A DNA stretch of 64,000 bases from Polymyxa betae A26-41 (Eukaryota; Protista; Endomyxa: Phytomyxea), in contig RBZT01000743.1 in assembly GCA_003693705.1 (NCBI GenBank), forward strand, positions 1 through 64,000, in the 5' to 3' direction. Positions 1 to 64,000 of this stretch are shown here, one piece after another. The position numbers and the translations under genes were made by a program. Each line of letters starts with the position of its first letter. Positions within the stretch are counted from its first letter, which is position 1. The notes beneath the pieces were generated by a model. The model was not told where the DNA came from, ran no database searches, and saw only the letters and a list, made by a program, of their open reading frames with translations.

Positions 1-940
1 ATTAGCGACAGATTGCCCCGGATACAAAGCCGTTTTACAAGAGGCCAAAGAACGATTAGGCATCATGAACATCGATTGTGTTCTCTTAACGCATCATCAT
101 CACGATCACATTACCGGATTGACAACAATTCGCCAAATGTTTTTATCATTCAGCAGTCAATCTGGGTTTTTATTTAATCCATTCTAGATTCGGCCAAGAT
201 GTGCCTGCGTATAAATGCCACCATCCAGATGATTCCCAGCAGTTTGAAGACATCTCAGATGGACAGGTACATCATACTGGATTGTCTGTGGATGTATGTG
301 AAAAGCTCCTGATTTTAGCGATTTCAAACTGAATCCGGCACTGAAATCATTGCTTTTCAAACACCTGGTCATACCTCAGACCATTGCGTTTTCTATTCCC
401 CATCCCACCGCATCTTATTTTCTGGAGATTGGTACGCTCTTGTGAATATTTGATCGGCACTAATATTCTTGTAGCGTGCTGGGAAGCAATTCAAGCACTG
501 TATTCATGGATTTAAAAAGGTGATCAGTGATCAGTTTGCATTGTTGAACATTATTGATGTTGGTGCATTTCACAGCTTTCTATGCGTTTAGAGCGGCTGT
601 TAGAAATGTCTGCACAATTTAGAAGTATTTGTCCAGGACATGGCTCCATTATTGAGAATCCTTCCGAGAAGCTGATTGAATATATTAGCCACAGGGTTGA
701 TCATCTTCCCATTTTGCTAATTGATTCTAACTCCGACCATAGACATCAAGAAACGAGCAGATCATGGAGATTTTGAAGACCAATCCTGCTACATATCAAG
801 AGATTTATGCCCGGATTTATCCCAACGTTCCTGATAGCCTATCTCGAGCTTCTACATTCGTCCTCTCCCAACATCTCGAGTATTTAATGACAAACCAGAG
901 AATCCAGAAAGTCCAAGATGCATATCAGTGTATCGAGTGA
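1..940 (+). CDS. LACTB2: Metallo-beta-lactamase fold protein, LACTB2-like; 5' end outside the window, multi-exon
   Basis: Exons encode LLTHHHHDHITG (HxHxDH), QTPGHTSDH...LFSGD and ICPGHG, followed by a winged-helix-like tail (IYPNVPDSL...QHLEYL). TGA at 938-940. Confidence 0.8.
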
Positions 941-1075
941 TAAGTTCTGATAAACAACTGCTGGTCTGTTTCTGAAGTTGTTTTTCAAAGCCACTGCATT
1001 CGTCACTAGACATGTTCTTGCAAAAGAAGGATAATAGAACTCGCGCGTGCCTGATTTTCCATTTGTCTCGCACGC

Positions 1076-1564
1076 ATGAGCGCTACTTCCAGGAAAGAGA
1101 AGCCGAAAGTGAAAATCCCCTTTTTCGTGGCTTTAACGCCACCCCATATTGCCGCTCTATCTGAGCCTACCAGCCGCCAACAACGACGACGATCATGTCG
1201 AGGTCTTCGAATGAAAAAATCGTCATCGAATCCAGCCATTCTTGGACGAGTCTATCCCGTCAAATCAAAGATGCCTGCACTGCAAAGCGTTGATGTGATG
1301 GGAGTGTTTGAGCATGAAGCCAAGAAAACGAATTATCATGAAGTTAGAACGCATGAAGATATCCTCGATCAAATTCAAGGAATGGCTTATAAAGAATACG
1401 GGCTTCAAGAAGCGTTATTTACCAGCCCGTATTCGCCATTACATGCCGATGTTCTTCGGCCGCTCTTTGTCGCTGGAAGTAAAGGCAGCGGCGTTCCCCC
1501 GATTAGGATTCTTCAGCCCTCCAAGCATAAAACCAGATCCAGGCGGTTTTCTCATCTGATATAA
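1076..1564 (+). CDS. Hypothetical basic protein, 162 aa, single exon
   Basis: ATG-initiated ORF filling the gap between two genes; no recognised motif. Confidence 0.4.
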   Translation: MSATSRKEKPKVKIPFFVALTPPHIAALSEPTSRQQRRRSCRGLRMKKSSSNPAILGRVYPVKSKMPALQSVDVMGVFEHEAKKTNYHEVRTHEDILDQIQGMAYKEYGLQEALFTSPYSPLHADVLRPLFVAGSKGSGVPPIRILQPSKHKTRSRRFSHLI

Positions 1565-1958
1565 ACATGACTGTTTCTGATGTTCACAAATTAGCGGTCC
1601 TGTAGATTCATGGAGAGCCTGCATCGAATGGCATCGACCGCGTCTTGCATCATGAGAAGCTATCACTTAGATGGCCGTGCAATCGCATAACAATAGTATA
1701 GGTGATAAATAGCCCTGGAATGTATTGACGATTGGCAGAGTGAGCAAGGGTTCAACTCATCGAGTTGATGTCGCGCGGCTGGCTGCCGCCCTTTACGTTA
1801 CGGCCTTTAGCGGACAATACTGTTACGCGATGTTCGTTAATGCATATCATTCCGATATTGGCTCGAGACTGTCAAAAACAAAGGGATTTGAATTCTGTTG
1901 GTTACTGTTGAAGTGGGTTGCGTTTGCGCAACCCTGTGGCCTCTGGAGCGGCCTTCTT

Positions 1959-4900
1959 ATGTCTCGCCGTCGTCGTAGAATCGTCGTCGACAGCGATGAC
2001 GACGATGTCGCCATCGAGCGACCGAAGAAACTGATTATATCTCCGCCTCCGAAGGCTGAAGTTGTTAACAAAACTTCGACTACACTCAAGCGCGCTTCCG
2101 GATTTCGTCAACGTGAATGCGCCACTAATTCTCCCGAACCTGTTACGGTCACAACAACCGGTCGAACCATCAGCGTAAACTCAGATGCTCGATTTGACCT
2201 GCAAACGGAATTCATCGAACATGTCCTATCTTGGAACTTGGGCGAAGAAAGCGACGTATACGAAAACGATGTCAAAATCGACGATCGTCCCACCTTCGCC
2301 AGCGTTGACGACTATGTGTCGATGTTCGTGACTCTTTTATACTGCGACATGCGCGCAAGCTTAATCGCCGGTCTTGACGAGAACCCTCGTTATTCCACCT
2401 CCAAGCCTAAACTGGAGCTTCAACGATTGCCAGATAACAACAGAAGTGCCTCGCTACGTCTGAAAGTCTATACTGGGTGCGACATCATCAATCGTGATGT
2501 TCTGCAACTACGGTTCAACGACGACCACAGAATTCTCGGCTACGTGGTCGAATGTCAATCAGCACCGGGGCGAGGTATGCAGATCTTGGTCGTGAACGTA
2601 GCTGCCTCCCGCAGCAGCGATATCGTCTGGGCTGACGTTTCTGATCTTTCTCTCGTTCGTCTCGGCACCGTCATCACAAACATGAGGGAATTCGTCGCTC
2701 TACGCTCCTGTGCTGCTGTAAGATTTTTTATGCGTTGTTTTACGGTTTGCTTGAATGTTGAACAGTCTAGGTTGCTTCCGTTTCTACTGAATCCGAACGA
2801 AGCCCGCGAACACGTTCAGTTGAGACTTCCAGAACCAGCATGGAAGCAAGTGCCGCCTCTGTTGATGCAGCGACTCGAGCATAGCCTAAACGCCGATCAG
2901 CTTCAAGCTGTCAAGCAAAGCGCTGAATTTACGTCGCCATTCTGCCTGATTCAGGTTTGAGCGCGGATCCTCTCTGTTTGTACAATTGAATCGTTTTAGG
3001 GTCCTCCCGGTACTGGCAAAACCAAAACAGTTTTACATCTGCTCAATGTTCTGCATTTGAGCATGTATCAGCGACATTATCACAGTGTTATCGGTGCCGC
3101 CCTGCGTTCTCTGCAGCCGTCTGCGAACAGTTCAAATTCGACGCAGCCGTCCCAAAATGTCGACGGCGTTTCGGCTCCTCTGCTCTCCTCCCTCTTTGAA
3201 TCGCTATCAAAGGTTTTTATTTCTTGATCGTCGCACATAACGTTTGCTGATGATATTCTGGTTCAGTCGCATTTGGACGAAGATGTTCCTTCGTCGCTGG
3301 AGATTATGTCCCGTCCTCGCATTCTAGTCTGTGCCCCATCGAATGCTGCTGTTGATGAAATCGTCAGCCGTGTGGCTTTGGATCGGCTCTGGGACGGCAA
3401 CTCGAAGCCGTATACACCCGATATTGTACGTATTGGGCGAGCGTCCAGTATTCGAGATGGTGCTGTTAAAGATAACATCAGCTTGGATGTGCTGGTCGAT
3501 GCGTTTTTCAGATATAGCCCAAGTAAGTCCCTTACTTCGCAATATTCCTGCTTTCGCTTGCCTTTCTTTTGTAAATTCAAATGTCCCTTTCCGTGTATAC
3601 TATTTATGGCTGCTTATCATATATAATAGGCCAGCTGAAAGAACGGATAAAAAACGTCGAGCATCACCGTCAACGTGTTGCACATAATCTAAAACAGGTT
3701 CTGCTCTTGCTCACATATGCGCTGTTTGTTATGAATAACTGACCCTTCTCCTAGATTCATGAATATGCTCTGCGTGTTCGTTCCACTGGAGCCCCGTGCG
3801 ATCTCAATGCGCTTGCCGCTCAAATCACATCGCTTGCAGAAGAAAGGTTGCATGCTGATCACTTGCAAAACTGGGTCGCTAATTTGCTTAGGTATCGAAT
3901 TGGTTTGGAACTGGAGCGCCTTGAAATGGTTCGAGACAATACGAAAGAAGGTGCTGTTGCGCTTCTGCAGCAATCATACATCGACAATGCACAGATTGTG
4001 TTCACCACGTTGAGTGGAACTGCTGGTATCTGTTCTTCTGTTGCTGGATTGCTCCGAACAGTTCATGTTCCGTTCAGTGTTTCAACTGCTATTACTGTTT
4101 CTCATTTTGTATCCAGACCAAGTTCTAATAATTTCCCAGGCCGGTTTTTAGCCGGAAAGTCATCCAGATGCAGCTTCAATATATGCATCATCGATGAAAG
4201 TGCTCAGTGTGTCGAAACTGCAACCTTGCTCCCTCTGGTTCAAATTGATTTCCGCTCTCTTTCTATGATTTAAATGCGTTTATCTCAGGTGAGCTTCGTG
4301 GATATCAAAGTGGTCGTGCTTGTTGGAGATCCGCGACAATTACCTGCTACTGTTTTCTTAACCGGCGATAAATCTTGTGTTTATGAGCGCTCATTGTTTC
4401 AGCGGCTTCAGCAGGCCGGCGTACAGGCAATCATGCTATCACAGCAATATCGTATGCACCCAGGTACTAAGTGCAGTCGACCTTTGCTTGTGTCTGAATC
4501 ATTTCTTTGCCGTCAGAAATTCGGAAGTTTCCATCCTTCTATTTCTATTCCAATCAGCTAATTGATGGTCCGCCAACGTTGCTCTATGATAGCCCTTACT
4601 ACAAGAATCTGCGATTCCAGCCGTATTTGTTCTTTGACGTGGTTGGTCGAGAACGAAGACAGCGTTCTGTGAGCAACGAAGCGGAAGCGTCATTCATCGC
4701 TCGTCAGCTAGGTACTCCAATTGCAGGTCACTTGATAGCTTGTAACTGAATACTATTATAGAATGTTTGATCGCATCATACCCAAGCGTCAATGCAAATA
4801 TGATCGGAGTCGTTACACCATACGCTGCTCAAGTTTCATGTATAAGATCAATGCTAAAGGCAGTTCCGTCACTTGCCAATGTCGAAGTCGCAACCATCGA

Positions 4901-5182
4901 CAGTTTTCAAGGCCGGGAAAAGAACATCATCATGATGTCTTGTGTCCGGGCTGGTCATGGTTAGTTGACTGTTGCTACAGGTTGATTTGGATGTCAATAT
5001 GTTTTACAGGTCAGATCGGATTCGTAAAAGACGTTCGTCGTATGAATGTTGGCATCACTAGAGCTCGTCATGCCATGTGGATTGTTGGACATGCCGCCAC
5101 ACTAAGGTCGTCACCGGCTTGGGCAGCACTTATTGATGATGCTGTGCATCGCCATTTGTTAATCAATTCTGAATCTATCTAG
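1959..5182 (+). CDS. Sen1/senataxin-like superfamily-1 (UPF1-like) helicase, multi-exon
   Basis: Spliced motifs LIQ|GPPGTGKT, ILVCAPSNAAVDEI, IIDESAQCVE, LVGDPRQLPATV, QQYRMHP, IGVVTPY, TIDSFQGREK, IGFVKDVRRMNVGITRAR. Basic N-terminus MSRRRRR. Confidence 0.9.
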
Positions 5183-5376
5183 AGGTCTTAATATATCTGT
5201 TCAATTCTGTTCCTCTCCTTGCGATAATGTTTGTCAAGACCGTTGTTTTGTAGTTCACGCTTGTACAACTTCGGTACTAGAATCTTCAAACAGTGAATCT
5301 TTATGATAAAGAGAATGAGAATGCCAAATTTATATCTGGCGTCGACCCCGAATAGTTTATAATTGCACAATAGGTT

Positions 5377-6354
5377 TCAAAATTCCAATTTAAATAAAGT
5401 TCTATCGATTTCTTTCCTATGACGATGAGCTTCACTGATAACTCTCTCGATCTTCGCCAAAACAAGCCTGGCTTCCTCAATACCGCCGTGACACTGGGAG
5501 ACTTTGATTTTCTTTAGAGTGTTCATTGCTCGATTATACCAAAACAACTCAAATGGGTCCCAAAGCTCTTTGCAGACCTCACACCATTTCAGCAATAATT
5601 TCAGCCTGTCAACACTGCAAAAGGATATTATGAACTGACTATTGTCGATGATCTCGCGATCAAAAACCTGAGGTGAGATATTGAGCTGAGCAGCTTGCCG
5701 TACAAGGTAAGGAAATCTAAAACAGTGATCTCGGTGCCAAGGATCTCGATTAATTAAGGAATCGGTGACTTCGTCCAGAGTTAGCTCTGAAGACGACTCT
5801 AAGCCGACCGGGTCCTTGACGATGAGCGATCTAACCGTTTTGTAAAACAGGCGCTTGAGGGAGAATTTACGAGCAAATCGCAGCTGTTCGAAATCGTAGT
5901 TACCCATGAATGATAGGTATATATCACAGGCTTCTTTCAGTCTTGATGAGAACAAGAAATCGGAGAGAACGGCAAGCGAAGCGAACTGAGAATTGCTATA
6001 GTTTTTGGAATGGCAAACAGCAGCCAATCCATGATTGTAGCATAATCTCAATGTGTATGTGCCATACTGATGACGATGATAGGATAGCTCCAGAAACAAT
6101 TTGAACACATCCATCGGGTCGATCTCGTCTCGATCTGGATTATACCGCGACGGAATTCGAATTTCTGGTAGATCTAGACTAATAACAGCGAGCTTGTTGC
6201 ATCCCTGGTTGATTAAGGGCGATTCCAACCATGACCGAATCAGATCGCTTTCCTGTGCCAGAACTGCCCTATGCACCCGGAATCGCTGACCATTGGCAAT
6301 CAGGTGGAGATCGCATTTCTCATCACCAGTCCTTAGCAGGTCTGCTTTCGACAT
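5377..6354 (-). CDS. BTB/POZ domain protein, 325 aa, intronless
   Basis: N-terminal CDLHLIANGQRFRVHRAVLAQESDLIRSWL is the typical BTB signature, followed by a BACK-like helical region. Confidence 0.75.
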   Translation of the reverse strand: MSKADLLRTGDEKCDLHLIANGQRFRVHRAVLAQESDLIRSWLESPLINQGCNKLAVISLDLPEIRIPSRYNPDRDEIDPMDVFKLFLELSYHRHQYGTYTLRLCYNHGLAAVCHSKNYSNSQFASLAVLSDFLFSSRLKEACDIYLSFMGNYDFEQLRFARKFSLKRLFYKTVRSLIVKDPVGLESSSELTLDEVTDSLINRDPWHRDHCFRFPYLVRQAAQLNISPQVFDREIIDNSQFIISFCSVDRLKLLLKWCEVCKELWDPFELFWYNRAMNTLKKIKVSQCHGGIEEARLVLAKIERVISEAHRHRKEIDRTLFKLEF

Positions 6355-7186
6355 TTGTCACGACGTGTATTGCCTATGAGTGTGATTGGCAGCTCTTGCC
6401 TCTATGCCCAGAAATGGCATGATGGAAATAGGACAGGGTGAACAATCGCCTGTCATACCAAATGGTAACGTTATTAGTAGGAGAGCAACCCCTTGGCCCA
6501 ATCAGATCTTTCTAGAATCATAGACTGAACAGAGTTGATGTTGTGGTGTATTAGCGATTCCGGCATGAAAAAGCCAGGAATGGTGTGAACGGATCTGTAG
6601 ACGAAATTCAGATCACAGTTTGGTTTCTAGGACTGGACTCAATTGCAACGTATCGACAAAGGTTTAAAAAGCTGGATGATTATGGGATTGCAGTGAGATA
6701 CAGATAATGTTTGCCAACGAAGCAAAATAATGAGGACAAGTTAGCATCATGTGACATCTGTTTCCCTGTTTGTGCTGGAATGTTCATTGGCTATCTCAAA
6801 TCAAAATGGGAAAATCAAACATGGAAGATCGAACATATGGAACTATCGTATCCGTTCGTAATTGACGAATCGGCTGAAGCGACCAGCTGCTGGCGACATA
6901 TTTATATCAAAACCCACTTCACCAGGCTGTGAATACAGTAATCGAGAGACCAGCGATGTTAGTAAGATGGCTGTGACCTGTGGATGAATTGCTGCTATAC
7001 AATCTATTGGGAATTCTGGCGGTCGAATCTCACTTGTTTACACAGCATGGTCCATTTGAAAGTTTAATTGGAGCTACACTAGATCTCGAATAAAAACTCG
7101 CTCTTTGATTCTCCGTTCGCCATTCCAAAAACATTGTCGCTCTGCGGCATCGTCTCGAACGCATTGCCTATATTTGCCCGGCCCCG

Positions 7187-8051
7187 ATGACTGCAATCAC
7201 TATCGATGAACGGGCTTACCGGCTCATGATGGCCCATGCCATTCGCTTCTACGACCGACCTGTGATGGGCCTCTTAATCGGCAGTGCAGACGGCAAGGAC
7301 CGGGTCACGATCCGCGATTGCTTGCCGATTATACATTCGTATCCGACTAAGCCTCTTCTAAACATTGTATTGGAGCTGGTATGCAAATTCTTCGCGCATT
7401 GGTCTAAGGAACATCGATTCGTTTTCACAATTTTATCTCGGTTCAGCTAAAGCATGCTTCAAACTGCCATTCGGCGCTTTTTGTATTTTTAGATTTTCGT
7501 CGATGAGACATGCGCTAGTTTTCTGAGATGGAATCAATTGAATTAGTTTAGGCCGTTTTGAGATATAGAGAGCTAGGCGACGACTACAAAGTCGTTGCCG
7601 TGTATGAAGGTCACGAACTACTCAATGATAAATCGCTGGGTGCCAATTCCAAGACGATTGCCAAATATTTCGCCGAACCTATGATAATCTTCACAGTACG
7701 CCCGCCTTAATGTTAAAGTGGTTTCGATCTTGTCTCTGATTTATTGGACAGATCGACAATTCAGCAATTCACCACACAAATATTAAGGAACCTGCCCTTC
7801 TTGTAGTAGCGTACTTCTTTTGTTTAAAATCCGATTATTTAAACAGTTGTTTGTTTCAGTCGTGGAGGTGGAATTCCGGATCAAAATCGAATCCTGATCA
7901 GTCGGTTACGGTTTCGGTGGAGAATCAGGAGATGGCGTTTCAGCAATGCCATCGCTATCATGAAAGAGACGTCTCTGTCGATACGGTTGTTGATATTGAG
8001 GAACACCTCAGCGACATTACCAAGGATTGGCTCAACGAGGCATTCCTATAG
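7187..8051 (+). CDS. EMC8: ER membrane complex subunit 8/9 (MPN-like, UPF0172), multi-exon
   Basis: N-terminus AYRLMMAHAIRFYDRPVMGLLIG and C-terminus VVDIEEHLSDITKDWLN match the family pattern. Confidence 0.8.
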
Positions 8052-8481
8052 CATGCTGCGAATTTACAATCATAAGTTTACTTACATAACATCCATTCGT
8101 CGGCCGTACTGGCCGATTCTTTTATCCATAATTGACTTCGGAACCCTAAACCCTTAGGACGATTTGTCATTCGCCGAGTGTCCATCGATTGATTTACTTC
8201 TCACGATTTCATATTTACATCATATTAGTGCTTCTGCATGTTTGTATTTGAGGTTATAGAAGCTGCCACTTCGAAATCAGATAGTCGCGAGTTCGGGGCT
8301 GTCAGAGACTCGAGTACCTGAAATCGGTATACACGACATTGTCCGCCCTTTCGATTGATTTTCGTGATAAATAGTAAACTTTGTATTTTCATTATCTCTT
8401 AATTCTGGAAGATATCAAACTCCAAGGCGGTATTGAAGAGGATCTCAATCTAAATCGTCATCAGGATTTCCGCACAATACC

Positions 8482-9721
8482 ATGAGGTTGGGACCCGCGA
8501 TCCTCTCCAGGATATATTCCCGGGTCAGCGCCGGCCCATGGCGAACGACGACAGCTGTGGCCTCGGAAACCACCGATCTAGAGCCTGCAGCACCAGCAAT
8601 GGGTACCAGCTCGGCAGCGGAAACCGATTTCGGGTGACGATTTGCCTAGAAGCCCTAGTTCGCCAATCTGATTTCTGAGGATCAGATTTTCTCGCGTTCC
8701 TGTGTCTCAGAAGACATCAATGGTCGCTGATATCTTCAATCGTGTCGCTCCCAAATACGATATCATGAATGGTAACGCTACCTATTGACAGTTTTCTAAA
8801 AGAATGTCTTTCAAAAACTTCTAAAAAACAGTACTTTAAGTGTTGACTTTCAGTTATTTCTTGTTAAGCCTGTTTTGATTGATTACCTTGTTGATTGTTA
8901 TCTTTTCGATGCTATGCAGATCTTATGTCGCTCGCCGTACACCGACTCTGGAAATCGTAAGCTTTTGAGCCATTATCGAGCACGTCCTGATCTGCAGTCA
9001 GGTATTTCGTCAACCAGCTATCGCTGATGAATGTTGGAATTGCCCCAATCCATATTCTCGATGTTGCCGGTGGCACCGGCGATATTGGTTTCCGATGTAT
9101 CGATGCTTTACGTCGCCCTCAGCTTGATACGATCCTGCCATCGCCACGTCATCATGTGACAATCTGTGACATCAACCAGGCCATGTTAGACGTTGGCGCT
9201 GAACGAGCGAAATCCCTGGGCTATGTCACTGATGATCGGGTCGTGGTCGATTTCCTCTGCGCCAACGCTCAGAATCTCGTCACCGTTCCCGATAACTCTG
9301 TCGATCTGTATACAATAGCGTTCGGTTTGCGGAATGTCACGAACAAAGAGGTTTAATCGTTTTCTATCATCTTGTCGCTCTTGCTTATGCAATGTAGACT
9401 GCTTTATTGGAAGCTTATCGTGTTCTGAAACCTGGAGGACGGTTTATGTGTATGGAATTCAGTAAGGTCGAATATCCTGGCCTGAAACAAATCTATGATG
9501 TCTGGTCATTCCAAGCGATTCCCTTATTGGGCGATTTAATCGCTCAAGACCGAGCGTCGTATCAGTATCTGGTGGAATCAATTCGCCAATTCCCTTCACA
9601 AGATGCGCTCTGTGATATGATTCATGCTGCTGGATTCGAACAGGTCTCGTATGAGAATCTATCTGGAGGGATTGTGGCTATTCATTCTGGGTACAAACTG
9701 CACAACGACAAACTTTTGTAA
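8482..9721 (+). CDS. COQ5: Ubiquinone biosynthesis C-methyltransferase COQ5 (UbiE family), mitochondrial, multi-exon
   Basis: TDFG|[10 protein letters not shown]|[55 protein letters not shown]; Arg-rich presequence. Confidence 0.93.
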
Positions 9722-9831
9722 AGTGTTTCTGAATCAGCGAAATGGATACCTTGGAATAGCTATTAACTATTTATCATATGAATCGGTGTTAGAAACCGTT
9801 AATAATACAAGTCAGACGTAATGCGGAAAAA

Positions 9832-10041
9832 TCATCGAATAGCTCGACGTTCTTGAGAGTGGATTGAAGAAAGAACTTTCGGCAAAGCCTTCGTAGAGTT
9901 AGAAGGATGGGAAATCGGTGCCGGGTATAACGTCGCCAGAGGTTTCCTTGTTTGCTTCTTGGATTTCAGCGCTGATACCAGCTGGCCTGTGCACGGATCG
10001 ATGTTTTCCTTGTCGTGAACGCTAACAATGGACACGGCCAT
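9832..10041 (-). CDS. 69-aa microprotein with KEN box, D-box and C-terminal IR; putative APC/C substrate or inhibitor
   Basis: MAVSIVSVHDKENIDP...TRKPLATL...QERRAIR*; ATG at 10041. Confidence 0.6.
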   Translation of the reverse strand: MAVSIVSVHDKENIDPCTGQLVSALKSKKQTRKPLATLYPAPISHPSNSTKALPKVLSSIHSQERRAIR

Positions 10042-10175
10042 GATGGTCTTGACGAGCAGCTTGATGATCACACTTAAATCACGAACTTCGTTAAGGACAG
10101 CCTGTCCAGTTCCTATTAACAGGGCGATACACTGGGCGGAGCAGCCTCGTAGCCTCGTTCAAGCAATCTGACTTT

Positions 10176-10269
10176 TTTGAACTGCGCGCCACAGATAGAC
10201 AGATTAGTGAGATTCTTTCATATTATAACTACCAAGTACTGAAGTAGCCGGGCGAGAGTTTTCGCGAAA
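10176..10269. promoter_or_regulatory. Candidate cell-cycle promoter elements (CHR-like TTTGAA and palindromic E2F-like TTTTCGCGAAA) in the divergent microprotein/GCN5 promoter
   Basis: TTTGAA at 10176-10181 next to GCGCGCC; TTTTCGCGAAA at 10259-10269. Short motifs that could occur by chance. Confidence 0.25.
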
Positions 10270-10623
10270 GGTAAAAAACGACTCGTTAAGGTCCCATTTT
10301 TTTAAAATCTGGTGGTTTTGGATGTTTCGATTCGTTTTGGCTTTCATGGCTCGAGATGTGAAAGTGCGTCATGTTAAGACAATTTTGGAACGACCTAATG
10401 ACGAATCTCCGGCGCAACTTTTTTCATCGGATTGGCAACAGAAAGCAAGGCAGTGAACTCCAAAGCATCCAGACAATCAATTCATGAAGAATCAGTTCGT
10501 GAATCTCTATTCTGTCGCTTTAAATTTCAACACAAAACATTTCAAAACAACAAAACCCACACGGAAAAGTTGCGCAATCGAGAAAATTGCGTCTGGTTTT
10601 GTAAAAATGAAGTGAGCATTTAT

Positions 10624-12843
<2,220 letters not shown>

Positions 12844-13217
12844 TAAATTAACTTATTTCTTTACCCGAATCCCTTTTGTCTAGAGGGTTTTTCAAAATGC
12901 GTTTTTTTTACCGTTTCAAAAGCATCGAATCTCGTATGCACTTGGTAATTCGGTTGGTGCCATTTTCTGATAGTTGCTGAATGACCTTTGGCAGTTCGCA
13001 ATATAAACCGCATAGGATAAAAACAGGATCTACCGATCTGTGATGGGTTAAAGGCCACAGACTGCTGATACACAGATACAGGAGGATTTCGGGTTTTTTC
13101 CTCAAAATTTCCGAAAAAACCGCCCCGTTTCGAGTTCCGCAAAGTATCAGAAATTGCGACGTTTTTTGTCTGCTGCGAAACGTTGCCATTCTCCATTTCG
13201 TAGTGCAGCTCTTAAAA

Positions 13218-15244
13218 ATGGGCGAGTCGGAGTCGGCCACAGCCGGCGTCGAGCAGATCCTTTCGCTATCTGTTGAGTTCGCCGCCAATGACCAATGTCG
13301 TGATCTGCCATCCCTGATCCAGACCAGCACGAACGAGGTGGCGGCTAGCTTCATCACAGTCCCATTGTTCCTGGCCGATCGTTGCGAGCCGCTGGCATAC
13401 AGCGACCTCTGTCTCTCTTTTGAGCAATGGAACACGCTTGTCGTATGTGCACATCGTTCATTCACATTTTTCTCCTTTTGTTTGCAGTTTTTCAAAAAAA
13501 TCACTTTTTTTATCTTCTTTCTCCAACCATTGTCAGGTTGGAGTCGTTTCAGACGACGACGGTTTATGGTCAGACGATCCGGCAACGGCCGCCGGCGCTG
13601 TTGACCGCCTGGAGCGTGAGCTGCGCTGGGCGAAGCACCTCTCTCTGTCCGCCGTTCTGCTGCCACGACCGCCCTCCGATCTGGCCCGATTACCGCGATA
13701 CGCCGCGCTTCTGTATCCGACCGTACTGGAGCACGTCTCGGCGTCGTCCGCGTTCCAGCTCTGGATCCGAATCGGCCTGAACCCGTCCTCTCCCGAGGTC
13801 GCCTACACGACCTGGCGGAAGCTACACGCCCTCTGCGAGAACTCTCTGCAATTCTACCCGGTGCTGGAGCCCGTTTCCGGCTCCGAACCCAGGGACGTAC
13901 CGGTCCGCGCCATGCAGCCCTGGATCGCCGAACACGTTGCCGCCATCGTACTGGACCAGACGTTTCCGAAGCCCGTGTGGATGGAGACGCTGCTGAACCT
14001 GTTGTTCCGTCACGATGTTCGCGTGATTGTGGGCCAGGCTGAGAACGCTGAAGACCTGGATCGTCTTGAACCTGTCTGTGAATGGGCGCATTCGCTCTGG
14101 AATGCGCAGCCGGCTCCGACTCAGGCCGAGGTGTTCGCTGCCGGATATCGCGATGTGTTGCAGGTTCCGCTACAGCCACTCGGAGACCATCTACAATCAC
14201 AGACTTATGAGGTAGGGTTTCTACTTTTTTTTCATGACAAACTTCTGAGTTTCGGATTTCAGATTTTCGAGAAAGATCCCGTCAAGTATGAAAGGTATGA
14301 AGAAGCGGTCTACCGAGCGCTCCTGGCCTGCAAACGCTGCGCTGATGGTGAGGAGATCGTGGTGATGGTGGTCGGTGCCGGGCGTGGTCCGCTCGTTCAT
14401 TGCGTGCTGAGCGCTTCCGAGCGATCCCGGCGTCCTGTTCGCCTATTCGCACTGGAGAAGAACCCGAACGCCTGTGTCACGCTACGTCACCTGTCTGCTG
14501 CCGTTTGGGGCCAGCGCGTCTGTTTCTCTTACACTGAATGCGAACCGGCGGCTTATTCTTGTATAGGTAGAGGTCGTGGAAGGCGATATGCGATCGTGGG
14601 AGCCGCCAGTTCAGGCTGATATCGTCGTCAGCGAGCTGCTCGGCAGTTTCGGCGACAATGAACTGTCACCGGAATGTCTGGATGGCGCCCGGCGTCTGCT
14701 CCGTCACGATGGTGTTTCGATTCCGTCGTCCTACACTTCGTACCTGGCTCCGATCTCATGCCCGCGTCTCTGGAACCAGATTGCCAGCTCGGGTCTGGCA
14801 TCACTCGAGACGCTTCATGTCGTCAATCTGCATGCGGTGTTCTCTGCCTCTCCGGTTCAAGAATGTTTCACGTTCTCGCATCCGGATAATGTCACCAACA
14901 ATCGTCGCCGTCGCCTTTTGTTCGTGAAAGACGTCGACGAGATCGTCATTCACGGGTTTGCCGGATTCTTCCGTGCAATCCTGTTCGATGGAGGCGATCG
15001 CGATCTGGTTGATATCAGCATCGAGCCGTCGACATTCAGCAACGGGATGTTCAGCTGGTTCCCGGCGTTTCTGCCATTACGTCGGCCGATTGTCTGGAGA
15101 CACGACGACCCGCTACAGGTCGAAATTTCCAGGACATCGCGCCTGGATCAGAAACGGGTCTGGTACGAATGGATTGTTGAACATGACAATATTGTATCTC
15201 CAATCCATAACCCGAACGGACGCTCATATTCCATCAGATTATAA
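13218..15244 (+). CDS. PRMT5: Protein arginine N-methyltransferase 5, multi-exon
   Basis: LQVPLQPLGDHLQSQTYE|IFEKDPVKY, VVGAGRGPLV, EKNPNA, DIVVSELLGSFGDNELSPECL, MFSWFP, IHNPNGRSY. Confidence 0.95.
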
Positions 15245-15531
15245 TTGTCTTAATTACTCTATGCTAGTTCCCATCTTGATCATCTACTCTTTGAAAATCC
15301 CATCTTAGATCCACCATTAATCTTTCTAGCTCCGGCACTTGATAGTTATCGCGCCTTTCGGCAACATAGGGCGGCGCTTTTACTCCACTTTTCCGGCAAC
15401 TGATGGATTATAGCATGCTGAAAAAGCTAACAGTCTCATTTCAAGGAAATATCGCACTGAAACAGTTCTCTCAAAGTTGGAAAATTCAGTTTTCTGGCGC
15501 GTGCCGTTTTGGGACTTTGACTTTCGACAAA

Positions 15532-16516
15532 ATGGTGCTTGAGGCGGTTCCTGAAGATGGCGGTCGTGTTGCATGCCAGGAATCCAACGCAAGGCCGTAT
15601 CGGTTGCGGTCGACAGCTAGCGCTTCACCGACATCCTCTTTTCGCCTGTAATCTTTCAATCAGGAATTATGACTCTCATAACACTGGATATCAAGGGGAC
15701 ATCAGCGGTCTCGTCTCACCAGCGTGGCCGGATCCATACCTCGAATTACTGTCCAGGACTGGACTGGTACGATGCTGATTTCTGATTTCCTAATAATCGA
15801 GCGGTTTTAGAATCAGTCGCTAATCTGATGTTGACCGAACCAGCTGTTCAAAGCGCTGAATTCGTCAAATTCATACAGTCACCGGAAGCCACGACTTTCA
15901 CATCGGCTGCATACTTCTACTTCATCGTTTGGAAGAAAGTACACACCTTGCGATCGCCAGTCTTGGCCGTCAGCAACCATCGTAATTGCGACCAACAGCT
16001 CGTGCCGGCAAAGTGCGTTTTAATGCGAACTCTTTGCTAGCAGTAACGATGTGATTCAGGCCATGGAATGAGATCTGGAAGGAGAATCCCAGGCTGCAGA
16101 AAGAGCTAGATGACAGTATAGCAATGTTTGCCGAAAGGTCCACAAACGCGTGCAGAAAGAGCATTAATAATTCTTTCATGATTAGGTATGCGGCACTCCT
16201 GCTCAGATACTCCCACGCCGATCCCATGCTGGATAGAGAGTTCTTTGACAATCTTTTTGATTTTACTTTAAGGATCCTCAAAGTTGGATTTGCCGCAGAC
16301 ACCGACTTGTTTCCAGCGATCCACCAGGAACTCAGACGAATGTTATATTCCAAGTCCTTCATGGGGAAGATTGAAAGCGATCATACTTCGAAATTGCACG
16401 TTCGCGAAAAAAGACGTATTCGAGATTCTCTAAAAGCCTGTTCGCCGCTGATCTCTGCTCTATTGCATTCTACAGGAATGCAGAGTACTCCTAGGAAAAC
16501 TTCAAGTTTCATCTAG
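15532..16516 (+). CDS. Hypothetical multi-exon protein, possibly PPP1R36 (PPPI_inhib)-like
   Basis: GT-AG exon chain; YAALLL...DREFFDNLFDF...IHQELRRMLYSKSF...SPLISALL resembles my recollection of the PPP1R36 pattern. Confidence 0.45.
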
Positions 16517-16665
16517 TAAGTAAGCGGCTAATTCGGATATATTGTGAATCTAAATTTATCGTTCGTTTATAGCGGTATTACTGCCGAAGCGAGCCAGGGA
16601 TTGCATTATTGAGAATCACGAATTGACAATATGCACTAAAGTTTATCAGTGATAAAATGCAGAAA

Positions 16666-19600
16666 TCAAGCCTTCTTGATTGTTGCAATCAGATCGCCGG
16701 CATTGATAGAATCCCCAACTTGAACGGCAACGCCTCCGATGATACCACTAACAGGTGCAGCGACCACCATTTCCATCTGGAGTAGAGTCAAAAAATGGGT
16801 GTGATTGGTTAAACATCAGCATCCAGACTGACCTTCATGGCGCTCAAGATCGCAACTGGATCGCCGACTTTGACTTCTGAACCAATTTCTACGCGAACAT
16901 CGATAACCACACCGCTCATTGGGGCACCCAAAGATCTGGGAAATAAAGTTTACACCAATCAAATTAAATGGGAATGTGCTGACCCTGGATCTGCAGGATC
17001 TGCAGGGATACGCCCCTTTTTATCAACAGCAATAACCCGATCTTCAACATAGACAGAACGAGCGTTTCCTGTTTGAAAATAAAACGAATGGCGTTGCCGC
17101 AACGGCAAACACACCGTTGATCTCCCAGAACATTTCTCGAGTTCCATTAGACTGTAACGAACCAATTGCAAGCAACTTGACAAAGAGTTTCTTTCCTAAT
17201 AACCGTCAGAGACCAAAAAGCGGCGGGCATTATCACTGACCTCGTTCAATTTCAAAATCATACTCTCGTCCGACTTGCAATGGGTAGAAGACGAGATTAG
17301 TGGGAAGAACTGAGATGTCCCCATATTTAGCGACAAAAGATGCAAATTCATCATAAACCTTAGAAGCAATAAGAATTTACAATTCACTTATACAAGTGAG
17401 ACGCTGCTAACCTGAGGATAAAGCGCTGCACTAAGAACATCCTCCTGCTTCATATCAACCAAGTTATGTTTCTTCTCGAGGTCTTGTCGCAGCTAATATT
17501 CATGCATAAGCCTCTAGGTAAATTACGAAACAATAGAAACCTTGTTCAAATCTAATGAAGGCAGAGTCTTTCCTGGACGATCCGTGAAGCAAGGTAGGTC
17601 TTTCACGATATCGGATCTCAAAGGCTCTGGGAATCCACCCATCGGAATTCCAATGAAGCCCTCGGAAAAATTCAGAGCCTTCGGCGTTTATCGAATTGCA
17701 GAAATTACCTGGAAGAACTGGACCACAGAAGTAGGGAAAGATAGGGTCCGGGCTTGCTTCTTGACAGATTCTTCGTTTAGTCCATTCTGGACCATAAACT
17801 GGGCCAGGTCACCAACTACTTTTGAGCTGGGAGTGACTTTGATGACATCACCAAGAAGCCGATTAGCCTACATTGCCATCTTAATCTAAGTAATGAAACC
17901 GCACAAACATCATACTTCAGCATAGGCCCGCTTAATTTCAGGCCAACTCTTGCCAAGACCCAGTTTGAAAGCTTGGTATTGGAGATTGGTATATTGTCCA
18001 CCTTTACTAGCTCATTAGCATGTCATGGCCAAACGAACGAACCTCAGACCTGGCATTTCATGGACCTAAAGAGAATTTTCAAAAAGAGCAATTGTAATTG
18101 CTGCTTATTACATACGTAGACGTCGGCATTTCCACTTCGAAGACTCGGGGATTCGAAAGGAGCATACATTTCTAATAACGTATTGAAATGAAATTAAGAA
18201 GCGACAGTAGGTATGTAACCTCGAACAAGTTCCCAGTAGTCATTGAGATCAGACAATTTTTCAGGGTTGAGACCAGTATCAAGCTCGGTACCTTCAAGAG
18301 CACCTACAATTGCTCCCATTGAAGGCTGTGATGTCAAACCAGACATGCAATCAATCGCAGCATCTACGGCATCAGCCCCAGATTCAGCGCAAGCAATCAT
18401 TGATGCAACACCTAATGATTAGTTCAAAGAAACGGCGACAGCAAACAAACATCTGTTTACCAGTGCCCGCAGTGTCGTGGGTGTGAACATGAATAGGCAA
18501 ATCGGGGAATTCCTTACGAATGGCAGAAACTAGAATACGCGCGGCCCTACCCACTATTGAACAACAAACGTTAAGCAATGCAAGGTTTACTTCGGTTTCA
18601 GAAGGCCAGCCATGTCTTTTATAGCCAATACATGAATATCCATTGCAACCAGTTGACGGACCAGATCAAGATAGTATTCGGTCGTGTATTTTTTACGCTT
18701 GGGATCTGATACATCACCGGAATAGCAAATGCATGCTTCAACAACAGCGCCGGCCTGAATTCATTACAATAATGCTTAAGACCAGCAAAGGTTTGATTAC
18801 CGCATGAACGGCATCAACTCCCAGTTTCAGATTTTCAATAGAGTTCAGTGCATCGAAAACTCTGAAGATATCAACGCCGTTCTTATAAGCACATTTGACG
18901 AAGTCGTAAACAACATTATCTGTCCAAACTGTGAGCTGTCACAATCCAGGGCTATCGTAATACCTGGGTAGGAGGTGTAACCAACAGCATTGGCGCCTCG
19001 TAGCCTAAACAAAAAATAAATGCCAGTCTGCACTCAGGTGCTTTGAGGATACTTACAGCATCTGGAATGGAATATTCGGTACGCGGCGCCTCAAAGTCCT
19101 CAACCTCGACCAAGGACACTCATGAAGGAACCGTAGGGACACATCAAAAGTGGCACCACCCCAGCATTCCAGGCTGAATGCTGGTGCTCTACAAACAAGT
19201 TATCAAATTTCCCACTTCATGCATGAAGGGCGTTTACAGTGCATATGAGGTGGCCTTTGCAATCAATTGCATGTCATAGGTTCTCACTCGGGTAGCGAGC
19301 AAAGACTGATGAGCATCACGCCATGTTGTGTCCATGATCAGCACCTAAGACCACAAAGCTTATTAACTTATTCAACAAGCAGGCCAATCACATACTCCTT
19401 TATGTTGGCGAATGGCTTTTGCAAATGCTTTCGGACCTTGTTTGAGGAGGATGTCACGGAAACCCGTTGGCGGGGCATCGGGATTAGAAGTAAATAACGA
19501 TATTGGGGGACCAGTTGGAGGCTCAATACAGCTGTCAACCTTATTCGGTAGATCGAGCCCGTTGACTTTAATATCAGACAGGAACATCAATAGTTTAGTT

Positions 19601-22010
19601 GCCTAAAACAATCTCTAAATGAACTACAGGAAGGAGAAAATTAGAGGCTCTTACTCGATCAGCAGACATACGATAAGTCAGAATCTCAGGAGTTTGGTCG
19701 ATAAACGTTGTGTACGCTCCCTTGTGTTCCAGGAAGTAGGGATGTGTTAGCAGTTTTTGTAGGAAGGGAATGTTCGTTTTTACTCCACGAATACGAAACT
19801 CTGACTTAGAATTAAGATTTAACTGAAAAGCTATTCAAGCACAAACCAGCAATAGCACGTAGTGCACGAATGACAGTTTCTTCAAACGTCATCGCGCGAG
19901 CTATGCATTTCACCAACAGCGAATCGTCTACAATGGTCCATTAATACTTTGTTTTTGAAGAAGCAACCTCAATACAATGTGGAGAAATTATGCTGCCGGC
20001 TCCGCTACATCCGTCTTGACGAACCCCAATTCCACCACTTGATCGGTAGACTTCAAGCCGTCCTGTATCTGGGCGGAAGTTTTCCTATGATAGACGATTA
20101 ACAAACAAAATTTCCCAATATGGTCAATGCAAAAGACCAACCATGGGATTTTCGGTCGTTATTCTCAGCTGCATAGCACATCCATGACACTTGATTTTGT
20201 CCTGGGTAATTTCTAATTCTGGAAGAGAAATTCCACAAGCAACTTCGAATTGGATTCGAACCAAGTCGAATCCCGTGACTTCTTCAGTGATAGTATGTTC
20301 GACCCTGAGGTTTCGAATAAGGTATAAAGTCAAATGGTTTCGACAATTGTTTCTACTGGATACGAGGGTTAACTTCAATCTGTGAACAATCATTAAGTAA
20401 GTACGGCGCGAAGCATTCATCAAAGAGAGCTTACAAAATAATGACGATCTTGATCATCGACGAGAAACTCGACTTGTTGAGCAGTTAATACAAGAATGCC
20501 ACTGTTACTAAAGACCACCAACCTGTTCCAGCATTGGAATATGACACTTCCTTGGCAATCTTTAGCGCATCTTGCAGTATCCGCACTCGAACCTCAGCGT
20601 TCAGGCACTGCGAAGGTGCTAGCTCAACAACCTAACGAAATATTGATTAAGGACATTCATGTGGTAATTTCTCGAAGTGACCTTCTGATAACGCCTCTGA
20701 ATACTACAGTCACGCTCAAAAAAGTGAACAACTATAAATCAAGAGAGTCGATTTTCCAGTCTGTTGGATTACAGAGAGCTAACCATTTCCATGAAGATCG
20801 CCCATAATTTGGACCTCAATATGTCTCTGAGATCACAGGAATCAGGAGACAATAAGAACAGCTTTAACTGCATCCCTAACCGGTTTGTTCAAAAAGCGCT
20901 CAGCAAAAACAGTCCCGTTGCCAAACGAGGTTATGGCCTCGTGTGTAGCACGATGGAATGCTTCCTTGATTTCAGAATTGTTGTGGACAATCCTAAACCA
21001 ATGGTCGTTAACTCGAAACCTAGAACGTCGAAAGTATCAGCAGACCGCATCCCTCGACCTCCACCTTGCAAATTATGAGCATTCAGTTGAAAACATTAAG
21101 TCGCAACTAACCTCCATACGCCGCTTTCAGCTAATGGACCAAATAAAAACAGATTAGAAATGATTGTAAGGGACCCCAGAAAATTCACGTACAATGATAG
21201 GGAACCCATGAGCGTTAGCAAAAGTGACGACATCCTTCCCGATATTACAATGTAGTTCTGATGGAAGTTGGGATTCATACCTGCTCATCTTTACAGGGGC
21301 CGTTGGAACCAGGAATTACAGGGACTTTTGCAGCTATTGCCAATTCCCGAGCATTAGTCTTAGAGCCCAATCTTTCAATAACGTCTGGTCTTGGTCCGAC
21401 GAAAATTATCCCAGCATCGATAACACGCTGAGCGAACTCAGAGCTTTCGGACAAAAACCCATCTGAGTCAGGAGTCAGAGCACTTCATATTTTAGATATC
21501 GTGCATACATCCTGGATGAATTGCATCTACATTATTTCTTGTGGCGATCTCTATGATCGAATCGATGTCGAGGTAAGCAGCAATGGGAGCCTTCCCTTCT
21601 CCGACCTGACGTAATGTAAATACCTTCAGTGATAACGGAGATATATGAAAAACCTGGTACGATTCATCAGCCCGGTATCTGTGAAGGCTCAATCGGTCTT
21701 CATGGGAGAATATCGAAACCGTTCGAAGTCCCAATTCGTAAGCAGCACGGCAGATCCGAATGGCGATTTCGCCACGGTTGGCCGCCTTTGAGAGGTCAAT
21801 AGCAATCCCGGATCCTTGCACCCAGAGCCATACCATGATCTTCTTGATCTTCTTATTAAGGCCATCTTTGGCAAAATGCCTCGCCAAAGCTCTGCTGGTC
21901 TCATACGTGCTCTGCCCTCCCAGAGGCCCCGAATTCTCATCGACAGATTCGGTTGCATACCACTGGGGCGTCCCATGATCGTGGTTCAGCCGAGGTTTTG
22001 GATCCGCCAT
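16666..22010 (-). CDS. PC: Pyruvate carboxylase, highly fragmented by short introns
   Basis: [82 protein letters not shown], biotin motif SAMK|ME; ends LIATIKKA*. Confidence 0.96.
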
Positions 22011-22238
22011 GACCACCACAATGCACTTAAGACTGGAAAAGGATTAAGGAAATGCCGGTCGGCCCCGGCTCACTACCAGTAACCTAACTACTGTCAATTC
22101 TTAAACGAGGAGACAATCGTCTACGTGCTACGTTACGTGCTAAACGGGCTGCTCTGCGAGGCAGTTTCTATGAGAGAGGACATTTGAGTGACTTTCACCC
22201 ATTTAACACTGTTGAAGATTTGAATTTCATTCCGATTT

Positions 22239-22602
22239 CTATCTGGATATAGGCGTTGATGACACCTTATGGCGAAAATACTTCAGTATGCTGCCACAAT
22301 GCTTCTGATGGTCGAATGGATCCGTATTCAATTTCTTTTCCAAAATCTGGGTGGAGACACATTGTCCCTTCGGGTTGTTAGCTTCAGCTTTATCAATGCT
22401 AGCAGAAACCTCAGCTTTATCAATGCTAGCAGAAACCAACTTATTCAGATTGCTGACGACAGAGCCGGCAAATTCCCCAACCTTAGCCTCAGGATTGCTG
22501 CAGGCGACGTCCGGGACATTAAACGACATCGTCAGTTGCCCATGAGGTTGCAGCCAAACATATCAAAATACTTGTAAGCAGCAGTTGCAGAAGCGGGATC
22601 AT
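22239..22602 (-). pseudogene. Small secreted protein gene broken by a single extra base (or a sequencing error)
   Basis: ATG 22602 gives MIPLLQLLLTSILICLAATSWA-TDDVV*. Removing one base near 22524 joins it to the 22239-22529 ORF (FNVPDVACSNPE...). Confidence 0.5.
22384..22437. repeat. Perfect 27-bp tandem duplication
   Basis: TCAGCTTTATCAATGCTAGCAGAAACC twice; encodes VSASIDKAE twice on the minus strand. Confidence 0.95.
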
Positions 22603-24142
22603 CTAGATTAGAGGACATTTCCCATATGTTTGACGTAGTGGGGTCTTACCCCAATTGAACAGAAACCCAGAATGAGCGGTGATTGCAGCGTTCTTGATTC
22701 GTGCCGTGATCGCTGTCGCGCCGTTTCCGGCAAGGTTTCGCGAAGGCGAACACTGCAATTGCGAGTTCTTTCAATCATAGAACTTCGCTTGGATCGGGCT
22801 AATTCCAAAGCTCTTCAGCATTGAGCGACGAAGGGTCGTTGGCATCCTGTACCTTGACCTCATCGGAAAGCAGAGCGACCCCCACATGATACCCCATCTC
22901 GTTGCGGTTAACAGATTCATTACATAGCGAAAACGCAGATCGATAGGCCATTGATCCCGATTCCATCTTGTCATTCGTGTATTAGCCAAGACCTAATAAT
23001 TGATCAGCGGGATACAGCACAAATTTCCATCTCTTGAAGTGGCTGCAAGAGTGGTTATGCTCACTTCGTGCTGAATTGATCAAGAGCTGTGTTTGAACAG
23101 CATTCGAAGAGCGGACAGCACAGCGGCGATGACGAAGCGCCTCTTCGTTAACTGGTTTCATACACCACGAGATGAGCTTCAACAGAGGCTTCAGAGCAAA
23201 CTATAACATGCAGGGACATGATCCAGGTTCTCAAACCCTCGGCTGCTTGGCGCAACATATTTCAATCGAAGGAGGAATTCGGAGCGATTCCATTTTCAAA
23301 GACGGCTGTGTTGTTAACGTCAAGATCTCGCTTAATAGCTTCAATATGGAGATGACGTCACAAACTAAATGTTCGGCGGCCAACAACAACTCGAACTCTT
23401 GTACTCTACGACGTCCTGCTCCGAGTCGGACTTGGTTCGCTGATGGCGAGTCACTTAAACTCGGGCATGCTGGCATGGAATTGCAAATCTTTGCGAACCA
23501 CAGCGCTCATAAGCGGGTGGCGTCTTTAAGGTTTGTCAGTCGCCTTTTAGAGGGCGTCGTTTGGAAACTTAACGCCATGAGGCGGTCGCTGCAGGCGACA
23601 CGGCACGATCCATGACGCTCGTTTGAAACTTGGAACAGACCACGTTCGTGCAATCGAGTGGTCGTAGCATCACATCATTGCTGTGATACATTTGTCAAAC
23701 AAATTCTTGCTGGGAGAATGAAGCGATGGCGACAGCACTGAAAGTGATTATTCGGCATTGACAGAAACACACTCTTCAGTAATTGGCACAGTGGCTATTT
23801 CTTTAAGGCCCCCAGATTGGAAACAGCATGCTAATTGGTCTCAGCATTTGCGATCTATTTCGCTCTGTTTCTAACCGCTAGCCAGATCTACCAGATGTGG
23901 AAAACATATTCGTCGTGATGACTTCAGTGGATCAAAAAACCATTTTAGGCAAATACAGGCTAGGCCATCCTGGCCATCTGGACTTCCTACAAATATAGTC
24001 CTTTTAGCAACAGCTTTTATACTCTGATCGCCTCGATGAAAATTGCTGCGTTTCTGAAGGATCCTGTTCTAGGCTGTATTCACAACCTGAGCAACCCTAC
24101 CAGCCTTCATTTTAACCACGTTGTTTATCGAGATCACATCAA

Positions 24143-25283
24143 TCAAGATTTAACTGACTTGACGTCTAACAGCCGAGCTTCGGTTGATAGCTGCCTGGCC
24201 TTACTAGGGACTTGATATAAGTATAGCGAATAGCTAACCATTATTATAGCCAGTACTAATGTCAGCCTGAGTGGTATGCCAAACATTACACGCTGAATGA
24301 CAGCAACAACCACCATCTCAGCGAAGTTCGCGTACTCCTTGATGAGGACATCCAGGTGTCGTAAGACCAGCGATGTGCAGACACCGCCCAGGCCAGCCAC
24401 AACAAGAATCGCTAACGCATGCATATCAAAGCCCACAAGCAGATTCGAAAGAATCTCGGGGCGGAAAGCGATAATCGCAAGCAAATTGAACACGATGGAC
24501 CAGAAGTACAGGTAAATATTCTTCAACCAAATTCCCATGTCGCTTGAGTCCTTATGCTGTAATAACCACTGGAAGTAAACGCCGCCTAAGCTCGAGCAAA
24601 CGCCCTGAACCGACATCATAGCAATTGCGATGAGTCCATCGTCAGGACTGAAGCTCTCGCTTTGTTCGACAACGCAGGCAAGCATGAGTAATACTAGTCC
24701 ATACCATTGACGAGGTCTTAGCCATTTCTTGAAGAACCATTGTGACAGCAGACCGGAGAATACGATTCGCGTGTTGATGAGAATGCGATACGTTCCAGGT
24801 TCCATCAGTTTCAAATTGATGAAAGCAAGCCCTAAGTTGAAATTGAGTTGCAGATTTAACATCAAATTCTTCAAGAAAACCACCATTATACATTACATAG
24901 ACAGCTGCAGGGATGATGAAATATATACCATCTGGAAACTTGTTGATCAGAATTATGGATTTTGTTCTAATATCTGATGACGACTCTTCAGACCTGAAAG
25001 GAGATTACTTAGTTGGACCCAACAGATCAAAGTATTACGTGAAAAGGAAGATTGTCAATGATAATGTGATTTTGAAGAGTTCAATAAACAAGGTCATGGC
25101 CATGATCTATACTGCAATCAGAATCTAAAACTGATCAGAACGAAAATCTTGCACTTCGTATGGATATTGATGATCGTCAACATTTTCTGTTTGCCGCGAT
25201 TGAGAATTCTTTATGAGGATCGCTTGTGCAGACCAGAGCGCCACATAGGCGGTGATATAAAGCCACCGACGGTCAGGGGCCAT
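24143..25283 (-). CDS. Nucleotide-sugar transporter, SLC35A-like, paralog 1
   Basis: MAPDRRWLYITAYVALWSAQAILIK...YPYE|IMAMTLFIELFK; EPGTYRILINTRIVFSGLL; QWYGLVLL; GGVYFQWLLQ; WLKNIYLYFWS. Confidence 0.85.
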
Positions 25284-25577
25284 CCGGTGCTGTCAACCAA
25301 CTGTAATCATGTCGCGTGTAGCCAGATAATATCTTCGAGGGGAAGGTCAACGTTGACCAAGATCAGTCATGCGAACTTCGCCACAAGAAAAGATGCCTGA
25401 AACAACGTTTGCGCTAAACCCAAAACCATGCCATATAATGCATCGTGCCACTATCAAAGGGCGGACGAGCACGTATCCATTAACCAATTCTCTATTAGTA
25501 GGATGGTTCAACAAAAGCGAGACAAATCTCACACAATGCTACACTTTGGGAGGCAATTTGATATTACTATTAATACA

Positions 25578-28043
25578 TTACATTAGAGAGGGTCCAATAA
25601 ATAACAAAAAGACGGCAGCGAGGGCTAAGACTCCATAAAGCAAAACAGTGAACAGGTACCAGATCCAATTAGAAAATTCGGTTACCCTGGATGAAAACAG
25701 GGATGACGATTTACCGGACGTTGGTTGCAGAAACGGAATCGTACTTCGATTCAGGTTTTCGGATTCTAACAACTAATGCTCAATCAGATACTGATTCATG
25801 CAAATGTTCAAAAGTAGAACCAAGACTGGTCATACCTGCTTTACAGCTGCAGTAATCCAGGCTTTAACTTGATGGAGATCATTCAGATTTGATCCTGTAC
25901 CTGCCAAAATTTGGAACGCTTGCGCATTGGGCCTGATAACGGCGAAGCCAATTCTGTGCAGACATTAAAAAAATCAGACAGTCCAAGTCTCGATTACTTA
26001 TGCTCACGAAACGAATCTGCTAATCCAAGATGCTCTACAAAGCGAGTCTGTTCTTTCGCATGGATCCAGCTTATCCGTATCCGAGATTCGGAATCCAACA
26101 CATTCATTTTGGATGCCAAATCTCGCAGCCCTAATCCAACATAAGAAACACAGCTGCATCACATCTGACGTAAAGCAACCTTCAAAGTATGGAAACGCAT
26201 TGGGCTCCTGATCAGCAACAATGACGATACAAACCGGATCGTTGATATAGCAAAAGTCATAGTAATTGTCATATGACAGTTTGGGAAATAATGGCATAGA
26301 GTGCTTTTTCAGTATGGGCACCACCCATTTCCCCGAATCAACGCTAATTGAACGATCCCAGTCGGAAAGCTCAAAGATAATCTCCTCGTGGTCACCTCGT
26401 CTCACGATTACAGCTTCCATGGCTGTTCCTAAGTGAGCCACCTGAACGTTTTAGAAATTGAAACTGCCGACAAGAGACTAGTTACATTGAGGTTATTCCC
26501 AACAAACGAGTATTTAACGAGCTTTGGAAGATCAGGTCGGAACATAAAAGCCAAGAGGGAAAGTGGAACGTTTCGATGGGTTCGAGACACAAACATTATT
26601 CTAACATCAACTCCAATATCGGCGACGAACTTATCGTAATCATTCCTAAGAAGCGTCATTGAAAATGTTCAGACGAAGTAGCGTTTTTGAAACACTCAAA
26701 CATGCTCATATCATCAACTGGAGAAGTGTGGAAAGTTTCCACAAATACCTGTTTCCAATAATAGTGAAGTCATTGGGTCGAGGAACAGAGCTCAGAATAT
26801 GTGTTAAACTGCGCTTGTTGAGACGATTAAGATCGCCATTGAGCAATGGCGTCAATGTGATGCCGTTACCGTCTTTAGAGCGAGTAACAGCAAATATCTC
26901 AGGAATCGAACGCAGATCTAAGGCACGAACAAGCCCTGCTGATAGATCGTAATTGATTCGACCAAATGACACCCATCCTAGTCAGTTTGTAAGTATTTGA
27001 AAACAAGATGCTTCTAGATCAAGGGTGCTTGAAACACGAACACCAGAAACGAAGTTGCGAAAGCTTTTGGAAAAGAAAATAAAAACAAAACAAGGGGTAC
27101 CTCGATATTCGTCGAGGATTGATTCCCAAACAGAATTGATAGCTGCACAGCCGTTGCATTGGGATGCGTATAGTTTCACGATCCAAACTGTCCCGAAGCG
27201 AATGACGTCGTCTTCAACAAGCAGCGGATACGTCTCCTCTGTGAGCAATGTCTAAATGAAGAACGTCTGATTTCAGTTTATTCCGAATTTCGTTCGCCAC
27301 AACTAACCGAAGGTGAGAAGCGATCCGGATCCCGATGATAAAGATGAAGGGCGCCAAGCGCTGCATATATCTATTACAAAAATTAGATGTGCATAATAAA
27401 ATTCAAAGAAGATACAAATAAAAAAATACAAACAAGCAAGTAATAAACATTCAACAGTAAAACCTAGAATATGACATGCGGCTTTTAAATCAGAAATATG
27501 TTTTTGGGAAGCGCTTAATAAAACAACGTCCCGACAAACCTGAATTGCATGATCTTGGATATCAACAGCAACGTGACCTTGCTGAGCTGGTGGATATCTT
27601 CCAATTCGATCGTAATAGTGTCGTTTGTCTGCATCCGACAGAACATCGAATGCTTCACGGAGACGAGCGAAGACTTCAGGTGATGAGCTCTTGTCAGGAT
27701 GCCTAGACATCGATTAGGTTTGTGAATGAAAACAGTTAAACCAACAGAAAACGCTGAATTAGAGGCATCATCAAAAACTAGCTACATTATGGATGGAGAA
27801 CAACTTCGCCAATAAATTCAGGAGAAAATTGACTGTACCATTTCTTGGCGAGACCACGAAAAGCAGCTTTGATTTCATCGGCAGAATCTGTCCTGGATAC
27901 GCCAAGAATCTGTCAAATGCAGGTCATGGATTGCATTGTTGAAACAACCAAACATAGGAACGAACGTGATAAGGATTGGGGGGCGACCCAGCCGATACTT
28001 GGAATCCGACCAGAACTGCCAGGACGGCCAACCCAACAATCAT
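25578..28043 (-). CDS. ER J-domain plus thioredoxin-like membrane protein (DNAJC16-like), multi-exon
   Basis: Signal peptide MIVGLAVLAVLVGFQVSA; J domain PYH|ILGVSR...W|HPDK...AFDVLSDADKRHYYD; Trx-like WIVKLYASQCNGC; C-terminal TM helix. Confidence 0.75.
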
Positions 28044-28228
28044 GGTTTCAGACGTCCAATGCGTGGACAGAGAGACAGATCCGTCTGAAGCATCGCGGAA
28101 AGGCTGCAGCAGAGGCAGGAGGCCATCACATTATTACGTTACCAGCAAACTGCATCAAAATTCAAATTCGCTGATTGATCGATAGTCGCTGGTTGTTTAC
28201 CCTTCCAGTCGGCATAGCACTGGATCTC

Positions 28229-29716
28229 ATGTCTGCTGTCGAATCATTGGTTGGCTGAGCTCCCGATTAGTTTGGGATCGTTTAACACTTGGTCGCAGTG
28301 GATTCAGGCTCAGGATGTAATTCAGTCATGCAAATCGTCAGCAGGTAAATTCATCGGTCTAGCGTCTTTTGTTTTGCTGAAACTCGATCAGAAGCAAGGG
28401 CAGTCTTAGACAATCTTGCAAAGCATTGTCCTGCTGGTAATGCGAATCAGAAATCTGATGTCATGGTCGGATTGATTCAAAATCTGATTCAAGGCCAGGA
28501 TTCTTCTTCAACTTTGGCTGAAAACATATCTGCAATTGAATCAGTGTGTTTCATCAGCACTTATTGTATGAAAGTCTGAATCAGTTTCAGATCTCAGTTC
28601 TGACTCGCGATGCATGCGTTTCGTATCCCGTTGCATACTCTTCCGCCAACCGAATCTTTCTAGCCTGGTATGAAGCTGATGTCGTGCTAAGGCTTCAGAA
28701 TGACACCCTTCGAACCGCATTTGGTCATCTGGTGTTTCTGGCATGTGTAAAATGTATCCACGACTTGAGCTTGGAAGTCCCATACAACGTTATCCCATTA
28801 CACCAACTAAGTATAGAAATCGTTCAGATTCTCTGCAAGTGATAATTTGTCTGTAGCACCAACGAAGAAAGGTGCTACTGCATGGACTACGCCGTATGCC
28901 CAGATAGTAAAATATGATGATTCTGGCATCGATGTAAGCGATAGGAAAAGACTTCGCGAGGGTGTAAGCTGAAATTGGATGGCCGTCCCCGATGTAAGAT
29001 TACTTCTATAGGCGCTCGATATCAAGAAAATGTTCCATTGTATCTACATGATTGAATTGTTTGCAACAACTGGACTGATTTCACAATGGATCTCTCTTTA
29101 TCGCCAATGTAAAAGACAAGAGCAGATTATACTTGCCCAGATCTGTTTGCTATCAAACAATGTAGACAGGTGCCCAAACCCATGCGTACACTTTCGGCTG
29201 TTATAATGCTGTTCAGTGCTGTCGAAGTAATCTCTCGTGATTTTATTTACTGCCATCGTGGCAGGTTCTTAAATGGCGCTATCAAGCTCTGTCAGAACGA
29301 CTTTATAAATGCATTGGAATCCATTATCCAAACTGTCAGGGATAATGAAGGTCTGATTGTGTCAGTCTTTTCTTACTGTATGATGGTTTTAAATGAAATT
29401 TAGAAGAATTTTGTGAAAATGCTCTACGGCCAGCAGATGGAATTTCAGACTGCTTTTTAGGAGGATCATTCGAGTTCACCTCGCGCCGCTCACTTATGCT
29501 CGATTGTGTCCGCGTCATCATGGCATGCGCCTCAGCTAACAGCTTTCCGATCACGGCAAGAATTGCATTATGCCAATATGCTTGGCCTACGATGGAGTAT
29601 GAATTCAAGAAATTGGTAGCAGATCACGTCACTGACAACCGTTTATTTGAGTTTGAACAGGTATGTTTTATAGAACGTTCCATCCAGAATTCACAAGTTC
29701 TCAGCTGTCGTCATAG
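28229..29716 (+). CDS. Hypothetical multi-exon helical protein
   Basis: Chain of open exons with GT-AG junctions (ARAVLDNLAKHCP..., IKLCQNDFINALES..., LCQYAWPTMEYEF...). Boundaries approximate. Confidence 0.45.
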
Positions 29717-30872
29717 TTCCGCGAACAAATCTTGCATTCAGAACTTGTTGATACGTTCCTTGCACTTCATCGAGCTGGGAAACTGCATATGAAATTAGGG
29801 GCTCCTCAAGTGAAACAAAGTGGGAGAATGCTTCGTGGTGTAACTAGGAATCTCAGTATAACGACAGAAGTAGGAATGACTTGATAATTCTGCATCTTGG
29901 TTAATGATTGAAATCCAGAAAGATCTTGAAGACCATATTGTCAACTGTGGCAACCATTTTCAATCTCTTGGAACCGTTTTGTTTAATCTCATCACTAACG
30001 ACCTATACTCGCTCTGTTGTGATAACAGGAGTAGATAAAACGACATTTGTGGCTGTAGCATTTCTGGCTTACTCTAGTCTAATAACACATTTATCCATTA
30101 AAAGAGAGAATGAGCATGACAGCAAAAACACAACGGTCTACTGCTCTACGTCATATTACGTCGAACAGAGTCAATCGAACATCTGATGACGCGCAAATGT
30201 TCACTTCAACGCTTCCATTATATCCAGAATGAAGTTTCCCATCGCCGAAGCAACATGACAAAGACGGAGGGGCTAAGCTCCAGAACTATCAAAATGTCCC
30301 CGTAATCTGTTGACGACAAAGCTAGAGCAAAAGCCATTGCTTGCAATGAAACGTCTTCCATTGTTCGATTTCGCCAAGCCACCGGACAGTTGAAGTTTCT
30401 CGAATGGAGTCGCCTACTTAGCTGCAATAAAACAGCAATAAACTCGACAGGCGTTACGATGCTCTTGAAGTTGCAAATAGAAAATACCTAGACATTGCCT
30501 ATGTTCTTTCGTCGTTGAACTTTGCAGAACTTCCTCTTAACCAACGTCATGCAACCCGCCAATCCCATCCAGTCCAGTTTCCGCCCAGTTAAATCTTCAG
30601 GAAGCTGTTTTAAAATGCACAAAGCTGAGCCGACAAAATCACGCTTGCACTGAGCTTATTCGATCTAGAGTGCAGCAAACTTCATGTCTTCTCCAATATA
30701 TAACTAAGCTATACATCGGCCATCATGTACTGATTGCTTATGGCTGACAATGTTTTGTATGGTCATACTACAATGGTAAAGGGAAGGCGCATCAGTCTTA
30801 TAAGTATATTGTTATCGTCGGCCTTACGCTCAATCAACTTTCATCTGTTCTAAACTCTCGGAAGTCATCGTG

Positions 30873-32638
30873 ATGCAGCACAATAAGCAGTTCGACATCA
30901 TCGTATTCGGCGCCAGCGGCTTCACCGGGGCTCGGATCTGCAGCTATATTGCTAGACGAGCCCAGCCAGAGACCAGGATTGCTGTAGCCGGCCGCAACCA
31001 AAAGCATCTAGAGGGTAATTCGAAACCATATCGTACCGAATGCAAACAATTTGTGATGTATTGCAGATCTTTTATCAGAGTTGAAAGTGTCCTGGAATAT
31101 AATCACTGCAAGTTATGAAGTGCCTTCTACGATATCTGAAATGGCATCTCGGGGTCGTGTAATTATTAATTGTGTTGGTCCGGTAAGAGCTCTTTGCCTT
31201 TCAGCTCTGTACTACAACCCGTTCGAATCGAATATTACTTTGTTTGCTGGATTGTTTCTGATTGTATCTGTCGCAATTACTAAATCTGTTCTGTCGCCTT
31301 TCAGTATCGTCATTTCGGGCTGGCTCTGCCGGAAGCCTGTATTCACGCTCATACTGATTATATCGATGTTTGTGGCGAACCCGAATTTCTGGAGCGAACT
31401 CAACTTGAATTACACGATCTGGCGTCTGCAGCGGGGGCGTTAGTTGTCGGTTCATGCGGATTCGATTCGGTGCCCTCCGACCTTGGAGCCTGGTGTACTT
31501 ATCACCAGCTTTTGAAGCAGGGCGCCAAATCTGTGGATTCGGTAAGGCTGAGCTCTTTCTAAAGCATTATCAAATAGTAATCCTCGTTATTGTCAGATCG
31601 AATGTTTCATGTCGTTGAAGTACGGTAAAGCTGGAATAGCTGTTCATTATCCAACTTATGAAAGCGCCATCTATGGAATGGCGAATGTCTCGAAATTGAA
31701 GGAGGTATTGGGCTCGGCTTCATAAGAACATCATTGATTTCGGTAAAAGGTACGCCGGCAGCTGAACCAACGCCATCCCAGCCAGCAGAATAGCTCAACT
31801 AACAGAAATACGAATATCGCTCGGTCATCAGGCCCTCGTCAGCGGCTCTTTTTCGATTCTCGTGTGCAGAAGTGGGCTCTCCCTTTTCCAGGTATGGCTC
31901 CATTTCTGCTTTCTCCTCCAAACCATTAACAGAACATCACCATCTTTGAAACTGATCCTGGATCCAGGCGCCGATTCGTCAGTGTTGCGTCGAAGTTTTC
32001 AAAATTTGGCGAAGGGTATCATGGCAGCAGAACGAATGCATTCGATTTATCATTAGCCACATAGATGCTGGACGCCGCCCTGATATTTCGGTTTACTCAA
32101 CAGTGTCGTCGCTTCTCTGGGCGTTGATTGTATCGATTTGGGGAACTTTGTTCATGTTCCTAACTGGGTTTCCAATCGCTCGAACCATCTTACTTCAGGT
32201 TGGATTTTCACTCAATGCGGCTCTGAAATCTGTTTACTTATCGGTGATCATTAGTTCCCTTATCTGTTTTCATTGGGAACCGTATCGCACTCTGGTCCCA
32301 CTGAACAGCAAATAAAAGAGACGAGCTTTGAAGTCAATATCTTCGGGCAAGGCTGTACTGACAGTTCTGGCTCAATCAACATTCTGAAGAAATCTGTTCG
32401 AGTTTCAGGACCAGAACCTGGGTACGTTATCTTCATTCAGTTCTTTTCATTGACACCATCGTCTAATAGGTATGTCGCGACGTCGATTATCGCAGCAGAA
32501 TGTGCATTCGTATTGCTTTCCGAGCGCCAGAAATTACAGTTTCAAGGCGGTGTGTTGACACCGGCTTTGGCTTTCCAGGGCTCAAATTTAATTCGGAATC
32601 TTCACGAAGCTGGGATTAGGTTCGACGTGATTGAATAA
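30873..32638 (+). CDS. SCCPDH: Saccharopine dehydrogenase-like oxidoreductase, multi-exon
   Basis: FDIIVFGASGFTG, AVAGRN, IINCVGP, YIDVCGEP, CGFDSVPSDLG, GPEPG|YVATS, GGVLTPALAF. Confidence 0.88.
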
Positions 32639-33109
32639 AAAAGGCAAGCTGCAATATCAATGAGATCACTTTCTTATCTATTACACTGATAAACTTTTCG
32701 AATAAAAGGGCTTCCATAGGCGTCAATGGAATTCATTATGGTCATTGATGGGGTATTGTTGGAAAACATGGCAGTTCCCAGCCCATATCAAGACATGACA
32801 TAGTCTGCTCAAATTTCAGCTTTGCTTCAGTTTCGGTGCACATTTCAAAGTAGTTCATAGGACAGCTCGTTTCCAGATTGAATCCAAAAATTCAGCGTAG
32901 GTGATAGCTGAGCTTGGCAACCTGCAATACGATGTCGCTTTGGCTCATACATTGTACTGGTAAACATGGTTAGCAGCAAACTCCTGTTGAGCACCAGGTA
33001 GAGTAGACAAAATCGGTTGTTTGATCCGGTAGAACGATTCGTTGCATCAGAAATGCTGGAAATCGGAGAGGTAATTTGTGGCTTCCTGTTTGCTGACACA
33101 TTTCGACCG

Positions 33110-34290
33110 ATGATTGATCATCGCTGCATTTACGTTGTCGTCTATGTCTTTCTCTGGTCAACGCAGGCTCTCCTAATTAAGCAATCGGTTCAAGGTCCGA
33201 AAGATGCTCCTTTGCAAGCCGAATATCCTTATGAGGCAGGTTCATGATATCTAATTGGGAGACCTGAAACTCAAGTTCGATCAGGTTCTGTCAATGATCA
33301 TTCTTGTGGAAGGGTTCAAGCTGGCGGTTGCTCTGTTGGTCTATTTCTGCACGTATGACCAACCATTATTGTATTCTAGCCGCTAACCTGTAACTAAGCG
33401 ACCATGAATGGACCAGAGGAAAGGCCAGCAAATCATGGACGCTGCTGGCACATTTCAACGATGGGATGGCGCTGATAATAGCAGCTGTTATATATGCAGT
33501 ATATAATGGTAGAATGGGCTGCTCCATCATCATGGCATTATGATAAAAGCCTTCTATAGGGCTGTCCTTTATATGTCTGAAGTTATTGGAGCCCGGCACC
33601 ATTCGGGTTCTCATCAATCTTCGTGTGATATTCTCTGGCGTCCTGTTGCATTTCGTTTACAAGCGGAGGCTGGCTGCCAAGCAGTGGATAGCGCTGGGTC
33701 TGCTGTGTTCAGCCTGCGTCGTCGAGCAAAGCGGGAGCTTCCGGTTGGATGGCGGCTTAGTCGCCCTGGCTTTGGTGCTCCTGCAAGGATTCTGTTCTAG
33801 CCTGGGAGGAATCTATTTTCAATGGCTTCTGCAACGAAACTATTCGCTTGGAATCTGGGTGAAGAACATCTATCTGTATTTTTGGTCATTGGTCGTGTAT
33901 CTCTTCGCAATCTGTGCCTTCCGTCCTGAGCTTTTATCACCAGCTGCGTTCCTACATAACCTTGACGTCAGAGCTATCCAGATCGTGATCGTTGCAGGGC
34001 TTGGTGGGATATTTACAGCCTTATTGCTGAGACACTTGAACGTCATTGTCAAAGAGTATGCCAATTTCGCCGAAATGATCGTCGTCGCTATTGCCCAAAA
34101 TATGCTATTCCAAACGCCGCTTCGCCCGACTCTGTTCATGGCCATATTTCTGGTGACGATCTCGCTGATAATATACAATTCGACACGGTCCATATTACCG
34201 AAAATCAATGGCGAATTAATCGAGACATCAACACTAAGAAAGTTTCAAAAAAACGATCACAGCTACTTACCAATCTCCATTAAAGAATGA
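33110..34290 (+). CDS. Nucleotide-sugar transporter, SLC35A-like, paralog 2
   Basis: MIDHRCIYVVVYVFLWSTQALLIK...YPYE|VLSM; EPGTIRVLINLRVIFSG; GGIYFQWLLQ; WVKNIYLYFWS; KEYANFAEM shared with paralog 1. Confidence 0.87.
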
Positions 34291-34898
34291 ATTAGTTGAT
34301 TTCAGTTTCGCATCAAATAGCGTTTTATGCTGGCTGCCTGTGTATTGGCTTTGTATGTTGTCGCCGTTTTGAATTGGCCATTTCGGGTAAAGCTCATCAC
34401 TTAAGCGATGGTTATTGCAAAAGTGACGAAATAAGCGCCAACGGAGACGCCAAGCTTCGATGTCACTGGAACAGGGCGACCGCTATTGATAATGGCAATT
34501 CGGGCTCTGGAGCTAGATTGAAATGTTCAGTCCTGCTCTAATCATTCATGAACTAAGTATGTTTTGGGCGATTAATTCGAATCTTAAAGAATGTACCACT
34601 AAGCCCTAATTCGATAAGCCAGCTGCATTTGACAACCCTTTGCATTTACGAAATTATCTGTATATTGGGTTTAGTAAAGCGATATTTTTGAAATGCCGTT
34701 TGGTTGCATTTCGTTGAAGTTCCGCAATCTTGATTAGTGACACGATTTCGACCAAGCACGCTTTCTTTGGCGAGACTCGCCAGCGGAATGGCTTCGTCGA
34801 TGCTTTTCATAGCGGAAATCGCCGGGACCTCTCCTCCTGATTTAGGCATATGTAGAACAACATCAACGATCAAGCAACAATCAGTCAAGTGTCAAAAC

Positions 34899-35086
34899 AT
34901 CGAGCGTTCACACGACTTGTTCTTTTACTCTTGTTTTCGTCTCCTTTTTGTTCTTTAAAATGATGGGATTTATCGACTTTATTGAAAAAAAAAGGTCGCT
35001 GATTTTTCTTCAATAAAGTCGGTAAATCCCAAAATTTTCAAACAAAAAGGAGACGAAAATGAGAGAAAACCGTGGGAACGCTCGAT
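34899..35086. repeat. Long imperfect palindrome / hairpin, about 190 nt
   Basis: ATCGAGCGTTC pairs with GAACGCTCGAT; TTTTCGTCTCCTTTTTGTT pairs with AACAAAAAGGAGACGAAAA; GGGATTTATCGACTTTATTGAA pairs with TTCAATAAAGTCGGTAAATCCC. Confidence 0.9.
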
Positions 35087-36048
35087 AATCCCAAATCAAT
35101 GCAAAAACACAATCGCGATATAAATAAAAACCAATTCCCATTTATATCATCCCGTGCGGTTCACCAGCCAATCCAAAAAATAAATAACCGATATAGACCA
35201 ATCCATTCTAATTTTATCTCGGTAATTAATTCGGGAAAATCTCATCCATCTTGTTGAATGAAGCCAAATAATCTACTCCATGATAAAGCAACGCCGCAAT
35301 CTGAACTGGCAACAGGAAGAATTTCACTATTTCTTTCAAACAACCAACTATATTAGATCTGACATTCTATTCTTGCATGCACCTGCTGGAGTCGAGACGC
35401 ATTTTGACCTTATCAATGGCAGCGCTGAAACGTTCCGACTCTAAACGGTTGTATCTTTTCTCTAAAAGGATAAGACTCGCCAGGTCGCGAAGAACTTTTT
35501 TCCCATCTCCTAAAAGCTCGTTTTGAAGAAGTGTATCAATCTCGGTCAGTATCTCTGCGCCCTCTCGCAAGATGTTTCTGGAGGAATGGCTTGCTGTAAA
35601 TGATGTTCCGCGTTCGACCAGCTTGTCCATCTGAGCGAAGAGGTCCAAGCGGGCGAATGATTCACGAAGAAGTTCCAATTTATTCACCACTGTTGGAGAC
35701 ATTCATCATATTTATCCATTTTGTTAATATAATCAACACAAACTCCTTTTTTACATCTGGTTTCAGCACAATAGTATAGAGTTTCATTTTCATCAAAGCA
35801 AATAAGGCAAGTGTTATAAATGGCATTCATTTTATCTATATCTATAATCTTTTTTTTTTATCTTTTTCAGTATTTTTCAACAGTATAAACGGTGATTGGT
35901 TTTTGGTTTATATCAGTAATTTATTTTTTGGGGCGGGTTGGTGATATAAATGGGAAGTGGTTTTCATTTATATCAAATTGGGTTTTTGGATTGATTTGGG
36001 ATTGGTCTGGTGATATAAATGGGAGTTGGGTTCGTTTATATCGGTAAT
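35087..36048. mobile_element. Putative non-autonomous foldback/TIR-type element with about 120-bp imperfect inverted arms enclosing an orphan ORF
   Basis: The reverse complement of 35087-35149 closely matches 35942-36003, and about 35162-35205 matches about 35900-35944. Arms are built from GATATAAAT-N13/14-(A/G)TTTATATC units. No transposase or TSD seen. Confidence 0.5.
35367..35702 (-). CDS. Orphan 111-aa helical protein inside the inverted-repeat cassette
   Basis: Intronless ATG ORF with Leu/Glu/Arg-rich amphipathic pattern, in AT-rich flanks. Confidence 0.45.
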   Translation of the reverse strand: MSPTVVNKLELLRESFARLDLFAQMDKLVERGTSFTASHSSRNILREGAEILTEIDTLLQNELLGDGKKVLRDLASLILLEKRYNRLESERFSAAIDKVKMRLDSSRCMQE

Positions 36049-36644
36049 ATACACGTTGCGTTCTTTCAGCCGAACCAGCCTCTTAAGTAGTGATCTCCAA
36101 GTAGCGCGCAAGACGTGGCGCGGACTCCTGCTAAGTCGATTTTTCGGTTCAGTCGATTAGGAACGCACTTGACGCGGAGAGGCCTCGCTCCCCACCAACC
36201 AGATTGGGGTCCTCCTCACCCATCTTCGCCATACATGACAGCAATTAAGAACTGGGACTTAGAATCTTCATTGTCTGAACCATTGTCTACAGATCGCATT
36301 CAGGACACATGGTCTGGCTGCGTCAATCAATGCAACATGAGTCGCATGGCTTATAGAGGCACCGTCATCTTGCCGGAGAAAGATGAAGTAGAATACCTGC
36401 ATGATCAGTACTGGGTGCCATTTCACAATTGCCCATTGGCGAATGCAACCCTGGCTACATGCGTTCAGTTACAGGCAAGTGGCAAACCAAGACGAGAAAA
36501 TACAGATCAAGCTGAAAAGAAAGCGTTCCTATACAAGGAAGGACTGTTTAATGTCCACAACTAAAGCGGCAGCAATCATAGTGGCAACCCCGGTAATGAA
36601 ATAGTTCTATTGACTACTAATTTAATATAGATATAAGCTATTCT

Positions 36645-38041
36645 CTAATCGGGATGATCTCGTGGCCTAGCACGACTTAGAACGTTATTGACATCAGTGA
36701 TGTCACGGCTGAGGTCTTTGGCAAGTTCATGACCAAGCCATCTGGGCAATACCATTTTGATAGGCACTTGCCCATCAGCTTCAGAAATGACATCGTCTAA
36801 GTCGAACTTCCAAACCTAACGAAACTCTGTTGGTCATCCTTCTTGAAAACCATATTGCAATTTTTTGGCTGTACTGTACCCTATTGCAATGGAACCATAC
36901 ATCAGGATGTTTGAAATTCCCCTTTAAAGCCAGTTCCTAAATTCTGTAAAATTTTGGTTTGTTCACATTAAAACCCAATTATACCGAAGTGGTTGCTTGC
37001 CTGGCCAAATCGTTTAAAGCTTGTATGTCTGTAGTGGAAAGTTCAGCGCCAACAATGCATACTGGAACGACGCTATCATGTTCAGTATCATGAGCTCCCA
37101 ACAAAAATTGGGAGAACTGTGAATCTGATGAGTTTCGATATGCTCCTGCAAAAATTGAAGCCATAATTCAATAATTTGATGTTCTGGTTACCAAGAGGGA
37201 CTAATTTTAAGGGTCCTTTGAACACGTTCGAGCGAAGCTTAACCATTTCATAGTTGAAATTATCCATGGTTTTTTTCCTGTGCCTCAGGAAATGACGAAT
37301 CCCCAAAACGGTCAACAATACAACAGTCGCTACTGCGACTCCAGCAGTAATCCACAATATAATTGAAGACTTCAAATGTCGTTTACGATTCATGTAGTCA
37401 TCTTGTTCTGAAGAAGACGCTATGGGATCTGAATCTGGTGTAGCTCCAGGTCGGGAGTTAACGCTTTGGCTGTCAAGACGAACAATGATTCTTGCTAGGA
37501 AGAAATATCCACGAATGACGAAAAAATTGCCAAGCGTTAGAAATGGGGTCAGATCGATTGAATGACCAGAGTTGAATCTTTGCCTTTTGAATGCAGTAAT
37601 AGATCGATCGGCGAGCAGTCCCCAGTCGCGATTTTCAGCTCGATGAAACCAGATGTCGTGATTATGAGTCGGGTAGATGTGGAACAGACGCAAGACGACC
37701 GGCGAGATCTGTCTTGTGAATAACCCAGAAGATCCATCTAAAGCACGAGTTCATTACCGACATTTACCAAAATCATATTATAAATTGCCTGTCATAAATT
37801 CTATAGATGTAATGGATTGATTGTTGGTATTCAACACAAATTCAAAGCAATCAGAATTGTTCGTGTTGTACTGAAGCACATCTCCGACGCCGTTGGGCTC
37901 TTCTAATAAAAGCTCTCCAGTCTTGATCCAGGACAGCTCTAGACTTGTTACTAACCTCGCCGCTGCGACACTAACCGTCAACATGCAGAGAATCGGCATG
38001 CTAGACAAGAAACTTTTCGACGAATGTAAAAAAAACTTCAT
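36645..38041 (-). CDS. Type-I membrane protein (signal peptide, ectodomain, TM) with a cytoplasmic DNA ligase I-like OB-fold; 5 exons, 395 aa
   Basis: Exons 38041-37789, 37737-37192, 37145-36985, 36936-36880, 36815-36645 total 1188 nt in frame. TM IILWITAGVAVATVVLLTVLGI then RHFLRHRKK. Tail LKLVPLGAY..FLLGAHD..VCIVG..HPDVWF..VW..LPRW. Confidence 0.75.
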
Positions 38042-38100
38042 GTTTTACTTGCCACGTTTGCCGACGCGGTTTTGAGACGTCAACGAGGTCGGTCAAGATA

Positions 38101-41100
38101 TTATTGCAATGGAACATGAGTGTAGACCAGGCATCCATTAGCAAATTGCTGAGTGGTATGACAATCGTCGGATTGCAATTTCCATCGTGTCGTCAAGAGT
38201 CCTTCCACACCAACGGGTCCTCGCGCGTGAATACGTCCAGTAGAAATCCCAACCTCAGCCCCGAGGCCGAATCGATAACCGTCTGCGAATCTGGTGGAGG
38301 CATTATGAAAAATGCAAGCACTGTCAACCTAGCGGGAATAAGATTAGTCGAAAAAACATACAAAACCAATGCCCTGACTTGGTTGAGGAAAATCTCTGCA
38401 GTTTCAACATTATCGGAGACAATAGCTTCGGTATGCCCACTGCCAAACTCATGGATATGGTCGATAGCGGCTTGAACATTAGGAACAAGCTCAAGGGTTA
38501 GGCTGAGATCCGAATACTCTATAGACATCGAAACAGCAGGAGTCAAATGAAGGGCACGAACAGCACGTGGTCCTCCAAATACTTTGATAGAAGCTTCCGT
38601 CAAAAGATTTAGAATGATCTGAAAAACATTTTAAGTAACGAAACAATCAAGTCTAGGTATATACGTTGATGTTTCCATTGTTGACATGAGAATCGTGAAT
38701 CAGAATAGTCTCAACGGCATTGCAGGCAGCAGGGTAGGTAGATTTCGAGTCAATCAGCAGAGCTTTAGCTTTTTCCAGATCCGCATCGCAATCGATGTAC
38801 ATATGGCAAATACCGTCCGCGTGGCCTAGTACAGGGATTCTTGTGTTCGATTTCATGAAATTTACTAATTCTGACGACCTAAACTGAATTTGAACATCAA
38901 GCAGAAAGAGTAAATAAAAGCTTTAAACATACCCGCGTGGGATGACCAGATCAATGCAGTCGTCTAGCGATAACAATTCGCGAATATCTTCGCGCGATTC
39001 AACAAGCTGGAGTATGTCTCTAACAAAAATTAAATAAATACAAATACAAGGGCCTGCATACAAGCTCATTTCACCTTGAAACAACACCATTACTGGCAGA
39101 GTAGATAGCGTCAACAATAACAGAATGCAAAATTCGATTTGAATATTTTGCTTCTTTTCCGCCTTTCAGCAAGAGACCATTACAGCTTTGCAACGCTAAA
39201 GAAAAAAATATGATTAGAGCATGAGCTAACAAGCTAACGAGAGAAACTATGACAAACCTAGAGAAGCGATTTGTGGCAGCGCATCTGGACGTGATTCGAA
39301 AACGACCAAAAGCACCCCAATTGGTGACAATTCTTGCCGTAGAATCAATCCTGGAGAAAGCTCAGTCTTTCTCAGTACCCGAGAAAGAGGATCGGGCTGT
39401 GCTGCCAATTGTTCAATTCCTTCGGAAAGCTGTTTTATTTTGGCTTCGGTCAAAACCAACCTGCGAAAAATTCTAAGTGTTAATCCACAACGTAAGCGAA
39501 ATGAAAAGCGACCACAATACCTGTCTTTCATTGATTTGGAGAGGTTTGTTAATTTCATGGAAAGAGTCACATCCTTTTCATTTTCTTGCAAAATTTTATC
39601 ACTATTTTTCAAAAGAGCGACGCTAACCGCTTTCAATATTTCAATGCGTTGAGCGCTGCAGCCATTCTGTCAGTATAAGGAGAAGCGAAGTAAGAAATGC
39701 GATACCTGGTTAGAGAATGTAGCATGCGAGCGGCTTCGCGAGCTAATTGCGCCTGATCCCGAACAGAAATATTACCTTCTTCAATGGTCTTCAAAGAGAA
39801 TAAAGTGCCCACTGTCACGCCATTGCAGATATCTATTATTGAATTCGGCAGATGACCTTCACAAAAACAGTCAAGAAGTTATCAATTTGGCGAGCCAAAC
39901 TGACCCGAAGCAATGACTACAGCACCAACTCCTCGGTTAACCGCATCCATTGCAGCATCGATTTTCGCCTACCGGAACATTCGGAACAGATAAACAAACA
40001 GCAAAGGAGTGACAAACCTGCATACCGCCACGTCCAAGTCGTGATTTTTCGCCAATAGTAACGCTGGCATTGGGGCGGTAAACATGCATAACTCGTGGCT
40101 TTACGCCTTTCTTTAACGTGTTTGGTGGAGCATAATATAGTCCTTCCTATAGGCATCATAGCATTAACAACAGAGCATCACGCGATAAAATAAAATCAAT
40201 GAGAGTCAGCGTACAATCCATATCAGAAAACAGCCGATTTACCACATCAGTTAAAAGGATTTGTAATTGTACGCCCAAGACGGCAGATACCAGAGAGGCA
40301 AGCGAATCATTGTCCCAGAAAATGTGGCCGTCGTCATCAGTGAGAGGAACTTCTCGACTGCTCATAACATCATTCTCATTAAGAATCGGAATGATACCCA
40401 GCGACAGCAACGTCCGCATTGTCGATGCGAACTAGCAAACAGAGCCTTAGACGTATCGTCTTGCAACGGTCGCGGATCCTACCTGATTGCGCTTCTGAGG
40501 TGAATTAAAATTAGAATCCATAACAAGAATCTGAGCACATTTGATATCATGGATGCCAAAAAGAGTCTCATATAACGACATTAGCCGAGATTGACCAGCA
40601 GCAGCACAAGCCTAATCGAGATTATCTGTAACAGCCACAATCATCGGAAAAAGCACCACCTTCGGGTCCCAATCCTGACTCTTCAGGTTCGACTCCAGCT
40701 TGTCCATAGAGTTCTTGAGCGTGCTCTGCAGTATGGACTGCTTGTTGAGCTTACGTCGGCCAACGCCGACAGCGCCCGACGTGACCAAGATAATCTTCTT
40801 GTTTTTCTCATGAAGACGCCCGATCTGATACCAATAAGACAGAAAGATAATGACCAACGGACATCCCAACCTGTTCAACTAGGTTACCAATACGCCCCAG
40901 TGCCAAATGACCCTTCTCAGTCGTCACTAGACATGGATAACGTTACCACAAATGATTCAGGCCTCCTCATGTATCATTTACCGACACCAGTCCCAACTTT
41001 AACCAGAATGAGGTCACATTCTGGAAACTGGTCGCGACGCAAGCCTTTCGGCTGGGGGGCGCTGCTGGTACCCTCGGGCCCCAGTGCCGAAAACGATGAC

Positions 41101-41102
41101 AT
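38101..41102 (-). CDS. P5CS: Delta-1-pyrroline-5-carboxylate synthase (glutamate 5-kinase plus gamma-glutamyl phosphate reductase), multi-exon
   Basis: [97 protein letters not shown]. Confidence 0.95.
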
Positions 41103-41555
41103 GACGAAAATCCGAATGAGGGTAGGCCTTCTTTGTATGATTGATGCGCCACGTCAAACTTGTGGTGCAGCCGTCCTGGTACATGCATAACTACCGAATT
41201 CGTCTCCATCTGGATGCGCGTATCCTATGTTTCTATCCAAAGTTTTCATATTTTCTGATTTCAGTTGGAAACTTTTTTTGCAAATTTTATTTGCATATTT
41301 TGATGAAAGTAAATCATGAGAACCCGCTGAAAGTTCAGTTAATTTCGCTGTGTCTTCAGTTTACGTATCAGAAATATCCCTGAACGCCATGTTTGCAAAT
41401 TGAGCACTACATGAAGATCGCTGAATTGACCAATCTTGGCCTCGGAGCTATAGATGCGTGGGACCTCGATGATCTTTCAGTTCGGTCAAGTGCTTGGCCA
41501 ACCACGCTCCTCAGCCATGCAATAATTCCCAGCATTGATTTGGCCGAATCACTTG

Positions 41556-42838
41556 ATGTCTGCTGGTGATACTGGGCGCCATCGCCGATGCGATAACTGT
41601 CAATTGCAGCGCGAATCGTTTGTCTGCCCTGGGTGCTTACAGGAGACGGTGCGGGAAAATCGTTCAAATGTTCTAGCTGCTTTTGAGCGCGCTGCTTTGT
41701 GTCTGGAAGCAGTCACTCCAGTGCTTTACTCCAAACAAAACCATGTCGCTAGGAAAACACCCAAACGCAGAGTTTTGGATCTGGATATCCTCACGTTTCT
41801 TGAACAGCAGCTGAGATTTGAAGTCGCAAAGCGTATGCAAATACTCTTTTTTTCGAAATTTTACTCTCGTTGTGGCTGCTTGTTAATTTATTACGAAATT
41901 ACGAGCATTTTTAATTGATTGTTTTCTAGTTGAATTTAAAACGGAAGAACTTTGTCTGCTGAGAACATCACAGAATCAGCGTCTGCAAGAATGCCAAGGG
42001 CCCTTGCTGAAAGCATTGAGTCTAGTACCCTCGACAGAAAAAATTGAACAAAGCTATCAGAACCAGCGAATAGCCATTGCCCAGTACGCTTCTCAATGGT
42101 ATCGAGATTTTTATTCAACAATTTGTGATCTAGTCGCGAGTTAGAGCTGCGAATCGAGCGCCGTCGGGCAATTGAGATATTGCTCGAGCAATGCTACAAG
42201 ATTCGTCGTGTTTCTGCGAGATCGTGCTCGATTGTAAACTGTGTTCTGCCAGACGATTGCTCCGACTTGCATGCGTTGGTTCACAGCGTTCAAGTCGACA
42301 CCGCTCAATCTATTGTTGCTGCACTTGGTTATGTTGTCCAAGTCATTGACATGATAGCAGGTAGATTTCATTTGTGGCAGGGTTTACCTTCTTTATGATG
42401 CCATTGCTTGCTTCAAGGCTTTTTCTGACAGCTATCCAGGTTATATGCAAGTGACGCTTCCCTATCCTCTGACTTTTCTTGGTGCTGAATCGTACGTCAC
42501 ATGCGAATTCGGTGGCCGCCGTTCAATGTTTGTTAAAGCGTTTTAGCATCGATAGAGACTAATTGCATCACAGTTATGCACTGTCTTTGTCGTCTCCAAA
42601 CGCTGTTTTTCAAGTCGGTTTAGAATATTTGGAGAAGGATTTGATGGTTTTATGTCGGGAATGTGGTTTATCGCTTTTGATGGTTCCGAAATGCTCTTTC
42701 TTGCCCAACCTTCTGATGCTATTGGAGGCTGTCAAGCTTGCCCCTGCGAGATCGGCGCCATTACCGGCTCCTCCTTCCCCTGTTATGGTGCCTGAGGATG
42801 ATCGCGAACATCATCGTGATTTCGTTGTCATTGAATAG
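41556..42838 (+). CDS. ATG14/UVRAG (VPS38)-family autophagy PI3K complex subunit, multi-exon
   Basis: N-terminal CDNC...CPGC zinc motif, coiled coil, AALGYVVQVIDMIA|GYMQVTLPYPL, FQVGLEYLEKDL...LPNL. Confidence 0.7.
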
Positions 42839-42938
42839 GTCCTTTGATCTAAGCCGTTATTGTGATATAGATACTTTGTAGGAATGTGGCGAAATGCACT
42901 TTTGAGAGTATGTCATCAGAATCCGTCAAACTCTGATC

Positions 42939-44016
42939 TCAAAATTTATATAGATCTGGGCGTTTCTGTTTCGTGATCGGTATTTGCTGACGAATACTGG
43001 CGATAGCATTTAGATCAATGTCTTTTATGAGCAAATCGGGCTCGTGACCGGTTGTGATATGTACATCTCCCCAAGGACCGCAGAGAGTACTATGTCCCCA
43101 AGCTTGATAACCGGACGATTTATTTCGTGCTGGTGCCACAGCCGCTACATATACCTGATTATCAAGAGCTCGTGATCGTATCAGCTGTTAGAAAAGCATG
43201 TTTAATTACCGGGTGTTATGACAATAGCGCTTACCAGTTCCCAGTGTGCAGATCCTGTCGTCATGTTGAAAGCTGCTGGAAAAACCAGCAACGAGCAATC
43301 GTTGGCTGTCAAGGTAGCGCTAAACTCTGGAAATCGCAGGTCATAGCAAATACCTATTGGTTTAATTAAATGCATCTATTCAATGCTCAGAAAACAATGA
43401 TTTGTACCAAGGCCGACCCGGCAAGCAGCATCTTCAGATTTGAAATCAAAGGCGGCCATTTCAGAACCAGCGCTCAGAGTATCGCTTTCCCTAAATGTGA
43501 TTCGTCCAGGGATATCAACGTCAAAGAGATGCATCTGTGCGTTCAGGTAATGGGTAGGCCGGTAAGCAATATCACAAAGCGCTCGGCATTACTTTTCGAT
43601 ATTTTGCAACCATGACCCCTTGAGAATTGAAAACTGCACATGTATTGTACAATTTCGAATTCTCTCTTTCTGGAACCGAGCCTCCAATGATCCAAACGCG
43701 GTTCCGCCGCGCTGCTTCTTTCAACATGCTCATCGACGTAGCTTTTCTTGCAATCAGCGATAGCTTGGAGCCACGTTAAAGCTTTACAAGTTTTTTCAAC
43801 CGCTTCTCCAAGGGAGGGGACAATCTCGGCATTCGCCCGAAATGACTCGTTCCCATAAGGACAATTGAAGCATTCAGGCAGAACCACGAGGCGGGCACCA
43901 GCCTGGGCTGCCTGTCCGATAGCTGCCTCTGCCTGAGCCAGATTTGTTGCCACATTATTGGTGACTTGAGTTTGACATAACGCAATGCGAATCAGCCCTG
44001 ATTTTAGCTTTAGCAT
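42939..44016 (-). CDS. NIT2: Omega-amidase NIT2 (nitrilase family), multi-exon
   Basis: [63 protein letters not shown]. Start codon uncertain. Confidence 0.9.
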
Positions 44017-44584
44017 CCTGAAATAATTTCTGAAGTTATCCAACGCAATTTCAGATAATTTGTCGAAAGAGTTTGATATTACCTTCAGCTCGTAATTTTT
44101 AATACTTCTACATTATTGATGCTCTCGTTTCCATCAGAACGATTGTTCAGATTAAAGAACTCTGTTGTGTATCATCAGTTATTGGTAAGTTTTATTTAGG
44201 TCCGCCCATCAGGAAAATCCAAACAAACGATTCGTTTCAACTGACGATAGGCGGCTGAGATGACATTGCTTTGTAGTTCGATTCGATTCGATAAGCAGCA
44301 AGTTTTGAAAGGGTATTGTTTAAAGCATATATGAAGCTCGGAGCCTTGAAAACCGCGTTCTTATGTGTCGATAAAAAAACCATTCAATACCGTTGCTGAT
44401 GTTAGTCGTTCAGAATCCATGTTCTGCTCCACAGCTTACCATGAATATCCTGTGTCAGCGATTTGCTTGGAGATCCAAAGGGATTCCACATTGCCTTTGG
44501 AACTCCGGTTGTATGAAGATAGTGAGGACTTAAGGGCGCAGCCTCTTAGTACAAAGTTCATTCTTTGCCGCTTTCGTGACAATA

Positions 44585-45645
<1,061 letters not shown>

Positions 45646-46289
45646 AGACAACCTCGGTTTTGTGTCAACCCTAATATATATCAACTGGCCCTGCTGATCG
45701 CATTTCAAAACATCAAATTCCCCTTTTCGTTCAAGCTGCACTTCGCTTTGCGCATTTGCACATATGAACCATCCGAATGAAAATCACATCCAAATGAAAA
45801 TCACTTCGATCTTCAGTATAACTAGATGGACTGCTGCGTTTTGGTTATCTTTGAAACTGGATGAGGCCATATCCCAGTTTGTTCTGGATAGCTAAAAATA
45901 TAGAAATCAATTAGGCTTTCGTTAACTTGAATGCAGCCGGTAAAAGCGATTAAGTAGAAGACAATGACGCTGCTTTCATAGTTTTTCACGTTTACAAAAA
46001 CTATCACAGATTTTTTTATCGGTAGACTTCTACAAAACGAAAGCAGCGACATGCAAAAAATCTCGCCAATTTCCTATTTGAAAACCGGTCAGAGATAGAT
46101 AACTTTATGCATAACTTATGGTTTAGGTATATCTTGTCTTTGTTTCAATAATTCAAGTAAACAAGCGTTGTCTACAATAATAAACAACTGCATAGAATTT
46201 GCAGCATAAGTTGGGGCGTGCCCCAAAGCACTGCACAAGCACATCGATTATTAAAAATGAAATTTGAACAATCCGAGTAGTTACCATTG

Positions 46290-47084
46290 TCAGCTCGTTG
46301 TTTGATTTGGTGCCTCCTTTGGATTGGAGCTGTTTTTATCAGTAGGATTGCCCGAATCGCTACCGTTATGGCCACGAATCCCACTCATAGTAGAACGCCA
46401 TCTCTCCAGAGACGACATCAAACTTTGAGATCTGGATATGCGCTCTCCCATCTTCAAGCAAGGCTTTGGCGCTTTCCCATAAAGTGCTAAATCAAGCTTC
46501 AAACATTTTGCTCGAGGCCGATCGATTGGAATCGGCGACCTGATATTAAACCTAATACCTGATAAACATGTTTGTTAATGAATAGAGAAACCTGCACCTG
46601 CTAGGTTCTTGTCTGCGATCCAGCAGAAAGCCGATCAACTCAGCCAAACACATTGGCACCTGGAAAGGCGATTCCATCAGCCACATCCAACCAGGCGTTA
46701 GGCAGCGATGTCGGAGGTCACCCGCTGTCTGTATGCCATTATTGAAAAGGACACGAATTGATCTGTCAATCTCGTCCCTAACCTAAAACCAAATGAACAT
46801 CTTCGTAGCATTGTATATAAAACTCACATGATTGTCTGACTTCGGCAGGCAAGCCAGCTTTAGCACCTGCGCCATGATATTCTCGATGTCGGTGTTATCA
46901 TTAACAAGCATTGCGCCGTGCATCTCGCAATGCATTATGAAAACGCTTCTCGCAGTTCAGATTCAAAGGCGCGGGCGTCAAGGCTGACTGGGAGTCCTTG
47001 GCTTGTCGGTCCGACTCTGAGGCAGAATCCTGCTTGTTGGTTCGATCTTTAACTGGCCGATCGGTCAGGCCTTTAACGCTCTGG
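46290..47084 (-). CDS. Hypothetical multi-exon protein; start not resolved
   Basis: Spliceable exons HGAMLVNDNTDIENIMAQVLKLACLP|VRDEIDRSIRVLFNNGIQTAGDL... ending NQTTS*. Confidence 0.35.
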
Positions 47085-47566
47085 CTAAAAGATAGCGCTT
47101 ATGAAAGTGCTTGGGTGGTACTCCCACCCAGACTGAGCAAAAGTACTGCAGGATGAGTTCAAGCTTCTACTTTGTCTACTGATCGCTTGATTCTTTGCAT
47201 TTCATTCAAACAGTAGAAGAGGTGATCATTAAGCTTTAATGATTTTCTGAATTTGAAATCATTTCAATGCAGAGAAAATCGAAAACATTGTCACGTCATT
47301 CCATAGAATGAAGCTCGTCATCACGATCATTACTTTATCATTTTATTCTGGCTTCAACTTAGAAGGATGCTGGTTTGTCTGACGATTCATGAGTGCTTCA
47401 TGCTGAAAATCACAATTGTGAAAGACAGGCGGCGCAGCCTGATTCTACTCAGTCATTGCTGCCTGAAGAGAGATCTAACCCTGACCTAACCTCAGACAGA
47501 TCATTGAACCTTAAGCCTTGAAGGAATCACGTTGACTATTGCTGTTGAGACAATTTCAACAGTTTG

Positions 47567-48447
47567 ATGATCGAAATCCGGCTGTATCATGGTCTTATTA
47601 TTGTCCTGTTGGCCTTAGCCAGTACCGTGTATGCGGATAAGTTTTGGACGAGACTCCAGCGCGAACTGTCTGCCAAGGTATAGAGATATGGTTTTTTATC
47701 CCAATTATAATTCGCGACGGTAGGAGGACGAGAAAGAAAGGGACGATGATCCCGAATTGCACGACGAAGATTATGCTGCTTGGTTGGAGAATGAAATAGA
47801 CGAACAGATCACTTTACTCGAATCTATCATGGGAGTCTCTGAATCGCTCTCAGTCGCGGATGCAGCACTTGGCAACCTTGATGAGGATTTTCTCGACGAG
47901 ATCTTGAAAGCGAAGCTCAAACGCGAACTAACCGAATATTCTGAGACAGACGAGCAGGTTCCGAGGAATCCGGCGAAGCAAGCCACCTTCAGTGAAAAGA
48001 AAGGTGCTAAACAGAAAGAGGATGATTTGGAGCAACTTCTGGAGATGGCTGTAACCATGCTTGGCTCGATGGCATCCGAATCCGACAAGGCGACCTCCGA
48101 TGATAGCAGAGCTTCAAAGAAAGAAGCCAGGAAGCCGGCACGTTCCTATTTAGATGACAGGGCTTGTGCCACAAAATGTTCAGGCAATTTTCAAAGGTGG
48201 ATTGTCTACGAGAACGGCGGTTTTTGTAAACCAACTGATGACGGAGGTAATCGATTGTCATGAAACAGCCTCGTCTAACGTTAGTTTAGAGTGTAAAGGG
48301 ATGTGGTATCAACATCGCGAACCTGCTGATTGTATCGAGGTCTGCCTATACGCCCCTTCTTCACAAGAAAAGAAACTTTCTATTCGTCTGGCAGCAAGTC
48401 AGCCATTATCCGTTGATCATTACAATGAAACGTCGCCGTCATCGTGA
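47567..48447 (+). CDS. Secreted or ER-lumen acidic hypothetical protein
   Basis: Signal peptide MIEIRLYHGLIIVLLALASTVYA; GT-AG intron into an Asp/Glu-rich ORF. 3' end ambiguous (48263 or 48447). Confidence 0.55.
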
Positions 48448-48618
48448 CCGTCAACCCCCAGGACGGTGTTTAATCTCAATCAATGTTAGCAGAGCATGGA
48501 ATATGCTTGCTTAAACTTTAAACAATATAAATTCGAGACCGATTTTAATGCAGGTTGCCGTGTTTGTCGTCGTCGCGGTGTTCCGGACTTGTAGATTCAC
48601 AGCTGCACCATCATTGTC

Positions 48619-50273
48619 ATGGACGCCGTTCGTGCCGTGCTAGTTCGACGCCTGCTCGGTCGCTGCAGCAATGCGGGTCCATGGCCTCGGGCCCAACGCC
48701 TGCTGTTTCATGGGTCGTCGCGGCTGAGCGGGCCTGCTCATCGCGACCATTACGAAGTCTTGGGTGTGCCTCGTGATGCCAGTCAATCCGACATCAAACG
48801 TGCCTATTATAAACTAGCGAAGAAATGGCATCCGGATTCGAATCCTGATTCTGGTGCAAAGGAGAAGTTCACTGCCATCAATAACTCGTACCAGGTTCTC
48901 AGCGACGAACAAAAGAGAGCGCAATATGACCAGTACGCCTTCATTGTTTCGAAACTTTTCCCTTCGGTAACAGAAAACTTATCATCTGGTTTCTTTCTGC
49001 AGATTTGGACATGCTGCCGAACAGATGGAACACGGTGCTGGCGCTGGACCGTCTTCTGCCAATGTAAAATGAATCCAAAATGATGCTTATCTATTCGTGC
49101 TGAAACGCTCTTCAGGTTCACGATATCTGGTCGCAATTTGAACACATCTTCGGCGGCGCAAGAGGCATGGGCGGATTTGGAGCGCGATCAGCTGCGTCCG
49201 AGTCGCGTCGCCCGGTCAAGGGCAGCAATGTTAATACAACACTCGATCTGTCATTCATGGAGGCGATTCAGGGTGTCGCCAAGGTTGATGACTGATCAAT
49301 ATCGGAATCCGCCCTCTAAATTTGCTGAAGGATATTCACGTTCGACGGCATGCAACATGTACGCCATGTGCCGGGTCTGGCATTCAACCGGGGACACAGC
49401 CGAGACGATGCCCTCAATGCAACGGAACTGGAGAGATGTCGATGGCACAAGGTCTTTCATTCTTGATTCTGCCATTGTCGGCACTTTTCAACGTTCTGCT
49501 TTGCTTAAATCTTATCGTTTCTGGTTTGAGCCTGCTTTGGGTTTCGTGAAATATTATGGCATCAATTGGCGTTTATCGACAGTTTCCTCATAGGGTTTAT
49601 GCATATGGTGATGCCCTGTGATCGATGTGGTGGCGTCGGCACTCGTGCTACACCCTGTAATTCATGTTCCGGTGTGGGATTAAAGCCAGAATCGGCCACA
49701 GTTCGAGTCACGATCCCGGCTGGTGTCACTAATGGTACTCAAGTTCGTGTGGTCGGTCAGGGTAAGATGTTCAGTCGCAATCAGCAACTGTTGCCAACCA
49801 TGCGCGCAGGTGATCAAGGCACAAATGGCGGCAGCCGAGGCAATCTGTTTGTGCATCTCAATGTTGCTGAGCACCCTGTTCTGCAACGGGATGGCGCTGA
49901 TATTCATGTTGGCGTTGATATCCCATTTACAACCGCCATTCTCGGTGGCACTGTAGAGATCCCTACGATTACTGGTATCTCACACATTGAAAGTTCGGTT
50001 TGTTATTGACAGTTTCATGTTTTAGGAACTGCAAATGTAAAGATTCCCAGTGGTACTCAGCCGAATTCGAAACTGGTTCTGAGAGGGAAAGGGGCGCCTG
50101 ATCTCAATCGAAGAGGCGAGCATGGAAACGAATATGTCCATTTGAACATCATGATGCCAGATATCAAGCAGATGACCGAGAAACAGAGGAGGTTGGTGGA
50201 AGACTTTGCTCGAGAGCAAACGCCACAACAATCCATTGTTCGCAAAATTAAGGATTTCTTAAAAGGCGTGTAG
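48619..50273 (+). CDS. Mitochondrial type-I DnaJ chaperone (Mdj1/DNAJA3-like), multi-exon
   Basis: Arg-rich presequence, DHYEVLGV...WHPD, four CxxCxGxG repeats ([32 protein letters not shown]), C-terminal IPSGTQP. Confidence 0.9.
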
Positions 50274-51087
50274 AATGATGCTTTTTACGATGTTCCTACA
50301 GTATTGTAATGTCTAAAATATCTGTATATTGCTTTATTTTTATCATTTGTTTCAGAAACAATCCCCTTAGTTAAAGCGAAGCCAGAGAAGCTGTATGTAA
50401 ATGTTGGTTATTGCCGCTTGAATCGTGGGGTTTCGGCTATGCTGCTCGTATTTCACTGAACCAATTAATCTTGAAACACGAAAACCAACTTGCAATTCAC
50501 ACAACTGTGCGATCTGACATTAACCAAAAAGAGATGCTGAACGTACTCGGTGGTTCAAGGACGGTTCAGATTGTAGAATTCACCTCAATTTCCCTTTGGT
50601 TTTTTCAATGCTGGATAATCAAAAATCCATTTTTAGAAGCCTAAAACTCTCTTGGGCACTAGATCAAGTGCAATGATAAACAAGTCAAGAAATAGGCTAT
50701 TTCGGCCGGCGGTGATGGGTCTGCGATTTTTTCTTACACTGGTGGGCGAGACTATGGTGTATGGGCCCGCTGCGCGTTTTCTAAGTGACATTCGTGACAG
50801 AGACGAGCACCAATCTGATTGAGATTTGGCACACTCACGTCTTGTGGGCTGTTAGGGGAAGCGCCAATCGGCCGGACCCACACACCCCATCACCCCAAAT
50901 CGTCACTGCGACCTCTTTTAACGTTTCATTAAGAGGCCGTCATCCACTCCTTTCTGTGGTATCTCCTAGACATGGGCCTCAGGCTCCTCGAATGAGCTTT
51001 AGTCTATTAACTGATCATTGGAGTCAGTCGTATTGGAAACATTGGGCGGCGTCGCAGCCGGAAGCAATAGTGAATGAGCACGGCAGG

Positions 51088-52001
51088 ATGCAGTGGTGGC
51101 TTGTCGCCTTGCTCCTGTTGCCGGTCTGTGCCCTGGCATTGGATATTTCATATGGCAATGGGCAACCAGCTGAGTGCATGCGAAATCGATTGACGACCGG
51201 TTTGTTCCAATGCTCAGACCCGAGCAAGGGCGATCTCTTGCTTAACTGCCTAGGAGACCGAATTAAAACGATTGAGTTTTACGTGAAGAAGGGGGAACAA
51301 GGTTGTCAGTCTCAGTTTTTTCCTGGAATTTTTAACAAAAATTGTTGCTCAGTTGTTCCTAAATTCCATCATTTAAAGCCCAGCGACCCTCTTGTTTATA
51401 AATTCGTCAGAGATAGCACCACTTCAGTTGAAGACTGGGACGCCAGCGTTGCTATAAGTGATTGGATATTTATTCAGCAACATTCACTGAAGCAACCGCT
51501 CTCTGTTTCTGCAAATGGCTCAGAACTTCACATCTCTCATCATTCGGCAGAAGACGTTCTTGCCATCGAAGTTCGCGCATTTGATCCCGTCGGATTTTTG
51601 ATCCAGACCTGGACAAACAAATCTCAAGGTGATTGTAATGATGACTCTGCGTTTTGTTCTGAAAGCAATTCCGTTTTTTAGGTGATTTCCCATCTGGTAA
51701 CTGTTCTAAAGACCCACCCCTTTATACAGCTGTCTGACATTGTGGCTACAGGAAAGGAGATGTCGTTCTCGGAGGAGAGATCATTCTTTCACGGTTAGTG
51801 GCTTGATGAGATTGGATGGTGATACTAATTTCCCCCGAAGTTTTATCAAGAGGCGCTACTAGGCATCCTGCATGGGTCCTATTTGGGCTGCTATCCGTGA
51901 GTATCTTCTCATTGGTTGCCGTTGGCTCGCTCAGACGTTGCAAGCGGTTTAATCGTCACACTCTTTCGAGACTAGAATCAGTATCCAATACCATCATCTG
52001 A
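51088..52001 (+). CDS. Cys-rich type-I membrane or surface protein, orphan
   Basis: Signal peptide MQWWLVALLLLPVCALA; Cys-rich ectodomain; 15-nt microexon at 51682-51696; TM WVLFGLLSVSIFSLVAVGSL then RRCKR. Confidence 0.6.
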
Positions 52002-52684
52002 TTAGAGGGGTGTAAATATGTATATACTGTATCAATTGCTAATCTATTCCGTTAATTCATCATCAATATCTTTAATGTTTATTGTAATCAATACATTCAT
52101 CCACTCGTCTATTTATTATTAACGTTCTATTAGGAACAATTAGATAGCAACTCGTACGTGGTAATCATATGCCAATGTATTATCATAGCTATAGCTACAA
52201 AGATTCGTACAGGAATTTTTTGAAAGGGTCTGGCCAGAGAAACTGTCAAGCGGCGCGCTTAGGTTGTCGACTCAGACGACCCAATCCCTGTCCTATGTTC
52301 CACTTGAGAGTCGATTCCGATATCCTCAACTTTTATGTATCGTTGTTACACTCAAATCTACATCGAATGCTACGAGCTCCGAAGCCATGCAATACAAGAA
52401 GTGATCACAGAGTTAGAGGTTTGCAACGAAACTTGAATTTTGCGAGTATTATCTAAACTGCACATTTTTCGACATTTTTTTTCGCCTTTATTTCACTGCC
52501 TCATCCGATAATCCCGCTTTTATTTTCTTGCTGTTGTTGCTATCATCAATTTGCACGATGATGTTCCTCAAGCGTTATCGTACATATTGATTTATCTGTA
52601 TTGTCAAGCTGTGGGCAGAATACAGAAGTTGCGTTGTCTGTAAAGGCAACAGACGAAATCAGAGACGATCGACAGAATCTCCGG

Positions 52685-55600
52685 ATGATGAAGATCGACA
52701 ATGTGGCAGTGGCAACCCTGCCGACTCAATATACATCGTTCCAGGATTTGGATTGTCCATTCAGGGTCTCTAACGTCAAGCGGCGCCCACGATCCACCCC
52801 AATCGTCATTGATAACGGCTCGTTTGAGCTTCGGGCTGGGTTTGCCGACTCTGATCTACCTTCAGGTTGTGCTTAGAAGAAACTTGATATCAGCAACGTC
52901 TTTTTTCAGCATTCGTTGAATACTGTTTGCAATTAGCTAATTTGCCTTTTGTTAGTCAAGTTCCAGAACCGAGTGTTTCCGTCGCGTTTCCGTTCCGACA
53001 AGGTTTCAAACCCTGATGGAAACTACGACCGTGTTGCCGACCAGATTTCGGCTGATGATTGGGCCAAAGATAAATATTTAAGGAGCGCTTTCGAATCGAA
53101 TCTTGTTTGCAATTTTTCATACATGGTATGGGCAATGTTTTGTCTGTTCCTTATCCTTGTTGAGCCTGTTATTATTTTTTTTTCATTAAATCCTCGTTCT
53201 CTTTTGACTTTCTGTTCATAGGAGACCGCGTTTGACTATACGTTCTCTAAATTGGCAGTTGGAGTTGATGCTTCAATGGATCACCCCATTATTATGACTG
53301 AACCTGTTTTTAATCCATCTTACTGCCGCTCGAACATGTATGAACTCTTGTTCGAGACTTATCAAGTCCCCAAAATCGGTAATCCGATCACTTTCAATGT
53401 TGATACTGCTTTGTGACCCTTTGCAGCATTCGGAATCGACTCTTTGTTTTCGTACTCGTACAATGCCGCTAATGCCTCGCAGCATCTGGATCCTAATATT
53501 GGCCTCGCGATTTCGTGCTCTCATGATGTTCGTGTTTGTTTTCATTCTGTTTCTGCTAACCGTGATGCTTTATTCTCTTACACACCTCTTTATGTGGAAA
53601 TGTTATTTACCATCTTTCTGCACATTTGTTGATCGCTATTTAATTTTCATATAGATCTCTCATATAATACCGATTTATGGTGGCCAGCCACTGCTCTCCA
53701 CAGCGTTTCGAATGCAATATGGGGGATTTCATCTCCTCGACAATCTGTATCGTTCTATCTGTCTTCAGGTTATCACTCTTTGCTCACTTGAATATCACAA
53801 ATAACTCTAGGCATAGCTGCCATTTGAAAGCCACGCTGCTGTGTTTGGTGCTCGCTGCCAAGAAATTTTGCAACGTTTTTGCTATATATCACTGGACTTC
53901 CAGAAAGAGCTCGATGTATGTGTGTGTATACTTGTTAGAATGCATTCCGTCAAATCCAACAACGTAGATGTATGTTGGGCGCGAAGAACCATCTGTCGTT
54001 CTTTCATTTCCACCTGATTTATCGCATTCACTACAAAAAGCGATATTGACTGAGGTCTGCATAATGTCATCTGTATCGTACTGAGGGCTAAACTTTCGAA
54101 GGAAGAGAAGCGACAACGCGACGTGCGCATTCAAGCGCAAACAGAAAAGTTGAAAGAACTGGCCCGCGAACGCAGAGAGGCCATGTTTCAGAACCAGCAG
54201 GAATCATTGGAGTACTATCGCAAACTAAAGCAAGAGAAACAAGCGAATCAAATTACTGAAGCTGCGTTTTTGGTAAACCACTGGTTTTATGATCGAATTT
54301 TTTGCTTGTGATTTGCCTTAGTCATTAGGTGCGACCTAAGTGTTAAAGTATTTATTATTGTTTTGATCTGTTTCTCTTTTCGAACATTCTACCTGACGTC
54401 TGTATTAGAAAGAGATCAAAGAAATCGGGTGCGATGACGAAGAGGATTTTGAGAAAATGCTGACATCGCTACAGAAGAAGGTCCTACCGCTTTGTTCAAA
54501 TTCGCTTCCGTATCTTAACCTCTTTATCAGGTGGAAAATCAGTTGTTGAAACGCGGTATTATAGAGACTACCGTTAAGGAAGAAAAGGTAATACTCGGAT
54601 TCATAAGTTGTTGTTTTGTATTGAGCAGATGTAGGGCGAAGATGATCTTTTGGATGTTCCTGATGAACAGCTGACCGAGGCATGTATATGAACGTCTTGG
54701 CTCATTGCCACTAATGTGCCCCTTAGGATCAAAAGAAGAGGAAACGGGCCCAGCGGATGCTAAAAGGCAGTGCAGAAGCTCGTCAGAAGAAGAAAGAGGA
54801 AAAAAAGAAACGCGAGGAGCAACAGGTTTTGATCTTGCTCTAAGCGGCTTCGCCTACCGGCATTGAAATTTGGTTCAGGCAAACGAACATGCAGTCCTGG
54901 CAGCCTCATATGCTGCAAACCCGACTGAGTTTGTATCAAACATTCGCGCTTCGATTGAAGCTGCCAAGAAAAGACGACATGAACGAGTTGCTGCTGGTCC
55001 TGCGACGACGTCTGCCACGGCATCTGGCCGTCGTACTGCTGCTGCCAACCGTCAACGTGCTGCTGTTATCACCGACATGGGTTTGTTCAAGTATTTTCTT
55101 GCATTAGCTTTGAATGCTGAATTCTTTCAGGAACTGGAACGATGGAAGGTTCCAATTTTGGTGCTGACGATCAAGATTGGGAAGTGTACAGAGCTGTTGC
55201 CAATCCCGAAAATGTTAGCTGTCGTGTTCGTTACAAAGGTTTTCATCAAATGCTGCTATAGACTGAGGATCCAGGACGGGAAAGTGAACGGGAAGATGCC
55301 GAAGAGATCAAACGTCTTGAGAGTATCCTGATGGAATTCGCCCCGGATCAGTACGATTCAGCTTAATCGTGATAATCAATTGATTTGATGACGATTTCAT
55401 TAGGGTAACTTCAGTGCAAGAGACTGCTGTATCGGTTCCTCGCGATTTACATCCAAAAATTAACCTCGGTGTGCACCGTATCAGGGCTCCTGAGATTCTA
55501 TTCCAGCCGTCAATAATCGGAATTGGTTCGTTCCATGCTATTTAAAATTTTGCCTCTCGCCGTTTGGTCTAGATGACTAGATGATCGCATCAAATTGTTT

Positions 55601-56055
55601 GTGACGTTTTTTTACAGATCAAGCTGGGATTGCCGAAGCAATCCAGATGGCTCTTCACCGCGTCGCTCCTGAGCAAGCTATTTTGATGTGCAAGAACACA
55701 TTCATCTGCGGTGGAACCACACTGATTCCTGGCTTCTCTGATCGTCTGCTTGCGGAAATGACTAGCTTTCGGGCGATAGGAGATGACATTCGGGTTGTTA
55801 GGGCGCTAGATCCGTCTCTAGATGCCTGGCGAGGTGCTGCGTCCTGGGGTCAAGCATCGCCTGTCTATGGTGAGGTTGTTTTGCATGTATTTGATGTTTC
55901 TGATGTGCTTCTCAGTATCGAGGTCTGAATACGAAGAATTTGGAGCTGATTATATTAAGGAGCATCGGTATGGGAATGTTTATGTCCCAACACGAAACCA
56001 GCCGGGCTCACCCAAACAGAAATTAACGCCCGTTGCTAAGCGCCAGCGACAGTAA
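52685..56055 (+). CDS. ARP5: Actin-related protein 5 (INO80 complex), multi-exon
   Basis: PIVIDNGSFELRAG, HPIIMTEP, ELLFETYQVP, FGIDSLFSY, charged insert with DVPDEQL and NFGADDQDWEVY, RAPEILFQPS, LDAWRGA, YIKEHRYGN. Confidence 0.9.
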
Positions 56056-56403
56056 TGCGTCAAACTATTAATTATATATAAATATTTGACTTCAAACAAA
56101 CTGTACCCTGTTCAAATGATGCTTATGCGAGTCCAGACAAGCATTGGTCGGTTTCTGAAGCAAACTGTCATTATGGATGGAATTTCAACTCAAGGTTAAA
56201 GCAGGAAGCCACCCATAATTAAGACAGGAGCACTTTTTCCTGGATCCAAAACCTGATAACAAGTCTGTGTTGTAAAAGGGTTCACGCGACTACTTTAAAT
56301 CTTCCAAATCTCCAAAAATTCCGGAAATTTTCTGTCTCTCAGTTTGATGTACCTACCTATTCACTCTAAGAGTATAAACCTGAGTCGTGGGCTGAATGAT
56401 TAC

Positions 56404-59400
56404 ATGAATGATATTCATAATCAAGATGGCCAGCCCGTGCGTTCTGGACGATCATGGGCGCTCATGCAGTCGGATACCGAACAGACTATACCTGTCCAGG
56501 GCCCGACCCTGACCATCGGTCGGTTCCCCGATAACGATCTCGTCTTGGAGACGCCATCGTCAAGGTCGTATCTATTCTGTTTATTTACCCTGCCTTATCA
56601 ATCACCATTTCGAGAACTGTTTCTACAATTTTACGCTTTTTCAATACATTTGCACTTGTTCCACTCCATAATAATCTAATTTTGCTCTTTGCGATTTTCT
56701 TCTCAGTAGTTAGATTTTTCGCTTTATCGGCTTTGCAAAGTGCCTCGGACCATATTATTTCATTATTATCTTTAAATATTGAATCTGTGTTGCTCAGTAA
56801 TTTTCATGCTGTCATTATCGAAGGCGATGATGGTATCTGGTACATTACAGATCGTCATTCTAGTAATGGGACTTTACTCAATACCATTCGTCTCAAATCT
56901 GGACATTGTCATCCACTGCATTACGGCGATCGCCTCAAATTCACCAAATCCTTCGAGTCGGCGCCCGTCTTCACCGTCGTACCCGCCCCGGACGACTCCA
57001 TCGCTCACGATCCACGTCCAGCACCCGTACTGACCCAATCCGTTGGCGCAAGCGATTCGGACGATGGCTCCGTTGATTTCGCAGCCGACGCCGATGGGCG
57101 TACTGGCCGCCCGGCTGCTGTCCCGGATTCCGACGAACACCCGCTGGATCTGCCCGCTGTTGTTGGTGGCGACCGCCGTACTGGACCCGATGGTGTCGTT
57201 ATTGAGGAACGCCTCACTCGATCTCCTGTCATTGCGGATAGCCACGCCGATCGTGGTGATGACGGCGCCAATCATAGCGCAGGTGAGGCGTCTGGTCACG
57301 TTGATCATGATGGCGACAGCCGCGATGTTGTAGATCTAACGGGGTCGCCCGAAAGAAAACGTCGTCGAGAAGACCCTCGACCGAATCTTGGCAAGGTTGA
57401 CGACTATCGCTGCGTGATCTGCGGCGAGCTGCCATTGGCGATGGCAGAAGAAGAATGCGATCTGGATCTGGTGCAAGTTGTGCCATGTCGACATCATTTT
57501 CATCGTGGATGTATCAATATATGGCTGGAGACGCGTGCTGCTCAACCGACCTGCCCGAGCTGTCGGACCCGCGTTGATCGTGTTGAAACGCTTCTTCTAA
57601 TCCATCAACATGCCTCGTTACTACGACAAGAACGTCAGTATGAGATCGAGTTACAGATCGGCGATTCATCTGCCAACGGTATCAGCGAATCGATTGAAGC
57701 TTATCTGGAGGCATTTCGCCGTTTTAAAGATAGCAGGTAATTTGCATTCTTTGAAACTGATTTCCTTCTGTATTGAAATCCTCGTGATGCTTCTCTGCAA
57801 ATTTTTCTCTGACAACTCTTAATTCTGTCATTTTAGATCGACTGCTGAAAGGTTCGATGCCAGAATGCTGGCCCATCTTAATACGGCCGGCACGACCGCA
57901 CTGGCCCGATTATCCGGGTTAGCGGCCACGCCGCAGCTCATGCTGCAGGCAATCGGCGACATTCTCGAGGGCGTATTCGATGGCGATGACGATCTCGCTT
58001 CGCTGTACGAGGTCGGTGCACTTCCGGCAGCCGTGCTCGCCCTGTTGGGCCAGCTCGGCGTTCTCTGGGTCCAGACCGCTCTGTCCTATGATACGCCGGT
58101 CGATCCGCAATCCTTTCAGCAACTCCTTCGGGATGTTTCATTGCCGCCATCATTACGAGATCTGATCAACGCCTCGTCACGGCCTTGGTCCGACTCGGAT
58201 CTCCAATCGTGTCTGCGGGGCGATACGACGCCGTCCGCCTCGATCCGCGAACCCGAACCGATCGCTCGGAAGCGGTTCGAGATCCTGCTGGACCAGAACC
58301 TGAAATCCGATGCTGCCAATTACGCTGCGAGTCAGGGCCTACACGCTGAATCATGCCTGATCTGGGCCCAGATGCGTCAGATCGATCTGTTGACAGACCC
58401 GGGCCGTATCACATCGTTATCATGGACGCATCGTGCACAGGTTATGGCGGCCCTCCAAGACGTCGTGGGTTCATCATCCGACGATTTCGTGTTTCGCTTC
58501 ACACGGACGGTTTTCGATACGGATCGGGTGCCGGCTGGGCCTGTACCACCGACCGATACTTCCCATGTCGTCGCGTTACTGGTTGCGTATCTGCGCTCTG
58601 CACCACGTCATGATCTGAAACATTCACTGGCGAATTGTTCGAAATTTCTATCTTGTATGATGAAGGTTGATATGATGTATGGAGTATTGGAACAGCTGGT
58701 CAGTATTAATCCAACAGCTGCTTCATTCCTCGCCTGTGATATCGCCTCACTATTAGCGCCGACGATTAAGTCTCGTTCTGATGATCGACTCGATCTGGCA
58801 TCTGTTTGCAATACCGATTCACAACACGATGGTTTATCTTTGGATCGTGTGCTGCAGCTAATAATCACGATTGTATCGAGCCACGGCGACCTGCAACGAC
58901 AACAATCTCTGGTTGATGTTCTCTGCAGGGTTCCACCTCGCCCATCGCTCATTCTATCGTTAACGAAGAGGTTCATGAAAGTTGGCGTTCGAGGTCATCC
59001 GCTCGCCTGGCAGCTACTTCGATCTGCGGATCTGTCGAGATTCACCTCCACCGAGATCACCCATATCTCCAATATCGCACAGCAGCTGGAAGCCGGAGGC
59101 GTCACCGCCCAGGATTCCGCCCCCGAATTCTATCTCGCGCTATTCAAGCGGCGCCCGTCGAGGGCGAATTTCAACCGGTTTAGCGACCAAGCCGTGGTGC
59201 GCGATGCGGTCGAATGGCTGCGAGCTATTCCGCCTTCGGATCACAGTTTGGAGTCGGTCTCAATTCTAATTGATAATGTCGGCGATGATCAACAAATCGC
59301 CGATATTGTCAAAGAATGCGTTCTGCATGAGACGTTTCCGTTCGTTCAAGATCCGAGATTTTACTGCCATCTGATTGCGAATTCGAACGTTCAGGCTTGG

Positions 59401-59784
59401 TTGATGAAGGTCCCATCGGCTGTCGGCACCAAAGTGATCACAATCTGCGGGCAGCTGATGGCGAGCAGCGTCCTGTTGGGAGACGGGAACGCCGGCTCAG
59501 GGCTGCCGAAACTGATCGATGATGCGCCCGAGGCTCTCTCGGCCCGGATCTATGAATGTGCTTGCCGAATGGCGTTAGAGCAATATCATGATGGGAAGAT
59601 CACATCCCGATCTAAACGCAACCTGATTCGCCCTTGGATTCATCGTCTGAGATCGCTCTGTCTGGTATCGGATAGCAAAGCTCGCTGGACGGGTTTCCAG
59701 AATACGTCGATGCGGACGTTGAAACCCACCGATCCGCTCTATCGCGAACTTCGATCCGCCGGCCTGTTTAATGCCATTGTCTAG
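56404..59784 (+). CDS. FHA plus RING-H2 E3 ligase-like protein with a long helical C-terminal region; about 1015 aa, 3 exons
   Basis: FHA IGRFPDND..S|NFHA..DRHSSNGT; RING CVIC...CRHHFHRGC...W...CPSCR. Introns 56565-56797 and 57737-57836 give 3048 nt in frame. Confidence 0.75.
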
Positions 59785-61335
59785 TTGCAAGCGTTGCATT
59801 AGCAGCTTTGGCTAAAGTTGCTCATTGAAATACGGGTGTCTTTCTGATGGTGCGGACGCCAGATTTGAGGTAGCAGCATCGAATGTTGATTCTATTCGCA
59901 AGCCATCCCATCCTACGGCTCATCAATTCATATTCTTTTTTGTCGCATAGTTTTCATCAATCTGCACTCAGTTTGCCAGATGTCCCATGATCAGTTGAAA
60001 TCGCAATCACTGATGCTATGTATGAAGAAGTTTGGCTAGGCGGATACACCTGCTGATGCATCGCAGAGGATGCTGCACAGACAAGCAAATCAAATTTTAT
60101 GTTGAATGGCAATTTAAATTGATAAACGTCAAGAACTTTCAGCGAAGGTTTTCTTCTGATATCAAGTCTGCTATGTTGAAGGATTTCAGTTTGCGAAGCG
60201 TCTTTTCTGTATCTGGGCGGTCTGTTTGGTGCCGGATTATTGCTCGATTATCTCTGCTCGGCAACATAACCACCTATGAATCGATAAGAATACGGCTTCT
60301 GTCTGGTCAAACCAATGATAAAAAAGAGAGACATCTCAATGCCAATGTCTGAGCTATAATCAGAAGAGGCTTGAAGTTCAAAACACAGAACCAACTTTCA
60401 TCGACAGGTAGGTTGGGGTCAGCGCCGAGATTCAGGTCCTTCTTTTTCACAACCAAAACCTCGAATGATGGCTTTAGCCACTAAATTACAATGTGTCCGG
60501 ACACAGGTTCAACATTAAAGGCAATGATATCCAGAGTGTATAACATTTGGCGGAAGCACATGTTGGGAACTTCCATCAAGGCATTTCACCTCGACTGTCC
60601 TAGTACCGACACGGCTGAAATAACAGATCAGAAATCTTCAAGCAGATTATGTCTCCTTCGGCGTCGTCCAACGCTGATCTGAGCGTTATTCTCCAAAATC
60701 ACAATTTACAAAATAAGAAAGATTACATGGCATACTTTTGGACAAAGGTGGATGACGTTTCGACGCTGTTAGCGGCCGTTAACGCTCGACACCGGACAAT
60801 ATGATAAATACTGCACCTGATAGAGTTGGGATGATCATCCACACCCTGAACTTACTGAAAAGTAAAATGGGATGAAGTTGTTGGCCTATTCGGAATCTTT
60901 CTGGTGAGTTTAGCAACGTGCTGGTGCCAGTCAGCTGACACCCTCGTCGATCACAGTATACTACTTGGGCAGATATATTCTCCCGATGTATTCCTTAATT
61001 CACCCGGACGGAGCCACTATAGCAAAGGGATAAACAAACACATGAGACATGTCGCATCAGCCTCGCCTTCGGTGGACGGCGATCACAAACCATTTACAGA
61101 GAGCAGCCGTAACCTTCAGCTGGCTACGTTGCCGATCGATTCAAAAAAATTCAGCGCGAGGCCAAAATTACAGTCAAATGGAACAAATATTCTATGATAC
61201 TTGGTGACGTTGGTTTGGTGCACACGGTAATCGAAGGATAACAATTCATAAGGCGAATCAAAACGGCAAAAAAATTGCAGCCAGAAAAGCAACCGCGCTC
61301 AACTAAGTCAATAAAACTATCGATACAACAAGCCG

Positions 61336-64000
61336 TCACGACTTCCGGCGCTTTATTCTCGGTTTTGTGGCCGAGTTACTAGGACCCAATTCAACACGGC
61401 CCTGGTAGGCCGCTTGTTCGCGGTCCAGGACGGCCTCAAGCGCGTCTAGGTCGCGAAGCCATATGGCCGAAGGCGTGTCGCTGCGCAGGCCGTCAAATCG
61501 TTCCTGAGTGCAGTCCAGATCGGCTCGCAGACTGCGAACACGTTCGTCTGTGAGAGCCCAGAGCGGCATTGATAGAAGATAGTCGTACGACCCATTATAT
61601 AGACGATATCCATGACGGTCCAGTTCATCAATCAGTTCGGCGCGGGTTCGATTACGGACCGGTAGCTGGTCACTGATGACAGCGTCGACGAAACGGACGC
61701 GATTGCGGATCAGATCGAGCTCATGGGCGGCCTTCTGCTCCAGATGTTGTTTACGACGCCGGTAGAAATCAAGACGCAGATCGTAGAACTCGTCGATGAT
61801 GTCGGCGACGTTGGTGTAGCGATGAAGAGCACCGGAAAGATCGAACAGAACCATGTTGGTGATTGGAATAGAGGCGGTCAGGCGAAGAGCGTGCGTTAGA
61901 CGATCATCATTCAATTGCAGCAATGCAGGACCGAGTTTCAATACAAATCGGACACGATCATCTGTATGATGGGCCGTGTATGAGACAACACGACCAGATC
62001 CTACCAGACCGTCTAGGAACTGCTTGTACGATTCTGTAGTACGACCTGCCGGCAACTCCGTGATCTCGACTGTATCTGGACAGATCATAGTATAACAGCC
62101 GATACATTGATACTTGGTTACATTCCCATTCTAATACGGAATATTAGAATCAATGCAACAAACAGAATCAATGAATGCAATATCCGGAAAGCAGTGAAGC
62201 ATTGATGTTGGAACAATGAGAGACACATCAACAAACAGAACAAGAAAACGAATTCGCGTACGGCATCAGTAGCATGCGGGACGATCTGACCCTGGAATCC
62301 GCGATACGACGGAACCAGCGATGGGGGGTCGTGCCGACCCTCGATCCGGTCACGGAGCAGCTGAATGATCTGGCGCGGGTCGTGATTCGGGATGTTGGAC
62401 GACCACCCGGTCCCGATCCCCTGAGACCCTGATCAATGCCGTGTTGATTCTGTTCCGGGAGTTGGCGATTGCCACCAAACCATCACGTACCATTAACAAT
62501 GGCCAAAGGAATGATGGGAACGAACCAGTGCGGCTCAATGCGCATATCATCATCATAGGCGTAGCTCAGCAGAGCGTCATCACTGGCAGGGAACAGGGCA
62601 CTGACAAGAGTTTAGGGTTTTAGGGTTTCGGCGTCACAGCACTGACCGGGCCGATGCTGCCAGGCACGTGTAGATGTATCGGGCAGAGGCCGCATCCTTG
62701 CCGCCCCCATGCCGCGTCCCGAACTGCCCGTTCGGGGCCAGTACGTTGATATTGTTGCTGCCAACATAGTCCTGGGCCAGTCCGACGATCGATTGGCACA
62801 GGGCCACCTCGCCGTGATGGTACGCTGTATGTTCTATGTGGATCCGTTAGTGACGAGTGCGAGCCAGTGGCCAGTATGACCTTACCGGCAACATAACCTG
62901 CCAGCTGTGCGACCTTGATCTCATCTACGAGATTACGTTTGAAACACGCATACAAGATCTTACGTTGTCCAGGTTTAAGTCCATCAGCTAAAGCTGGAAT
63001 AGATCTAATATTATCGGCCATTGAATATAATACCAATTCTTTGTTGATGAAATCCGATAATGTTATACGACCTGGTGAACAACAAATTAACACACAGAGA
63101 AGTGCCCAAAACCAATCGAGTGAACTCAATACGAAATCGTTACATGATTACTCAACCGTCTGGAGTAAAATGTGTGACAAATACATGAACATATGAAGAA
63201 TATGTTGTTACCTTTAGAATAATCTATATATGTATGAGGTTCAAGTTTATGTAACCAGTCCTTTCTATCATTTGACCGTGTAGAATTGAAACATAAATCG
63301 ATGAGATCATCATCAATCTCAGACGAGCCAAATTCAAATTCAACCCGATGTCTGGGAAGATCACTAAAATATTGCTTGGCCTCCGCACTCGTACTGGTCC
63401 CTACGTAGTACAACCCCATACGGAATCAATCGCTGAATAACGTCATCCTGGTTTCGATCAACTGACCGAGTCCTTTGTAGTATTTAGCACGCCAATCTGG
63501 ATGTTGTTCTCGCCAGGCGTGGAACTCAGGTAGCGTGAAGAACTGCGCCGTGCTGGTCCCGCGCCGGGCACAGACAATGGGTGTCACGAACTGTGTCAGA
63601 AACCCAGGAATGCGTAATAGTTCGGGCCAGAAATGGTGCAGGATGTTGATGAAGAGACCCTGGAAAAGTAAACCCTAAAACCCTAGCAGGACGATCCCAG
63701 GACCCACGGACCTTGATATGGGACCCATCATGATCCTGATCAGCCATCAGCATAACCGACCCGTAACGCAGGTCGGCCACGGAGTCGTACCGCCTCCCGG
63801 TCTGCAGTCCCAAGATCCGCTTGATGGCCAGGAATTCCTGCACAGTCATGAATTGGGCGCGTCCAGTCTAACGGGCAGTCGTGCTGGACCTGATTTTCAA
63901 GGAGCTGTGCTGGTGTGGCCTCCCGGACATTGAGAATCTTTCCACGTAACGGATACACCCCGAATGTATCACGTCCAAGTACAGATAGCCCGCTAACAGC
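61336..64000 (-). CDS. TOP2: Type IIA DNA topoisomerase; 5' part outside the window, multi-exon
   Basis: [27 protein letters not shown]|[12 protein letters not shown], catalytic [33 protein letters not shown]. Confidence 0.95.
62611..62628 (+). repeat. Interstitial telomere-like motif TTTAGGGTTTTAGGGTTT in a TOP2 intron
   Basis: Read directly from the sequence. Confidence 0.6.
63670..63685 (-). repeat. Interstitial telomere-like motif (AAACCCTAAAACCCTA on plus) in another TOP2 intron
   Basis: Read directly from the sequence. Confidence 0.6.

Follow-up and report, generated by a model that had tools for sequence, protein, structure and literature searches.

A Polymyxa betae gene that joins a predicted membrane protein to a LIG1-derived OB domain

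Chimeric genes that arise by partial duplication are well known, as are receptors with inactive cytoplasmic domains such as the receptor pseudokinases. A gene of Polymyxa betae A26-41 resembles both kinds, in that copied 3' exons follow an unrelated N-terminus and a fold is kept while its functional residues are lost. Ligase sequence joined to an export signal is known from the minimal periplasmic ATP-dependent ligases of bacteria (Lig E type). Those are complete active enzymes, whereas in P. betae the OB domain stands alone and is predicted to face the cytosol. Compared with the OB domain of LIG1/Cdc9 (PF04679), the P. betae protein has the same collinear order of motif V, OB and motif VI, three intron positions and phases in common, similar exon lengths, and about 30% identity in exon 3. 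In contrast to LIG1/Cdc9, it lacks the DNA-binding and adenylation domains, KxDGxR, and the DNA-contact and motif VI residues, and it has a signal-like peptide, an ectodomain and a transmembrane (TM) helix ahead of the OB domain. The trypanosome proteins KREPA1 and KREPA2 also have an OB fold apart from the ligase catalytic domain, but these proteins are soluble and retain the arginines that bind RNA, and the ligase they serve has no OB domain (PMC3413154). The P. betae OB domain comes from LIG1 and is predicted to be membrane-tethered, and no OB-less ligase was found in the genome. The literature searched (the main P. betae annotation paper not among it) describes no membrane protein with a DNA ligase OB domain as its tail, which agrees with an earlier note on this DNA that knew of no described protein combining a TM helix and a ligase OB domain. 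Our verdict is that the chimeric gene is real and its architecture undescribed in that literature, and that its function has to be inferred.

The gene lies on the minus strand of the window, the stretch of 64,000 nucleotides that was analysed (contig RBZT01000743.1, positions 1 to 64,000, GC content about 45%). Its five exons are predicted to splice to 1188 nt, or 395 codons plus a stop (Table 1). Every exon is open in the phase demanded by the adjoining exons, and the coordinates, open frame and phases of the five-exon, 395-aa model proposed in the earlier note were borne out for this predicted splicing. Introns 1 to 4 are 51, 46, 48 and 64 nt long, and six LIG1 introns measured for comparison are 43-53 nt. 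The model had also been said to splice cleanly. This is correct for introns 2-4, which are GT-AG and leave the frame open, but it left out that the first junction needs either a GC-AG intron or a microexon. Ten other single-intron solutions were found there, and all of them need 111-186 nt. Layouts with GT-AG introns throughout contain a microexon of 21 or 27 nt, for a product of 376 or 378 aa and an unchanged architecture; the 21-nt microexon is flanked by introns at 37837-37789 and 37767-37709. Either the GC-AG version of 395 aa or one of the all-GT-AG versions of 376-378 aa may be used. None of them loses the TM helix, the tail or the signal-like N-terminus, and most of the ectodomain is common to all. 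One exon, read in one frame, holds the TM helix, the basic run RHFLRHRKK and the motif V-like start of the tail, as had been claimed, with no intron or stop between them.

Table 1. Predicted features of the chimeric gene, in window positions
Feature	Position	Strand	Remarks
Exon 1: start codon, predicted signal peptide, start of ectodomain	37789..38041	-	84 open codons
Intron 1	37738..37788	-	GC-AG, 51 nt; contains an in-frame stop; weakest part of the model
Exon 2, whole	37737-37192	-	
Exon 2, first part: remaining predicted ectodomain and low-complexity stalk	37370..37737	-	codon use z 3.4-3.7, best of six frames
Exon 2: single TM helix, then basic stop-transfer run	37270..37369	-	Kyte-Doolittle 2.52 over 19 aa
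Exon 2, 3' end: degenerate motif V of the ligase, followed by the first OB strand	37192..37249	-	ends at the phase-1 Gly codon of LIG1
Exon 3: LIG1 OB-domain exon	36985..37145	-	161 nt (167 nt in LIG1); PF04679, tblastn, ESM, profile
Exon 4: LIG1 OB-domain exon with PDxW motif	36880..36936	-	57 nt (66 nt in LIG1); profile, shuffles
Exon 5: final OB strands, RFPR and motif VI (both eroded), C-terminal-helix region, stop	36645..36815	-	171 nt (195 nt in LIG1)
Introns 2 (37191-37146), 3 (36984-36937) and 4 (36879-36816)	within 36816..37191	-	phases 1, 0, 0; common to both LIG1 genes

The tail originates from LIG1, and the strongest evidence for this is gene structure. All three tail introns are identical in position and phase to introns in both LIG1 genes of the genome (one in phase 1, within the Gly that precedes AY, and two in phase 0, following the helix and preceding VW), showing that the tail was copied from the 3' exons of LIG1. 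Exon 5 begins with VW at phase 0, like that of LIG1, and its codon use has a z of 3.0. The exon borders of LIG4 near the last strands, read by eye, appear different from those of the tail. Because the introns were retained, the segment was copied as DNA, and origin as a retrocopy is ruled out. LIG1 has a further intron 41 codons ahead of the first shared one, and the chimeric gene has no counterpart to it, which places the junction within the last 20-40 codons of exon 2, beside the TM helix.

Sequence comparison, run exon by exon, also connects the tail to LIG1. A profile search against PF04679, suggested in the earlier note, matched exon 3 (E 0.0049, 17.7 bits; the cut-off of 27.5 bits is for the whole domain, and this one exon covers 40 of the 94 positions). 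Exon 3 also matched the genome's own LIG1 by tblastn (E 2e-5), with about 30% identity (12 of 41 aligned residues), and the ligase C-terminal cluster of the ESM Atlas (0.93, 196 of 256 features). When aligned to a profile built from 64 reference ligases, exons 3, 4 and 5 occupy successive positions, 47-88, 103-109 and 140-167; together with the PF04679 match and the three shared introns, this upholds the collinearity with motif V, OB and motif VI that was noticed first. The reference ligases were picked by motif V and RFPR, so that counts of these two motifs are circular. None of 2000 shuffles scored as well against the segment profile as exon 3, and none of 2000 as well as exon 4. Exon 5 is borderline (93 of 2000), and the motif V piece alone is not significant by sequence (596 of 2000).

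The genome has two full LIG1 genes, on contigs C535 and C846, and the expectation of a separate intact LIG1 was therefore correct. Both have all three domains, the KYDGER motif and 3' introns of the tail type. Their OB exons are 68-93% identical to each other, far closer than either is to the tail, which scores 66 against the C535 copy and 46 against the C846 copy. At two sites the tail is nearer to outside ligases than to either LIG1 copy: the F of the FLL strand is as in human LIG1, and PDVWF is the reference consensus. These residues are a hint of an old duplication, although two sites are no proof, and the fusion may predate the split of the two LIG1 genes. A third ligase, on C344, looks like LIG4 and has its own OB region. 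The adenylation domain (PF01068) and the N-terminal DNA-binding domain (PF04675) are found in the genome only on C846, C535 and C344. The adenylation domain is thus absent from the contig of the chimeric gene, as had been stated. The gene is not a DNA ligase I, since it has neither KxDGxR nor PF04675, and neither RxDK nor R871/F872. A degraded full ligase was rejected because the adenylation and DNA-binding domains are absent from the contig. A split ligase that needs an OB domain in trans was rejected because all three DNA ligases carry their own OB domain and no PF09414 RNA ligase was found in the draft genome. A LIG1 C-terminal region of eukaryote type that has no introns was seen on a 211-kb contig of a viral collection (IMGVR_UViG_2595698905_000001); its identity with the P. 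betae last exon is 67%.

The N-terminal half has the features of a membrane protein. The hydrophobic stretch in exon 1 (hydropathy 1.75) stops at an AxA-type site near residue 28 and is a putative signal peptide. The TM segment has a Kyte-Doolittle value of 2.5 over 19 aa and is followed by the RHFLRHRKK run, with a charge of +5. Its N-side has four basic residues, offset by acidic ones. With basic residues on both flanks, the topology hinges on the signal peptide, which is located in the weakest exon. The nearest ESM feature neighbours of the TM region are single-pass membrane proteins (0.81-0.87), which is a weak lead only. The N-terminal part has no match in Pfam or PDB, and exons 1-2 have no similarity to the LIG1 loci. 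Single-sequence AlphaFold models of exon 2 (pLDDT 61) and of its first 100 aa (pLDDT 57) are low-confidence, all-helical and uninformative, and Foldseek gave no match.

Searches for relatives point to an orphan. No paralogue of the N-terminal part was found in the genome of 27,085,814 bases and 1001 contigs, by a search that missed even the link between exon 3 and LIG1 in either direction. A paralogue family was rejected on this search of modest sensitivity, which returned no further members. With exon 2 as the query, neither a word search nor a full phmmer search gave a credible relative among 1.84 billion representative proteins, a collection that includes proteins of Plasmodiophora brassicae and Spongospora; the sole phmmer match is a repetitive, unrelated-looking protein. 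A metagenome scan with exon 2 gave no relative either. The orthologues of the same architecture looked for on the earlier note's suggestion were therefore not found in these proteins or metagenomes. Eighty metagenome loci anchored on the neighbouring P5CS-like gene held nothing similar to the chimeric gene, and a nitrilase-anchored synteny search returned nothing. The N-terminal part is either restricted to Polymyxa or diverged beyond detection, and on these comparisons our verdict is that the chimeric gene is probably lineage-restricted.

The reading frame of the tail has been under long-term constraint. The tail is at about 30% identity to LIG1 and has no stops, frameshifts or lost splice sites. 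When neutral decay without indels was simulated to 30-35% identity, 0.5-0.8% of the runs were free of stops, and none of 3000 was free of stops with all six splice dinucleotides intact, indicating that selection kept the frame and the splice sites. A pseudogene remnant was rejected on the same evidence. Codon use has a z of 3.9 in the ligase-like part, which together with the simulation confirms the constraint on the tail, and 3.4-3.7 in the non-ligase part of exon 2. Positive controls of matching length gave 3.3-7.3, and one antisense control also gave 3.3. The non-ligase open stretch of exon 2 would occur by chance with a probability of about 1e-4, and no ORF of at least 60 aa lies antisense to exon 2. 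The codon use of exon 1 (z 0.5) is like random, making the 5' end the weak point of the gene.

The residues lost from the tail are those that LIG1 uses, compared here by alignment and in human LIG1 numbering. The G-x-G-K/R-R loop (R768-K770-R771) is two residues shorter and consists of Ser, Asn and Asp with one Arg, so that it is mostly neutral or acidic. From CKxGTGFSD only C, the first G and S are kept, while K795, T798, G799, F800 and D802 are replaced. This basic loop and KxGTGF contact DNA in the human LIG1 structure. R871 and F872, which are conserved nick-site residues (PMC6344480), are V and L in the tail. The RxDK of motif VI, which serves adenylylation by positioning ATP in step 1 (PMC4609770) and lies opposite the DNA-binding face of the OB domain (PMC6212786), is absent in either register, in agreement with the first reading of motif VI as eroded. 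Among the 64 reference ligases the basic loop is present in 56, GT/SGF in 58 and RxDK in 63. The tail keeps the core hydrophobics, C794, G797, PDxW, VW and P873-R874, as well as the motif V Lys and a small number of other basic and aromatic residues. Its OB domain has a net charge of -4, compared with 0 and +2 for the LIG1 copies. The tail had been called catalytically dead, which is loose wording because the OB domain never held the catalytic lysine. Both working faces of the domain are eroded while the core is retained, as would be expected of a fold that outlasted its former functions.

We put a probability of about 0.5 on the reading that the gene encodes a single type I membrane protein, with an OB barrel in the cytosol as its tail for protein docking. 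The 3' end of LIG1, from motif V through the C-terminal helix and with its three introns, was copied at the DNA level, and it continues in frame directly after the TM helix of an unrelated region of signal peptide, ectodomain and TM helix. In the resulting type I protein the N-terminal part would be luminal or outside the cell and the OB barrel cytosolic. The predicted barrel probably still folds, and it would neither ligate nor clamp duplex DNA. The loss of the basic loop, KxGTGF, R871/F872 and RxDK makes protein docking likelier than nucleic-acid binding, and the tail would most likely be the docking part, for an adaptor or trafficking role, of a parasite protein at the surface or in the endomembranes. 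No result points to a binding partner. The more specific idea of a plasmodiophorid receptor, in which the LIG1 OB domain serves as a cytoplasmic signalling or nucleic-acid-sensing module that relays a host-side or luminal cue, is tentative and on balance improbable.

Among the alternatives, the one that survives best has the same chimeric gene with the tail as a passive folded appendage that serves stability, spacing or as a retention signal, the function being in the ectodomain. Every functional surface known from ligases is eroded while the core is kept, and the constraint seen in the data concerns the frame and not a binding site, as this alternative would have it. However, a stop could have shortened a passive tail, and instead the whole domain is retained at near-original exon lengths, so that we consider a passive tail unlikely. 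Less likely still is that the locus does not encode one protein. The TM gene would then end in a retained intron 2 (stop at 37088), with the ligase exons a remnant or a separate OB-only unit that starts from a Met behind the TM helix; or exon 1 would be unused and an internal Met would give a shorter, signal-anchored protein. In-frame Met codons are indeed found both before and behind the TM helix, and the second Met of exon 1 is at 37999. The need for a non-canonical intron 1 or a microexon and the absence of a coding signal in exon 1 also favor this alternative. So does the P5CS-like gene upstream on the same strand, whose stop is only 62 nt from the ATG of the chimeric gene (38042-38103), meaning that the promoter and UTRs must overlap this neighbour or the transcripts must be joined. 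However, P. brassicae is reported to have very short gaps between genes, with UTRs that overlap (PMC4815078), no stop or intron separates the TM helix from motif V, and a remnant at about 30% identity would not retain its frame and splice sites.

The version proposed in the earlier note, in which a membrane-tethered OB fold binds ssDNA or RNA through a remodelled surface, is more doubtful than either of these. Nucleic acid is a common ligand of OB folds, the trypanosome editosome has an OB domain that acts in trans to promote RNA binding (PMC3413154), and R874, the motif V Lys and a few aromatics are retained in the tail. However, LIG1 grips DNA through the basic loop, KxGTGF and R871/F872, and it is these that the tail has lost, whereas its core positions are retained; its net charge is negative. 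A nucleic-acid-binding module is thus disfavored. A tethered decoy or trans-partner, which would bind LIG1 at its adenylation or DNA-binding domain and hold or damp the enzyme at a membrane such as the nuclear envelope, is very improbable: the natural partners of an OB domain are other ligase domains (PMC4609770), the C-terminal helix region keeps its length and trans-acting OB domains exist, but the tail's motif VI, by which an OB domain docks on the adenylation domain, is eroded, each of the three DNA ligases has an OB domain of its own, and no PF09414 RNA ligase was found in the draft genome.

Several other features were seen near the gene. About 600 nt downstream, at 35087-36051, imperfect inverted repeats of about 100 nt with GATATAAAT-like units surround a 111-aa ORF (35367-35702, minus strand) that occurs once in the genome, uses codons like a coding sequence (z 4.0) and matches nothing in Pfam. 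This cassette may be the remnant of a mobile element, and a long fold-back hairpin adjoins it at 34899-35086. A 149-aa orphan ORF at 36115-36564 (plus strand) lies tail-to-tail with the chimeric gene and has a weak coding signal (z 1.7) and no Pfam match. An exact direct repeat of 14 nt, at 36882-36895 in exon 4 and at 38102-38115 at the P5CS stop, is probably due to chance. Two nucleotide-sugar transporter paralogues (24143-25274 and 33116-34290) are inverted and about 8 kb apart, and in P. brassicae they are in tandem. The closest named relatives of a neighbouring transporter are from Spongospora subterranea and P. brassicae, and the P. brassicae transporter locus has no other neighbour in common with the P. 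betae window.

P. betae, a plasmodiophorid that parasitizes the roots of sugar beet, carries beet necrotic yellow vein virus, the uptake of which is poorly understood (PMC11784302); no result ties the chimeric gene to virus uptake. A structure-guided secretome screen that included P. betae excluded TM proteins by design (PMC12503489), and such proteins are consequently little studied. The ancestral-looking residues of the tail suggest that diverged orthologues may exist in related parasites. Overall it appears that a core DNA replication domain was recruited to a membrane protein, with the introns as a record of the event and the residue losses as signs of a change of job. With the chimeric gene, the capabilities of a ligase OB domain that has been freed from the enzyme could be tested directly.
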